Virus genome (UHGV): UHGV-0281096
Length of the DNA stretch: 24,424 nt
From: a virus
Reading direction: 5' to 3' (one strand)
This document shows, piece after piece, positions 1-24,424 of the stretch. Numbering within the stretch: the stretch's first letter is position 1; the number at the start of each line of letters is the position of its first letter. A program made the position numbers and the translations under genes. The notes below the pieces were generated by a model. It had not been told where the DNA came from. It saw only the letters and a list, made by a program, of their open reading frames with translations, and ran no database searches.

Positions 1-11
1 GAGAGTAAATC

Positions 12-218
12 GTGGCTGAGTTAATTTTCTCTGCATTGAGGCTTCTCGGTGCTATGTGGATGGTGGCGACGTTCATTGTGATTGCTGGCTGTTTTGTCCG
101 GTTGGTAGGCGAAGGTAAAGACCTGGTGGGTGTGCTTTTCGGTAGCATTCTCCTGTGGGTGATTATCGGTGTTGCGCCTGTTGCTGTAGCAAAAATGGCG
201 TGGCGTTTTGTTAGTTGA
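12..218 (+). CDS. Small hydrophobic protein (two predicted transmembrane segments), function unknown
   Basis: 68-codon ORF, GTG start at 12 just after an in-frame stop at 6-8; very hydrophobic translation (MWMVATFIVIAGCF..., ILLWVIIGVAPVAV); ends 8 nt before ninB ATG. No family recognised. Confidence 0.4.
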   Translation: MAELIFSALRLLGAMWMVATFIVIAGCFVRLVGEGKDLVGVLFGSILLWVIIGVAPVAVAKMAWRFVS

Positions 219-225
219 GGTGACA

Positions 226-636
226 ATGAAGCAAACAATCTTCCTCCGAACTAAGCAACAACAGCAAGCTGCAATAAATGCCATCCTCGCAACACCACTC
301 GATAAAGACAAGCCAGTCACCATCCGCATTACTGACTACAAGCGCAACCTTGACCAGAACGCAAAATTTCACGCGATGCTGGCGGATATCGCACGTCAGG
401 TTCAATGGTGCGGCAAATGGTTAAAACCAGAACAATGGAAGGTTTTGTTGATTAGCGGTCATGCAGTGGCAACAAAGCAGGAAGCTGATGTTTTGTCCGG
501 CCTTGAAGGCGAATACGTCAACATTCGCGAAAGTAGCGCGCAGATGAGTGTGAAGCGTATGGCAAGTCTGATTGAGTACACGACAGCATGGGCTATTGGT
601 CAGGGCGTCAGATTTACCGACAGGAGGTACGAATGA
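226..636 (+). CDS. ninB: NinB (Orf-family recombination mediator)
   Basis: Translation [21 protein letters not shown]...[24 protein letters not shown] resembles lambda NinB; ATG at 226 preceded by GAGGTG; the track start at 208 is a TTG without RBS. Confidence 0.85.
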
Positions 637-815
637 GACGACAGCGACGAAGTATCACCGACATAATCTGCGAAAACTGCAAATACCTTCCAACGAAACG
701 CTCCAGAAATAAACGCAAGCCAATCCCAAAAGAATCTGACGTAAAAACCTTCAATTACACGGCTCACCTGTGGGATATCCGGTGGCTTAGAGAACGTGCG
801 AGGAAAACAAGGTGA
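633..815 (+). CDS. ninE: NinE
   Basis: 60-aa product [60 protein letters not shown] matches lambda NinE; ATGA overlap with ninB stop (633-636). Confidence 0.8.
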
Positions 816-982
816 TTGACCCAAATCGAAGTTACGAACAAGGAAGTGTCGAGCGAGCTTTAACGTGCGCTAACTGCGGTCAGAAGCTGCATGTGCTGGA
901 AGTTCACGTGTGTGAGCACTGCTGCGCAGAACTGATGAGCGATCCGAATAGCTCGATGCACGAGGAAGAAGACGATGGCTAA
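812..982 (+). CDS. ninF: NinF (Cys-rich small protein)
   Basis: Not in ORF track (<60 aa). Hand translation from GTG 812: [56 protein letters not shown], stop TAA 980-982; GTGA overlap with ninE stop; matches lambda NinF. Confidence 0.75.
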
Positions 983-1586
983 ACCAGCGCGAAGACGATG
1001 TAAAAACGATGAATGTCGGGAATGGTTTCACCCTGCATTCGCCAATCAGTGGTGGTGCTCTCCAGAGTGTGGAACCAAGATAGCACTCGAACGACGAAGC
1101 AAAGAACGCGAAAAAGCGGAAAAGGCAGCAGAGAAGAAACGACGACGAGAGGAGCAGAAACAGAAAGATAAACTGAAAATTCGAAAACTCGCCTTAAAGC
1201 CCCGCAGTTACTGGATTAAACAAGCCCAACAAGCTGTAAACGCCTTCATCAGAGAAAGAGACCGCGACTTACCATGTATCTCGTGCGGAACGCTCACGTC
1301 TGCTCAGTGGGATGCCGGACATTACCGGACAACTGCTGCGGCACCTCAACTCCGATTTGATGAACGCAATATTCACAAGCAATGCGTGGTGTGCAACCAG
1401 CACAAAAGCGGAAATCTCGTTCCGTATCGCGTCGAACTGATTAGCCGTATCGGGCAGGAAGCAGTAGACGAAATCGAATCAAACCATAGCCGCCATCGCT
1501 GGACTGTCGAAGAGTGCAGGGCCATCAAGGCGGAGTATCAGCAGAAACTCAAAGACCTGCGAAATAGCAGAAGTGAGGCCGCATGA
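975..1586 (+). CDS. ninG: NinG (Rap-like recombination endonuclease)
   Basis: 203 aa, Cys-rich, basic coiled region; resembles lambda NinG/Rap; start overlaps ninF end. Confidence 0.8.
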
Positions 1587-1789
1587 CGTTCTCAGTAAAA
1601 ACCATTCCAGACATGCTCGTTGAAGCATACGGAAACCAGACAGAAGTAGCACGCAGACTGAAATGTAGTCGCGGTACGGTCAGAAAATACGTTGATGATA
1701 AAGACGGGAAAATGCACGCCATCGTCAACGACGTTCTAATGGTTCATCGCGGATGGAGTGAAAGAGATGCGCTATTACGAAAGAATTGA
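1583..1789 (+). CDS. ninH: NinH
   Basis: 68 aa [37 protein letters not shown]... (HTH-like), matches lambda NinH; ATGA overlap with ninG stop. Confidence 0.8.
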
Positions 1790-2432
1790 TGGCAGCAAAT
1801 ACCGAAATATTTGGGTAGTTGGCGATCTGCACGGATGCTACACGAACCTGATGAAAAAACTGGAGACGATAGGATTCGACACCAAAAAAGACCTGCTTAT
1901 CTCGGTGGGCGATTTGGTTGATCGCGGTACAGAGAACGTCGAATGCCTGGAATTAATCACATTCCCCTGGTTCAGAGCTGTACGTGGAAACCATGAGCAA
2001 ATGATGATTGATGGCTTATCAGAGCGTGGAAACGTCAATCACTGGCTGCTTAATGGCGGTGGCTGGTTCTTTAATCTCGATTACGACAAAGAAATTCTGG
2101 CTAAAGCTCTTGCCCATAAAGCAGATGAACTTCCGTTAATCATCGAACTGGTGAGTAAAGGAAAAAAATATGTCATCTGCCACGCCGATTATCCTTGTGA
2201 TAAATACGAGTTTGGAAAGCCAGTTGATCATCAGCAGGTAATCTGGAACCGCGAACGAATCAGCAACTCACAAGACGGGATCGTGAAAGAAATCAAAGGC
2301 GCGGACACGTTCATCTTTGGTCATACGCCAGCAGTGAAACCACTCAAGTTTGCCAACCAGATGTATATCGATACCGGCGCAGTGTTCTGCGGAAACCTCA
2401 CATTGATTCAGGTACAGGGAGAAGGCGCATGA
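1767..2432 (+). CDS. ninI: NinI, lambda-type Ser/Thr protein phosphatase
   Basis: Metallophosphatase motifs GDLHG, GDLVDRG, GNHE in translation; near-identical to lambda PPase from MRYYE; ATG 1767 preceded by GGAG; track start 1758 is GTG. Confidence 0.9.
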
Positions 2433-3052
2433 GACTCGAAAGCGTAGCTAAATTTCATTCGCCAAAAAGCCCGATGATGAGCGACTCACCACGGGCTACT
2501 GCTTCTGACTCTCTTTCCGGTACTGATGTGATGGCTGCTATGGGGATGGCGCAATCACAAGCCGGATTCGGAATGGCTGCATTCTGTGGTAAGCACGAAC
2601 TCAGCCAGAATGACAAACAAAAGGCTATCAACTATCTGATGCAATTTGCACACAAGGTATCGGGGAAATACCGTGGCGTGGCAAAGCTTGAAGGAAATAC
2701 TAAGGCAAAGGTACTGCAAGTGCTCGCAACATTCGCTTATGCGGATTATTGCCGTAGTGCCGCTACGCCGGGCGCAAGATGCAGAGATTGCCACGGTACA
2801 GGCCGTGCGGTAGATATAGCAAAAACAGAGCAGTGGGGGAGAGTTGTTGAGAAAGAGTGCGGAAGATGCAAAGGCGTCGGCTATTCCAGGATGCCAGCAA
2901 GCGCCGCATATCGCGCTGTAACGATGCTAATCCCAAACCTTACCCAACCCACCTGGTCACGCACTGTTAAGCCGCTGTATGACGCTCTGGTGGTGCAATG
3001 CCACAAAGAAGAGTCAATCGCAGACAACATTTTGAATGCGGTCACACGTTAG
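2429..3052 (+). CDS. Q: Late-gene antiterminator Q
   Basis: 207 aa; zinc-finger-like CRDCHGTG...CGRCKGVG; near-identical to lambda Q as recalled; ATGA overlap with ninI stop. Confidence 0.9.
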
Positions 3053-3094
3053 CAGCATGATTGCCACGGATGGCAACATATTAACGGCATGATA

Positions 3095-3130
3095 TTGACT
3101 TTTTGAATAAAGTTGGGTAAATTTGACATC
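3095..3130 (+). promoter_or_regulatory. pR'-like late promoter with qut region (-35 TTGACT 3095-3100, 17-nt spacer, -10 TAAATT 3118-3123)
   Basis: Sequence seen directly; position immediately downstream of Q and motif arrangement match lambda pR'/qut as recalled. Confidence 0.6.
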
Positions 3131-3159
3131 AACGATGGATAAATGCACTCGTTAAATAA

Positions 3160-3195
3160 AGCCCTGAGTTAATATCTCGGGGCTTTTTGCGTTTT
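3160..3195 (+). terminator. Rho-independent terminator about 35 nt downstream of the predicted pR' start
   Basis: Stem AGCCCTGAG (3160-3168) / CTCGGGGCT (3176-3184), one G-U pair, followed by TTTTTGCGTTTT. Confidence 0.55.
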
Positions 3196-3331
3196 AAGCA
3201 CGGCCTTTCTGAAAGCACATCAAACCAAATACCAGACAGACAAAAATAATCACCTTATCCGCTGTGGCTACGGTGCGGTGTGCTTTGCATAAAAGAAAAC
3301 CAGCGCAATGGCTGGCTTCGTGAAAGCGGGT

Positions 3332-3367
3332 GGCATGAGGTTGCCCTAACAACCTCCTGCCGTTTTG
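3332..3367 (+). terminator. tR'-like terminator (6S RNA-type 3' end), one stem mismatch
   Basis: GGCATGAGGTT (3332-3342) vs AACCTCCTGCC (3351-3361) followed by GTTTT; corresponds to lambda tR' as recalled, with a T at stem position 5. Confidence 0.5.
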
Positions 3368-3466
3368 CCCGTGCATATCGGTCACGAACAAATCTGATTA
3401 CTAAACACAGTAGCCTGGATTTGTTCTATCAGTAATCGACCTTATTCCTAATTAAATAGAGCAAAT

Positions 3467-3480
3467 CCCCTTATTGGGGG
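3467..3480 (+). promoter_or_regulatory. sdi-like hairpin upstream of the S dual start
   Basis: CCCC-TTATT-GGGGG immediately 5' of ATG-AAG-ATG (Met1-Lys2-Met3) of S. Confidence 0.55.
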
Positions 3481-3486
3481 TAAGAC

Positions 3487-3810
3487 ATGAAGATGCCAGA
3501 AAAAAATGACCTGTTAGCCGCCATTCTCGCGGCAAAGGAACAAGGCATCGGGGCAATCCTTGCGTTTGCAATGGCGTACCTTCGCGGCAGATATAATGGC
3601 GGTGCGTTTACAAAAACAGTAATCGACGCAACGATGTGCGCCATTATCGCCTGGTTCATTCGTGATCTTCTCGACCTCGCCGGACTAAGTAGCAATCTCG
3701 CTTATATAACGAGCGTGTTCATCGGCTACATCGGTACTGACTCGATTGGTTCGCTTATCAAACGCTTCGCTGCTAAAAAAGCCGGAGTAGAAGATGGTGG
3801 AAATCAATAA
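3487..3810 (+). CDS. S: Holin S (class I, dual-start S107/S105)
   Basis: 107 aa, [10 protein letters not shown]..., three hydrophobic segments; near-identical to lambda S. Confidence 0.9.
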
Positions 3811-4270
3811 TCAACGTAAGGCGTTCCTCGATATGCTGGCGTGGTCAGAGGGAACTGATAACGGACGTCAGAAAACCAGAAATCATGGTTATGACGTCAT
3901 TGTTGGCGGAGAGCTATTCACTGATTACTCCGATCACCCTCGCAAACTTGTCACGCTAAACCCAAAACTCAAATCAACAGCAGCCGGACGTTACCAGCTT
4001 CTTTCCCGTTGGTGGGATGCCTATCGTAAGCAGCTTGGCCTGAAAGACTTCTCTCCGAAAAGCCAGGACGCTGTGGCACTGCAACAGATTAAAGAGCGTG
4101 GCGCTTTACCGATGATTGATCGCGGTGATATTCGTCAGGCTATCGACCGTTGCAGCAATATCTGGGCTTCACTGCCGGGCGCTGGTTATGGTCAGTTCGA
4201 GCATAAGGCTGACAGCCTGATTGCAAAATTCAAAGAAGCAGGCGGAACGGTCAGAGAGATTGAGGTATGA
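3794..4270 (+). CDS. R: Endolysin R (lytic transglycosylase)
   Basis: 158 aa, [24 protein letters not shown]...; near-identical to lambda R; overlaps S end. Confidence 0.9.
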
Positions 4271-4734
4271 GCAGAGTCACCGCGATTATCTCCGCTCTGG
4301 TTATCTGCATCATCGTCGGCCTGTCATGGGCTGTTAATCATTACCGTGATAACGCCATCGCCTACAAAGAACAGCGTGATAAAAAAGTCAGTGAGCTGAA
4401 GCAGGCGACCGCCACCATTACTGACATGCAGCAACGCCAGCGTGCTGCTGATGCACTCGATGCTAAATACACGAAGGAGTTAGCTGATGCGAAAGCTGAA
4501 AATGATGCTCTTCGGCGCAAGCTTGATAATGGTGGCAGGGTGCTCGTCAAAGGAAAATGCCCTGTGCCATCCTCAGCCGAAACCTCCAGCGCCTCCGGCA
4601 TGGGCAATGATGCCACCGTCGAACTCTCTCCAGTTGCTGGACGAAACGTTCTCGGTGTCCGGGACGGAATTATCCGCGACCAAACAGCACTGAGAACGCT
4701 TCAGGAATACATCAGGACGCAATGCCTGAAATAA
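4267..4734 (+). CDS. Rz: Rz i-spanin
   Basis: 155 aa, N-terminal TM segment then coiled coil; ATGA overlap with R stop; lambda Rz-like N-terminus. Confidence 0.85.
4487..4693 (+). CDS. Rz1: Rz1 o-spanin lipoprotein, embedded in +1 frame of Rz
   Basis: 68 aa [19 protein letters not shown]... with lipobox VAGC and Pro-rich stretch; AAGGAG 7 nt upstream of ATG. Confidence 0.8.
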
Positions 4735-4766
4735 TTTTTTTTGCAAATCACAAAGTCCATTTAATG

Positions 4767-4790
4767 AGCCTCGCGATGCGGGGCTTTTTG
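4767..4790 (+). terminator. Rho-independent terminator after lysis cassette
   Basis: AGCCTCGC-GAT-GCGGGGCT followed by TTTTT. Confidence 0.6.
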
Positions 4791-4796
4791 CAATAA

Positions 4797-4821
4797 ATGC
4801 GTACCGCAACGCATGTTTTTT
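4797..4821 (+). terminator. Second tandem terminator
   Basis: ATGCGT-ACCGCA-ACGCAT followed by GTTTTTT. Confidence 0.5.
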
Positions 4822-4936
4822 ACACCGAACCTGCCCCTTTGGAATGGGCCTTTGAGGATACCAGTTAGTGCTGGCGAGCCTCGGTGGGCTGGTTTCCTAT
4901 GCGGCAAAGGTTCATTTCAAATGGTAGGTAAACGTT

Positions 4937-5458
4937 ATGAATATCGTGCCACTTAATTACAAAGGTGAAATTGTCAGTTTCAACACTGATGGTTGGATCA
5001 ACGTCACAGGTGTTGCTGAGAGATTTGGGAAACGCATTGATAACTGGATGCGTTTGGCAGAAACGCTTGAATACGTTCGTGCTTTAGACGAAGCGTTGAC
5101 CGGGAAAGAATCTGAAATTTTACATCCCTCACAATCGAGGTATGTAAAAACCAGCAAGGCACGAAAGGACAGGGGTGGTGGTACGTGGCTACATCCAAAA
5201 CTTTCAGTTGCATTTGCCCGTTGGTGTGATGCTCGTTTTGCTGTGTGGTGCGACCTGCACATTGATAGTCTGCTTCGCGGTGAACTGACTGAGCAGCAGA
5301 AATATGAGCAAGCATGTCGCATTCGCGATGACCGGAAATCAAAAGCCAGCAATGGGGCAAGAGAGATGGCTCGCTGGCGATGGGATAAGCCGGTTATTGA
5401 AGCAAATGTTGAGTACTGGCGCGAGCAACTGCAGTTGACTCTCGATATCGCGTGCTGA
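4937..5458 (+). CDS. KilA-N domain protein
   Basis: 173 aa; N-terminal pattern FNTDGWINVTGVAERFGKRIDNW...GTWLHPKLSVAFARWCDARFAVW fits KilA-N DNA-binding domain as recalled. Confidence 0.65.
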   Translation: MNIVPLNYKGEIVSFNTDGWINVTGVAERFGKRIDNWMRLAETLEYVRALDEALTGKESEILHPSQSRYVKTSKARKDRGGGTWLHPKLSVAFARWCDARFAVWCDLHIDSLLRGELTEQQKYEQACRIRDDRKSKASNGAREMARWRWDKPVIEANVEYWREQLQLTLDIAC

Positions 5459-5747
5459 TGGCAAACGCAAAACTGCGTTATCGGAAAAATCAAAGCATTA
5501 CGAGAACTGAGCAACGGCTATCCATTACAAAGCCCATCTACGGGTGGGCTTGATAATGAAACCGGAGTTAATTTCTGGTCACTAATTAACGGCAGTACAG
5601 CGAAACAACCCAAGCCAGAAAGTGGGGAAATAACACTGGCAGCCACTGAAAGATGAACCTCCTGCCTTATGGCAAAAAAGATTCTTTGTGGTGGCGGACT
5701 GATGGAAAGACATCCTAATCAAGCAACCACTCCACAGGGTCATAATT

Positions 5748-6128
5748 ATGAACGACCAGCAAATCGAAAAAGAAATCGTTGAGAAAGGCAAAACCGCTCC
5801 GCGAGTTACCCCGCAGCACATCGAAGACGTGATTAAAAGCGAGCATTACTTTACTGCTTATGATGGACGAAATGGTGCCATTTCCAGCAACGAATATTGT
5901 GGCAGGGAAAAACCAGAAGAAGGCGATCGTGATTTATCACCATTGAAGTTGCTCACTTTCTGCGTACTGGTGCTGAAGAATGGCTTCACCGTCACCGGAG
6001 AGAGTGCCTGTGCAAGCCCGGAAAACTTTGATGCAGAAATTGGTCGGAAGATTGCCCGGCAGAATGCTGTAAACAAAATCTGGATGCTTGAAGGTTACTT
6101 GCTGAAGCAGAAGCTAAGCGAACAGTAG
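5748..6128 (+). CDS. Phage protein, possibly Phage_gp49_66 family
   Basis: 126-aa ORF immediately upstream of terminase, the position of Sf6 gene 66; family assignment by position and memory only. Confidence 0.4.
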   Translation: MNDQQIEKEIVEKGKTAPRVTPQHIEDVIKSEHYFTAYDGRNGAISSNEYCGREKPEEGDRDLSPLKLLTFCVLVLKNGFTVTGESACASPENFDAEIGRKIARQNAVNKIWMLEGYLLKQKLSEQ

Positions 6129-6228
6129 TTATTACAAAAGCCATTCAATGAGTGGTCTCGACAATGGCTTATACCCTACACGGGATAACTTAACTGATAT
6201 CCCTTTTAACGGATAAACGGAGCCAACA

Positions 6229-6471
6229 ATGGCAGAGATTATTCCCATGACTGAAGAACAGAAATTCCAGTTAGAGATTTACAAACTGGTCATGAACCAG
6301 AACGCAGCCGCAGAAGAAGCATTTCAATTCATTGGCACTGACGAACTGAAGCTTGAGCTATTCAAAATTCACTTCCAGTCAGGCGGCGCTAATTCGGATA
6401 TCACGACCCGCACTATCGAAGCGGTGCGTAAATCGAAGGAAGCGTTAGACCTGTTCACTACCGGAGCATAA
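6229..6471 (+). CDS. Hypothetical small acidic phage protein
   Basis: 80-aa ORF with GGAG 7 nt upstream; ends 2 nt before terminase small subunit start. Confidence 0.45.
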   Translation: MAEIIPMTEEQKFQLEIYKLVMNQNAAAEEAFQFIGTDELKLELFKIHFQSGGANSDITTRTIEAVRKSKEALDLFTTGA

Positions 6472-6473
6472 AC

Positions 6474-6914
6474 ATGGCACGCCCAACAAAGTATCAAGAG
6501 GCGTATGCCGAACAGGCACGCAAACTGTGCTTGCTGGGCTACACCGATGCAGAACTTGCTGATTTCTTTGAAGTCAGTGAGTCAACTATTAACAAGTGGA
6601 AGCTTGATTATCCTAAGTTTTCGGAGTCCATAAAAAAGGGTAAGGCCGTCGCTGATGCAGAAGTTAGTGATCGTCTTTATCAACGCGCTATGGGCTTCGT
6701 GGCTCCAGACATCGATATTCGTGTTATTGAAAATAGAATTGTCGAAACTCCGCTTGAGAAGTATTACCCGCCTGATACAACCGCCGCCATCTTCTGGCTT
6801 AAGAACCGACAGAAGGATAAATGGCGCGACAAGGTTGATCACGAGCTAACAGGCAAAGACGGCGGCGCAATTCAGATTGAAACATCACCGATGAGCACTC
6901 TATTCGGAAAATGA
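6474..6914 (+). CDS. Terminase small subunit (Sf6 gp1-like)
   Basis: 146 aa; N-terminal HTH-like region; C-terminus NELTGKDGGAIQIETSPMSTLFGK resembles Sf6 small terminase as recalled; ATGA overlap with large subunit. Confidence 0.8.
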   Translation: MARPTKYQEAYAEQARKLCLLGYTDAELADFFEVSESTINKWKLDYPKFSESIKKGKAVADAEVSDRLYQRAMGFVAPDIDIRVIENRIVETPLEKYYPPDTTAAIFWLKNRQKDKWRDKVDHELTGKDGGAIQIETSPMSTLFGK

Positions 6915-8326
6915 CCTCGATTAATCCTATCTTTGAACCGTTCATTGAGGCGCATCGCTATAAAGTCGCCAAAGGCGGTCGAGGTAGCGGTAAGTCATGG
7001 GCAATCGCGAGGCTGCTTGTTGAAGCGGCGCGTCGGCAGCCGGTGCGTATTCTCTGCGCTCGTGAACTGCAAAACAGTATCAGCGATTCGGTAATTCGGT
7101 TGCTTGAAGACACCATAGAGCGGGAAGGGTATTCGGCTGAGTTTGAAATTCAGCGTTCAATGATTCGTCATCTCGGAACGAATGCTGAGTTCATGTTCTA
7201 CGGCATCAAAAACAACCCGACGAAGATTAAATCGCTCGAAGGCATTGATATCTGCTGGGTGGAGGAAGCGGAAGCGGTAACGAAGGAATCATGGGATATC
7301 CTGATACCAACCATCCGTAAGCCGTTCTCTGAAATATGGGTGAGCTTTAACCCGAAGAACATACTCGACGATACCTATCAGCGATTCGTTGTAAATCCTC
7401 CCGATGATATTTGCCTGCTGACGGTGAACTACACCGACAACCCGCACTTTCCTGAAGTTCTCCGTCTGGAGATGGAAGAGTGTAAACGCAGAAATCCGAC
7501 ACTATATCGTCACATCTGGCTTGGTGAGCCAGTGAGCGCAAGTGATATGGCAATCATCAAACGTGAATGGCTTGAAGCCGCAACCGATGCGCACAAGAAA
7601 CTCGGATGGAAAGCGAAAGGCGCTGTTGTCTCTGCGCATGACCCGTCAGATACAGGACCGGATGCTAAAGGTTATGCATCGCGCCACGGTTCGGTAGTTA
7701 AACGCATTGCCGAAGGCCTGCTGATGGACATCAACGAGGGTGCTGACTGGGCTACTTCGCTGGCGATTGAAGACGGCGCTGACCATTACCTGTGGGATGG
7801 TGATGGTGTTGGTGCCGGGCTACGCAGACAGACAACGGAAGCGTTCTCCGGCAAGAAAATCACCGCCACGATGTTCAAGGGCAGTGAATCGCCATTCGAT
7901 GAAGATGCGCCGTATCAGGCCGGAGCATGGGCTGATGAAGTCGTACAGGGTGACAACGTTCGCACTATTGGCGATGTGTTCCGCAATAAGCGAGCACAAT
8001 TCTATTACGCGCTGGCTGACAGGCTGTATCTGACATATCGGGCGGTTGTTCACGGTGAGTATGCAGACCCAGACGACATGCTGAGTTTCGACAAAGAAGC
8101 GATAGGCGAGAAGATGCTGGAGAAGCTGTTTGCAGAACTGACGCAGATTCAGCGCAAATTCAATAACAACGGGAAGCTGGAGCTTATGACCAAGGTCGAA
8201 ATGAAGCAGAAGCTCGGTATTCCATCTCCTAACCTGGCTGATGCGCTGATGATGTGTATGCATTGCCCGGAGTCGGCTGCGAAACCCGACTATTCCAGTT
8301 ACTCAATTCCTTGTGGTGTAGGTTGA
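6911..8326 (+). CDS. Terminase large subunit
   Basis: 471 aa; Walker A KGGRGSGKS near N-terminus, Walker B-like ICWVEEAE, C-terminal nuclease region. Confidence 0.9.
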   Translation: MTSINPIFEPFIEAHRYKVAKGGRGSGKSWAIARLLVEAARRQPVRILCARELQNSISDSVIRLLEDTIEREGYSAEFEIQRSMIRHLGTNAEFMFYGIKNNPTKIKSLEGIDICWVEEAEAVTKESWDILIPTIRKPFSEIWVSFNPKNILDDTYQRFVVNPPDDICLLTVNYTDNPHFPEVLRLEMEECKRRNPTLYRHIWLGEPVSASDMAIIKREWLEAATDAHKKLGWKAKGAVVSAHDPSDTGPDAKGYASRHGSVVKRIAEGLLMDINEGADWATSLAIEDGADHYLWDGDGVGAGLRRQTTEAFSGKKITATMFKGSESPFDEDAPYQAGAWADEVVQGDNVRTIGDVFRNKRAQFYYALADRLYLTYRAVVHGEYADPDDMLSFDKEAIGEKMLEKLFAELTQIQRKFNNNGKLELMTKVEMKQKLGIPSPNLADALMMCMHCPESAAKPDYSSYSIPCGVG

Positions 8327-8327
8327 T

Positions 8328-10526
8328 ATGGCAGAAAAAAAGATGACTGACTGGCATCGCAAGGTGCTGTGCAACTTTGATAATGCCTGGTCAGCAACGC
8401 AGGATATGCGTGAGCAGATTATTGAGGCTCAACGTTTCGTCCGGGTGTCCGGCGCACAGTGGGAAGGCAGCACAAACGCTGGTTACTCATTTGATGAAGG
8501 CAGGTTTGAGCATTACCCGCGCTTTGAACTGAATAAGATTGCCCGTGAATGTGATCGCATCATTGGCGAGTATCGACAGAATCGCATCAGCGTTAAATTC
8601 AGGCCGAAGGATGACAAGGCATCGGAAGCGTTAGCCGAAAAGATGAACGGCAAATTCCGCGCTGATTATCAGGAAACATCCGGTGGCGAAGCGTGTGATA
8701 ACGCATTTGATGATGCTGTAACGGGCGGATTCGGTTGTTTCCGCATGTGTGCTGATTACGAAGATGAAATGGATCCGAGTAACGAGCAGCGACGCATCAG
8801 CCTTCTTCCTGTTTACGACCCGGCGACATGCGTCTTCTTCGATCAGGACAGCAAGCAATATGACCGCTCTGATGCTATGTGGGCTATGGAAATGTTCTCC
8901 ATGACGCCTAAAGCGTTCGAGGCTGAATACCCTGATTCCATCGCGGCAAGCCTTTCTCGTGATGACACTGGTACTCAGTATGACTGGTCAACGCCTGACG
9001 CCATCTATGTTGGACGCTACTACGAAGTCCGCATAGAGAAGGTGAAGCTCACAGCATGGCGTAACCCTGTCAGCGGAGAAACGGCAATCTATGATGAAGA
9101 GCAAATCAAAGATATTGTCGACGAGCTGACCGATGGTGCATTCGAACTGATTGGCGAGCGAACGGTGAAGAAACGCCGAGTTTATTGCGGTCTTCTGTCT
9201 GGCGCTGAATGGCTGGAAGAACCGAAGCGTATTCCGGGCGAACATATTCCTCTCATCCCGGTATATGGGCGTCGTTCATTTGTTGATAATCAGGAGCGAA
9301 TCGAAGGCCACGCAGCAAAAGCGATGGATGCACAGCGTCTTGAGAACCTGATGGTTTCCATGATTGCAGATAACGCCACTCAGGCTGGCGGTGATGGCAT
9401 TCCTATCGTGGATGTTGATTTCATTCCCGGCCCATTAATGAACCACTGGGCAGAGAGGAATAAGAAAAGACCTGCAGTTCTTCCTATGACCAGCAAGAAG
9501 GACAAAAACGGAACGGTCATTTCAGAGGCTCAGGTTGCTGGCTGGACACCTCCGACACAAATGCCTCCAGCTCTTGCCGGGCTATTGCAGTACACTGGAA
9601 CGGCTATTCAGCAAATTACAGGTGCGTCGCAGCTTGAGAACATGCCGAGCAACGTCGCTACCGATACCGTTGATAGCATCTTTAACCGGATGGACACGCA
9701 GTCCTATATCTACATGGACAACATGGCTAAATCCATGCGCCGTGCTGGCGTCGTGTGGCTTTCTATGGCTCGTGAAGTCTATGGCAGTGATACGCCGATG
9801 CGTATCGTTAATGAGGACGGCAGCGATGACGTGGCGCTGATGACTGGTGAAGTGGTTGACCGTCAGACAGGGCAGGTTATCGCGCTTAATGACCTTTCGC
9901 AGGGTAACTATGAAGTGACTGTCGATGTTGGCCAGTCGTTCGCTACTCGCCGTGATGCAACGGTTAAGTCGTTACTTTCCATGCTGGCACTTATCCCACC
10001 GGGAACGCAGAAGCACGACCTTGTATCGTCGATGATTCTCGACAATATGGACGGCGAAGGGATGGACGACCTTAAAGAATACAACCGCAATCAGTTGCTT
10101 CTGTCTGGCGTTATCAAGCCGAGAACGCCTGAAGAACAGCAGATGGTTGAACAGGCGAAACAACAACAGGCCAGTCAGCCAGATCCGGCTATGGTTGCAG
10201 CGCAAGGTCAACTTCTTGCTGGTCAGGCTGAATTGCAGAAAGCGCAGAACGAACAAGCAGCCATTCAGGTTAAAGCATTCCAGGCACAGACGGATGCTCA
10301 GGTTGCTGCGGCAAATGTTGTGAAAATCCTCGCATCTGCCGATAGCCAGCAAAAATCTGATATCCGTGAGGCGCTGAAACTGCTCGGACAGTTCCAGCAA
10401 CAGCAAGGAGACAATGCCCGTGCTGATGCAGAGCTTGTCCTGAAAAGTCAGGCGCAGGGACATGCACAACGCATGGACATCAGCAGCATCCTGCAAAAAT
10501 CAACTCAGCAACAACCACAGCAGTAA
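8328..10526 (+). CDS. Portal protein (P22 gp1-like)
   Basis: 732 aa; many stretches match P22 portal as recalled (IPGEHIPLIPVYG, KPRTPEEQQMVEQAKQ, DPAMVAAQGQLLAGQAELQKAQN, ARADAELVLK); long helical Q-rich C-terminus. Confidence 0.9.
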   Translation: MAEKKMTDWHRKVLCNFDNAWSATQDMREQIIEAQRFVRVSGAQWEGSTNAGYSFDEGRFEHYPRFELNKIARECDRIIGEYRQNRISVKFRPKDDKASEALAEKMNGKFRADYQETSGGEACDNAFDDAVTGGFGCFRMCADYEDEMDPSNEQRRISLLPVYDPATCVFFDQDSKQYDRSDAMWAMEMFSMTPKAFEAEYPDSIAASLSRDDTGTQYDWSTPDAIYVGRYYEVRIEKVKLTAWRNPVSGETAIYDEEQIKDIVDELTDGAFELIGERTVKKRRVYCGLLSGAEWLEEPKRIPGEHIPLIPVYGRRSFVDNQERIEGHAAKAMDAQRLENLMVSMIADNATQAGGDGIPIVDVDFIPGPLMNHWAERNKKRPAVLPMTSKKDKNGTVISEAQVAGWTPPTQMPPALAGLLQYTGTAIQQITGASQLENMPSNVATDTVDSIFNRMDTQSYIYMDNMAKSMRRAGVVWLSMAREVYGSDTPMRIVNEDGSDDVALMTGEVVDRQTGQVIALNDLSQGNYEVTVDVGQSFATRRDATVKSLLSMLALIPPGTQKHDLVSSMILDNMDGEGMDDLKEYNRNQLLLSGVIKPRTPEEQQMVEQAKQQQASQPDPAMVAAQGQLLAGQAELQKAQNEQAAIQVKAFQAQTDAQVAAANVVKILASADSQQKSDIREALKLLGQFQQQQGDNARADAELVLKSQAQGHAQRMDISSILQKSTQQQPQQ

Positions 10527-10616
10527 TTAACCCATAACGTGCAATGGCTGTCTTTATGAGGCCTGGCACCCTATTGCCTTCCGATGGGCTGAACATCGAG
10601 TAAACAGGGGTAACAA

Positions 10617-11513
10617 ATGGACCAGATGGCAGAAAACACACCAGAAGTTGAAATCGAAACCGACGCGTCAGAGCAGATTCCTGATGATGTCGAACTGGCT
10701 GAAGAAGTCGAAACAGAAGATGGCAGTGAGTCCTCCGGCAATGATGCAGAGGAAGCTACTGAAACTGATGACGACGAATCAGAACAGGAATTCTACTTTG
10801 GTGACGAAAAGCTGGATTCGCCAACCAGCGAAGATGGCGCTGAGCATGGACTGGTAAAACACCTGCGCAAGACGATTAAAGAGAAAGACCGCGAGCTGAA
10901 AGAGCTGATGCGTCAGTCCCAGAAACCCGTCGAGCAGCAGCCGGTAATCACTCAACCACCGCGAATGCCAAAACTGGATGATGAGGACATCGGTTTTGAT
11001 GAAGAAATCTACCAGCAACGCATGGCTAAGTGGGCAGAGGATAACGGCAAATACCAGGAGCAAGTACGAGAGCGGAAACGAGAGGAAGAGGCGCGTACCG
11101 CAACGCTTCAGCAGAAAGCAGCCAATTACATGCATAGAGTAAAAGCACTGAAAGTGGCTGGTTACCAGGATGCAGAGCAGGCTGTACGCGAAGATGTTCC
11201 TGTTCACATTCAGGACATGATCCTTCTTGAGTCAGAGAAGCCGGAAATCGTTGTTCTGGCACTCGGTCGCAACACTGAACTGCGCAAGCAACTGGCAGAA
11301 GCTACCAACCCCGTAGCAATTGGTCGTCTGCTGGAACGTATCGAATCGAAGGCCAGAATCATGCCAAAAGCAAAAACCACGGCAGCCACAACCCCGACAG
11401 TTAAGGGGAGCAACGGCGCAGTAATCAATAACCTCGACAAACTTCTCGAAAAAGCGCGCGACACCGGTGATTACACCGAATACCGGGCGGCGAAGAACAA
11501 AGCTAAAAAATAA
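10617..11513 (+). CDS. Scaffolding protein
   Basis: 298 aa, highly acidic N-terminus, charged coiled-coil body, basic C-terminus; position between portal and coat. Confidence 0.8.
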   Translation: MDQMAENTPEVEIETDASEQIPDDVELAEEVETEDGSESSGNDAEEATETDDDESEQEFYFGDEKLDSPTSEDGAEHGLVKHLRKTIKEKDRELKELMRQSQKPVEQQPVITQPPRMPKLDDEDIGFDEEIYQQRMAKWAEDNGKYQEQVRERKREEEARTATLQQKAANYMHRVKALKVAGYQDAEQAVREDVPVHIQDMILLESEKPEIVVLALGRNTELRKQLAEATNPVAIGRLLERIESKARIMPKAKTTAATTPTVKGSNGAVINNLDKLLEKARDTGDYTEYRAAKNKAKK

Positions 11514-11533
11514 TCCATCGGAGCTAAATACCT

Positions 11534-12793
11534 ATGTCTAACCAGTTAACAAAAGACCTCGAAATCCTCTTTGAGAGCGTCATTGATAGTTTTGAGGCGT
11601 CCAATGTCGTTTCCCGCGAGTGCAGCAAGTTCCGACCGGGCGACATTGAAATGCAGCGCGCTGGCGACGTTGTTTATCGCCCTCAGGGCTACCACCTGAA
11701 AACCGTGAGCGGACTTGATCTGACTTCGGCCACTGCAAACTCACTCGTTCAGCGTCAGGTGCCTGCTCGCTTCCGCGAGCCAGAGAACGTCATCTACGAA
11801 CTGGACGCAAAAGAAATGCGCGATCCGTGGCACAAAGAGCAGGCTGGCAAGGCGGCGGGTCGCCAGTTGGCGGCGTGGGTTGATAACATGATCGTCGATG
11901 AGGTGGTCGCTCGCTCCACCAACGTGGTCACCATTAAATCGGCGTCCACCGGTAGCACTCTCGGCGAAGAACTCTGGAACGCATCGGCTGACGTTGATGC
12001 AATGATGCTGTCCATTGGTGTGCCTCAGGGTGGTCAGCGCAAGGCGTTCTACAACCCGTTCAACTACAAAGACCTGGCTAAGGAGCTTGGCTCTCGCGCA
12101 TATGCGGTCGGTGCAACTCTGACAGCCTATGAGAAAGCTCAGATTCCACCTGTGGCATCCTTCGACAGTTTCCGCGTTGATTATGCTGGCGCAATGAAGG
12201 CTGGTTCAGCTACCGCTGTAACTCTCGGCGGCGCAGTAGCACATAAAGTTACCGCGATGGATTCCAACGGAGCGCCTACCGATAACCGCCAGGGTGATAT
12301 CACCGTATCCGCTGAGAACGTACTGGCTGTCGGTGATGCATTCACTATCGAAGGCGTTAACAGTGTCCATATGATCAAGAAGGTGGATACAGGTCAGCCG
12401 CAGGTATTCCGCGTCCTGGATGTAAAAGGCACTACCGTTACCATCAGCCCGAAAATTCTGCCACCAGACAACGCGGATAAGGCGTCTATTCCTTACCAGA
12501 ACGTTACCGCCAATCCGAAGAATAGCGCGAAGATCAACATCCTCAACAAGAAGGCTGCGGCTTCCAACATCTTCTTCGCTGAGGGTTCTGTTGAGCTGAT
12601 GTATGGCAAGTTGGCATTCCCTACCGGCCAGGGTCCGCAGGTTATGACCGCAACGACCGAGCAGGGTGCGACCATCATCATGGCTTACCAGTTCGACGCT
12701 AAATCTGGCAAAACGTGGACTCGCTTCACCACGCTGGCTGGCGCAAGCGTACTGGTCCCGGAATTCACCGGCCTGGTACTGGCTAACCAGTAA
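11534..12793 (+). CDS. Major capsid (coat) protein
   Basis: 419 aa ORF following scaffold, strong RBS, followed by terminator; synteny with P22/Sf6 gene 5. Confidence 0.8.
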   Translation: MSNQLTKDLEILFESVIDSFEASNVVSRECSKFRPGDIEMQRAGDVVYRPQGYHLKTVSGLDLTSATANSLVQRQVPARFREPENVIYELDAKEMRDPWHKEQAGKAAGRQLAAWVDNMIVDEVVARSTNVVTIKSASTGSTLGEELWNASADVDAMMLSIGVPQGGQRKAFYNPFNYKDLAKELGSRAYAVGATLTAYEKAQIPPVASFDSFRVDYAGAMKAGSATAVTLGGAVAHKVTAMDSNGAPTDNRQGDITVSAENVLAVGDAFTIEGVNSVHMIKKVDTGQPQVFRVLDVKGTTVTISPKILPPDNADKASIPYQNVTANPKNSAKINILNKKAAASNIFFAEGSVELMYGKLAFPTGQGPQVMTATTEQGATIIMAYQFDAKSGKTWTRFTTLAGASVLVPEFTGLVLANQ

Positions 12794-12796
12794 TCC

Positions 12797-12823
12797 AAGG
12801 GGCTTCGGCCCCTCTTTTTTTTT
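12797..12823 (+). terminator. Rho-independent terminator/attenuator after coat gene
   Basis: AGGGGC-TTCG-GCCCCT followed by 9 T. Confidence 0.65.
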
Positions 12824-12833
12824 GGAGATCGAA

Positions 12834-13022
12834 ATGTCTCAAATCATGCTTTATAAGCCGGGATCGATGATCACCTGCGGCCCCCACTCGCTGGATTACA
12901 TCATCGTTGATGACGAAGAAGTTAAATCTCACCTGAAAAAAGGCTGGGTAAAAACTCCTGAAGAAACCGCAACGAAGCAAAAAGTGGCTAAGGCGGAAGA
13001 AGATGGCGAAAACGAAGGGTGA
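12834..13022 (+). CDS. Small hypothetical protein (62 aa)
   Basis: ATG 12834 with GGAG 7 nt upstream; track start 12666 overlaps coat gene and is rejected; position equals Sf6 gene 6. Confidence 0.45.
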   Translation: MSQIMLYKPGSMITCGPHSLDYIIVDDEEVKSHLKKGWVKTPEETATKQKVAKAEEDGENEG

Positions 13023-13464
13023 TCTCGTTCTAAAGGCTTTACGAAAAGCCGGGCTGTATTCCAATGCCACGTTGATAGATGCCGACCCTCAGGCAATTGA
13101 AGATGCTATTAATGACCTCGAAGACATGATGGCAGCATGGCAGGCGAAAGGTATCGAGCTTGGATATCAGTTTGCTGATACAGAAAACGGCATCATGCCG
13201 TTACCTGACGATGATTCAGGTATCCCTGCATGGGCAAATGATGGCGTCGCTTTGAAACTCGCTGTGCAAGTGTGCATGGATAACGTCATTCAGCCGTCGG
13301 ATGCTCTCCTTACCGCTGCTGACAGCACATATCAGACAATCTGCATCGCTTTAACCAAAATACCACCACTTGAGCGACGAAATGACATGCCTCGCGGGGC
13401 GGGGTTAAAAAGCGCGTTTACGTGGAATCGGTTTTACATCGAGAAAGATGATCCGAGTACGTGA
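13003..13464 (+). CDS. gp4-like head completion / tail adaptor protein
   Basis: 153 aa; MAKTKGDLVLKALRKAGLYSNATLIDADPQAIEDAINDLEDMMAAW resembles P22 gp4 N-terminus as recalled. Confidence 0.8.
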   Translation: MAKTKGDLVLKALRKAGLYSNATLIDADPQAIEDAINDLEDMMAAWQAKGIELGYQFADTENGIMPLPDDDSGIPAWANDGVALKLAVQVCMDNVIQPSDALLTAADSTYQTICIALTKIPPLERRNDMPRGAGLKSAFTWNRFYIEKDDPST

Positions 13465-13473
13465 GGTGAATAA

Positions 13474-14892
13474 ATGCCGATTCAGCAACTTCCGCTTATG
13501 AAAGGTGTCGGCAAAGACTTTCGAAACGCCGACTATATCGACTATCTGCCAGTGAATATGCTGGCTACGCCCAAAGAAATACTCAACAGCAGCGGATATC
13601 TTCGCTCATTCCCGGGCATTGCCAAACGTTCTGATGTGAACGGCGTATCGCGGGGCGTCGAGTACAACATGGCGCAGAATGCTGTTTATCGCGTATGTGG
13701 TGGTAAGCTGTACAAAGGAGAAAGTGAAGTCGGTGACGTCGCCGGAAGTGGTCGCGTATCAATGGCGCATGGTCGAACATCACAGGCGGTAGGCGTTAAT
13801 GGTCAACTGGTCGAATACCGCTATGATGGCACGGTTAAAACCGTCTCAAACTGGCCTACAGACAGCGGATTCACGCAGTATGAGTTAGGCTCAGTCCGCG
13901 ACATTACGCGCTTGCGTGGGCGTTATGCGTGGTCAAAAGACGGCACTGATTCATGGTTTATCACTGACCTTGAAGACGAATCGTATCCTGACCGTTACAG
14001 CGCACAATATCGCGCAGAATCTCAGCCGGACGGCATCATCGGCATCGGAACATGGCGAGACTTCATCGTCTGCTTTGGCTCATCGACGATTGAATATTTC
14101 TCCCTGACGGGTGCAACCACTGTTGGTGCCGCTTTGTATGTCGCCCAGCCATCGTTGATGGTGCAAAAAGGAATCGCCGGAACCTACTGCAAAACGCCGT
14201 TTGCTGATTCGTATGCGTTCATCAGCAATCCGGCAACAGGTGCGCCGTCTGTTTACATCATCGGCTCCGGTCAGGTATCACCAATCGCCAGCGCGAGCAT
14301 TGAGAAAATCCTCCGCTCCTACACTGCTGATGAACTGGCTGATGGCGTGATGGAGTCTCTGCGCTTTGATGCTCATGAGTTGCTGATTATCCACCTTCCG
14401 CGCCATGTTCTCGTGTACGACGCATCTTCAAGCGCCAATGGTCCGCAATGGTGTGTGCTGAAAACAGGCTTGTATGACGATGTGTACCGCGCTATCGACT
14501 TCATTTACGAAGGCAATCAGATAACGTGCGGAGATAAGCTGGAATCGGTTATCGGCAAATTGCAGTTCGATATCAGCAGCCAGTATGGGCTACAGCAAGA
14601 ACACCTGTTGTTTACACCACTCTTCAAAGCTGAGAACGCCAGATGTTTTGATCTGGAAGTTGAATCATCGACTGGTGTCGCTCAGTACGCTGACCGCCTG
14701 TTCCTCTCTGCAACCACTGACGGCATCAATTGGGGAAAAGAGCAGATGATTGAGCAGAATGAACCGTTCGTTTACGACAAACGCGTTTTGTGGAAGCGAG
14801 TAGGGCGCATCAGGAAAAATGTCGGCTTCAAATTGCGCGTTATCACGAAGTCACCTGTCACTCTGTCTGGCGCTCAGATAAGGATCGAGTAA
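13474..14892 (+). CDS. gp10-like tail hub protein
   Basis: 472 aa; close to P22 gp10 along most of its length as recalled. Confidence 0.85.
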
Positions 14893-15593
14893 TGGCTGAT
14901 TCGAATCTCAACACCCCTGTTATTGTACAGGCGACGCGGCTCGATACATCAATCCTTCCACGCAATATATTCAGCCAGTCTTACCTGCTGTATGTCATTA
15001 ATCAGGGGGCTGATGTCGGCGCAATTGCCGGGAAGGCAAATCAGGCTGGTCAGGGCGCTTACGATGCTCAGGTGAAAAACGATGAACAGGACGTCGAACT
15101 GGCAGATCACGATTCAAGAATCACCGCAAACACAAAAGCGATAAATCTCCTTGAGGTCAGGTTAACAACCGCCGAAGGGAAGATAGTCGTACTGCGTAGC
15201 GATGTTGATTACTTGCTGGATGAGGTTATCGATATTCAGGCGCATCTGGTCACTGTTGACAAAAGACTGGATGGCGTAGAAAGCGATGTATCTGACATTA
15301 AGAGTGATTACGTATCGAAAACCGTAACCAAATTGCAGTCTCTTGCGTCACCGCTGGATGTAAAAACATCATATTCAGTTGATGGAATTCAGGTTGTTGG
15401 AGCAAGAAATACCGGATGGACTGCAGCCACAGGTACGCCACTTCTTGGCTCATTCAACGCTAACCAGTCATACACGGTCGGCACTACGTACACACAATCC
15501 GAAGTCGCAGCTCTCGCTACAGGTTTGCAGCAGGCGCGGCAGCGTATTCTGGCGCTTGAAACAGCACTTAGATTACATGGGCTGATTGACTGA
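14892..15593 (+). CDS. gp26-like tail needle (trimeric coiled-coil plug)
   Basis: 233 aa from ATG 14892 (track start 14790 rejected); [25 protein letters not shown]... and heptad-repeat core match P22 gp26; TAATG overlap with gp10. Confidence 0.85.
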
Positions 15594-16048
15594 TGATTAC
15601 ATTCAAACCAACGCGAAACATCGACCTGATAGAAGCAGTCGGAAATCACCCTGACATTATTGCCGGGAGCAACAACGGTGATGGATACGACTACAAGCCT
15701 GAATGCCGTTACTTTGAGGTTAACGTGCACGGTCAGTTTGGCGGCATTGTTTACTATCAGGAGATTCAGCCGCTTACATTCGATTGCCACGCCATGTACC
15801 TGCCAGAGGTTCGCGGATTCAGCAAGGAAATCGGGCTGGCGTTCTGGCGATACATTCTGACTAACACCACCGTTCAGTGCGTCACATCGTTCGCTGCACG
15901 CAAATTCCGCCACGGGCAGATGTACTGCGCAATGATTGGCCTTAAGCGTGTCGGAACCATCAAGAAATACTTCAAGGGCGTGGATGACGTGACGTTTTAC
16001 AGCGCCACACGTGAAGAACTAATCGACTTCCTGAATCACGGGAGATAG
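15593..16048 (+). CDS. gp14-like protein
   Basis: 151 aa directly after the tail needle; synteny with P22 gene 14. Confidence 0.75.
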   Translation: MITFKPTRNIDLIEAVGNHPDIIAGSNNGDGYDYKPECRYFEVNVHGQFGGIVYYQEIQPLTFDCHAMYLPEVRGFSKEIGLAFWRYILTNTTVQCVTSFAARKFRHGQMYCAMIGLKRVGTIKKYFKGVDDVTFYSATREELIDFLNHGR

Positions 16049-16050
16049 CC

Positions 16051-16740
16051 ATGTTATATGCATTTAAGCTGGGCAGAAAACTGCGCGGCGAGGAACCTTA
16101 TTGCCCTGAAAAAGGCGGGAAAGGTGGCTCTGATAAAAGCGCAAAGTATGCCGCAGAAGCTCAGAAGTATGCCGCAGACCTGCAAAATCAGCAGTTCAAT
16201 ACCATCATGAACAACCTGAAGCCGTTTACTCCTCTGGCTGGGAAGTATGTCGGCAGCCTTGAGAACTTATCGTCTCTGGAAGGCCAAGGTCAGGCACTTA
16301 ACCAGTATTACAACTCTCAGCAGTACAAAGATCTTGCTGGTCAGGCTCGCTATCAGAGTCTGGCGGCAGCGGAAGCAACAGGTGGATTGGGTTCCACCGC
16401 AACCAGTAATCAGTTAGCAACAATCGCACCAACGCTTGGTCAGCAATGGCTGTCTGGACAAATGAACAATTACAACAACCTGGCAAATATCGGTCTTGGC
16501 GCTCTTCAGGGGCAGGCAAACGCCGGGCAGACATATGCCAACAACATGAGCCAGATTTCACAGCAAAGCGCGGCTCTTGCAGCGGCAAACGCCAACCGAC
16601 CGTCAGCATTGCGGCAGGGTGTTAGTGGTGCTGCATCCGGTGCGCTTTTGGGTGGTGGCATAGCCAGTGCTCTCGAGCTATCAACTCCGTGGGGTGCTGG
16701 TATCGGTGCTGGTCTTGGTCTGCTTGGCTCGTTGTTTTAA
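16051..16740 (+). CDS. Ejection (internal head) protein gp7-like
   Basis: 229 aa, Gln/Ala/Gly-rich with glycine-zipper C-terminus; synteny. Confidence 0.75.
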   Translation: MLYAFKLGRKLRGEEPYCPEKGGKGGSDKSAKYAAEAQKYAADLQNQQFNTIMNNLKPFTPLAGKYVGSLENLSSLEGQGQALNQYYNSQQYKDLAGQARYQSLAAAEATGGLGSTATSNQLATIAPTLGQQWLSGQMNNYNNLANIGLGALQGQANAGQTYANNMSQISQQSAALAAANANRPSALRQGVSGAASGALLGGGIASALELSTPWGAGIGAGLGLLGSLF

Positions 16741-16750
16741 GGGGTAATCA

Positions 16751-18100
16751 ATGGCTACGTGGCAACAGGGTATTAATTCTGGTGGTTTTCTGACTGGAAT
16801 TGGTGCGCAAAATGAGAATGCGCCAAAGGCAAGCGACATTAACGCAACGCTTGGTCTGATTCGCGAAAACAATGAACTGGCTCGATCAGGTGCAAATAAC
16901 GTTGGTCTGACCGCGTTACGTGGTCTGGCTGGAGTTGCTGATATTTACAATCAGGAACAGCAACAGAAAGCTATTAGTGCGTTCAATAAGGTTCACGCTG
17001 ATGCATGGGCTTCTGGTGATCCATCGGGACTATTTAAGTTTGCCCAGGAAAATCCAGCGTTTGTTGCACAGGCACAACAGGCGTTTTCCGGTCTTAATGA
17101 GCAGCAACGCAACGATATGGGCGATTTAGCCATGAGGGCTAACGTCGCTCTTTCTCAGGGACCGGAAGCCTACAGTAAATTCATTACTGACAACAAGGAC
17201 AGGTTAAATCGCGTGGGGGCGAATGCTGATTGGATGATTCAGACAGGTATCCAGAATCCAGAGCAGCTATCACACATGCTGACTACTATGTCTCTCGGTG
17301 CGCTTGGACCAGAAAAGGCGTTTGCTGTTCAGGACAAGATGGTTGGTCGCCAGCAGGAGCAGCAAAGAATTAACGAAACCATTCGCAATAATGACATGAC
17401 GAATGCGAGGGCTATTAGGGGGCAGGATCTTTCCTATAAGGCTCAAATGGCAAGACTGAATCACGACAAGTATGTGTTTAAGCAGTCACAGGCGGCCCTT
17501 GAAAGAGCAGGACAACTTCAGGATATGGATGTTTTGTCTCTTAACTCACAGATAGCAGCGACGGGAATTGATCCTCTAACCGGTAAAGCTGCAACGTCAG
17601 CCAGAATGTCTCAGGCTAAGAGATGGCTTGATGGCAACCATAATTACAACAATGCGTTGATTACTGGTGAGCGAGGGATAGAGAAAATAGATTCTTTGCT
17701 TGGTAAGAAGGAGCTTGAAGGTATCGGTCGCTTCGAAGGAAGAAATATAGATGGCTTCACAAGTGCTGAAGGGCTTGCAAACCGTAATGCGATAGAAGAA
17801 TTAAAGTCGGGTGCGTTTGTCCAGAACGTGCAGATTATGCGAGGTATGGGGAGCCTCTCCAATGCTGAAGGCCAAAAACTGGAAAACCTGATCGCGAAAC
17901 TCGATATAACACAGCCTGAAGAGGTCGTCAGAAAACAGTTATCTGAAATCCGATCGCAATATTCTGTATTTCAAAAGGTTGCAGCAAGGGAGGCTGAATC
18001 AATGGGATATAGTTCATCAGGTTATGACACATATGTTAGTGAGCGAAAATCAGGAAGCGACAGCAATAAGTCCGGTTTCTCGTCTTTATGGGGTGATTAA
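16751..18100 (+). CDS. Ejection protein gp20-like
   Basis: 449 aa; synteny and composition. Confidence 0.75.
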
Positions 18101-20268
18101 TGGCTAAAGCATGGAAAGATGTTATCGCTTCTCCACAGTATCAGGCGTTAACTGAAGAACAGAAAGCACAGGCTCAAGCGCAATATTTTGATGAGGTTGT
18201 TGCCCCTAAGGCTGGTGACAAATGGGCTGAAGCAAGAGATCAGTTTTATGCAGCATACCCTCCGCCTCAGCAGCAGAAAGAAGAACCATCATTGATGCAA
18301 CAAGCTGGTGATTGGCTCACAGGTGGTCAAAGTGCAGGGCAAATTGCAGAACAGGCTGGTCGTGGTCTGGTAAACATACCATTTGACGTATTGCAGGGTG
18401 GCGCAAGTCTGATTAATGCAATCAGCCAGGGGCTTGGCGGCCCCAAGGTTTTGGATGATGTTTATCGCCCTGCCGAGCGACCGACAGACCCTTACGCGCA
18501 AGCCGGTGAAACAATTGGTGGGTATCTCCTGCCAATTGGCACAGCGGCAAAAGCTGCTGGAGCGACAGCAAAGCTCGCTGGAGATATCGGTTCCGCCGGA
18601 AACATGATTGCAGGTTCTCTTGCTGATGCTGCAAATCAGGAGGGCGATTTTGCACAAAATGCTGCCATTAACGGTGGTATCAATATTGGTGCTCAGGGGA
18701 TACTTTCTGGGGCTGGAAGGATCTTAACCTCTAAATCACCTCAAGTTCTTGGTGGCGGGGCAATAAATTCCGCTGCTGATGTTTCGAAAATGGCAAAGTC
18801 TGGTACAGGAAGAGAGATTATTGCCAGACAGTCAGCTAATGTGTCAGACGAAATAGCAAAAGCAGCAGATACTGCTGGAATAGATATCAACGCATTAACT
18901 CCTGGCATGAGATCAGGTAGTCGTGGTCTTGCTCAGGCGGAGGGGATTCTGGCGTCAAAGCCCGGAATTACACAGGATGCACACACCAAAGCATTCAGTG
19001 AAATAGAGTCGAAATTTAACTCAGCATTGGATGAGTTTGGGGCTGAAGCAGGAACTGCATCAGAAAAAAGTGCAGCCATAAAACAAAGGGTTTTGGCAAG
19101 TATTGATAAAATGAAAAATTCAGAAAAGGCCGCATGGGATAGCGTCCGCTCCACGATGCCTGACGCAAAGGCCAGAATGTCAAACCTGAACGCTACAATT
19201 CAGGGTGATATTTTGGCCGGCATGCCGCTAACTCCTGAGATGAAACAATTCGCATCTGCTTATGCTAAAACTAGTAAAAAAGGAATCACGTTTGATGCCA
19301 TGAAGGCATGGCGAAGTAAACTTGCTGACGCAGAGCAGAAGTATATAAGGTCTGGTGAGGCAAATACGGCAAGGCGCATGGCTGAGCTTCGTGATGCAGC
19401 AACGGAAGATATGCGCATAATGGCTCAAAATGGCGGTTTTCTTGATGACTGGCAAAAAGCTAATGATCTGTCAAAAGCAAGATTTACAGCACAAGAACAG
19501 GCTGAAGCAGCGTTTGGTAGAGACCTTGCAACTGATCAGTTGGTAACTAATGGCTCTAAGGCGTTGCAGGGTTCAGCAAAAAGTGGAACAGGTCAGTTCC
19601 ATAAAATAATAAGCGCCCTACCTGAGTCGGAACGCGCGCCAGCAATTGCATCAATATTACAAGATGCGGTATCGCAAGGGGTACGCGGAGGTAAGTCTGA
19701 AGAGGCTGGAATTAAGCATATCGCGACTATTCTTACCCCACAAAACGTGAAGGCAATTAGTCGATATTCTCCAGAGCTTGGTAGGATTGCCAGGGGGTTT
19801 GGAGAACTTGCAAGAGCAGCAACAAAGCCACTTCGATATGTTGAACAAACAGGGCGCTCTATGCCAGCCATTAGCACTCTTGAGAATGGCCTTCATCCAG
19901 TTTTAGAGAGCGTATTGTCTGGCGCTTTTCCAACCGCTGGCGCTATCGCAGGGTTCTCTGGAGGAGGTGTTATTGGAGCAATAGTGGGTGGCGCTGCAGG
20001 TGGAGCAATTGATGCAATAGCAAAAGGATCGATAGCGAAATTATCCGCAACCAGAAGTGGTCGTTACGCTATTGAAAAGGCTGTTCAAGAGGCGACAAAG
20101 GCAGTTAAAGTTGGGGCAAGTGATGGCGCATTAGCGGCGGCGGAACGCAGATTTATGGCAAATAAGGCCGCCGTAAAAGCAATTCGCGATGCACTAGGAA
20201 ACGAAGAGTTCCAGCGTTTGTCGAGGGCTGGGATTGTGGCATCGCTAAGCGGAATGGCACAGGATTGA
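18100..20268 (+). CDS. Ejection protein gp16-like
   Basis: 722 aa; last of three ejection genes; Gly/Ala-rich C-terminal segment ([36 protein letters not shown]). Confidence 0.7.
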
Positions 20269-20285
20269 GGTGACGCCATGGATGG

Positions 20286-20735
20286 CTATTTTTTAAGGTA
20301 ATAATCATCAAAATCGCAAGAAGCGGATATCACAGAACTTGAATCCATAGAAAAAGACAGGGTTTCGCATGCCTTTCCGGCCTGATGATATGCATGGATA
20401 TCACCGGATACATATCCTCCTGTAGAAAACAACGATTTTTCACCGTTTTTTTCTACAAGAATGTGCTTATCTGAATCATTAATAAACCAAATGGAAATAG
20501 AGTGACTTTCGCCAAGGTCTGTTCTATTGAACACCTTAGGTTGGGTACCCTTGACAGCATTTTCGGCTCGCATAATCAGTTCAGCGCTTTTTTTGCTATT
20601 TTTTTGTTCTGTATAGATTTTGTCTGCCACAAAATAAACAATGGCAATGGCTAACAAAGATAGGGAAATCAGCAATGCCTTTTTAATCAATTTTTTGGCA
20701 TCCCTGTAAATCTCAACTGATAATTTTTCACTCAC
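20286..20735 (-). CDS. Membrane-anchored protein of unknown function (candidate superinfection-exclusion-type moron)
   Basis: Minus-strand ORF; likely start GTG at 20735 with AAGGAGG 5 nt upstream (track ATG 20789 has no RBS); single N-terminal TM segment ALLISLSLLAIAIVYFVADKIY; about 110-aa C-terminal domain with two Cys; locally AT-rich. Confidence 0.5.
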   Translation of the reverse strand: MSEKLSVEIYRDAKKLIKKALLISLSLLAIAIVYFVADKIYTEQKNSKKSAELIMRAENAVKGTQPKVFNRTDLGESHSISIWFINDSDKHILVEKNGEKSLFSTGGYVSGDIHAYHQAGKACETLSFSMDSSSVISASCDFDDYYLKK

Positions 20736-20810
20736 ACCAACCTCCTTAGTTTTGAGCAGGATACCAGATGATGTATGGAGAGGCATCATCTACTGGTGAT
20801 AGAACGATGA

Positions 20811-20839
20811 TTGCAGATTGATATTACGATCTGTACACT
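20811..20839 (+). promoter_or_regulatory. Candidate sigma70 promoter for the toxin-antitoxin-like operon
   Basis: TTGCAG - 17 nt - TACACT about 30 nt upstream of ATG 20872; moderate match only. Confidence 0.3.
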
Positions 20840-20871
20840 TCCAGTAGAACCGTGTGTTCTCTGGAGGCGAT

Positions 20872-21525
20872 ATGGACAACATCTACATAGCTAGTTTTGG
20901 TGATATAGACATTCGTTTTGTTAATGTCGACGATGATGTGTTTGTGTCTCAAGGGGATTTTGTCCGTGCAATGGAGTCGTGTCTCACTGATGATATGAAA
21001 CACATAGCTGGTATTTTCATCAGTGGTGGTGTGAGAATTGTTGGCGATTCTAGTGATAGCCGCTCTGCAATACTTGGCGACAGTCTAATTGGGCCAGCTA
21101 TTCATTTTCATGCGGTAGGCAATATTCTTACCTCATTGGTTGAAATGAGTAATGAGGAAAACCCCTCTTTAAGAGAGAGTTGTTATCGCATGAATAGCTT
21201 ATTGCAGTGGTACACGATAGCTTTATCCAAGGCCGATGAGTATTTTGGTCGTGATGTTGTTGACTTGCTATCTTCAGTAAAAAGGCGTCTTGATCGACTT
21301 AACGCTCCATATACCGTAAACGTCCTTCATGATGGGGGTGTTTGGGTTGCAACATGCGATGAGCTTGGATTAGTTACAGAAGCTCCAGATTATGAATCTC
21401 TTACTGAAAGAGTGTGGGATGTCGCTGGAGATATGCTGGTTGAGAATGGTATAGATCAAGACGTAGAAAGCCTGCGCTTTTCCTTCGTTCAGGAGCAGGT
21501 GTCTGATGACAGGATGGCGCTATAA
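20872..21525 (+). CDS. Two-domain protein: N-terminal Bro-N-like domain fused to C-terminal HicB-fold (UPF0150) antitoxin-like domain
   Basis: ATG 20872 with GGAGG upstream; N-terminus IASFGDIDIRFVNVDDDVFVSQGDFVRAM resembles Bro-N pattern; C-terminal YTVNVLHDGGVWVATCDELGLVTEAPDYESLTERVWDVAGDML fits HicB N-domain pattern. Confidence 0.6.
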   Translation: MDNIYIASFGDIDIRFVNVDDDVFVSQGDFVRAMESCLTDDMKHIAGIFISGGVRIVGDSSDSRSAILGDSLIGPAIHFHAVGNILTSLVEMSNEENPSLRESCYRMNSLLQWYTIALSKADEYFGRDVVDLLSSVKRRLDRLNAPYTVNVLHDGGVWVATCDELGLVTEAPDYESLTERVWDVAGDMLVENGIDQDVESLRFSFVQEQVSDDRMAL

Positions 21526-21528
21526 GAA

Positions 21529-21726
21529 ATGGGGCAGGGGCTTTATCCAGAACTGAAAGAGTTATTGTTGTCCTACAACTGTTATTTTGTGCGTCAGGGT
21601 AAAGGTAGCCATGAGATATGGCGAAGCCCTATCACGAAAAAGGCATTTAGCGTTCCATTTACTATAGTTTCAAGGCATACGGCTAACGCAATTCTTCGCC
21701 AGGCAGGAATAAACAAGAAAATTTAA
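21529..21726 (+). CDS. HicA-family toxin (predicted mRNA interferase)
   Basis: 65 aa; ELKELLLSYNCYFVRQGKGSHEIWRSPITKKAFSVP...ANAILRQAGI matches HicA/YcfA-like consensus including conserved GSH; starts 3 nt after upstream stop. Confidence 0.7.
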   Translation: MGQGLYPELKELLLSYNCYFVRQGKGSHEIWRSPITKKAFSVPFTIVSRHTANAILRQAGINKKI

Positions 21727-21750
21727 CCCACCGTCAGGTGGGTTTTTTTA
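21726..21750 (+). terminator. Rho-independent terminator after the HicA-like gene
   Basis: ACCCACC-GTCA-GGTGGGT followed by TTTTTTT. Confidence 0.65.
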
Positions 21751-21781
21751 TCTTCTCTACTTTAAAGATTAAGGAAATACC

Positions 21782-21967
21782 ATGACCATAGAAGAACGTC
21801 TGAACAACATTGAGTTGAATCAAACCCTGCTTGACCAGCGACTTTCAGATCTTGAGCTTAAAGATCTAGATGTGCAAATATCAGAAGCAGAAGCCAAGCT
21901 CTCCAGCTTAAACCACCGCAGGAAGCAAATCCGCGACAGAATTACTCGTGGACGCGGAGGCTGTTAA
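21782..21967 (+). CDS. Small coiled-coil protein, unknown function
   Basis: 61 aa; AAGGA RBS; heptad-like Leu spacing, basic C-terminus ending GRGGC. Confidence 0.4.
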   Translation: MTIEERLNNIELNQTLLDQRLSDLELKDLDVQISEAEAKLSSLNHRRKQIRDRITRGRGGC

Positions 21968-22044
21968 GGTGTGATGGTAATCCTTGCTCACTAAATTTAA
22001 GGATGCGAATCTTTCCGGCCATAGGAGTAATCATGATTTACCCA

Positions 22045-22581
22045 TCAAACAACCCACCAGTTTGCCTGATTGGATACCAGCCTTGCAGTTTTTATGGAAT
22101 TAATTATGCCATGCTCAAGAGCCTTGTTAGCATCCAAAATGGTCGAGTCTGCTATCAGGGATGCCCACCTAATATGGGTTCCGATGTCGATATTGAACGT
22201 CTCAACGAAGCGATCAAGATCGTTATCGAGGCATTTCCCGTACTCTCTCAATCTGGCATGGTCGGCGGCTGGGGAGGCAAAGCACCATAATAGAGGATGT
22301 AACAGGAATCTTGATAATGGGTTTGCGAAACGTTCTGAGCCAGCCAGGAAAACGATATTAGCTATGGATTCAACATTGCTTATGTTGTGAGTTCTAACGG
22401 TAACAGGGAGTGACTTAAGAAAGTTATACGCAGTAAAGCCAGCGGCAGTTTCCCCTCCCTGACTTGATATATGGATATTTAATTCAGTTGCGCCTTGAGA
22501 TAATGCGGTGAGACAGTGGTTCTGAAGTTGCCCAACAGTGGCAGTGTTAACGGGGCATAAGAAATGAATTGTGTGCAGCAT
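22045..22581 (-). CDS. ClpP-fold (S14-like) serine peptidase
   Basis: 178 aa; hand alignment to E. coli ClpP core: IHISSQGGETAAG vs YINSPGGVITAG, ESIANIVFLAG vs ASMGAFLLTAG (Ser), FLLHPL vs MIHQPL (His), ADSTILDANKALEHG vs RDRFLSAPEAVEYG (Asp); TAATG overlap with mnt stop. Confidence 0.7.
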   Translation of the reverse strand: MLHTIHFLCPVNTATVGQLQNHCLTALSQGATELNIHISSQGGETAAGFTAYNFLKSLPVTVRTHNISNVESIANIVFLAGSERFANPLSRFLLHPLLWCFASPAADHARLREYGKCLDNDLDRFVETFNIDIGTHIRWASLIADSTILDANKALEHGIINSIKTARLVSNQANWWVV

Positions 22582-22835
22582 TATTTATCATCCTTGCCAT
22601 AAATCTTTTTAAGTGTCTCAAACACAACGGCCTTGAACTGCTCTGCTTGCTGATCAGCCAAGCGTTCAGCTTCGTCTCGATAGCCTGCACTCGGTGATGG
22701 CTTTGAGAGAGCATCCTGAACGATTTGTAATAACTCAGAGTTCATTGACCTTCCGTTAGCCTCTGCTCTTAATTTCAATTTTTCTCTTACTTCCAAAGGC
22801 ATACGGAAGTTAAAGTGCGGATCGTCTCTAGCCAT
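22581..22835 (-). CDS. mnt: Mnt repressor (Arc/MetJ ribbon-helix-helix)
   Basis: 84 aa MARDDPHFNFRMPLEVREKLKLRAEANGRSMNSELLQIVQDAL... very close to P22 Mnt as recalled. Confidence 0.85.
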   Translation of the reverse strand: MARDDPHFNFRMPLEVREKLKLRAEANGRSMNSELLQIVQDALSKPSPSAGYRDEAERLADQQAEQFKAVVFETLKKIYGKDDK

Positions 22836-22858
22836 GCCATCACTCCAAGTTAGTATCT

Positions 22859-23116
22859 CTAACTTTCGTCTTTATTGTTGCTATACATGCATTTCAACTT
22901 CTCAACATCATGTTCAAGATCTATCAATCGTGATGCTATAGTTGCAAGGTCTAGTGCTTGAATGTGTTTATTTTTTTCGGTCCATGCTTCAAGTGCCGCG
23001 ACCATCTCAGCATTTAATGAACGAGAATTAGCCTCAGCCAGTTCAATAAGACGTTCCTTTATCTCTACAGGAAGCCTCAGATTCACTTGAGGGTTTTTGT
23101 ACTTACGATCAGACAT
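22859..23116 (-). CDS. Arc/Mnt-family RHH protein, paralog 2
   Basis: Start ATG 23116 (M3 of track ORF); PQVNLRLPVEIKERLIELAEANSRSLNAEMV is an RHH motif; divergent helical C-terminal region. Confidence 0.65.
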   Translation of the reverse strand: MSDRKYKNPQVNLRLPVEIKERLIELAEANSRSLNAEMVAALEAWTEKNKHIQALDLATIASRLIDLEHDVEKLKCMYSNNKDES

Positions 23117-23133
23117 CGGCACATCCTGAATAA

Positions 23134-23373
23134 TTATTTACCATACATGGTCTTTAGCGTCTCAAGTAGCGCCTCTTTGAATTTATCAGCTTCTTGGTTA
23201 GCGAATCCTTCAAGTGAGCGAGAGCCATCAAGATTATCAACATGTTTTTGAAGGATAAGCACGATCTCTGAGTTCATTGATCTGCCGTTTTTATCCGCTT
23301 CTTGCTGAATGCGTTTCTTTAAATAGTCTGGAATCCTAATCCCCAATGGACTGATATCTCTTGCACCTTTCAT
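23134..23373 (-). CDS. Chimeric RHH repressor: Arc-like N-terminus with Mnt-like C-terminus
   Basis: Start ATG 23373 with AGGAGG 5 nt upstream; N-terminus MKGARDISPLGIRIPDYLKKRIQQEADKNGRSMNSEIV parallels the arc product; C-terminus GFANQEADKFKEALLETLKTMYGK parallels Mnt C-terminus. Confidence 0.7.
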   Translation of the reverse strand: MKGARDISPLGIRIPDYLKKRIQQEADKNGRSMNSEIVLILQKHVDNLDGSRSLEGFANQEADKFKEALLETLKTMYGK

Positions 23374-23481
23374 TTCTCCTCCTGCACGCTGTGCATAGCT
23401 ACACAGTGTAGGCAAAAAAATTTTGACTTTAAATAAACACGGTGTAGTATTTAGTTATCACGGTGTAGCAAGTGAGGGGAA
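23374..23481. promoter_or_regulatory. Divergent Pant/Pmnt-like promoter-operator region
   Basis: TTGACT (23423-23428) - 16/17 nt - TAGTAT; direct repeats CACGGTGTAG at 23438-23447 and 23459-23468, degenerate copy CACAGTGTAG 23402-23411; imperfect palindrome CTGTGCATAGCTACACAG 23389-23406. Confidence 0.45.
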
Positions 23482-23622
23482 ATGAAAGTTAGAGACATCG
23501 CTCCATTAGGGATTCGTATCCCGCCAGAGATTAAAGAAAAATTGAAGGAAAAGGCTAAGGAGGAGGGCAGGTCTTTAAATTCAGAAATAGTGCAGCGTCT
23601 TATTCGCAGCCTAAAAAGTTGA
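23482..23622 (+). CDS. arc: Arc-like repressor (RHH)
   Basis: Not in ORF track (<60 aa). Hand translation [46 protein letters not shown]; GAGGGGA RBS; same family as P22 Arc, sequence diverged. Confidence 0.7.
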
Positions 23623-23651
23623 AGCCCCAACTGCGGGAACAGTCAGGGCTT
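23621..23651 (-). terminator. Hairpin in arc-ant spacer acting as minus-strand terminator (candidate 3' end of a sar-like antisense RNA)
   Basis: GAAGCCC (23621-23627) / GGGCTTC (23645-23651); on the minus strand followed by AACTTTTTAGG. Confidence 0.35.
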
Positions 23652-23684
23652 CGGTTGTCAGTAAATCCGTGGAGAAAAACCAAC

Positions 23685-24424
23685 ATGAATAGTATAGCAA
23701 TTTTAGAAGCAGTGAACACCTCTTACGTACCATTCAACGGTCAGCAAATTATCACCGCCATTGCTGCCTGAGTTGCATATGTTGCGATGAAGCCAATCGT
23801 TGAAAACCTTGGAATGAGCTGGTCAACGCAGCAAACAAAACTCATGAAGCAGATTAGCAAATTCAACTGTGTTCATATGAACATGGTTGCCGCTGATGGG
23901 AAGCTTCGTAAGCTACTCTGCCTTCCTTTGAAGAAGTTAAATGGATGGCTGTTCAGCATCAACCCTGAGAAAGTTCGTGCTGACATCCGTGATAAACTGA
24001 TTCAGTACCAGGAGGAATGCTTTAGCGTGCTGCATGACTACTGGACTAAAGGCTATGTAGTTAACCCACGCAAATCTAAAAAGGCGTTGCCGGGTAAAAT
24101 CACCACTGAACAGCAGGAAGCCATTAAACAACTCGTCATGAGTCGCGGTCAGTCTCTGCCAAAAGAAAAACAGGCTAAGGCGATGATCACCATGTGGTCG
24201 TCACTGAAATCCCATTTTGGATGTTCGTACAAAGAAATCAGTGAGGAGCAGTTTACAGAAGCACTGTCACTTGCAGCTCGAGTTCCGCTTGAAGGTGAGT
24301 TCATCGGCAAACAAGAGAAGAAAACCAACGAGCTTTCTGCAAAAGAAGCAAACAGCCTTGTATGGTTATGGGATTATGCCAACCGCTCACAGGCATTATT
24401 CCGCGAACTGTATCCGGCGCTAAA
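23685..24424 (+). pseudogene. ant: Antirepressor Ant, interrupted by in-frame TGA at codon 29 (23769-23771); runs off window end
   Basis: ATG 23685 with GGAG upstream; [28 protein letters not shown]-stop; same frame stays open for 217 more codons to window end; translation is P22 Ant-like. Confidence 0.7.

Follow-up and report, generated by a model that had tools for sequence, protein, structure and literature searches.

The window, a 24,424-nucleotide stretch of the virus genome UHGV-0281096, contains a segment between the last ejection-protein gene and ant (20269-23684) in which base composition falls and an assortment of small genes is found, raising the question of whether this is one acquired island, or even one functional system, or an ordinary variable locus. 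We conclude that it is very probably the 'ant moron' of a P22-like prophage, consisting of an immI region and its passengers, a patchwork of modules that are exchanged independently and transcribed separately and that do not constitute one system. The slot that houses the passengers, which lies between the last ejection-protein gene and ant/tailspike and is prone to recombination, adjoins the secondary immunity genes of P22-type prophages and is an ordinary type of locus, some of whose passengers are unusual. The name 'ant moron' was given to the interval from gene 16 to the tailspike gene, which was described as changing rapidly, with 10 types among 16 genomes (Villafane et al. 2008, PMC2629481); in P22 the order is 16-sieA-orf59-mnt-arc-ant-9. 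The features of the window are:

18100..20268, plus strand: gp16-type ejection (DNA transfer) protein, 722-aa ORF, the conserved left anchor of the variable region
20286..20735, minus strand: rare bitopic membrane protein, 149 aa from GTG 20735; ORF open up to ATG 20789
20736..20871, no strand: putative divergent control region separating the membrane-protein gene from hicB
20872..21525, plus strand: Class 7 HicB-type antitoxin, 217 aa, start ATG 20872
21529..21726, plus strand: HicA toxin, 65 aa, 3 nt downstream of hicB
21725..21744, no strand: strong hairpin terminator after hicA, AACCCACCGTCAGGTGGGTT then a T-run
21782..21967, plus strand: 61-aa coiled-coil ORF, phrog_7586 at 1e-43
22045..22581, minus strand: N-terminally truncated ClpP paralog, PpClpP1-like, 178 aa, last gene of the predicted leftward operon
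22581..22835, minus strand: mnt allele A, P22-Mnt type, 84 aa, orphan
22859..23122, minus strand: mnt allele F, 85-87 aa, orphan; Pfam Arc 3e-10, phrog_795
23134..23373, minus strand: mnt allele D, cognate maintenance repressor beside Pant, 79 aa from ATG 23373
23374..23481, no strand: Pant/Pmnt control region carrying a pair of ..CACGGTGTAG repeats at a 21-nt interval
23482..23622, plus strand: arc, 46 aa; Pfam Arc 5e-13, aligns with P22 Arc
23617..23684, minus strand: sar antisense RNA, Rfam RF00262, 95.6 bits (gathering score 43), full length 1-68
23685..24424, plus strand: ant (antirepressor), running off the window; in-frame TGA at 23769-23771 (codon 29)

The genes of the region lie on the strands in the order - + + + - - - - + +, flipping three times and forming four or five transcription units that face opposite ways. 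The five units are the membrane-protein gene, Class 7 hicBA, the 61-aa ORF, the leftward operon of three mnt genes and the truncated ClpP gene, and Pant-arc-sar-ant. To their left, homologues of gp16 are labelled DNA transfer protein in the CUS-3, epsilon34 and PGAP records. The original prediction had described repeated flips in orientation and a content of a membrane protein, a Hic-like pair (here DUF1902/HicB-like plus HicA), a coiled-coil ORF, a ClpP-fold protein and extra RHH genes, and all of these are present, the RHH complement comprising Mnt, two further Arc-family RHH proteins, and Arc. It had also given each unit its own RBS, promoter or terminator, which is true in part: an RBS is visible ahead of every gene, and the hicA terminator and a Pant-like promoter can be recognized, but a promoter scan of the region detected none for mnt F, mnt A or the ClpP-fold gene. 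As for the extra RHH genes, these are stacked alternative alleles of mnt and not generic cargo. This allelic nature, the sar RNA and the in-frame TGA in ant are additional to that prediction.

Comparisons with relatives used a presence/absence matrix of 80 gp16-anchored loci (L007-L086). The immI regulatory set of mnt, Pant, arc and sar is complete and intact in the window. The control region contains a Pant-like promoter (TTGACT-16-TAGTAT) at 23423-23450, with the direct repeats at 23429-23447 and 23450-23468; Pmnt was not detected by a simple promoter scan. In relatives this region is found alongside mnt allele D (Pfam Arc 8e-8, phrog_2685 5e-30, with AGGAGG ahead of the ATG), which also co-occurs there with the Arc type of the window. 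The sar terminator hairpin is at 23652-23621. Codon 29 of ant is GGN in 42 of 42 relatives and the nonsense codon is thus private to the window; it would knock out ant, and could be a sequencing error.

Each repressor allele pairs with its own operator. In the window an operator is present for the promoter-proximal mnt alone, which leaves mnt F and mnt A as orphans. Mnt A (Pfam Arc 1e-26, Repressor_Mnt 4e-12) is 78% identical to P22 Mnt, with a nearly identical DNA-binding half, and its cognate operator TAGGTCCACSGTGGACCTA, seen in relatives, is absent from the 24.4-kb window. In other phages mnt F is the promoter-adjacent copy, next to a control region with two copies of GGTACGCAT that is likewise absent from the 24.4-kb window. 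The gaps in the leftward series (mnt D-mnt F-mnt A-ClpP) are 11, 23 and -1 nt and no terminator was found between its genes; from this spacing and the lack of detected promoters and terminators we infer a four-gene mnt-ClpP operon. In a lysogen, a single leftward transcript from Pmnt (23374-23481) would carry mnt-D, mnt-F, mnt-A and the truncated ClpP gene. Mnt-D would repress the resident Pant, and Mnt-F and Mnt-A would act in trans only, unless their operators are in the part of the prophage outside the 24.4-kb window; most plausibly they would silence ant in phages of immI types A and F that superinfect the lysogen. If so, the orphan copies would protect the prophage from antirepressor-driven induction.

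An unlikely though credible alternative is that the right half is a decaying immunity region, in which the extra mnt genes are neutral recombination scars at the junction of the shared mnt 3' tail with ClpP, ant is dead, and selection plays no part. The private nonsense codon in ant is consistent with this, and ant and arc are known in degraded form from other ant morons (PMC2629481). Homology for unequal exchange is available in the C-terminal tail common to the alleles (..ETLKTMYGKDEK) and in the conserved junctions near the RBS, and stacks are rare, with zero, one, two and three mnt copies in 13, 62, 5 and 0 of the 80 relatives respectively and the matching triple stack only in L093. The differences from the nearest cognate alleles are two synonymous and two nonsynonymous in one case and one and three in the other, and the stacks are, as judged from sequence, very recent. 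Several findings speak against decay: 11 of 11 distal mnt copies are intact full-length ORFs, each with its own RBS; the orphan alleles are the two commonest specificities (A in 28 and F in 13 of the 62 single-mnt loci), in an F-to-A order that recurs in five separate loci, CUS-3 among them; and the window shows no damage to mnt, arc, sar or Pant.

Within the ant moron, read as a patchwork of exchanged modules, the ClpP paralog is a passenger tightly paired with mnt. It matches Pfam CLP_protease (44.4 bits, cut-off 20.2), with Ser72 and His95 invariant and the Asp position not conserved, and its best PDB match is 9UXT (E 3e-56), a full-length match at 40% identity. At the TAATG junction the ClpP start shares 1 nt with the stop of mnt. 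Wherever an upstream ORF could be identified for a close homologue (at least 79% identical), the same 1-nt overlap with an Mnt-type gene was seen, namely at 44 of 49 loci; the remaining five have a truncated ClpP match or lack a called ORF upstream. The RHH N-terminal half upstream of ClpP swaps among at least six alleles, and of 128 E. coli genomes that carry the ClpP gene, 127 do so at 99% identity or more. It is present in 7/80 relatives, and a ClpP-mnt-arc-ant block is also found between lambdoid tail genes L and K. Most of the distant homologues (44-58% identity; 69-74% in L130, L131 and L133) are solo genes without a repressor or antirepressor nearby, opposite-strand morons of prophages and integrative elements, some situated between the lysis and terminase genes, others in tail clusters of Mu/P2 type or on an integrative element.

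These contexts bear on the proposal that the paralog is a functional part of antirepressor control, a post-translational arm of immI acting for example by proteolysis of Ant or of incoming phage proteins, and not a mere passenger on a lysogen-active promoter. The conserved overlap with mnt-type genes and the movement of ClpP with arc-ant into lambdoid tail clusters argue for such a role, as does a 45%-identical homologue (L179), whose gene follows an unrelated HTH repressor, divergent from a pair of P22_AR_N antirepressor genes. We nonetheless find it improbable, given that most of the distant homologues stand alone and that riding a repressor operon is a common route by which morons achieve expression in the lysogen, as with rexAB behind lambda cI.

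In the left half, the membrane-protein gene most likely starts at GTG 20735, which gives a length as in its homologues, and is present in 3/80 relatives and about 5 of 5,426 complete E. coli genomes. The product has a predicted architecture of one TM helix, a long helix and an 8-stranded beta-barrel, with generic fold matches (7-11% identity), and may be an envelope factor expressed in the lysogen, superinfection exclusion being the leading guess. A promoter-like site (20695-20724, plus strand) overlaps the left edge of the divergent control region, which contains an inverted repeat of 8 nt, TCTACTGG/CCAGTAGA, at 20789-20796 and 20841-20848. HicB has an N-terminal KilA-N/APSES-like domain, likely the autoregulatory DNA-binding part, followed by a helical linker and a C-terminal DUF1902/HicB domain; HicA matches Pfam HicA_toxin (1.9e-10, 41.2 bits, cut-off 27) and has the conserved GKGSH motif. 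Together they would form a Class 7 toxin-antitoxin pair for addiction or abortive infection. In 8/8 distant loci hicA is directly downstream of a HicB-like gene, down to 47% and 70% identity. The pair is present in one of the 80 relatives (SEN22, L067) and inside Serratia and Yersinia siphovirus tail clusters, and was not found in 5,426 complete E. coli genomes at the megablast level. The terminator sequence after hicA also abuts the ClpP cassette in other phages. The 61-aa ORF, which matches Pfam XhlA at only E 0.02, under the cut-off, is present in ~17/80 relatives, with or without the ClpP-fold gene.

The original prediction took a drop in base composition as the mark of horizontally acquired cargo in a known variable hotspot. 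The drop is clear: GC is 0.422 in 20269-23684 and 0.495 in 1-20268, the lowest value among 338 same-size windows upstream is 0.473, and genes of the region range from 0.375 to 0.457 compared with 0.458-0.547 upstream. The shift in codon usage is only modest, with GC3 of 0.35-0.45 and mostly 0.42-0.62 upstream, and overlapping ranges of codon adaptation to the structural genes (0.69-0.77 and 0.73-0.84). The gp16 gene itself has a GC3 of 0.346, despite its upstream position. As evidence of recent uptake, composition fails: the interval is AT-rich in 41/41 relatives with a measurable interval (mean 0.414 versus 0.492, a mean drop of 7.8 points) whatever the cargo, and in P22 too. The conserved core genes mnt and arc match the passengers in AT-richness, so that AT-richness cannot date the cargo. 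Low GC is a trait of the locus. A single recent acquisition from an AT-rich donor, to which the 7-point drop exactly at the end of gene 16 would point, is thus very unlikely, all the more as the segments differ in nearest relative and in identity: 98-100% for ClpP, 72% for hicB (in SEN22) and 100% for the membrane gene (in one E. coli). These differences point to several separate exchange events. No donor is apparent either, in that none of the 50,697 phage records, the 5,426 E. coli genomes or the IMG/VR loci that were fetched has the whole 3.4-kb block contiguously, and at least 80% of the region was not found in any phage record or any of the 5,426 complete E. coli genomes.

Horizontal exchange in a variable hotspot, as predicted, is nonetheless supported by the earlier description of the locus (PMC2629481), by patchy gene content and by modules in unrelated backbones; GC is distinguishable from the rest of the phage and the gene set is neither universal nor syntenic in relatives. 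The full set is present in 0/80 relatives, the membrane gene occurs without hicBA (L007-L009), and neither the membrane gene nor the ClpP gene accompanies hicBA in SEN22. Modules therefore assort independently, with the exception of two tight pairs, hicB-hicA and mnt-ClpP, and because of this independence across the 80 relatives the parts do not form one system, a possibility that the original prediction had left open. That the region is one integrated multi-gene anti-phage defense system of cooperating parts is scarcely credible and, despite the clustering within 3.4 kb, the defense-like flavor of a toxin-antitoxin pair, a protease and a membrane protein, and other toxin-antitoxin-type cargo in the slot of relatives (such as a Panacea-domain protein), is largely refuted by the co-occurrence data, by the movement of the ClpP-mnt block alone into lambdoid tails, by the separate, opposing transcription units, and by PADLOC models, which gave no match except a weak, chance-level one of the 61-aa ORF to PbeC (E 0.001).

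Among known systems, the locus most resembles the P22 immI region and ant moron in its position after gene 16, its core of mnt, Pant, arc, sar and ant, its low GC and its variable content (PMC2629481). It lacks sieA, orf59 and the hkc gene, and has instead the novel membrane protein, Class 7 hicBA, the 61-aa ORF, three mnt genes, the truncated ClpP gene and an interrupted ant. The membrane protein shares with P22 SieA (PMC10883804) the slot directly after gene 16, the strand, the membrane location and a similar length (149-167 and 162-164 aa respectively), but has no sequence similarity to it, no FxRYPxEAxxFNK motif, and one TM segment where SieA has three or four, and its beta-barrel domain is predicted to be periplasmic; it is not a SieA. 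The CUS-3 ant moron likewise has two annotated mnt genes on the leftward strand in the order F then A; additional in the window are allele D, proximal to the promoter and accompanied by its own Pant/arc region, and the ClpP paralog after allele A, in place of which CUS-3 has three other ORFs. The hicBA pair agrees with Class 7 in having hicB upstream of hicA, in sizes identical to those of the published exemplars (HicB 217 aa, HicA 65 aa), and in a HicB of two domains separated by a helix with DUF1902 at the C-terminus (Gerdes 2024, PMC10865869).

Compared with PpClpP1 of Pseudomonas plecoglossicida (PDB 9UXT; PMC12900304), the ClpP paralog shows 40% identity from end to end at a similar length (178 aa, against 183 aa in PpClpP1). 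Both lack the N-terminal axial-loop region and keep Ser and His, with a third triad position that is not Asp but Ser in the window and Pro in PpClpP1. A phage origin of PpClpP1 was not considered in that paper (PMC12900304). Extrapolating from this protein of only 40% identity, the paralog may form wide-pore tetradecamers that alone cannot dock ClpX, and could co-assemble with host ClpP and change ClpXP output. Unlike PpClpP1, the window gene is prophage-borne and translationally coupled to mnt. In lambda, rexAB are passenger genes co-transcribed with the maintenance repressor gene cI and hence made in the prophage state. This provides a working analogy for mnt-ClpP, an accessory gene downstream of a lysogen-expressed repressor, although here a protease subunit rides behind the secondary (immI) repressor and is coupled to it by a 1-nt overlap.

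The DNA comes from a P22-like (Lederbergvirus) prophage, of which it covers the late region, and a gp16-type gene ending at 20268 forms the left anchor of the segment considered here. The P22 gene order is 16 - sieA - orf59 - mnt - arc - ant - 9, and the window has the same frame, with a gp16-type gene, leftward mnt-type genes, a Pant-like promoter (for ant), arc, sar and ant. Matches to Pfam Arc and Repressor_Mnt, the Rfam sar model and an alignment of Ant show that mnt, arc, sar and ant are arranged as in P22, identifying the segment as an ant moron (immI). The tailspike gene is beyond the window edge, which falls within ant, and is present in relatives with the same flanks.

Features of the segment between the gp16-type gene and ant (positions in the window)
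20286-20735, - strand, membrane protein gene
20872-21525, + strand, hicB-like gene
21529-21726, + strand, hicA
21725-21744, terminator hairpin after hicA (CCCACCGTCAGGTGGG)
21782-21967, + strand, 61-aa open reading frame
22045-22581, - strand, ClpP paralog
22581-22835, - strand, mnt allele A (84 aa)
22859-23122, - strand, mnt allele F (85-87 aa)
23134-23373, - strand, mnt allele D (79 aa)
23374-23481, D-type control region
23423-23450, Pant-like promoter
23617-23684, - strand, sar antisense RNA (Rfam RF00262)

The sar RNA, which went unmentioned in the original prediction, matches model positions 1-68 at 95.6 bits (gathering score 43) and is sited antisense in the arc-ant spacer, with its 5' end touching the ant start codon. 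The name 'ant moron' was given to the interval from gene 16 to the tailspike gene by Villafane et al., who describe a rapidly changing stretch of variable length and of no relevance to morphogenesis, their sixteen genomes falling into ten types (PMC2629481). The reading of this locus as a hotspot is therefore already in the literature; the locus type is known, and this instance is a new combination of passengers.

The original prediction described the segment as an AT-rich island of exchanged cargo. The drop in composition is real and has sharp boundaries, with a GC content of 0.422 from 20269 to 23684 versus 0.495 from 1 to 20268; the lowest value among 338 upstream windows of the same size is 0.473. 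Individual island genes have GC contents of 0.375-0.457 and GC3 values of 0.35-0.45, and their codon adaptation to the structural genes is slightly lower (0.69-0.77 vs 0.73-0.84), with overlapping ranges. Orientation flips repeatedly as described (strand order - + + + - - - - + +), and profile searches bear out every gene type listed: a membrane protein, a DUF1902/HicB-like protein and HicA, the 61-aa coiled-coil ORF, a ClpP-fold protein, Mnt, two more Arc-family proteins and Arc. That the segment is exchanged cargo in a known variable hotspot is likewise supported, both by the ant-moron literature (PMC2629481) and by patchy content in relatives. The AT-richness is not a sign of recent acquisition and says nothing about the age of the cargo, as the locus shows the drop universally: wherever the interval could be measured (41 of 41 relatives), GC is lower in the moron than in the preceding 7 kb (mean 0.414 vs 0.492), and P22 has the same difference. 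Among the conserved immI genes, mnt and arc match the passengers in AT content, and the GC values of the window are simply typical for the locus.

Each island protein was scored in 80 loci from IMG/VR, taken with the C-terminus of gp16 as anchor. The membrane protein is present in three loci, the hicB-like gene with hicA in one (SEN22-like), the ClpP-fold gene in seven, the 61-aa ORF in about 17, mnt allele F (>90% identity) in about 20 and mnt allele D (98% identity) in one; no locus has all of the scored genes together. The interval from gp16 to ant spans 1.1-4.0 kb in relatives and 3.4 kb in the window, and its content varies among otherwise syntenic relatives, as is characteristic of ant morons. 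At least 80% of the region is found in no phage record and in none of 5,426 complete E. coli genomes; in the same genomes the membrane gene occurs in about five, the ClpP gene in 128 (2.4%, with 127 of the 128 copies at least 99% identical), and hicBA in none at megablast sensitivity. Island modules are also found in unrelated phage backbones. This independent assortment across loci and backbones indicates that the island is a patchwork of separately exchanged units and not a system; on the co-occurrence data from the 80 loci we reject the hypothesis that its components act as one. A search against known anti-phage defences (PADLOC-DB 2.0) gave a sole match, of the 61-aa ORF to PbeC at the chance level (E 0.001). 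The name XhlA does not apply to this ORF, for which the Pfam E value of 0.02 is far under the cut-off; PGAP gives that name to a longer, 92-aa relative only.

The membrane protein gene occupies the exact slot of sieA in P22. Its likely start is the GTG at 20735, after GGAGG, giving 149 aa as in its homologues, of which only five clusters were found among 5.8 billion proteins. It is not SieA: there is no BLASTP alignment with P22 SieA, the one SieA compared directly, it has one hydrophobic segment compared with three to four transmembrane helices in SieA types A-C, and the cytoplasmic FxRYPxEAxxFNK motif is absent. The single hydrophobic segment is accompanied by two invariant cysteines, and the predicted structure (pLDDT 76) places an 8-stranded beta-barrel after a transmembrane helix and a second, long helix. 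PliC/MliC periplasmic lysozyme inhibitors, in which such a barrel carries conserved loops that bind lysozyme, were considered as a possible family for it. Searches of phage records by tblastn gave no match, and a viral fold library gave one unnamed structural neighbour. An envelope-level role in exclusion would be a guess from position.

The adjacent gene pair closely matches the Class 7 hicBA systems of Gerdes. HicA (65 aa) has the dsRBD toxin domain (Pfam HicA_toxin, 41.2 bits vs a cut-off of 27) and keeps the GKGSH motif conserved across the family; the 217-aa protein encoded upstream has a C-terminal DUF1902 domain, and its AF2 model (pLDDT 82) shows two domains linked by helices. The pair fits the Class 7 pattern, in which hicB is 5' of and tightly linked to hicA and encodes a two-domain protein of 216-233 aa whose C-terminal part has the HicB/DUF1902 fold; Class 7 exemplars are also 217 and 65 aa. 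The arrangement is well kept, with HicA directly 3' of the HicB-like gene in all eight distant loci, which are morons within siphovirus tail clusters of Serratia and Yersinia. We thus class the pair as a putative Class 7 toxin-antitoxin system. Class 7 is reported to be without a recognisable DNA-binding domain (Gerdes), and the HicB N-domain may supply this missing function. Its assignment as KilA-N/APSES-like is a lead and not a result; no KilA-N/Bro-N Pfam signal was detected in the N-domain of 16 family members, even at E 5, and we found nothing specific in the literature on HicB with KilA-N. In a close relative (E. coli EPSSH018; L004, 2474-3341), the slot of hicBA holds a Panacea-domain protein and a partner ORF, probably another toxin-antitoxin pair, so that cargo of the same class has been swapped at this position. 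The hairpin sequence that follows hicA directly adjoins the ClpP cassette in phiv205-1 (L001) and in lambdoid prophages (L003 and L005), which suggests that it is a recombination boundary sequence.

The two extra ribbon-helix-helix proteins belong to the Mnt family, with matches to Pfam Arc (3e-10 and 8e-8), phrog_795 (1e-25) and phrog_2685 (5e-30); the Pfam Repressor_Mnt tail is picked up in allele A only, which is 78% identical to P22 Mnt and nearly identical in its DNA-binding half. (Mnt is labelled 'partition protein ATPase' in RefSeq epsilon34 and UPF_BP1, and the same name stands on phrog_795 and phrog_2685.) A second set of 80 loci was anchored on the ClpP-fold protein, 49 of them with close homologues (at least 79% identity). 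In 44 of these 49 a Mnt-type gene is directly upstream, with a one-base overlap between its stop and the start of ClpP; in the remaining five the ClpP match is truncated or no upstream ORF was called by the script, and in one of these (L127) an allele-F match ends just ahead of the ClpP start. The ClpP-coupled mnt has at least six allelic forms of its DNA-binding N-terminal half, and its C-terminal tail (ending ETLKTMYGKDEK) and the ClpP gene are nearly constant across these loci. The 87-aa and 79-aa proteins of the window are two of these alleles, which elsewhere adjoin the ClpP gene or Pant.

In other phages each allele is a promoter-adjacent mnt with its own operator. The control regions in relatives are TAGGTCCACSGTGGACCTA for allele A (P22 type), two GGTACGCAT motifs for allele F and two CTACACCGTG motifs for allele D. 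The window has the D-type region only, at 23374-23481; A-type and F-type operators are absent throughout the 24.4 kb, and single GGTACGCAT-like 9-mers occur at chance frequency and outside the region. The D-type region contains two 19-nt direct repeats ending CACGGTGTAG, 21 nt apart, and Mnt allele D and Arc have the N-terminal strand motif RDI(S/A)PLGIRIP in common (23374-23622); in contrast to P22, Arc and Mnt-D may recognise a common half-site. The gaps in the series mnt-D, mnt-F, mnt-A, ClpP are 11, 23 and -1 nt, each gene is preceded by a ribosome binding site, and there is no leftward terminator between the three mnt genes and the ClpP gene, from which we infer a single operon driven by Pmnt, the mnt promoter.

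Stacking of this kind is rare: the gp16-anchored loci have zero, one, two or three mnt copies in 13, 62, 5 and 0 of 80 cases, and the identical D-F-A stack was seen elsewhere in one locus only (L093). A rival view is that the orphan copies are selectively neutral traces of recombination at the 3' tail they share. None of the 11 distal copies found is disrupted, and the differences from the nearest cognate alleles amount to two synonymous and two nonsynonymous substitutions in one case and one synonymous and three nonsynonymous in the other, too few for selection to be judged by pN/pS. Alleles A (28 of 62) and F (13 of 62) represent the two commonest immI types among single-mnt loci, and the most economical functional reading of the orphan repressors is trans-immunity, in which Mnt-F and Mnt-A would act in trans to silence ant of incoming phages of these types. 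The stack could thereby provide a simple model of how a prophage might broaden its immunity to induction by the antirepressors of heterologous phages.

The fourth gene of the predicted operon encodes a truncated ClpP paralog (Pfam CLP_protease, 44.4 bits vs a cut-off of 20.2; all NCBIfam ClpP equivalog scores are far under their cut-offs). The catalytic Ser72 and His95 (S71 and H94 in alignment numbering) do not vary and correspond to Ser97 and His122 of E. coli ClpP, and the equivalent of Asp171 is Ser here and variable across the family, so that the canonical Ser-His-Asp triad is incomplete. The protein starts about 25 residues into ClpP and is without the N-terminal axial loop that docks ClpX/ClpA. 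It is not a phage head-maturation protease: the NCBIfam Clp_rel_HeadMat score is 49.3 bits against a cut-off of 120, and the gene runs in the direction of mnt, opposite to the morphogenetic operon and outside it. On the phiv205-1 copy (L001, 3805-4341) the name 'head maturation protease' is an annotation carry-over. A 95-aa ORF (22003-22290, + strand) matches phrog_7758 (1.6e-61) but is rejected as a gene, as it is antisense inside the ClpP gene, for which the Pfam and PDB matches are genuine; phrog_7758 was probably built from wrong-strand gene calls.

All family contexts inspected are on mobile elements, either prophages or integrative elements. The gene is mnt-coupled in P22-like ant morons, and a ClpP-mnt-arc-ant block, 95-98% identical, lies between the lambdoid tail genes L and K; it is complete in PhiR12_1 (L003, 4023-6035) and E. 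coli MS 196-1 (L005, 4023-6303), the latter with two mnt copies. The immI module is therefore itself a mobile moron, shared between phages of different morphotypes. Solo copies on the opposite strand occur in Klebsiella, Pantoea, Erwinia and Proteus, between lysis and terminase genes or in Mu/P2-like tail clusters. Pseudomonas-side members are in tail clusters of siphoviruses, with a superinfection-immunity gene next to one of them, and another is on an integrase-bearing element; for PpClpP1 of Pseudomonas plecoglossicida, the nearest homologues retrieved are ~48% identical. A genome-wide scan returned six species genomes only, and the taxonomic range of the family is known mainly from the protein search. 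We found nothing specific in the literature on prophage ClpP morons. Because many copies are solo, a passenger on a lysogen-active promoter is the likelier reading of the coupling. In a Stutzerimonas-type prophage (L179, 5419-6558 and 3063-5285) a 45%-identical paralog follows an HTH (XRE) repressor gene, and this unit is divergent from two P22_AR_N antirepressor genes, a layout like mnt-ClpP / arc-ant with a non-homologous repressor, which keeps a functional tie to antirepressor control open.

The ant frame begins at 23685 and is interrupted by a TGA at codon 29 (23769-23771), beyond which it is in frame to the window end. Codon 29 is Gly (GGN) in 42 of 42 relatives, over 216 nt that base is the only difference from the closest relative, and the next in-frame ATG is codon 35; the TGA is either a very recent knockout, making ant a pseudogene, or a sequencing error.

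As a textbook moron hotspot, confirmation of the locus is useful mainly for annotation, and it flags recurrent errors ('head maturation protease', 'partition protein ATPase' and a wrong-strand PHROG family). Three passengers are worth testing, with functions that are proposals: the orphan Mnt stack, the mnt-coupled truncated ClpP and the Class 7 HicB N-domain. We offer as a speculation, and one we consider unlikely, that the secondary-immunity (antirepressor-control) cassettes found in temperate phages carry two unrecognised layers of protection, orphan-Mnt arrays and a coupled truncated ClpP, with the corollary that the PpClpP1 family is essentially prophage or mobile-element cargo. In the first layer, promoter-less orphan Mnt proteins of foreign specificities would silence a superinfecting ant and block hostile induction of the prophage; in the second, the truncated ClpP, linked in translation to the maintenance repressor, would co-assemble with host ClpP and re-tune ClpXP, possibly directing it at Ant or incoming phage proteins.

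The second layer draws on PpClpP1, the best PDB match to the paralog (9UXT, E 3e-56, 40% identity over the full length). PpClpP1 assembles as a homotetradecamer with a wide (42.7 A) pore, and its weak peptidase activity requires Ser and His and not the third residue; it does not bind ClpX, and with canonical ClpP it forms a more active heterotetradecamer (PMC12900304). The same report treats it as a chromosomal second ClpP, with phages unmentioned (PMC12900304). Within this subgroup, tetradecamers and co-assembly with canonical ClpP are established for PpClpP1 only. The mnt-coupled gene ties this biochemically odd and newly solved protein to prophage cargo, which suggests that phages tune host ClpXP. 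The truncated N-terminus and the non-Asp third position of PpClpP1 match the paralog in the window, whereas canonical ClpP does not.

Follow-up and report, generated by a model that had tools for sequence, protein, structure and literature searches.

A single-pass membrane protein family with a predicted periplasmic beta-barrel in the sieA cassette slot of P22-like prophages

The stretch of viral DNA analysed here (24,424 nucleotides, termed 'the window') carries a small reverse-strand gene next to the gene for a gp16-type ejection protein, and is referred to below as containing the sieA-slot gene (Table 1). The sieA-slot gene and gp16 are convergent, their stop codons being 17 nt apart, and on its other side the gene is divergent from a DUF1902/HicB-like gene that is directly followed by a HicA toxin gene; both orientations had been described in a first-pass annotation of this DNA and were confirmed from the ORF layout. 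The convergent neighbour gp16 is conserved, and the cassette slot defined below is bounded on that side by the 3′ end of gp16. The divergent intergenic region is presumed to hold the promoter, and a promoter and terminator scan found no minus-strand match, including no sigma-70 consensus. The DUF1902 match of the 223-aa HicB-like protein is limited to residues 153-214, its first ~150 residues gave no Pfam match, and the GTG start of its gene is uncertain.

Table 1. Coordinates of the sieA-slot gene, its parts and its neighbours in the window.
Feature	Coordinates	Strand	Remarks
gp16-type ejection (DNA transfer) protein	18100..20268	+	722 aa; phrog_770 'DNA transfer protein', E 4e-216
Maximal ORF	20286..20789	-	167 aa from first ATG at 20789
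Most likely CDS, sieA-slot gene	20286..20735	-	149 aa, GTG start, 16.6 kDa; from PGAP, alignment and dN/dS
5′ extension of maximal ORF	20736..20789	-	Probably untranslated; overlaps the shared leader
Predicted periplasmic 8-stranded beta-barrel, residues 67-147	20295..20537	-	AlphaFold2 (AF2) model
Cys140 codon	20316..20318	-	Invariant
Cys123 codon	20367..20369	-	Invariant
Single TM helix, residues 20-38, predicted uncleaved signal-anchor	20622..20678	-	Kyte-Doolittle 2.34; helix in AF2 model
N-terminal segment, residues 1-19	20679..20735	-	Net positive; predicted cytoplasmic; Y10, D12 and K14 invariant
Conserved leader, GGTATCCTGCTCAAAACTAAGGAGGTTGGTGTG	20733..20765	-	33 nt; holds Shine-Dalgarno AAGGAGG (20741-20747) and GTG (20733-20735)
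Divergent intergenic region, sieA-slot gene / HicB-like gene	20766..20853	.	Presumed promoter region
DUF1902/HicB-like gene	20854..21525	+	Divergent from sieA-slot gene
HicA toxin gene	21529..21726	+	65 aa; directly after HicB-like gene

The maximal ORF begins with an ATG that had been taken as the start of the gene, but this appears to be 54 nt upstream of the real start, which is probably the GTG at 20735. The product would then be 149 rather than 167 aa long. PGAP calls, the alignment of homologues and a 54-nt leader common to unrelated genes all point to this GTG. Indeed a 149-aa product is what PGAP predicts for two genes, one in E. coli 20AR0300 that is identical and one in ExPEC XM that is 85% identical (each annotated as 'hypothetical protein'), and the Shine-Dalgarno sequence is placed 5 nt before this in-frame GTG. 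All of the distant homologues align from the residue encoded by the GTG, and three of them also have a GTG start after a Shine-Dalgarno sequence. The in-frame stretch that makes up the extension recurs before unrelated cargo genes, whilst the DNA above it is unrelated between loci. The gene was correctly described as AT-rich: the GC content of the CDS is 36.7%, compared with 48.3% for gp16 and 48.3% for the window as a whole.

No family match was found for the sieA-slot protein in Pfam, PHROGs, PADLOC or NCBIfam, and a sequence profile search of the PDB returned nothing relevant; the earlier remark that no family could be recognised therefore holds across these resources. Weak matches to ARM_CPL3 (E 0.044), Sigma_reg_N (E 0.07) and PsiE (E 0.09) fall around the TM segment and were treated as noise. 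A word-indexed search of 5.8 billion proteins recovered only three clusters of relatives, and an exhaustive HMMER search of 1.84 billion representatives recovered 13 clusters at 50% identity, the members of which are 146-174 aa long save for one fragment of 52 aa. Fourteen sequences align over their full length, with homologues down to 25% identity, and 11 positions are invariant (the initiator Met, Y10, D12, K14, A57, R71, W83, D87, G120, C123 and C140), whilst P66, D89, H91 and A119 are nearly so. When the window gene was compared with its E. coli and Salmonella relatives by the Nei-Gojobori method, dN/dS was 0.13-0.35 at dS up to 1.4; by region, values of 0.07-0.10 were obtained for the N-terminus, TM helix and stalk and of 0.18-0.43 for the C-terminal domain. 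The gene is real and under purifying selection. Its low GC content, and an annotation that reads only 'hypothetical protein', could be taken to mean a chance ORF or a functionless gene in decay, yet homologues that reach 25% identity together with these dN/dS values show it to be more than this; with some 13 clusters of full-length proteins of ~150 aa, a confident fold prediction from the family alignment and a strong Shine-Dalgarno sequence also to be accounted for, such a reading is scarcely credible.

The distribution of the gene is sparse. Of 5,426 complete E. coli genomes, 243 have the flanking sequences in common and five carry the gene, and none of 50,697 phage records was matched by the window protein or by two distant homologues in tblastn. 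Members of the family occur in E. coli and Salmonella, in a prophage of Proteus/Providencia-like type and in two further P22-like prophages (L127 and L131), which are distant from those of E. coli. Presence in only 5 of the 243 flank-sharing E. coli genomes, an orientation antisense to the late operon and a GC content well below that of the window are features of a moron, and point to independent transcription of the gene. Apart from the ejection gene the neighbours vary: the window has HicAB, both 20AR0300 and Salmonella have a Panacea-domain pair, ExPEC XM has YafO, and the IMG/VR contig L066 has a P63C protein. As these neighbours are not conserved, the sieA-slot gene is not part of the modules that they form; the position held by HicAB, the Panacea pair or YafO looks like a second variable slot beside the first. 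Beyond HicA, the window encodes a 61-aa ORF (21782-21967, plus strand; phrog_7586, E 1e-43) with a near-identical translation on L066 (2781-2966), and genes of equal length, compared by length only, are found at a comparable place in L001 (7819-8004) and L129 (5806-5991).

The protein had been described as having one N-terminal TM anchor followed by a domain of ~110 residues with two cysteines, and this architecture is borne out: there is one hydrophobic segment, followed by 111 residues, and the cysteines number exactly two, C123 and C140. The sequence of the TM region is without a lipobox and without a small residue at -3 of a possible cleavage site. AlphaFold2 supplied with only three close sequences gave an unusable model (pLDDT 62), and the run used was instead based on the 14-sequence alignment (mean pLDDT 87.1), which predicts a helix at residues 2-60 and then eight beta-strands (67-147). 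The predicted barrel contains the motifs W83-x3-D87-[ST]-D89-x-H91 and A119-G120-x2-C123. In 14 of 14 family members K+R exceeds D+E in the N-terminal flank, and in the distant members the flank after the TM helix is neutral or acidic. Because of this positive-inside bias and the invariant cysteine pair in the C-terminal domain, we infer an N-in/C-out signal-anchor with a periplasmic domain, in which the cysteines probably form a disulfide bond. The predicted barrel was compared with known structures using Foldseek: in the PDB nothing scored below E 0.08, and in BFVD there was one significant match, to the viral protein A0A6G5Y7X6 (E 2.9e-4, TM 0.62/0.66). As modelled, the fold is a generic one that gives no family membership and no mechanistic clue.

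An eight-stranded beta-barrel is common to the model and to the MliC/PliC proteins. The sieA-slot protein might be a lysogenic-conversion factor with no part in phage defence, for example a membrane-tethered, periplasmic PliC/MliC-like inhibitor of lysozyme or other muramidases that guards the lysogen in an animal host, or else a Spackle-like inhibitor of the murein hydrolase of incoming virions. In T4, Spackle inhibits a virion-borne murein hydrolase. The relationship to MliC does not extend to sequence: no Pfam match to the MliC family was found, its inhibitory-loop motifs are absent from the family alignment, and hhalign against E. coli MliC gave a probability of 0.8%, over the signal/TM region only. 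The mode of attachment also differs, as the sieA-slot protein is predicted to have a signal-anchor and a stalk helix and is found in a prophage, whereas PliC/MliC proteins have a lipobox or a cleaved signal peptide. A conversion factor of either kind is judged to be quite unlikely. A second barrel-bearing comparison is with the Cap15-type CBASS effectors, by analogy with which the TM helix and barrel would oligomerise and damage the inner membrane on infection, as an abortive-infection or otherwise toxic membrane effector. The Cap15 barrel is cytosolic, whereas charge bias and the invariant cysteine pair place the barrel of the sieA-slot protein in the periplasm. Furthermore, the Cap15 barrel is a cyclic-dinucleotide receptor (according to its PDB title), and in the contexts examined here there is no CD-NTase or other conserved signalling partner nearby, the only constant neighbour being the ejection-protein gene; PADLOC gave no match. 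We consider a Cap15-like effector to be very improbable.

The start codon of the sieA-slot gene forms the end of a 33-nt leader, GGTATCCTGC(N)CAAAACTAAGGAGGTTGGTGTG, which contains one variable base and is common to the window gene, its E. coli relatives, P22 sieA and a gene of quite another kind in E. coli 2018-10-1CC. The copies in the window and before P22 sieA are the same apart from the variable base, with the same Shine-Dalgarno sequence and GTG. In P22, gene 16 is immediately followed by sieA (13336..13830), which is read from the other strand, and the window gene is found in the same place. A segment within the leader, TGGTATCCT (20758-20766), resembles an extended -10 and may be a candidate element. 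A degenerate copy of the leader, CGGTGTTCTGCTCAAAACTAAGGAG, precedes the type B sieA of prophage HS1, which has an ATG start, and hence the leader predates the split between SieA types. This type B gene of the E. coli HS prophage (L135, 25463-26101, minus strand) encodes a protein of 212 aa with the motif FNRYPGEARKFNK. A role for the leader as a structured RNA was considered and rejected (fold z-score -1.0, no Rfam match). In the literature that was searched, the leader sequence was found only inside a sieA deletion primer; how variable the 'ant moron' region is had been noted in a general way in 2008 (PMC2629481).

When IMG/VR was scanned for the leader, at least 120 loci (L006-L125) were recovered; the cargo genes sampled behind the leader number 123. 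The ORFs that begin at the leader GTG belong to at least 12 families, none of which BLASTP relates to any other among the IMG/VR matches listed. Among these matches, the most frequent cargo is HkcB-like (as CUS-3 hkcB; TM plus coiled coil, at least 29), followed by a 129-aa signal-peptide protein (at least 25), a 62-aa two-TM protein (at least 11), SieA type A (at least 10 of 123), a 75-aa two-TM protein and another TM plus coiled-coil protein (at least nine each), the barrel family of the window (at least eight), a 140-aa protein without a hydrophobic segment (at least six) and four smaller membrane or secreted families (at least three to five each). An N-terminal hydrophobic segment is present in 11 of the 12 cargo families among the matches listed, in most cases as a membrane anchor or signal peptide. 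The DNA just above the leader is likewise diverse, with 11 unrelated types among the matches listed that combine freely with the cargo families; the barrel family alone is found with six of the 11. This free combination indicates that the leader is at once a translation-initiation region and a mosaic junction. Two leader cassettes lie in the same orientation on L066 (2340-2372 and 4105-4137), the first carrying the 129-aa signal-peptide protein and the second, at the end of the stretch, the barrel family, which means that cassettes can stack and need not replace each other. A comparison of the barrel family with the 129-aa signal-peptide family by hhalign was negative. The sieA-slot protein resembles HkcB (from HK620 and CUS-3) and the other cargo in its leader, start codon, orientation and gp16-adjacent position, whilst the sequences are unrelated, falling into 12 separate BLASTP families among the matches listed. 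HkcB itself, at 107-109 aa, consists of a TM segment plus a coiled coil, and has neither a beta domain nor a conserved cysteine pair.

SieA is the member of this cargo set with a demonstrated function, tested in PMC10883804, and it provides the closest comparison for the sieA-slot gene. Both genes occupy the slot after gene 16 on the opposite strand, with the leader, Shine-Dalgarno sequence and GTG of type A sieA, and they encode products of similar size (149 versus 164 aa). The window gene also fits the position described for SieA, being in a P22-like prophage, between homologues of gene 16 and gene 9 and next to gene 16; an inner-membrane location is predicted for the sieA-slot protein and demonstrated for SieA. 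The likeness ends at the level of the protein. BLASTP gave no alignment between the sieA-slot protein and P22 SieA, and the family profile was matched by hhalign with a probability of 0.4% to SieA type A and 0.3% to the type B protein of HS1. Three SieA types are described that agree in their TM predictions and in a cytoplasmic, C-terminal motif, FxRYPxEAxxFNK (PMC10883804); P22 and HS1 SieA contain the motif, and neither the family alignment nor any of the six reading frames of the window does. Hydrophobic windows above threshold number four in P22 SieA, compared with the one segment in the sieA-slot protein, and unlike SieA, which has three or four TM helices and little periplasmic mass, the sieA-slot protein is predicted to combine one TM helix with a periplasmic beta-barrel. 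As there is no BLASTP or profile similarity, the motif is absent and the number of TM helices is one rather than three or four, the sieA-slot protein appears from its sequence not to be a member of the SieA family (types A and B being those compared). It is the positional and regulatory equivalent of SieA.

The association of the barrel family with ejection genes extends beyond the leader. A family HMM identified 15 ORFs in the loci examined, and wherever sequence is present the next downstream gene is convergent, at a distance of 13-109 nt across the 15. The convergent partner is an ejection-protein gene in 14 of the 15, the remaining ORF being on a short contig where the neighbouring gene is cut off. 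In 13 cases the partner is a gp16 homologue (17-39 nt away), which may be of the window type, of the P22 type (74-75% identity to P22 gp16), of a divergent Proteus/Providencia-like type or an SLT-gp16 fusion, and in one case it is gp7 (109 nt away). The linkage spans 25-85% protein identity within the barrel family, and since it holds at 25-27% identity it is older than the leader. The fusion protein, encoded in L131 (6471-9155, minus strand), is a gp16 homologue of 894 aa in which an SLT lytic-transglycosylase domain (residues 51-155, E 7e-22) stands N-terminal to the gp16 body; this domain is absent from the gp16 proteins of the window and of P22. In three divergent prophages the barrel-family gene lies directly after mnt on the same strand, 19-37 nt away by gene calls, and the P22 annotation notes that mnt acts to maintain lysogeny; this proximity, together with the role of mnt, suggests that mnt and the barrel-family gene are co-transcribed in lysogens.

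Taken with its position, topology and neighbours, these features suggest that the product acts in exclusion or defence. The protein would be a bitopic inner-membrane protein with a basic N-terminus in the cytoplasm, one TM helix, a helical stalk and a disulfide-bonded, eight-stranded periplasmic barrel, the last of these held ~20 stalk residues above the inner membrane. Its gene, antisense to the late operon and abutting the 3′ end of gene 16 in the sieA cassette slot, would be translated from the same leader, Shine-Dalgarno sequence and weak GTG as P22 sieA, and the conserved GTG and sieA-type leader would fit low-level production in the lysogen. From here it could stop incoming P22-like phages from delivering their DNA, acting at the periplasm/inner-membrane step, with the barrel either binding the gp7/gp20/gp16 ejection conduit or filling a membrane site that the conduit needs, so that conduit assembly or membrane insertion would be disturbed. 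By analogy with SieA, we regard superinfection exclusion through such a conduit block, by a protein outside the SieA family, as about evenly balanced between true and false; expression in lysogens, topology and an exclusion function with its target are all deduced here.

Several observations argue for exclusion. The position and orientation are those of sieA, the leader, Shine-Dalgarno sequence and GTG are the same, the family is linked to ejection genes, and 11 of the 12 cargo families behind the leader (among the matches listed) carry a hydrophobic segment at the N-terminus. Directly beside the gene lie modules of the toxin-antitoxin or defence type (HicAB, Panacea, YafO), which differ from prophage to prophage, and a higher dN/dS in the barrel (0.18-0.43) than in the N-terminus and TM helix (0.07-0.10) would be expected for an arms-race interface. 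Against exclusion stand the lack of similarity to SieA types A and B, the failure of the promoter scan to find a minus-strand promoter and the finding of no phage isolate with the family. Guilt by position is also a weak guide, because SieA is the sole cargo member with a demonstrated function among the 12 families in the matches listed. The first-pass annotation had proposed that membrane proteins at this locus are typically superinfection-exclusion or host-modifying factors; the slot and leader of P22 sieA and the ejection-gene linkage make this argument from the locus much stronger, whilst 'typically' was an overstatement, with SieA making up 10 of the 123 listed cargo genes.

The nature of the target is a further point of comparison with SieA, for which escape mutations have been found in gp16 and gp20 and for which 85 bp of upstream DNA is enough for expression in P22 (PMC10883804). 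The masking of a host factor was raised as an alternative for SieA in the same study, and P22 was found to require YajC (PMC10883804). The sieA-slot protein might likewise exclude phages by masking an inner-membrane or periplasmic entry factor of the host (YajC or, for other phages, a sugar permease) rather than by contacting the ejection proteins, in which case its targets may extend beyond P22-like phages. The invariant cytoplasmic Y10-x-D12-x-K14 and the conserved TM helix suggest a membrane partner rather than a fast-evolving phage partner, and the barrel family is found with very different gp16 types. Strict linkage to the ejection gene is more easily explained by a functional tie to ejection, and would also be explained by simple inheritance of the slot. 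On balance the masking of a host factor is thought unlikely.

Similarity in design, if not in sequence, can be seen with exclusion proteins of other phages. HK97 gp15, lactococcal Sie2009, Streptococcus thermophilus Ltp, T4 Imm and Spackle are small exclusion proteins, single-pass or lipid-anchored at the cytoplasmic membrane, encoded by phages or prophages and expressed as morons; their functional part lies outside the cytoplasm, and they stop DNA from entering once the phage has adsorbed. They act on tape-measure proteins or the tail lysozyme and not on the ejection proteins of short-tailed phages. None is related in sequence to the sieA-slot protein (by Pfam, PHROGs and PADLOC), and the folds differ where they are known. 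The comparison with Ltp was drawn also from PMC3952083.

A broader and distinctly speculative reading, which we would rate as doubtful, is that the leader marks a hypervariable slot in which at least 12 families, nearly all of them envelope proteins and with SieA and the barrel family among them, are recombined as alternative blocks to entry; the barrel family would be the first to act from the periplasmic side, by capping or mis-assembling the gp20/gp16 conduit or by inhibiting the virion murein hydrolase. That prophage exclusion proteins are encoded at the sieA locus, and that the region is variable, was already known. What appear to be new are the presence in the sieA slot of a conserved family that differs in topology and has a predicted periplasmic barrel, the deep linkage of this family to ejection genes, and a single 33-nt leader before at least 12 unrelated cargo families.

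Little is yet understood of how the proteins ejected by short-tailed phages form a channel through the periplasm and the inner membrane, and SieA is, to our knowledge, so far the only genetic probe of this step. If the proposed exclusion by conduit block is correct, a second, structurally unrelated and mostly periplasmic protein in the sieA slot would offer an independent handle on DNA delivery, and the side of the gp20/gp16 conduit that faces the periplasm could be mapped through escape mutants. The soluble barrel would be a tractable binding partner for structural work, the leader provides a simple sequence tag for gathering candidate exclusion proteins from P22-like prophages, and the 12 cargo families form a set that can be tested side by side in the HK620, CUS-3, Sf6 and P22 systems. 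Such results would be useful to the fields of P22-type DNA delivery and prophage defence, and would not be startling.

Some further observations concern the immI/ant-moron region of the window. A minus-strand gene here (22045-22581) encodes a 178-aa ClpP-family protein (PF00574, E 2e-11; phrog_94 'head maturation protease'). There is a one-base overlap between the ATG of this gene and the stop codon of an Mnt-type repressor gene (22581-22835, minus strand). The overlap suggests that the two genes are translationally coupled, a ClpP-family protein being an odd partner for a repressor. The repressor gene falls within a run of three tandem Arc/Mnt-type ribbon-helix-helix genes (22581-23415, minus strand) that encode proteins of 84, 87 and 93 aa. 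Beyond them, on the plus strand, is an Arc-like gene (23482-23622); there are more Arc/Mnt-type repressor paralogues in the window than in P22.

What the first reader, a model, noticed from the sequence alone, without database searches (positions are those of the whole stretch)
22045..22581. ClpP-fold serine peptidase translationally coupled to mnt
The 178-aa minus-strand protein aligns by hand to the ClpP catalytic core with Ser, His and Asp in the expected places, but lacks the N-terminal axial region. Its ATG overlaps the mnt stop codon (TAATG), so it is the last gene of the repressor operon. P22-type capsids do not use a prohead protease, and the gene is outside the morphogenesis block on the opposite strand. 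A protease coupled to immunity repressors suggests regulated proteolysis or a defence effector; no such gene is recalled in P22 immI.
Basis: partly seen in the sequence, partly recalled or inferred. Interest (0 to 1): 0.75.

Follow-up and report, generated by a model that had tools for sequence, protein, structure and literature searches.

The report
Prophage short ClpP riding mnt operon
A P22-like prophage carries a small, stripped-down relative of the bacterial ClpP protease that is made together with the Mnt repressor, so probably in the lysogen; the protein type is already known, but its presence in phages and what it does there are not described.

Summary
The ORF is real (22045-22581, minus strand, 178 aa). 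Its ATG shares one base with the mnt stop codon (TAATG). It has a ClpP fold: Pfam PF00574 E=2e-11, AF2 pLDDT 92. The catalytic Ser72 and His95 are invariant. The claimed Asp is not at the canonical position: that position is Ser146, and it is never a conserved Asp in the family.

The protein belongs to a large family of short ClpPs (285 clusters). These lack the catalytic Asp, the N-terminal axial region and, in the 27-member alignment checked, the AAA+ docking pocket. One member has been characterised: Pseudomonas plecoglossicida ClpP1 (PDB 9UXT, 2026; TM 0.91, 38-40% identity). It is a weakly active wide-pore tetradecamer that cannot bind ClpX and pairs with canonical ClpP.

In Enterobacterales the gene is a mobile prophage accessory gene. 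Copies at most 74% identical sit alone, mostly antisense to lytic operons, at five or more kinds of site. Copies at least 79% identical are always fused to mnt. That fusion is a roughly 600-bp mosaic block that joins six or more Mnt types, in P22-like and lambda-like prophages.

It is not a head protease, not specific to immI proteins, and not a catalogued defence gene. Its role in the lysogen is unknown. I rate it a new member of a known kind, of moderate interest.

The parts
22045..22581 (-). Short ClpP-like gene (178 aa). Ser72 and His95 are the catalytic pair, and SSQGG (residues 39-43) matches the ClpP oxyanion motif. It has no N-terminal axial region and no canonical Asp.
22579..22583 (-). 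TAATG stop/start overlap between mnt and the ClpP-like gene. Base 22581 is shared.
   Evidence: the same junction is present in all 48 loci where the upstream Mnt ORF could be extracted
22591..22595 (-). AAGGA Shine-Dalgarno-like motif inside the 3' end of mnt, 9 nt upstream of the ATG.
   Evidence: conserved in all junction variants
22023..22624 (-). Conserved mosaic block of about 600 bp. It comprises 22 nt downstream of the stop codon, the ClpP-like gene, and the last ~13 codons of mnt (...ETLKxxYGKDxK).
   Evidence: 37 of 49 loci share the end at 22023, and 31 of 49 end at 22619-22624..
22581..22835 (-). mnt (84 aa), with an Arc-type ribbon-helix-helix N-terminus and the Mnt C-terminal domain. 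It is directly coupled to the ClpP-like gene.
22859..23122 (-). Second Mnt/Arc-family ribbon-helix-helix gene of a different N-terminal type, in the same minus-strand unit.
23134..23415 (-). Third Mnt-type ribbon-helix-helix gene; the likely start is the ATG at 23372. In PhiR12_1 this type is the one coupled directly to the ClpP-like gene.
23423..23450 (+). Pant-like promoter (TTGACT-16-TAGTAT), in the divergent control region from which the minus-strand mnt unit must also start.
   Evidence: the position is that of the P22 immI control region (established knowledge)
23482..23622 (+). arc (46 aa).
23685..24424 (+). ant, running off the end of the window. It is interrupted by an in-frame TGA at 23769-23771 (codon 29).

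Best explanation
The gene is a prophage accessory gene (a moron) that encodes a short ClpP of the PpClpP1 type.

Expression. In this phage lineage the gene has been captured as the last cistron of the mnt operon. Ribosomes finishing Mnt would restart at the overlapping ATG. The protein would therefore be made with Mnt in the lysogen, and shut off when Arc represses the region during lytic growth. This step is inferred from P22 immI biology.

Protein. It folds as ClpP (shown by the model). By homology with 9UXT it should form heptameric rings and a tetradecamer with an unusually wide, ungated pore. It should cleave peptides weakly, using Ser72-His95 and the SSxGG oxyanion motif without an Asp.

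Partners. It lacks the axial loops, and 6 of the 8 hydrophobic pocket residues that dock ClpX/ClpA are polar (shown by alignment). It therefore cannot recruit an unfoldase itself.

Favoured but unproven step. As PpClpP1 does with PpClpP2, one ring pairs with a host ClpP ring. That would change the activity or cleavage output of ClpXP/ClpAP in the lysogen, to the prophage's benefit (lysogen stability or exclusion of other phages). Failing that, it acts alone as an ATPase-independent peptidase on unfolded polypeptides.
For: Fold and active site:
- Pfam PF00574 matches.
- The AF2 model has pLDDT 91.8.
- Foldseek gives 9uxt_A TM 0.91, rmsd 1.9, 38% identity; other ClpPs give TM 0.70-0.80.
- phmmer against 9UXT gives 1.8e-35.
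- Ser, His, the SSxGG glycine (Gly43) and Arg84 are invariant in 149/149 representatives, and the canonical Asp is absent.
- Pocket residues Y60, Y62, F82, I90, M92, F112, L114, L189 of E. coli ClpP become N, H, S, H, I, F, N, K.

Biochemistry of the homologue (PMC12900304):
- It is a homotetradecamer with a 42.7 A pore.
- Its peptidase activity is 13-fold lower than that of ClpP2.
- Ser and His are essential; the third residue is dispensable.
- It does not bind ClpX.
- It forms a more active heterotetradecamer with canonical ClpP2.

Accessory-gene status:
- About 45 of 52 solo copies are antisense to the flanking phage genes.
- Solo copies occur at five or more kinds of site.
- A Klebsiella copy has a 10/12 promoter match and a terminator directly after the stop codon.
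- dN/dS is 0.08.

mnt coupling:
- The TAATG junction is present in all copies at least 79% identical.
- The block has sharp boundaries.
- It joins six or more Mnt N-terminal types.
- It occurs in both P22-like and lambda-like prophages.
- The gene is in 128 of 5426 complete E. coli genomes, at 99% identity or more in 127 of the 128.
Against: - No expression data were available. Lysogen expression is inferred from the operon position and from P22 immI biology.
- Oligomer state, activity and pairing with E. coli ClpP are extrapolated from a 38-40% identical Pseudomonas protein that is chromosomal, not phage-borne.
- PpClpP1 purified from E. coli as a homotetradecamer. Pairing with E. coli ClpP is therefore neither obligatory nor demonstrated.
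- Promoter and terminator scans around other solo copies were no better than chance.
- No phenotype is known for any phage-borne member.
Confidence: 0.55

Rival explanations
1. Anti-phage exclusion or defence effector. The lysogen-made, gate-less peptidase destroys unfolded proteins of superinfecting phages (for example ejected proteins) or triggers abortive infection.
For: - In the window it lies in the accessory cluster with a sieA-like gene and hicAB.
- In other prophages it sits at classic accessory-gene and exclusion sites: the N/recombination region, the lysis/terminase junction, and next to a gtr glycosyltransferase.
- The 52%-identity E. coli clade has a 182-aa partner with a sub-threshold Abi_2 hit, E=0.042.
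- The homologue has a wide open pore.
Against: - No PADLOC model matches this protein, seven relatives or their partners.
- The text searches found no paper linking this family to phage defence.
- The homologue's activity is low.
- The Abi_2 hit is below any threshold.
Confidence: 0.25
2. One reading: a dedicated protease for regulated turnover of the immI proteins (Arc, Mnt, Ant) or of the Hic proteins.
For: - It is translationally coupled to mnt in every copy at least 79% identical.
- It travels with mnt-arc-ant as one cassette into lambda-like prophages.
Against: - Relatives at 52-74% identity are solo genes in prophages with no adjacent Mnt or Arc.
- The same conserved block pairs with six or more different Mnt DNA-binding types.
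- The hicAB genes are absent from nearly all other loci.
- The protein has no means of recruiting an unfoldase to select folded substrates.
Confidence: 0.08
3. A relic or mis-annotated ClpP-type head-maturation protease with no current function.
For: - The best PHROG hit is phrog_94, head maturation protease, at 7e-21.
- The phiv205-1 record names it so.
Against: - NCBIfam Clp_rel_HeadMat scores 49 bits against a cutoff of 120.
- It is on the opposite strand, outside the head genes, in a phage with a P22-type scaffold and coat.
- dN/dS is 0.08 and the active site is invariant.
- It has moved independently to many sites.
Confidence: 0.03

Closest known systems
PpClpP1 of Pseudomonas plecoglossicida (PDB 9UXT; PLoS Pathog 2026, PMC12900304)
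   Same: - Same family: phmmer 1.8e-35, TM 0.91, 38-40% identity.
- Same length (178 versus 183 aa) and same missing N-terminal axial region.
- Same invariant Ser and His, with no Asp at the third position.
- Helix-E Asp121 is conserved in both.
   Different: - The third position is Ser146 here and Pro in PpClpP1.
- This protein has a C-terminal NWWV tail where PpClpP1 has QWSVH.
- PpClpP1's relatives in the P. putida group are chromosomal, next to DUF72 and CheR/CheB kinase genes. This copy is prophage-borne and sits in a repressor operon.
- The paper never mentions phage.
Canonical ClpP (MEROPS S14; E. coli ClpP, PDB 1YG6/1TYF)
   Same: - ClpP/crotonase fold.
- Ser and His positions and the oxyanion GG motif.
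- A handle helix is present.
   Different: - About 25% identity.
- No propeptide or axial loops.
- No catalytic Asp.
- 6 of 8 IGF-loop pocket residues are polar.
- It fails every NCBIfam ClpP cutoff: 19-40 bits against 228-361.
Alternative ClpP paralogues that work through hetero-rings (P. aeruginosa ClpP2, Listeria ClpP1, Mycobacterium tuberculosis ClpP1P2)
   Same: The concept is the same: a second ClpP isoform that cannot or does not bind the unfoldase itself and tunes ClpXP by pairing with the canonical ring (PMC13056064).
   Different: - It is not a close sequence relative of these. P. aeruginosa ClpP structures match weakly or not at all.
- Those paralogues are host genes, whereas this one is carried by phages.
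- Pairing is untested here.
ClpP-type phage prohead proteases (phrog_94, NCBIfam NF045542)
   Same: - Best PHROG match.
- Both lack the cellular ClpP N-terminus.
   Different: - It scores below the family cutoff.
- It is a stand-alone 178 aa with no scaffold or capsid fusion.
- It is antisense to, and outside, the head module.
- The host phage uses a P22-type protease-free assembly pathway (established knowledge).
P22 immI region (mnt / arc-ant with sar) and neighbouring accessory genes such as sieA
   Same: - Same divergent mnt versus arc-ant layout.
- A Pant-like promoter and a sar-like terminator.
- A sieA-like gene nearby.
   Different: - P22 mnt ends differently and has no downstream gene. 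Homology to P22 stops about 60 nt before the mnt stop codon.
- Here there are three tandem mnt-type genes plus the ClpP-like cistron.

Membership tests
ClpP / MEROPS S14 (Pfam PF00574) | ClpP fold recognised by the family profile above the gathering score | tested here: met
   44.4 bits against 20.2, E=2e-11. Foldseek TM 0.70-0.91 to ClpP structures.
ClpP / MEROPS S14 (Pfam PF00574) | Catalytic Ser and His at the conserved positions | tested here: met
   Ser72 aligns with E. coli Ser97 and His95 with His122. Both are invariant in 27/27 and 149/149 sequences.
ClpP / MEROPS S14 (Pfam PF00574) | Catalytic Asp (E. coli Asp171) completing the triad | tested here: not met
   The position is Ser146, and Gly/Ala/Arg/Pro/Ser across the family. 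Asp145 aligns with Arg170 and occurs in only 2 of 27 relatives.
Canonical AAA+-dependent ClpP (NCBIfam ClpP equivalogs) | N-terminal axial loops, the hydrophobic IGF/LGF docking pocket, and a score above the equivalog cutoff | tested here: not met
   The N-terminus is absent. The pocket residues are N, H, S, H, I, F, N, K. Scores are 19-40 bits against cutoffs of 228-361.
Canonical AAA+-dependent ClpP (NCBIfam ClpP equivalogs) | Tetradecameric barrel | not testable with these tools
   Only a monomer could be modelled. The homologue 9UXT is a tetradecamer.
Short Asp-less ClpP family (PpClpP1 type, PDB 9UXT) | Full-length similarity, about 180 aa, truncated N-terminus, Ser-His without Asp | tested here: met
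   phmmer 1.8e-35 over residues 3-175. TM 0.91, rmsd 1.9. The family has 285 clusters at E<=1e-30, with a median length of 190 aa among the 149 best representatives.
Short Asp-less ClpP family (PpClpP1 type, PDB 9UXT) | Weak peptidase activity, no ClpX binding, hetero-ring with canonical ClpP | not testable with these tools
   Known only for PpClpP1.
ClpP-type phage head-maturation protease (NF045542) | Score above the cutoff and a position in the head module next to portal, scaffold or capsid genes | tested here: not met
   49 bits against 120. The gene is on the opposite strand, about 9 kb past the coat gene and beyond the ejection genes.
Prophage moron (autonomous accessory gene expressed in the lysogen) | Variable presence, different insertion sites in unrelated phages, orientation independent of the flanking operons | tested here: met
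   Absent from P22. Found at five or more kinds of site in phages with podovirus-, siphovirus- and myovirus-type structural genes. About 45 of 52 solo copies are antisense.
Prophage moron (autonomous accessory gene expressed in the lysogen) | Expression in the lysogen | not testable with these tools
   Inferred from the mnt operon position only.
Known anti-phage defence systems (PADLOC-DB 2.0) | Match to any defence protein model | tested here: not met
   No hit at E<=0.01 for the window protein, and none at E<=0.1 for relatives and partners.

The most novel reading that the evidence does not exclude
Temperate phages of Enterobacterales carry their own ClpP isoform, here wired to the Mnt immunity repressor. 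In the lysogen it would form a hybrid barrel with the host ClpP ring and so reprogram ClpXP/ClpAP proteolysis. That would make it a viral counterpart of bacterial ClpP2-type protease rheostats. The pay-off could be lysogen stability or exclusion of competing phages.
Probability: 0.25. Interest if true: 0.75.

Novelty: new member of a known kind. Interest (0 to 1): 0.5.

Why it matters
Alternative ClpP subunits are now seen as tuners of regulated proteolysis in bacteria. The two 2026 papers read here that characterise or discuss them never mention phage. This analysis shows that one such family is a widespread, mobile prophage gene in Enterobacterales. In one lineage it has been welded to the 3' end of mnt and recombines as a unit with many Mnt specificities. 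If the protein does pair with host ClpP, phages would have a direct handle on the host's main regulatory protease during lysogeny. If it acts alone, it is a candidate exclusion factor. In either case the RefSeq name "ATP-dependent Clp protease proteolytic subunit" and the phage-record name "head maturation protease" are probably misleading.

Tried and rejected
- PADLOC searches of the protein, seven relatives and partners found nothing.
- Text searches found no paper on a phage-borne short ClpP. They covered immI/P22-like/Clp, ClpP-like + prophage + defence, ClpP + mnt + antirepressor, phage-encoded ClpP, and Clp protease + defence + hotspot.
- BFVD viral structures gave only generic ClpP-like matches at 25% identity or less, so there is no annotated viral counterpart.
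- Promoter and terminator scans around solo copies were at or below chance, except for one Klebsiella locus, so they are used only as weak support.
- A crude greedy ORF caller was noisy in high-GC Pseudomonas loci. Neighbours there were checked with Pfam instead.
- Triad geometry (Asp145 or Asp121 to His95) could not be measured, because model coordinates are not exposed.
- No multimer prediction was possible, so ring formation and pairing with E. coli ClpP remain untested.
- The head-protease reading and the immI-specific protease reading were considered and rejected; see the rival explanations.

Full report
**Observation**

The window holds a 178-aa ORF at 22045-22581 on the minus strand. 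Its ATG (22581-22579) shares base 22581 with the TAA (22583-22581) of the upstream 84-aa gene. An AAGGA lies 9 nt upstream, inside that gene.

The upstream gene is a genuine Mnt: Pfam Arc 1e-26 plus the Mnt C-terminal domain at 4e-12. The coordinates and the TAATG coupling are therefore correct.

No terminator-like site follows the ORF until the bidirectional hairpin at 21725-21744. It is the last gene of the minus-strand unit.

**Fold and active site**

- Pfam CLP_protease matches at E=2e-11, 44 bits against a gathering score of 20.2. The match covers profile positions 37-180 of 182, so the N-terminal part of ClpP is missing.
- An AlphaFold2 model built on 27 homologues has mean pLDDT 91.8 and pTM 0.88. 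All its best matches in the PDB are ClpP.
- In an alignment with E. coli ClpP, Ser72 aligns with Ser97 and His95 with His122. SSQGG (39-43) aligns with the NSPGG oxyanion motif.
- Ser, His, Gly43 and Arg84 are invariant in the 27 close relatives and in 149 of 149 representatives of the wider family.
The canonical Asp171 position is Ser146, and it is Gly, Ala, Arg, Pro or Ser across the family.
- Asp145 aligns with E. coli Arg170 and is present in only 2 of 27 relatives. That arginine, from established ClpP structures, points toward the ring interface. The HMMER alignment to M. tuberculosis ClpP1 likewise places Asp145 upstream of the catalytic Asp rather than on it.

This is a Ser-His enzyme family, not a Ser-His-Asp one.

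**What family it is**

A profile of the relatives found PDB 9UXT at E=3.5e-52, and the protein alone found it at 1.8e-35. The next ClpPs are at 1e-7 or worse. Foldseek gives TM 0.91, rmsd 1.9 A and 38% identity to 9UXT, against TM 0.70-0.80 and about 20% identity for ordinary ClpPs.

9UXT is ClpP1 of Pseudomonas plecoglossicida, published in 2026 (PMC12900304). Its reported properties are:

- It is a homotetradecamer that lacks the N-terminal axial region and has a 42.7 A pore.
- Its "triad" is Ser73-His96-Pro. Ser and His are essential, and the third residue is dispensable.
- Its peptidase activity is 13-fold lower than that of the canonical ClpP2.
- It does not bind ClpX.
- It forms a heterotetradecamer with ClpP2 that is more active and is driven by ClpX through the ClpP2 ring.

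The wider family is large: 285 clusters at 50% identity score E<=1e-30. The 149 best representatives have a median length of 190 aa.

In the window protein the eight hydrophobic residues that form the ClpX/ClpA docking pocket of E. coli ClpP (Y60, Y62, F82, I90, M92, F112, L114, L189) are N, H, S, H, I, F, N, K. This fits the reported failure of PpClpP1 to bind ClpX.

The protein fails every NCBIfam ClpP equivalog cutoff. It also fails the ClpP-type head-maturation protease cutoff, at 49 bits against 120.

**Where the gene lives**

The same gene, at 96-99% DNA identity, is in the phages PhiR12_1/4/5, EC.P3, phiv205-1 (there named "head maturation protease") and E212. It is in 128 of 5426 complete E. 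coli genomes, at 99% identity or more in 127 of them. RefSeq names it "ATP-dependent Clp protease proteolytic subunit". P22 itself lacks it; homology to P22 starts only at about 22640, inside mnt.

Relatives of 50-80% identity occur in Pectobacterium, Leclercia, Serratia, Providencia, Klebsiella, Pantoea, Citrobacter, Proteus and Chromobacterium. I surveyed 177 loci, including the window, and the pattern is clean.

- **Copies at least 79% identical** (E. coli, Pectobacterium, 44 IMG/VR contigs): a Mnt ORF ends exactly on the ATG in every intact copy.
- **Copies at most 74% identical:** none has an adjacent Mnt-like gene. These sit alone, and about 45 of 52 are antisense to the genes on both sides.

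The solo copies occupy these sites:

- between Rz/LysC and the terminase (Klebsiella, Leclercia, and a 52%-identity E. coli clade);
- between N and erf/ssb (Proteus);
- between tail fibre and lysis genes in a prophage with myovirus-type baseplate genes (Chromobacterium);
- between the tape measure and the baseplate hub (Pantoea-type loci);
- next to a gtr-type glycosyltransferase.

One Klebsiella copy has a 10/12 promoter match upstream and a terminator right after the stop codon. Other scans were at chance level.

The roughly 40%-identical Pseudomonas putida-group copies are different. They are chromosomal, next to DUF72, a CheR/CheB hybrid kinase and dehydrogenases.

dN/dS against the Pectobacterium and Pantoea orthologues is 0.08.

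The gene is thus a selected, mobile prophage accessory gene. Its link to mnt is a derived feature of one sub-clade.

**The mnt fusion is a mosaic block**

Among 49 loci carrying the near-identical gene, blastn identity to the window starts at 22023 in 37 loci and ends at 22619-22624 in 31. The conserved unit is therefore the ClpP-like gene, 22 nt after its stop codon, and the last ~13 codons of mnt.

The Mnt proteins in front of it fall into at least six N-terminal (DNA-binding) types. All end in ...ETLK(T/K)(M/I)Y(G/A)KD(E/D/N)K, and all carry the AAGGAT...TAATG junction.

At least 22 of the loci are P22-like. At least 12 are lambda-like, with the whole cassette (ClpP-like, mnt, arc, ant) inserted between tail genes L and K, as in phage PhiR12_1 and E. 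coli MS 196-1.

The window itself stacks three Mnt-type genes of three types in front of the ClpP-like gene. IMG/VR contig 2541047931_000005 has the same arrangement at 99.6% identity.

**How it most likely works**

*Shown here:*

- the fold;
- an invariant Ser-His pair and oxyanion motif;
- absence of the axial loops, the canonical Asp and the docking pocket;
- the overlapping stop/start with a ribosome-binding site;
- mobility and purifying selection.

*Inferred from P22 immI biology (established knowledge):*

- Mnt is made in the lysogen, and Arc shuts down both divergent promoters during lytic growth.
- The ClpP-like protein should therefore be a lysogen product, made in a fixed ratio with Mnt.

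*Inferred from PpClpP1:*

- a wide-pore tetradecamer with weak, unfoldase-independent peptidase activity;
- the capacity to pair with a canonical ClpP ring.

I favour a model in which the protein changes the output of host Clp proteolysis in the lysogen by ring pairing. Its fallback is action alone on unfolded polypeptides. Work on P. aeruginosa ClpP2 supports the general idea that an alternative subunit can tune ClpXP (PMC13056064). Neither that paper nor the PpClpP1 paper mentions phage.

Against over-reading: PpClpP1 purified from E. coli as a homo-oligomer. There are no expression or phenotype data for any phage-borne member.

**Rivals**

- **Defence or exclusion effector.** This fits the neighbourhoods: a sieA-like gene and hicAB here, and exclusion-type sites elsewhere. 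A sub-threshold Abi_2 hit (E=0.042) in a 182-aa partner of one clade also points that way. However, no PADLOC model matches, and no paper supports the idea.
- **Protease dedicated to Arc, Mnt, Ant or Hic proteins.** This is unlikely. Solo relatives have no such neighbours. The block pairs with many Mnt types, and hicAB is absent from nearly all other loci.
- **Relic head protease.** This is contradicted by score, position, selection and mobility.

**Verdict**

The protein is a new, phage-borne member of a family that already has one characterised member. What appears unreported is its status as a prophage accessory gene and its welding to mnt. Interest is moderate.

Noticed in passing
window 22581-23415 (minus strand): Three tandem Mnt/Arc-family ribbon-helix-helix genes of three different N-terminal types precede the ClpP-like gene. 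In other phages each type occurs directly coupled to it: L098, L097 and L002 respectively. This suggests stacking by recombination at the shared 3' end (...ETLKTMYGK). IMG/VR locus L103 has the same arrangement at 99.6% identity.
   Followed up: partly
window 23769-23771 (plus strand): The antirepressor gene ant (start 23685) carries an in-frame TGA at codon 29 where ten related loci have GGA (Gly). The reading frame continues intact afterwards, so ant is probably knocked out in this prophage.
   Followed up: yes
L002 4023-6035 (phage PhiR12_1) and L177 2523-4803 (E. coli MS 196-1): The whole cassette (ClpP-like, mnt, arc, ant) is inserted between tail genes L and K of lambda-like phages. An immI module is therefore moving between P22-like and lambda-like prophages.
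   Followed up: partly
window 22023 and 22619-22624: There are sharp, recurrent mosaic boundaries around the ClpP-like gene. One lies 22 nt past its stop codon and the other about 13 codons inside mnt. Homology to P22 stops at about 22640.
   Followed up: yes
window 20854-21744: A hicB-like gene (223 aa, with DUF1902 only in its C-terminal third and a long unassigned N-terminal part) is followed by hicA (65 aa). Then comes a perfect bidirectional terminator hairpin at 21725-21744. The pair is absent from almost all related loci.
   Followed up: no
window 21782-21967 (plus strand): A 61-aa coiled-coil gene (phrog_7586, 1e-43; weak XhlA-like Pfam hit) is convergent with the ClpP-like gene. It is present in only some related prophages. 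RefSeq names one homologue a hemolysin XhlA family protein.
   Followed up: no
L168 4374-4922 (and L169-L174): In the 52%-identity E. coli clade, a 182-aa same-strand gene precedes the short ClpP between the HNH/terminase and Rz genes. It matches phrog_5483 (unknown function) and has only a sub-threshold Abi_2 hit (E=0.042). It may be a two-gene accessory unit.
   Followed up: partly
L041, L059, L084 (Pseudomonas putida group): The Pseudomonas relatives of the characterised PpClpP1 are chromosomal. In two of the three loci checked (L059, L084) a DUF72 gene lies upstream. Downstream neighbours are a roughly 1300-aa CheB/CheR hybrid histidine kinase (L059) or dehydrogenases (L041, L084). There are no phage genes, so the family spans resident and phage-borne branches.
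   Followed up: partly
window 22045-22581; records MN340231.1 and RefSeq WP_001554902.1: Public names for this gene ("head maturation protease", "ATP-dependent Clp protease proteolytic subunit") do not fit the evidence. The protein is below the cutoffs of both families and lacks the unfoldase-docking features.
   Followed up: yes
window 20286-20789 (minus strand): A 167-aa ORF with a hydrophobic segment lies in the position of P22 sieA. It has no hit in Pfam, PHROGs, NCBIfam or PADLOC.
   Followed up: no
family alignment A1, C-terminus (window residues 174-178): The Enterobacterales clade has a strongly conserved C-terminal NWWV(T)C tail, modelled as a beta-strand. It is absent from most of the wider family.
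   Followed up: no

Follow-up and report, generated by a model that had tools for sequence, protein, structure and literature searches.

The window, by which we mean the whole 24.4-kb stretch of viral DNA that was analyzed, belongs to a P22-like E. coli prophage and contains a P22-type immI locus (an "ant moron") whose leftward operon stacks three Mnt-class repressor genes and a ClpP-fold gene. The operon, in the order A, B, mnt, and ClpP-fold gene, faces arc, sar, and ant; a 108-bp stretch separates the start of A from arc1, which is read from the other strand. The features of the locus are the following.

22045-22581, minus strand: ClpP-fold gene, 178 amino acids, last in the operon; matches PF00574 with 44.4 bits
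22581-22835, minus strand: P22-type mnt, 84 amino acids, the third repressor gene
22859-23116, minus strand: RHH-B, 85 amino acids, with an ATG start and AGGA 7 nt 5' of it
23134-23373, minus strand: RHH-A, 79 amino acids, promoter proximal, with an ATG start behind GGAGGAG (open reading frame list and sequence)
23374-23481: divergent control region, 108 bp between A and arc1
23399-23411: putative operator O1, CTACACAGTGTAG, a perfect palindrome
23430-23425 (TTTAAA), a spacer of 17, and 23407-23402 (TACACT, inside O1): tentative leftward promoter, 8 of 12 matches, read by eye
23423-23450, plus strand: Pant-like promoter, TTGACT-16-TAGTAT
23435-23447: putative operator O2, AAACACGGTGTAG
23456-23468: putative operator O3, TATCACGGTGTAG
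23482-23622, plus strand: arc1, a 46-amino-acid Arc-class RHH gene without the C-terminal helix
23617-23684, minus strand: sar antisense RNA, a full-length (1-68) match to Rfam RF00262 with 95.6 bits (gathering score, 43)
23686-24424, plus strand: ant, the antirepressor gene, ending at the contig edge

Gaps of 17 nt (A/B) and 23 nt (B/mnt) separate the repressor genes, B and mnt each have their own ribosome-binding site, and the mnt stop codon overlaps the ATG of the ClpP-fold gene by 1 nt. An alternative GTG start of B at 23122 would give 87 amino acids. Since the intergenic gaps are too small for separate promoters, all of the genes would be read from a promoter upstream of A, and A, B, and mnt are predicted to be transcribed divergently to arc-ant from a promoter in the common control region. 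We did not find a convincing intrinsic terminator 3' of the ClpP-fold gene. On the rightward side, arc1 matched PF03869 with 49.1 bits and NF041551 (YlcI_YnfO_N) with 33.2 bits (cutoff, 30), and sar, which has a terminator-like hairpin at 23652-23621, is placed between arc and ant, as in P22-type immI regions. The ant gene is P22-like and carries a nonsense change (GGA to TGA) at codon 29 (23770-23772); with this stop codon and the cut at the contig end, it does not qualify as a functional antirepressor gene. Relatives L021 to L029 have GGA at codon 29 and encode an intact Ant of 300 to 311 amino acids with P22_AR_N and P22_AR_C domains.

A preliminary description of this DNA had claimed a minus-strand tandem of three RHH genes, consisting of an apparent Arc-N/Mnt-C chimera, a diverged RHH gene, and a canonical mnt. 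The tandem was recovered with exactly the same limits in the open reading frame list and the sequence, and all three proteins align with the Arc profile above its Pfam gathering score (PF03869, 20.4 bits), with 32.9 bits for A, 40.0 bits for B, and 92.7 bits for Mnt. The third gene is indeed a canonical mnt, its product being 78% identical overall to P22 Mnt and the only one to match PF11423 (Repressor_Mnt; 46 bits, cutoff 20.9), whereas A and B had no match to that profile, yet both have a predicted long C-terminal helix. Profile-profile comparison (hhalign) aligned A with Mnt end to end through the C domain (99.4%, E value of 1e-21, 77 columns) and B with Mnt over 72 columns with a 6-residue gap (97.3%, E value of 2e-11). 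Besides, 1MNT was the best PDB match of A (residues 4 to 74) and the top match of B, for which Arc F10V was also matched. The AF2 monomer models contain helices at residues 16 to 29, 33 to 50, and 54 to 78 in A (pLDDT 81) and at residues 17 to 29, 34 to 48, and 57 to 82 in B (pLDDT 79), and the N-terminal strand is unformed in them, as expected of an obligate dimer. With the A model, a Foldseek search of the PDB gave RHH proteins exclusively, with Arc, AmrZ, and CopG as top matches at probabilities of 0.9 to 0.99, the E values not being significant because the protein is short. The pairwise alignments proposed in the preliminary description gave 36 to 39% amino acid identity among A, B, and Mnt, with third-codon identity of 30 to 42%; a recent tandem duplication is therefore ruled out. 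The three proteins appear to be full-length Mnt homologues, each made of an RHH domain and a long C-terminal (oligomerization) helix, that diverged anciently.

The chimeric character ascribed to A was upheld in part. The A protein and the divergent arc1 product have RDIxPLGIRIP...GRSxNSEIV in common (59% identity over 34 amino acids), with the recognition strands SPLGIRIP in A and APLGIRIP in arc1, and the tail of A is Mnt-like. In contrast, a recent gene conversion or fusion from arc to A is ruled out by the end-to-end alignment of A with Mnt and by the third codon positions of A and arc1, 35% of which match (20 to 42% among all paralogues here). The A family is conserved across Enterobacterales and, judged from its sequence, A is a full-length Mnt homologue of an old natural family rather than a recent Arc/Mnt fusion. 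Knight and Sauer (PNAS, 1989) reportedly engineered hybrids in which the N termini of Arc and Mnt were swapped, the principle being that the short N-terminal arm and strand determine operator specificity and the Mnt C domain determines the oligomeric state. With the strand of arc1 on a Mnt-type body, A looks like a natural counterpart of these hybrids, but it differs from them in its age, as its third-codon divergence from arc1 indicates. The A/Arc1 pair, with an identical strand and a single operator motif, thus offers a natural counterpart to the Arc/Mnt specificity-swap experiments.

The recognition strand of B, PQVNLRLP, has the Q, N, and R contact residues of P22 Arc, and the N-terminal arm and strand of B are invariant in 26 homologues ranging from E. 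coli to Shewanella. Of the differences between the window mnt and that of P22 in codons 1 to 50, two (M14L and F22L) fall in the RHH core and two more in the linker (VT to SA, residues 48 and 49). The dN/dS ratio of the DNA-binding N domain of Mnt was 0.03 in the comparison with P22 (dS, 1.6); when two copies lacking operators were compared with each other, it was 0.047. The gene retains the 5' untranslated region and ribosome-binding site of P22 and has lost Pmnt, Oarc, and Omnt, the identity to P22 upstream of mnt stopping at ...CCAAGTTAGT.

The C-terminal helix of Mnt-class genes is a shuffled module, and these genes are domain mosaics. A Salmonella gene has a helix 88% identical in nucleotides to that of A, although the N domains of the two are just 48% identical, and the helix of the window Mnt (QQAEQFKAVVFETLKKIYGK) is A-like (A, QEADKFKEALLETLKTMYGK) and unlike that of P22. 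Given related C-terminal helices in A, B, and Mnt and a C domain that moves among genes, dimers of the three proteins might form heterotetramers that bridge unlike half-sites or sequester each other. This idea is purely speculative, and we consider it very improbable: the C-terminal helix of B is a different heptad-type sequence, set off by the 6-residue gap relative to Mnt, and the window contains no hybrid operator joining an A half-site to a Mnt or B half-site.

In the 108-bp control region, O1, O2, and O3 share the motif CACRGTGTAG, and every match to this motif in the 24.4-kb window falls at 23399-23468. The A-type control region is conserved in all A-type loci, and GTGTAG half-sites recur in a Xenorhabdus A-type locus, beside an A-like/arc1-like pair. 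From co-occurrence and recognition-strand identity, on which the operator assignments rest, we infer that the three sites are putative A operators over Pant and the probable leftward promoter. A, which is probably a tetramer, has the same recognition strand as Arc1, and both would for that reason recognize the GTGTAG half-site. The operators of the other repressors were sought in the 24.4-kb window, out of a contig of about 40.8 kb, with up to 3 to 6 mismatches allowed. No P22 Omnt was found in the window within 5 mismatches of 17, nor was its half-site GTGGACC or P22 Oarc; the B-type core, a 60-bp element that hardly varies among E. coli, Klebsiella, and Morganella, was likewise not found in the window, and no sub-motif of it occurred near immI. 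The suggestion of an altered operator specificity thus fits the intergenic DNA, which has CACRGTGTAG repeats in place of P22 Omnt and Oarc. In contrast, the extra layers of control over the phage's own ant that had been expected from the additional genes found no support, there being neither a B-type nor a P22-Mnt-type operator anywhere in the window. A alone thus has putative cognate operators over Pant in the same phage; in the window, B and Mnt have none.

Layered control in cis would have A, B, and Mnt all bind 23374-23481 at degenerate or overlapping sites and jointly tune Pant and the leftward promoter. A single transcript would yield all three proteins beside O1 to O3, and CACGGTG, which makes up the center of P22 Omnt (CCACGGTGG), is found in both O2 and O3, so that weak binding by Mnt in cis is conceivable. 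However, just 9 of the 17 positions of Omnt are matched in O2 and O3, the outer ones being different, and the missing GTGGACC half-site and B-type motifs also speak against such binding. Furthermore, A-type control regions are alike whether one, two, or three repressor genes follow, which implies that the operators did not covary with the extra genes. We regard joint control of this kind as improbable.

The P22 immI region, home of Arc and Mnt, is a textbook example of gene regulation and protein-DNA recognition that has been viewed as having a single repressor pair in each phage. The window locus resembles it in its leftward Mnt-class gene, divergent arc, sar, and ant, and in its Pant-like promoter, whose spacer and start site hold operators. 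Unlike P22, which has one Mnt-class gene, two unlike operators, and unlike strands in Mnt and Arc (PHFNFRMP and PQFNLRWP), it has three Mnt-class genes, three copies of CACRGTGTAG, and a strand common to A and arc1, and its P22-type mnt stands without its own promoter and operators. The CUS-3/UTI89-type ant moron has the same B-then-mnt tandem, with 94% DNA identity to window positions 22600-23143, and the GenBank record of CUS-3 annotates two "mnt" genes. In CUS-3, however, B is promoter proximal, with its own control region and arc2, whereas the window adds A, its operators, and arc1 in front. CUS-3 has been described as lacking arc (PMC2629481); arc2 is present, though unannotated in the GenBank record. 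The complete CUS-3 genome, in which P22-type mnt lies behind B, has no Omnt within 4 mismatches. A is inferred to be the cognate maintenance repressor of its immI type, and B probably plays that part in the CUS-3-type immI, whose operator is absent from the window.

The 793-bp A-B-mnt-clpP block was found in six isolate assemblies, including the complete chromosome CP135227.1; these copies are mutually identical and differ from the window at six positions, and the open reading frames are all intact in the seven independent sequences. Because the window is a metagenome contig of the MEGAHIT style, broken off within ant, and B is common to both locus types, an assembler might in principle have fused a CUS-3-type and an A-type locus through the common B gene; the identical layout in six isolate assemblies refutes this, and the arrangement is therefore not an assembly artifact. 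Known triples are essentially a single haplotype, which points to one origin, and the triple arrangement occurred in none of 5,426 RefSeq complete E. coli genomes and none of 50,697 phage records. The exact B protein is indexed in 1,395 blocks of the collection. A truncated mnt (54 amino acids) called in L026 and L028 is a gene-calling quirk, as the reading frame is intact there.

In more than 30 loci, no repressor type stood next to the promoter except in the company of its own arc and operators; for A these were arc1 and GTGTAG repeats, for B, arc2 and the conserved 60-bp core, and for Mnt, P22 Arc and Omnt/Oarc. The arrangements among these loci were Mnt alone, B-Mnt, A (including single derivatives, A'), A-B', and A-B-Mnt, and the cassette junctions are in frame at a common 3' motif, E-T/K-L-K-x-M/I-Y, where in-frame recombination adds and removes cassettes. 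In about 15 sampled E. coli CUS-3-type loci, B was always followed by an intact P22-type mnt, and in Xenorhabdus an A-like gene is again followed by a B-like gene, whose product is 51% identical to B. All three immI types cocirculate in E. coli: among the 5,426 complete genomes, the control region was of the P22 type in 224 cases, of the B type in 111, and of the A type in 19, so that the CUS-3 and P22 types are the two commoner ones.

Since the window has A-type operators only, B and Mnt are either leftovers or guards against the antirepressors of other phages. The reading that we tentatively prefer, with doubt and belief in it nearly even, is that A governs its own ant, whereas B and Mnt, which have no target here, probably shut off ant in phages whose immI is of another type. 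The strict pairing of repressor, arc, and operator types, the intact reading frames and low dN/dS of Mnt, the recurrent tandem in Xenorhabdus, and the cocirculation of the three immI types speak for this reading. In a lysogen, A would silence the prophage Pant and regulate its own synthesis at O1, while B and the P22-type Mnt, expressed from the prophage, would repress Pant of superinfecting or coresident CUS-3-type and P22-type phages; the main repressor of the prophage would thereby be shielded from a foreign antirepressor. A more specific form of this proposal, possible but rather doubtful, is a heterotypic "anti-antirepressor" stack of exchangeable cassettes that enter and leave in frame at the conserved 3' coding motif, in which a prophage of the rarest (A) type expresses the repressors of both commoner types and would so keep phages of those types, whether arriving or resident nearby, from making Ant and inducing the prophage. 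Against the preferred reading, the distal genes are dispensable, since single (A') and double (A-B') derivatives exist. The absence of the triple from the E. coli genomes and phage records searched and its essentially single haplotype also weigh against it.

It is also imaginable, if somewhat unlikely, that B and mnt are transcribed passengers with neither a target nor a selected function, left behind by successive swaps of the segment holding the promoter-proximal repressor, operators, and arc, and now being deleted. The nested arrangements and the in-frame deletion derivatives joined at the common 3' motif are what such a history would leave, as are the absence of the triple from the complete E. 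coli genomes and phage records searched and its restriction to one haplotype. The ant moron is known to change rapidly, ten types of it having been counted in sixteen genomes (PMC2629481), and the nonsense mutation in the window's own ant shows that the region tolerates decay. However, B and mnt have no frameshift or stop in about 30 loci, and the dN/dS of the Mnt DNA-binding domain (0.03 to 0.05), the intact mnt behind B in every sampled E. coli CUS-3-type locus, and the recurrent A-then-B tandem of Xenorhabdus also argue against passenger genes. Purifying selection on B and Mnt could nevertheless predate a recent import, having acted while these alleles were in their cognate contexts.

Orphan mnt genes without a cognate arc or ant occur in phages L, ST64T, and ST104, and the authors who discuss them raise the question of whether these genes are vestiges or have acquired another role (PMC8022706 and PMC2629481). 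The two operator-less repressors of the window differ from these in lying behind a complete, apparently working immI of another specificity. The selective logic for guarding against foreign antirepressors, as the preferred reading supposes, is supplied by the Gifsy and Fels prophages of Salmonella, whose antirepressors can inactivate the repressors of other prophages in trans, according to the account of Lemire et al. (2011) given in PMC7380047. There, antirepressors cross between prophages; here, conversely, a prophage would stock repressors of foreign antirepressor genes. Our literature search found the "ant moron" and the two-mnt annotation of CUS-3, nothing on stacked Mnt repressors, and no paper describing a prophage that stores repressors against the antirepressor genes of other phages.

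Among the Mnt-type repressors of this locus and its relatives there are four or more natural specificity classes, each having its own arc and operators; they move as shuffled cassettes and form stacks of up to three. Should the distal repressors act in trans, prophages would defend lysogeny by collecting repressors, a simple form of interphage conflict, and if the heterotypic stack is real, immI would be an evolvable immunity locus of multiple specificities and not a switch serving a single phage. Even if B and mnt are relics, the series Mnt, B-Mnt, A-B-Mnt, A-B', and A' cleanly documents how regulatory modules are replaced in nature.

The ClpP-fold gene travels with the RHH cassettes; it had no PADLOC match and scored below every NCBIfam cutoff. 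In some relatives (L006), a second antirepressor module with its own unrelated operators, not present in the window, lies beside clpP. Upstream of immI, the window has a gp16-like open reading frame of 722 amino acids (18100-20268), which places the locus at a P22-like late-operon position, and in relatives a tailspike gene with a Head_binding domain directly follows ant. An equivalent cassette set was also found inside lambda-like tail clusters.

The window comes from the late part of a P22-like phage genome and encodes terminase, portal (732 aa), scaffold, coat, and a gp16-like injection protein (722 aa), after which comes the "ant moron," the P22-type antirepressor-control region (immI). 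Three ribbon-helix-helix (RHH) genes, designated here A, B, and mnt, are arranged head to tail at 22581-23373 (minus strand); according to the ORF list and the sequence, the preliminary description had placed and described them correctly. Its assignment of these ORFs to the Arc/Mnt family was likewise borne out, since all three, together with the divergent Arc-class gene arc1, exceeded the Pfam Arc gathering score in a profile search. The intergenic gaps are 17 nt (A-B) and 23 nt (B-mnt), and each of the three genes has its own Shine-Dalgarno sequence.

22045-22581, minus strand: ClpP-fold gene, 178 aa; its ATG overlaps the mnt stop by 1 nt
22581-22835, minus strand: mnt, 84 aa, starting MARDDPHFNFRMP
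22859-23116, minus strand: B, 85 aa, starting MSDRKYKNPQVNLRLP
23134-23373, minus strand: A, 79 aa, starting MKGARDISPLGIRIP
23482-23622, plus strand: arc1, 46 aa, divergent from A and 108 bp away from it
23617-23684, minus strand: sar antisense RNA (Rfam RF00262, 95.6 bits)

The antirepressor gene ant lies beyond arc1 and sar, facing A-B-mnt, and is cut by the contig end. Its codon 29 (23770-23772) is TGA in the window and GGA (Gly) in all relatives; with this nonsense codon the window phage probably makes no full-length antirepressor, although translation could restart at Met35 (23788).

The window is the terminal part of a metagenome contig (ENA ERZ27311463 k119_32663), and the locus L010 is 100% identical to 19581-24424. 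A look-up by protein A found the A-B-mnt-clpP block in six isolate assemblies, including one complete chromosome, which rules out an assembler crossover between two locus types via the common B gene. These six are P22-like prophages with differing tailspikes and differing left flanks; over the 793-bp block they are mutually identical, show 6 differences from the window, and keep every ORF intact. The triple arrangement is rare: a search of 5426 complete E. coli genomes in RefSeq and of 50,697 phage records gave none that covered it to at least 80%.

A, B, and mnt each encode a full-length homologue of Mnt. Among solved structures, 1MNT matches both A and B best, and their profile-profile alignments with Mnt extend from one end to the other (A, 99.4%, E 1e-21, and 77 columns; B, 97.3%, E 2e-11, and 72 columns). 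In AlphaFold models the two RHH helices are followed by a long helix at the C terminus (residues 54-78 in A and 57-82 in B), which Arc1 (46 aa) does not have. By their divergence the three genes are old paralogues, as pairwise identities of 36 to 39% in amino acids and 30 to 42% at third codon positions exclude recent copies of one gene. The third gene was rightly called a canonical mnt: with P22 Mnt it shares 78% identity, the RHH core differs by just M14L and F22L, two further changes lie in the linker (residues 48-49), and the N-domain has a dN/dS of 0.03 at a dS of 1.6 against P22. The A family is small (about 20 clusters, spread over Enterobacterales), and the B family is large (>140 clusters, ranging from E. 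coli as far as Xenorhabdus and Shewanella), with an invariant N-terminal arm and strand, R-x-YK-x-PQVNLRLP, that has Q, N, and R at the same positions as PQFNLRWP of P22 Arc.

The preliminary description had further read A as a chimera of an Arc N terminus and a Mnt C terminus, and this holds in part. The recognition strand PLGIRIP is indeed common to A and Arc1 (59% identity over 34 aa). A recent arc/A fusion or gene conversion was rejected, however, because third codon positions of A and arc1 match at just 35% (other paralogue pairs, 20 to 42%) and the whole of A aligns best with Mnt. To judge from the alignments, domain mosaicism within the Mnt-class family is nevertheless real: in the A family the C-terminal helix FAQQEADKFKEALLETLKTMYGKDEK is near-constant and the recognition strand variable, a Salmonella gene (P0017) compared with A shows 88% nucleotide identity in the C-domain (third positions, 17/23) and 48% in the N-domain (14/42), and P22-type mnt is found with two different C-domains.

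Classification of about 30 loci revealed a strict pairing of promoter-proximal repressor, arc, and operator. A occupies this position only next to arc1, where the control region carries CTACACAGTGTAG, AAACACGGTGTAG, and TATCACGGTGTAG; B only next to arc2, the arc of CUS-3-type loci, and another control region; and P22-type Mnt only next to P22 Arc, the operators there being Oarc and Omnt. The loci showed Mnt alone, B-Mnt, A' alone, A-B', and A-B-Mnt, A' and B' being in-frame deletion derivatives. All matches to CACRGTGTAG in the 24.4-kb window are confined to 23399-23468, inside the divergent control region (23374-23481) with its three candidate A-type operators. O1 is a perfect 13-bp palindrome over a plausible leftward -10, TACACT (the promoter being a manual reading of the sequence), O2 falls within the spacer and the -10 element of a Pant-like promoter (TTGACT-16-TAGTAT), and O3 lies at the start site of that promoter. 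The A type has one operator motif and one shared recognition strand, whereas the P22 and B types have two motifs and two strands; we infer that A and Arc1 read the same site, with which the single motif and strand are consistent. The compared loci that extend this scheme are as follows.

L001 about 3010-3070, L031 about 1910-1970, and L033 about 1912-1972: B-type control-region core, 60 bp, near-identical
L034 1502-2261 (Xenorhabdus): A-like gene (82 aa) with a B-like gene immediately after it; arc1-like gene and Bro-N antirepressor divergent from these; GTGTAG-type half-sites in the control region
L046 1739-2237 (Salmonella): Mnt-class gene with strand PQINIRIS, 57-aa arc with strand PKYPLRIP, control-region palindrome TGGTATAACGGTTATACCA

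The B-type core, GTAGGTATCTATTGACTATCAATGCGTACCTA.ATA.TATGTATGCGTACCACATACAA, is near-invariant in E. coli, Klebsiella, and Morganella; over the same span the flanking arc proteins have strongly diverged and the arm and strand of B are invariant. In Xenorhabdus the A-like/arc1-like pair (TPLGVRIP/PPLGLRIE) adjoins the same half-sites and the B-like gene follows, so that the two-cassette order A-B recurs in a distant genus. The Salmonella locus represents a fourth immI specificity type.

B and P22-type mnt have no predicted cis target in the window. Identity of the window mnt with P22 spans the 5' untranslated region and ribosome-binding site and ends where Pmnt would start, which leaves this gene without its own promoter or operators. 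Within the window we found no Omnt at up to 5/17 mismatches, no GTGGACC half-site, no B-type core or sub-motif beyond chance, and no convincing Oarc, the sole match (6/21 mismatches, the loosest setting) lying in a late gene at 15626-15646. Nor does the complete CUS-3 genome, where a P22-type mnt sits behind B, contain Omnt within 4 mismatches. A-type control regions are alike irrespective of whether 1, 2, or 3 repressor genes lie downstream. It is very likely that the array consists of three heterospecific Mnt-class cassettes of which only A is cognate in cis; layered cis control by A, B, and Mnt is improbable beside these uniform control regions, and mixed oligomers of the three would be more improbable still.

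In the most likely mechanism, A would be the maintenance repressor of the window phage, silencing Pant in the lysogen and probably regulating itself at O1; Arc1 would provide early shut-off via the same sites, and sar would act as in P22. B and P22-type Mnt would be cotranscribed with A and have no target in cis. The three immI types circulate together in E. coli: of 5426 complete genomes, 224 have a P22-type control region, 111 a B-type one, and 19 an A-type one, so that the rarest type carries the repressors of the two commonest. Antirepressors are known to act across prophages (PMC7380047). We tentatively suggest that the targets of B and P22-type Mnt lie in trans, at Pant of other phages, a reading, mechanism included, that is favored by the intact ORFs, by the low dN/dS, and by the reappearance of an A-B tandem in Xenorhabdus. 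The other, less likely reading, that the two genes are relics of module replacement, is favored by the rarity of the triple, by its one haplotype, and by the deletion derivatives that exist.

The 3' ends of A, B, and mnt have in common an ETLK-x-MY coding motif (repeat D1), and the cassette junctions lie within it. The single A' of PhiR12_1 follows A up to TATGGTAA and continues with the last codons of the mnt/clpP junction, and B' of E. coli MS 196-1 follows B up to TTGAGA and continues with the A' tail and clpP. Such junctions imply that cassettes are gained and lost in frame while the clpP-fold gene stays attached. In both of these lambda-like siphoviruses/prophages the insertion site of the whole clpP-RHH-arc1-ant module lies between tail genes L and K; the ant moron is thus not restricted to P22-like podoviruses.

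The ant moron is known, with its rapid flux, from the work of Villafane et al. in 2008 (PMC2629481), orphan mnt genes have been noted in phages L and ST64T (PMC8022706), and two mnt genes are annotated in the GenBank record of CUS-3. In the literature searched, we found no description of a three-gene Mnt stack, of type-specific repressor/arc/operator pairing, or of in-frame cassette junctions. Contrary to the statement that CUS-3 lacks arc (PMC2629481), it has arc2, a 46-aa Arc-class ORF at L001 3081-3221 that is unannotated in the record. The CUS-3 boundary sequence "bsq2" (L001 3081-3421), between the control region and ant, comprises arc2 and a 67-aa Cys-rich ORF.

The arc1 product is named "YlcI/YnfO family protein," not Arc, in RefSeq, and it passed the NCBIfam YlcI/YnfO N-terminal model (33.2 bits; cutoff, 30). 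This match would link arc1 to proteins of DLP12 and Qin, cryptic prophages of E. coli K-12. The interval from gp16 to the immI operon contains, at 20854-21726 on the plus strand, a HicB-like 223-aa ORF, of which a shorter, 217-aa call in L010 matches PF08972/DUF1902, followed by a 65-aa HicA-like toxin ORF (manual reading, ...GKGSHEIW...); relatives have sieA, SocA/Panacea, P63C, and other cargo in this slot. The ClpP-fold gene, apparently translationally coupled to mnt through the 1-nt overlap, may be a prophage-expressed moron. Its product fell below all NCBIfam cutoffs and had no PADLOC match; the catalytic-triad Ser and His appear conserved on manual reading. The gene accompanies the RHH cassettes, including into lambda-like tail gene clusters, and in some relatives (L006, L008, L021, and L024) a second, unrelated antirepressor module lies beside it, so that two tandem ant modules occur in one phage.

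L006 4886-6191: 106-aa RHH protein, with divergent 57/62-aa Arc and Bro-N/P22_AR_C Ant

Follow-up and report, generated by a model that had tools for sequence, protein, structure and literature searches.

The immI system of phage P22 and the operators of ribbon-helix-helix proteins are textbook material. The P22 maintenance repressor Mnt, which has a ribbon-helix-helix domain and a C-terminal helix, is encoded divergently from an operon with arc, sar and ant. Knight and Sauer are said to have identified Arg2, His6, Asn8 and Arg10 as the residues through which Mnt contacts DNA. Arc and Mnt have separate operators on Pant, the promoter of arc and ant. Oarc (ATGATAGAAGCACTCTACTAT, pattern TAGA-N5-TCTA) lies between the -35 and -10 elements, and the palindromic Omnt (GGTCCACGGTGGACC), with the core CAC-G-GTG, lies at the promoter start. 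In the P22 record X01916, Pant reads TTGACA-tgatagaagcactctac-TATATT-ctcaat-AGGTCCACGGTGGACCT. The Mnt half-site is GTGGACC (PMC2726951).

Phage CUS-3 has an 'ant moron' with stacked mnt-like genes, including a P22-type mnt (Villafane et al. 2008, PMC2629481). The epsilon34 paper describes CUS-3 as lacking arc (PMC2629481); in contrast, we find in it an unannotated 46-aa Arc-like ORF (MKVKTLRMPEKL...). Two direct copies of the 9-mer ATGCGTACC, 21 bp apart, straddle the -10 of its TTGACT/TACTAT promoter (about positions 2000-2220 of locus L001).

In phage lambda, the operators OR1-OR3 lie between the divergent promoters PRM and PR and are common to CI and Cro.

Here we compare these systems with a 24,424-nt stretch of viral DNA (the window), in which three related boxes lie between divergent repressor genes. 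The boxes are almost certainly, judging from their sequence, position and conservation, repressor-binding sites that switch off the antirepressor promoter. A literature search returned no match for the box sequences or for Mnt-like/Arc-like control of an antirepressor in modules whose repressor carries the P-x-G-x-R motif, and neither the literature nor solved structures yielded the box operator sequence, the three-site architecture, the probable sharing of sites or the family-wide covariation of residue and base described below.

Gene content

The window is the late region and immI region (mnt/arc/sar/ant) of a P22-like (Lederbergvirus) Escherichia coli prophage, close to CUS-3, phiv205-1 and HK620. 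In megablast searches the region matches mnt-arc-ant of P22, epsilon34 and CUS-3 at 86-95% identity over part of its length. Open reading frames and Pfam Arc domains give the P22-type immI layout, in which divergent ribbon-helix-helix genes enclose a control region some 100 bp long and ant comes after them. With CUS-3 the window has in common the phage type, the stacked mnt-like genes, the P22-type Mnt and a further ribbon-helix-helix protein that we call RHH2. Unlike the window, CUS-3 has a different small rightward ribbon-helix-helix protein and lacks the promoter-proximal repressor that we call RHH3.

Leftward from the control region, the minus strand encodes RHH3 (79 aa; 23134-23373), with the N-terminus MKGARDISPLGIRIP and a Pfam Arc domain; RHH2 (85 aa; 22859-23116), which resembles the second 'mnt' of CUS-3 and has the Arc-like strand PQVNLRLP; and the P22-type Mnt (84 aa; 22581-22835), which has the contact residues R2, H6, N8 and R10 in common with P22 Mnt. 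A ClpP-like protease gene (22045-22581) follows directly on the same strand. It is also found downstream of RHH3 in the PhiR12 phages and in E. coli prophages, as a conserved partner. Further left, 20854-21726 encodes a DUF1902-containing protein of 223 aa and then a 65-aa protein of the HicA toxin family; from these similarities the pair is likely a HicAB-type toxin-antitoxin system inside the 'ant moron'.

Rightward, the plus strand begins with a 46-aa Arc-like ribbon-helix-helix protein (23482-23622), the first gene of its operon. The sar antisense RNA follows on the minus strand (23617-23684; Rfam RF00262, 95.6 bits against a gathering score of 43), with a terminator-like hairpin in its region at 23621-23652. 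The antirepressor gene ant (23685-24424, plus strand) extends past the window end. Its codon 29 is an in-frame TGA (23769-23771); the codon is GGA (Gly) in P22, in epsilon34 and in all other related loci that were compared, among them a contig whose immI region is 99.2% identical. The antirepressor is thus probably inactivated, or the TGA is a sequencing error.

An inverted duplication (23330-23381 and 23474-23522, 78-93% complementary) takes in the ribosome-binding site and roughly the first 15 codons of both RHH3 and the Arc-like gene. Because its arms lie on both sides, the whole control region sits inside a large imperfect palindrome.

By sequence comparison, RHH3 appears to be a full-length Mnt homologue. 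It aligns with the window's Mnt by BLASTP at 38% identity over 80 aa (E 7e-17), and the alignment extends through the predicted C-terminal helix (QEADKFKEALLETLKTMYGK against QQAEQFKAVVFETLKKIYGK). The N-terminal ribbon-helix-helix domain matches Pfam PF03869 (E 5.6e-8), and the closest solved structure is 1mnt (E 4.6e-5). The C-terminus gave no match to Pfam PF11423 (Repressor_Mnt), even at E values up to 10. A single-sequence AlphaFold2 model of moderate confidence (pLDDT 68) places helices at 16-29, 33-48 and 62-77. At the Mnt contact positions in the alignment, RHH3 keeps both arginines and has Pro for His6 and Gly for Asn8.

The arm and beta-strand of RHH3 (ARDISPLGIRIP) are almost identical to those of the 46-aa Arc-like protein, both fitting RDI(A/S)PLGIRIP. 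From this likeness, the two paralogous repressors may share their DNA sites. The Arc-like protein also reaches the cutoff of the NCBIfam family YlcI/YnfO, which includes uncharacterised proteins of K-12 cryptic prophages; those proteins may be remnants of similar antirepressor control modules.

Boxes in the control region

The preliminary description of this DNA had reported two exact direct repeats 21 bp apart and a third copy with one mismatch. We find exact copies of CACGGTGTAG at 23438-23447 and 23459-23468, 21 bp apart start to start, and the third copy, CACAGTGTAG, at 23402-23411. The imperfect palindrome also reported there exists as CTGTG-N8-CACAG at 23389-23406. The key element is instead an overlapping perfect 13-bp palindrome, CTACACAGTGTAG, at 23399-23411, which is centred on the third copy. 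We call this palindrome O1 (centre 23405). The exact copies belong to the 13-bp boxes O2 (AAACACGGTGTAG; 23435-23447, centre 23441) and O3 (TATCACGGTGTAG; 23456-23468, centre 23462).

With its centre base left free, the box CACNGTGTA has four matches in the window, the palindrome being counted on both strands. All four fall within 23400-23467, less than 70 bp, and there are none elsewhere in the 24 kb. The expectation is 0.39, and no shuffled sequence of 100 reached four matches. A repeat and palindrome search of the 108-bp control region gave no further element. A candidate degenerate fourth box, O0 (CACGCTGTGC; 23385-23394), lies between O1 and the ribosome site of RHH3, and we list it with low confidence. 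At its position PhiR12-type relatives have CACGCTGTAG, a 9/10 match, and one distant locus (L177) has a perfect TACACCGTGTA 18 bp to the left of O1.

The preliminary description had read the repeats as a direct-repeat arrangement rather than a palindrome. This does not hold for the family: its operator is the 13-bp palindrome CTACA(C/T)-N-(G/A)TGTAG. The left arm has been lost in O2 and O3, where only the core and right arm remain, and for this reason the two boxes resemble direct repeats.

Promoters

A promoter scan of 22400-23800 gave a single sigma-70-like site, the predicted Pant (23423-23450, plus strand), with TTGACT at 23423-23428, a 16-nt spacer and TAGTAT at 23445-23450. An A/T tract at 23414-23422 precedes it. 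O1 is centred 18 nt upstream of the -35. O2, 36 bp from O1, fills the spacer and overlaps the -10, and O3, 21 bp or two helical turns further on, lies around the expected start site. The exact repeats therefore do bracket the predicted -10 and start of the arc-ant promoter, the first lying in the spacer and over the -10 and the second at about the start. The idea that operator-like sites lie in the divergent promoter region and are placed to block the promoter likewise agrees with the way O2 and O3 straddle the predicted Pant.

No leftward promoter with at least 9 of 12 matches was found in the same interval. There are two candidate -10 elements. One is TACACT, read on the minus strand within O1 (TACATT in relatives of the Ser class described below). 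The other is TAAAGT at 23426-23431, which would give a P22-like overlapping geometry. Neither has a convincing -35. In some relatives a minus-strand TTGACT formed from GTAGTCAA was considered as a leftward -35 and rejected, since no -10 follows it.

Comparison with P22 and CUS-3 operators

The identification of CACGGTG as the core of the P22 Mnt operator is correct: X01916 reads AGGTCCACGGTGGACCT just downstream of the annotated Pant -10. The window and P22 are also alike in having a divergent Mnt-type repressor, a palindromic site with an identical CAC-G-GTG core at the arc-ant promoter start, and arc-like, sar and ant genes downstream. As Oarc and Omnt do on the P22 Pant, O2 and O3 sit on the Pant of the window. 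Unlike P22, the window has three sites rather than one, two of them half-degenerate and one upstream of the -35. The outer bases are TAG in the boxes and GACC in Omnt, and the corresponding strand residues are Pro/Gly in RHH3 and His6/Asn8 in Mnt.

These likenesses raise the question whether the boxes are operators of the P22-type Mnt, perhaps cooperatively with the other paralogues, as the preliminary description had suggested. The shared core, the retained Mnt contact residues and the placement of O3 at the P22 Omnt position agree with such a role, and O1 matches the half-site GTGGACC at 5/7 positions on the left and 4/7 on the right. O2 and O3, on the other hand, match only 3/7 positions in the left half-site and share with Omnt no more than the 7-bp core and two further bases; outside the core the boxes do not match Omnt. 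No site within three mismatches of the 15-bp Omnt occurs anywhere in the window, and the complete CUS-3 genome, which encodes a P22-type Mnt with the same contact residues, also lacks Omnt. Among 193 loci, exact Omnt is present only in P22 and epsilon34, and in both the P22-type Mnt is promoter-proximal. The boxes are moreover intact in modules that have no P22-type Mnt, and their sequence co-varies with the arm of RHH3-type proteins (both described below). For these reasons the tie to P22 Mnt is not upheld, and we consider it improbable that the boxes belong to the P22-type Mnt; weak cross-binding of this protein to O1 is possible from the half-site matches.

The other known operators of the group are also missing: Oarc has no match in the window, and the CUS-3 9-mer is absent from the control region, where the boxes differ from ATGCGTACC in sequence and resemble it in that two direct copies 21 bp apart straddle a -10.

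Related modules

Three lambdoid phages, PhiR12_1, PhiR12_4 and PhiR12_5, have RHH3, the control region and the Arc-like gene, with neither P22-type Mnt nor RHH2, in a module located between tail genes L and K. All three boxes are intact in them. The control region was found in 19 of 5,426 complete E. coli genomes, about 11 of which have the same layout without the extra repressors. In E. coli MS 196-1, 261 bp are identical to the window.

More distant loci retain the boxes. At 73% protein identity (L021), O1 is exact, and O2 and O3 each have C in place of G as centre base. In L076, whose flanks differ and whose proteins are only about 36% identical, we find CTACACAGTGTAG, TTGACT, TACACGGTGTAG and, 21 bp on, ACACGGTGTAG. 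L108 has CACCATGTAA, then CACTGTGTAA 37 bp on and CACAGTGTAA 21 bp further. An exact-pattern scan of viral contigs for two boxes gave 52 matches, mostly coincidences in GC-rich coding sequence; the relevant ones were the window-type loci, L076, L105 and L108/L111 only. A scan of genome contigs with RHH3 returned only two distant alphaproteobacterial matches.

Natural variants of the window-type module occur in L009/L115 and L019. One has O2 as CACGGTATAG and a -35 changed to TCGACT, and another has O3 as CATGGTGTAG. They are possibly decaying or operator-constitutive alleles.

To these searches we added a scan of viral contigs by protein similarity alone, blind to the motif. It gave 80 loci with 66 distinct combinations of protein and upstream sequence; 57 distinct modules could be anchored and are the basis of the geometry counts. 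From left to right a module consists of a leftward Mnt-like protein beginning MKG(A/M)(R/S)xIxPxGxRxP, which RHH3 fits, then O1, an A/T-rich stretch, TTGAC, O2, the -10, usually O3, and a small rightward ribbon-helix-helix protein. The distance from the O1 centre is 18 nt to TTGAC and 36 nt to the O2 centre in all 57 modules, as it is in the window (centres at 23405 and 23441, TTGACT from 23423). The O2 and O3 centres are 16, 21, 22, 24 or 27 nt apart, or O3 is absent.

So variable a distance does not support a special significance of the 21-bp spacing. We considered a phased cooperative unit of O2 and O3 and rejected it on this range of 16 to 27 bp; because 21 bp is not conserved in the module family, an obligatory unit of this kind is unlikely. 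Looping between O1 and O2 was likewise rejected as the reason for their invariant distance, since at 36 bp, or 3.4 helical turns, the two sites face opposite sides of the DNA. The geometry of the promoter is the better explanation. The fixed spacing of O1, -35 and O2 fits promoter constraints, under which O2 would have to overlap the Pant spacer and -10. The centre base of O1 is A in 57/57 modules, as expected if it also supplies the last T of a leftward -10; that of O2 is G, A, C or T.

Covariation of arm residue and box

The box sequence follows residue 5 of the arm of the left protein. Among 44 distinct modules with Arg at this position, 38 have CAC-N-GTGTA boxes and none has CAT-N-ATGTA; among 19 distinct modules with Ser, all 19 have CAT-N-ATGTA (consensus CTACAT-N-ATGTAG) and none has CAC-N-GTGTA. 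The O1 core CAC-A-GTGTA is invariant in the 38 modules of the Arg class. The window agrees with this class, as RHH3 has Arg5 and its three boxes are all CAC-N-GTG. Six Arg modules are exceptions: in three the gene does not adjoin the control region (L138-L140), and three have a hybrid CAC-N-ATGTA box (L173, L175 and L182). The left proteins that accompany the hybrid boxes begin (M.K)VRDIAPYGVRMP.

When the arm is masked and a neighbour-joining tree is built, at least eight switches between Arg and Ser are seen, each accompanied by the matching change of box class. The figure of eight is approximate for a tree of short proteins from mosaic phages, in which the two classes are in any case clearly interleaved, and the covariation itself is a correlation among mosaic, related phages. 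It points to the arm residue reading the base pair beside the box centre. In modules of the Ser class, the right-hand protein often retains Arg at the arm position. Residue 5 therefore cannot be a universal reader of the base pair at +/-1, and for the same reason the sharing of boxes by the Arc-like partner is uncertain.

These results bear on whether the Arc-like protein alone uses the boxes, autoregulating Pant as P22 Arc does, with RHH3 acting elsewhere or at a different site. In its favour, this protein has the matching arm and strand, and O2 lies, as Oarc does in P22, between -35 and -10. The box class, however, tracks the arm residue of the left protein and not that of the right, and the right-hand proteins are of several unrelated strand types. 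O1 and O2 are kept in L126-L136 and L159-L180 even with an unrelated right-hand strand, and the 108-bp region of the window has no other candidate site for RHH3. We give exclusive use by the Arc-like protein only a small chance of being right.

The boxes of L159-L180 and L126-L136 are composite and asymmetric, with O1 as GATATCAC-A-GTGTA and O3 as an inverted TACAC-C-GTGATATC, 16 bp from O2. The GATATC part of these boxes may be the site of a second protein.

One could also ask whether the repeats bind anything at all, being a by-product of a 21-bp tandem duplication or chance similarity in an AT-rich spacer. O2 and O3 do lie within a 19-nt imperfect direct repeat that is 79% identical. Against this origin, the clustering of the boxes is far beyond chance, they are conserved where flanks and proteins have diverged, and their sequence co-varies with the protein. 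We regard a lack of binding function as very improbable.

Model of regulation

We consider it likely, from the conservation and covariation, that the boxes are operators of the adjacent RHH3, which would repress Pant and autoregulate the leftward operon. The three boxes would be copies of the 13-bp operator CTACAC-N-GTGTAG, perfect in O1 and reduced in O2 and O3 to CAC-N-GTGTAG without the left arm. RHH3, made from the prophage, would act as maintenance repressor for the immI module. By analogy with Mnt, a single RHH3 tetramer probably occupies each box; affinity would be lower for O2 and O3 on account of their degenerate half. On O2 (spacer and -10) and O3 (around +1), RHH3 would occlude Pant. 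On O1, where the leftward -10-like TACACT sits, it would limit its own operon; this autoregulation is weakly grounded because the leftward promoter has no convincing -35.

The 46-aa Arc-like partner probably also uses the boxes. Its arm and strand are those of RHH3 and the 108 bp hold no other repeat or palindrome, so the same boxes are its most likely sites. Made from Pant, it would probably bind them and shut Pant down after infection. The arrangement would differ from that in P22, where Arc and Mnt have separate operators: the window has no TAGA/TCTA operator, and the Arc-like protein and RHH3, with arm and strand in common, probably do not have separate ones.

The CAC-G-GTG core that the boxes have in common with Omnt probably goes back to R2 and R10 (Mnt numbering), the arginines that RHH3 has retained from Mnt, and the altered outer bases, TAG for GACC, would accompany the changes of His6 to Pro and Asn8 to Gly.

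In its logic only, the module is like the lambda OR region. Three sites lie between divergent promoters and would be read in common by two proteins encoded in opposite directions, of which one would maintain lysogeny while the other acts after infection. The lambda proteins are helix-turn-helix and control a lytic operon, whereas those of the window are ribbon-helix-helix and would control an antirepressor; the sharing of sites is established for lambda and inferred for the module.

Additional repressors and implications

The two distal repressors have no evident target of their own here: for RHH2 and the P22-type Mnt the window contains neither the Omnt or Oarc of P22 nor a box like those of CUS-3, and RHH2 has no cognate-looking site within it. 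Since the Mnt contact residues are kept and yet there is no Omnt locally, the distal Mnt and RHH2 seem to be uncoupled from the promoter nearby. A joint reading, in which a lambda-like shared three-site operator is combined with decoupled extra repressors acting in trans, is tentative and as a whole rather doubtful. If it is true, the three operators would serve both RHH3 and the Arc-like repressor of the infection phase, with a different order of occupancy for each. Other P22-like phages that superinfect would have their antirepressor promoters silenced by the P22-type Mnt and RHH2, and the stacked repressors, with their several specificities, would shield the resident prophage from induction by antirepressors. 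The Arg/Ser arm switch, paired with the change from C:G to T:A in the operator, would then amount to a one-residue code by which ribbon-helix-helix arms recognise DNA.

Annotation pipelines call genes of the RHH3 type and their Arc-like partners just 'Arc family' or 'YlcI/YnfO'. The putative operator CTACA(C/T)-N-(G/A)TGTAG can now be assigned to this widespread and unstudied branch of Mnt/Arc proteins, which would control antirepressor genes in enterobacterial prophages, and a conserved three-site promoter architecture is defined for the P-x-G-x-R Mnt-like proteins. The natural covariation of Arg/Ser with C:G/T:A offers a clean specificity swap for asking how the N-terminal arms of ribbon-helix-helix proteins read DNA. 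As for the stacked Mnt paralogues that lack cognate operators, one may ask whether prophages collect repressors against the antirepressors of rival phages.

Follow-up and report, generated by a model that had tools for sequence, protein, structure and literature searches.

The antirepressor gene ant of a gut coliphage carries a TGA at codon 29, and in all likelihood this stop is a natural, circulating mutation that has left a dispensable gene null or strongly hypomorphic, in a young allele spread by modular recombination. The window (the whole 24,424-nt stretch that was analysed) covers the right half of a phage genome of the P22-like, HK620-like type and ends in immI, the region known as the "ant moron". 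It carries nin genes and the genes for the Q antiterminator, lysis, terminase, portal, scaffold, coat and ejection proteins, and the host range is E. coli and Salmonella. Apart from ant, the phage genes of the window are intact, with lengths as in annotated relatives. A gene for a KilA-N domain protein (4937-5458, + strand) lies between the lysis genes and terminase; in phage phiv205-1 a Rha protein is annotated at the corresponding place.

Results

A nonsense codon within the N-terminal domain of Ant

The ant frame begins at ATG 23685, behind a Shine-Dalgarno GGAG read directly at 23671-23674 (+) and kept in P22, epsilon34 and UPF_BP1. Twenty-eight sense codons are followed by TGA at 23769-23771, so that sequence, frame and alignment together delimit a 5′ fragment at 23685..23771 (+). 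Past the stop the same frame stays open for 217 sense codons (23772-24422), and this remainder, codons 30-246 of the gene (23772..24424, +), runs off the end of the window. The chance of an open frame of 217 codons after a stop is (61/64)^217, or ~ 3e-5, and what we observe is therefore far beyond chance. The part of the gene 3′ of the TGA matches 311-aa proteins annotated as "phage antirepressor Ant" with E = 4e-135 and 99% identity. A P22-type Ant is expected to have an uninterrupted frame of ~300-311 codons; here that frame is broken at codon 29, and the window thus holds a gene that is ant by descent and is not intact. This layout, a ribosome-binding site and ATG, a TGA at codon 29 and then an open frame to the window end, had been described in a sequence-only reading of the same DNA, and our analysis agrees with it. 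That reading overlooked a second substitution, a G>T at 23762 (+) that lies 7 nt upstream of the TGA and changes ATG to ATT (Met26Ile); comparison with relatives places it as private to the lineage of the TGA allele.

Alignment with intact homologues identifies the TGA as a G>T change at 23769 in a GGA codon for Gly29. P22, epsilon34, UPF_BP1 and an E. coli prophage all read GGA at codon 29. A survey of 80 ant loci on viral contigs included 19 with the N-terminal type of the window, and each of these has GGA29; 2 of the 80 contain a premature stop at another position. The earlier guess that intact P22-like ant genes would have GGA or something similar here is thus correct for these homologues, and together with the position of the stop inside a protein domain it upholds the proposal of a nonsense mutation rather than a short gene. 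The domain is P22_AR_N (PF10547), which covers residues 14-124 of intact Ant (profile positions 2-113 of 115). TGA29 falls at about profile position 17 of 115, and the frame that follows it matches positions 23-113 of 115 with E = 1e-36, so the stop cuts the window's copy of the domain in two; of P22_AR_C (PF10548), profile positions 1-36 of 73 fit before the window ends. Because the TGA lies inside P22_AR_N, which runs across this point in intact homologues, it is not a natural gene boundary, the one finding among homologues that the sequence-only reading had said would overturn it.

The segment upstream of the stop contains a motif, V15-P16-F17-x-G19, that is invariant across Ant types as divergent as 70-80% identity, as is Met35. 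In a scan of 1.8 billion representative proteins, nearly all hits that cover the N-domain align from query residue 10-15, and only a handful begin at residue 25, 35 or 44. It is this conservation that suggests an important role for residues 1-34. A structure search found no solved structure of an Ant relative, and an AlphaFold model of Ant built from 20 sequences (>=91% identical) reached a pLDDT of 37 and was discarded.

The same double allele in other assemblies

The ATT26 + TGA29 double allele is present in seven other metagenome assemblies, which come from different samples and projects in ENA and Logan: L087 (OOAF01003472.1), L089 (SAMN10845130), L090 (SRR12159398), L091 (SAMN15422447), L092 (ERZ1310477, two samples), L093 (SAMEA10031096) and L094 (SRR413731, human gut). 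All 7079 nt of L087 match the window with 100% identity, and this contig could be either a sibling assembly or the source of the window itself. It was the single match of an exact-pattern metagenome scan for the TGA allele; exact-pattern scans of genome contigs and viral contigs returned no match, and the allele is absent from GenBank phage records.

The frame is open in 8 of 8 ATT26 + TGA29 copies and in one further carrier of the stop, E. coli LR14, to the normal stop where the contig reaches it; in L089-L094 this normal stop is at codon 312. When 810 nt of ant were compared with 23 relatives, the G>T at 23762 was the only change in the window shared with none of them. The TGA site is shared with a single relative, and all other differences of the window are polymorphisms of intact alleles. 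The TGA copies differ from each other at 0-4 synonymous sites, all within a 50-nt stretch. To judge from the lack of any further private change in these 810 nt, the lesion in ant is young. With no more than 4 clustered synonymous differences between copies, the comparison has no power to detect purifying selection after the stop, and because the carriers are nearly identical to intact alleles, the open downstream frame says nothing on selection.

E. coli LR14 (NZ_CM188746.1, a complete genome) has the same TGA with ATG26 kept. Its ant differs by 3 nt from the intact allele L021 and by 33 nt from that of the window, and RefSeq calls the remnant that starts at Met35 (locus L005, 3053-3886) as an ordinary 277-aa CDS and not as a pseudogene. 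The tract 23620-23809 is identical in the LR14 and window haplotypes, which would fit either a short conversion patch or a second origin of the LR14 stop. No further E. coli complete genome among the 203-217 matching ones carries TGA29.

One ant cassette in different phages

The ATT26 + TGA29 allele occurs next to either of two unrelated arc modules on its upstream side and with either of two tailspike receptor domains, and it is therefore present in at least two kinds of phage. In L090 and L091 the arc module is unrelated to that of the window, and the sequences part where arc stops and the sar terminator lies, 70 nt before the ant ATG. The mosaic junction, at about 23614/23615, is sharp: on one side the ant cassette is identical, and on the other the arc modules of L090 and L091 bear no relation to that of the window. 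The boundary for recombination seems to be the conserved sar region; in the CUS-3 record a "boundary sequence" is annotated under the match. The sequence-only reading had suggested that loss of Ant may interact with the expanded repressor set of this phage. This link is not borne out by L090 and L091, where the allele accompanies an arc module that is both different and smaller.

The ant of L091 matches that of the window at every one of the 740 nt that can be compared. A tailspike gene follows ant in L091-L094 and in annotated relatives. The receptor domain of the L091 tailspike differs: the head-binding N-terminus is shared and the sequences are unrelated after about 1100 nt. This divergence implies different host receptors for phages with the same ant allele. 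Between L091 and L092/L093 the tailspike genes are 95-100% identical for about 900 nt, corresponding to the head-binding N-terminus. L091 also contains, at 1626-3240, an "ant moron" with a C2-like repressor (HTH_3 + Peptidase_S24) and a second antirepressor-like gene (Bro-N + P22_AR_C), which could perhaps stand in for the function of the broken ant.

Regulatory elements and neighbouring genes

The region has the arrangement of immI, with ant downstream of arc, sar antisense at the 5′ end of ant, and the tailspike gene downstream. A consensus scan located a Pant-like sigma-70 promoter (TTGACT, 16 nt spacer, TAGTAT) at 23423..23450 (+), upstream of the arc-like gene; it was the single match, a number that shuffled sequences also give (mean 1.0), and its position corresponds to Pmnt/Pant annotated in epsilon34. 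The first gene of the ant operon, at 23482..23622 (+), encodes an arc-like ribbon-helix-helix repressor of 46 aa (Pfam Arc PF03869, E = 5e-13), a homologue of which RefSeq annotates as a YlcI/YnfO family protein. The sar antisense RNA lies at 23617..23684 (-) over the ribosome-binding region of ant. Its match to Rfam RF00262 spans the full model (1-68 of 68) and scores 95.6 bits, where the gathering threshold is 43; the terminator hairpin of sar is 23621-23652. Transfer of coordinates from the epsilon34 annotation places Psar at 23691..23719 (-), inside ant codons 3-12, in a span where the window is identical to epsilon34. Both substitutions, at 23762 and 23769, fall outside sar and Psar. To judge by these matches, the regulatory parts around ant, namely the Pant-like promoter, the arc-like gene and sar, look intact.

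Four ribbon-helix-helix genes of the Arc/Mnt family surround Pant in the window (22581-23622), where P22 has one mnt and one arc. One is the arc-like gene, and the other three stand in tandem on the minus strand: an mnt-like gene of the true Mnt type (84 aa, 22581-22835) and two Arc-family genes of 87 aa (22859-23122) and 79 aa (23134-23373). This minus-strand trio is also present in L092 and L094. Directly downstream of mnt is a gene for a ClpP-like protease (22045-22581, -; PF00574, E = 2e-11), the start of which overlaps the mnt stop; RefSeq annotates the same layout in several E. coli prophages, and in L092 a Rap1a-domain gene takes the place of the protease gene.

A predicted hairpin and the origin of the two substitutions

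An imperfect inverted repeat at 23762..23851 (+), with arms at 23762-23790 and 23823-23851, is predicted to form an mRNA hairpin that encloses both the stop and the Met35 codon (MFE -30.6 kcal/mol, z = -2.09). Each of the two G>T changes adds a U-A pair to this hairpin, worth about -0.8 kcal/mol apiece. A templated origin of the changes from the quasi-palindrome was considered and rejected: the gain in stability is small, ranking 57 and 65 among 363 possible substitutions; the intervening mismatches at 23766 and 23768 were left uncorrected; and the arm is weaker in LR14. No second copy of the mutated 17-mer that could have served as donor was found in the window. Each G>T destroys a small palindrome (CCATGG at 23758-63 and CCGG at 23767-70), and both strike the 5′ G of a GG step. 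The probability that two such sites would fall within 7 nt in 810 nt is roughly 2%; the clustering is unlikely by chance.

Possible translation beyond the stop

The first in-frame ATG after the stop is the conserved Met35 codon (23787..23789, +), 15 nt past the TGA, and this is a possible reinitiation site. Gene callers start the carrier reading frames either at Met35 (277 aa; product P0121, five ENA contigs) or at Met54 (P0119), and both products contain PF10547 and PF10548. Reinitiation calls for an in-frame start within tens of nucleotides of the stop, which ATG 23787 provides, and for an SD-like sequence or an accessible start. There is no Shine-Dalgarno sequence within 5-10 nt of this ATG, the nearest GAG being 14 nt away, as the sequence-only reading had remarked in finding none that was obvious. 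Positions 23788-89 are paired in the minimum-free-energy hairpin, leaving the AUG partly buried.

Discussion

Altogether these results argue for a model in which a single nonsense codon has inactivated, or very nearly inactivated, an otherwise ordinary ant gene. We envision that the ant mRNA would be made from Pant as usual, under the control of the arc-like repressor and sar. Ribosomes initiating at ATG 23685 would come off after 28 codons, with a short peptide as their product, and the remaining 282 codons, which encode most of P22_AR_N and all of P22_AR_C, would stay largely untranslated, such that the phage would make little or no antirepressor. We infer a loss of Ant function. The allele would then have moved into different phage backbones by the modular recombination that is typical of immI. 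Such modular exchange and a high flux of the "ant moron" region have been described before (PMC2629481).

Why such an allele should be tolerated is suggested by what is known of P22, where immI is dispensable and lysogeny was less frequent, not more so, once everything from mnt to ant had been deleted (PMC11016777). The sequence-only reading had proposed that loss of Ant would stabilise lysogeny, an idea to which this deletion lends no support. Since Ant and immI are dispensable for both lytic growth and lysogeny, the TGA29 allele can be carried. No polar effect on the tailspike gene is to be expected, because late transcription is Q-antiterminated. The allele may be neutral or mildly advantageous, for example as a suppressor of harmful over-expression of Ant. 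In P22, ant- suppresses the growth defect that results from over-production of Ant in arc- phage. A recombination event that brings in a heterologous arc module could have a similar consequence, and loss of ant could then offer relief. A literature search on defence-escape selection on ant turned up nothing relevant (PMC12111858).

Two of the alternatives to a natural null allele find little in their favour. The first possibility that comes to mind is that the TGA is an error of sequencing or assembly, with a true codon GGA and an intact ant. The two changes are both G>T and lie 7 nt apart, in which respect they look like oxidative-damage artefacts, and at least one carrier contig is thinly covered (the L092 record name gives cov 4.97). 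However, seven further assemblies, drawn from different samples and projects, share the allele with both substitutions, and the TGA without its partner is present in a complete E. coli genome, that of LR14. The sequence-only reading had asked for such an error to be excluded, and in light of these carriers we consider it very improbable. The other proposal is that nothing is broken, either because the region naturally consists of a 28-aa gene and a 277-aa gene or because the TGA is read as an amino acid, be it by a suppressor tRNA, as selenocysteine or under an alternative code. The gene calls of RefSeq and ENA do begin at Met35, and the ancestral codon is one for Gly, the meaning that UGA has in genetic code 25. 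Yet a single Pfam domain spans the stop in intact homologues, and hundreds of 311-aa homologues have GGA at this codon. Decoding of the TGA is further at odds with its use in the window, where TGA ends 11 of 27 genes, 4 of them in a TGA-G context, and with the hosts themselves, E. coli and Salmonella. The window has no tRNA gene, and in 22000-24424 only sar and a sub-threshold ctRNA match Rfam at E<=1. TGA is thus an ordinary terminator here, with neither a tRNA gene nor a recoding element found in these searches that would point to programmed UGA recoding, and we find a natural boundary or a decoded TGA scarcely credible.

A more serious alternative is that ant is attenuated and not dead. In this scenario the first 28 codons serve as a leader reading frame, and reinitiation at Met35 or bypass of the UGA yields a low level of N-truncated or near-full-length Ant with some function, for which the allele is maintained; bypass could take the form of readthrough by tRNA-Trp, which would put Trp at the Gly position, or, alternatively, of a hop from GCC28 to GCA31. 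Restarts after nonsense codons are established in E. coli, as is the leakiness of UGA, the leakiest of the stops. The Met35 AUG is only 15 nt past the TGA, a ribosome terminating there would open the outer stem of the hairpin in which this AUG is sequestered, and the Met35 frame has been accepted by gene callers and RefSeq. In addition, the frame downstream is open in all eight double-allele copies and LR14, the allele resides in at least two phage backbones, and the same stop occurs on a second haplotype. These last observations hint that ant could still be used; they are equally expected of a very young neutral allele, and the TGA copies are too close to intact alleles for an open frame to reveal selection. 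Against attenuation, the AUG at 23787 has no Shine-Dalgarno sequence upstream, and a product initiated there would be without profile positions 1-22 of 115 of P22_AR_N, the invariant VPF-G motif included. Natural members of the family almost always have this N-terminal segment, and the 277-aa form was found in 0 of the 120 closest protein clusters. We therefore regard a maintained, attenuated ant as unlikely, though worth keeping in mind. A bolder version, in which TGA29 is a selected attenuating recoding that was favoured for the trickle of Ant it allows, spread among gut P22-like phages whose arc modules and tailspikes differ, and arose on or was transferred to a second haplotype (LR14), with a sar-controlled leader followed by Met35 restart or UGA readthrough and with Met26Ile as a linked modifier, strikes us as doubtful to a greater degree. 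A null or strongly hypomorphic allele remains the reading we favor, and expression of Ant from it is probably not strictly zero, given the leaky UGA and a conserved AUG 15 nt downstream.

The immI region described here closely resembles that of P22. The order of an arc-like gene, sar on the opposite strand, ant and the tailspike gene is shared, and P22 Ant has the same P22_AR_N and P22_AR_C domains. At the nucleotide level the ant of the window is about 84% identical to that of P22 and 98-99% identical to those of UPF_BP1, epsilon34 and E. coli prophages. It differs from P22 ant in having TGA in place of GGA at codon 29 and Ile in place of Met26. Upstream, the arc gene is a different 46-aa ribbon-helix-helix allele, with the mosaic junction about 70 nt before the ant ATG, and the single mnt of P22 has its counterpart in three opposite-strand ribbon-helix-helix genes, one of the Mnt type and two of the Arc family.

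Decay of ant in P22-like phages has already been described: HK620 and Scho1 carry degraded ant genes (Villafane et al. 2008, PMC2629481). As in the window, functional ant has been lost from an otherwise complete P22-like phage in a region of high flux. Unlike in those phages, decay in the window is at its earliest stage, a single nonsense codon with the rest of the reading frame and the regulatory elements intact, and the allele is common to several circulating phage genomes. Point nonsense mutations in ant have a precedent in the laboratory as well. Susskind, Botstein and colleagues reportedly obtained amber mutants of P22 ant that gave viable phage. The allele described here is distinct from these ambers in being natural, found in metagenomes and one isolate, in being an opal TGA, and in having arisen under no known selection.

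The finding is an ordinary one that opens no long-standing question, and its practical value, which is small, lies in annotation. The 277-aa "phage antirepressor N-terminal domain-containing protein" that begins at Met35 is most probably what is left of a gene hit by a nonsense mutation, and the corresponding calls in RefSeq (LR14) and in the ENA metagenomes should be flagged as a pseudogene or disrupted gene. If restart or readthrough does yield functional Ant, the allele would be a natural case in which a premature stop attenuates a toxic regulator. On the reading we favor, it captures the decay of ant at its first step, within the rapidly evolving "ant moron", where a null allele travels as a cassette between regulatory modules and tailspikes.
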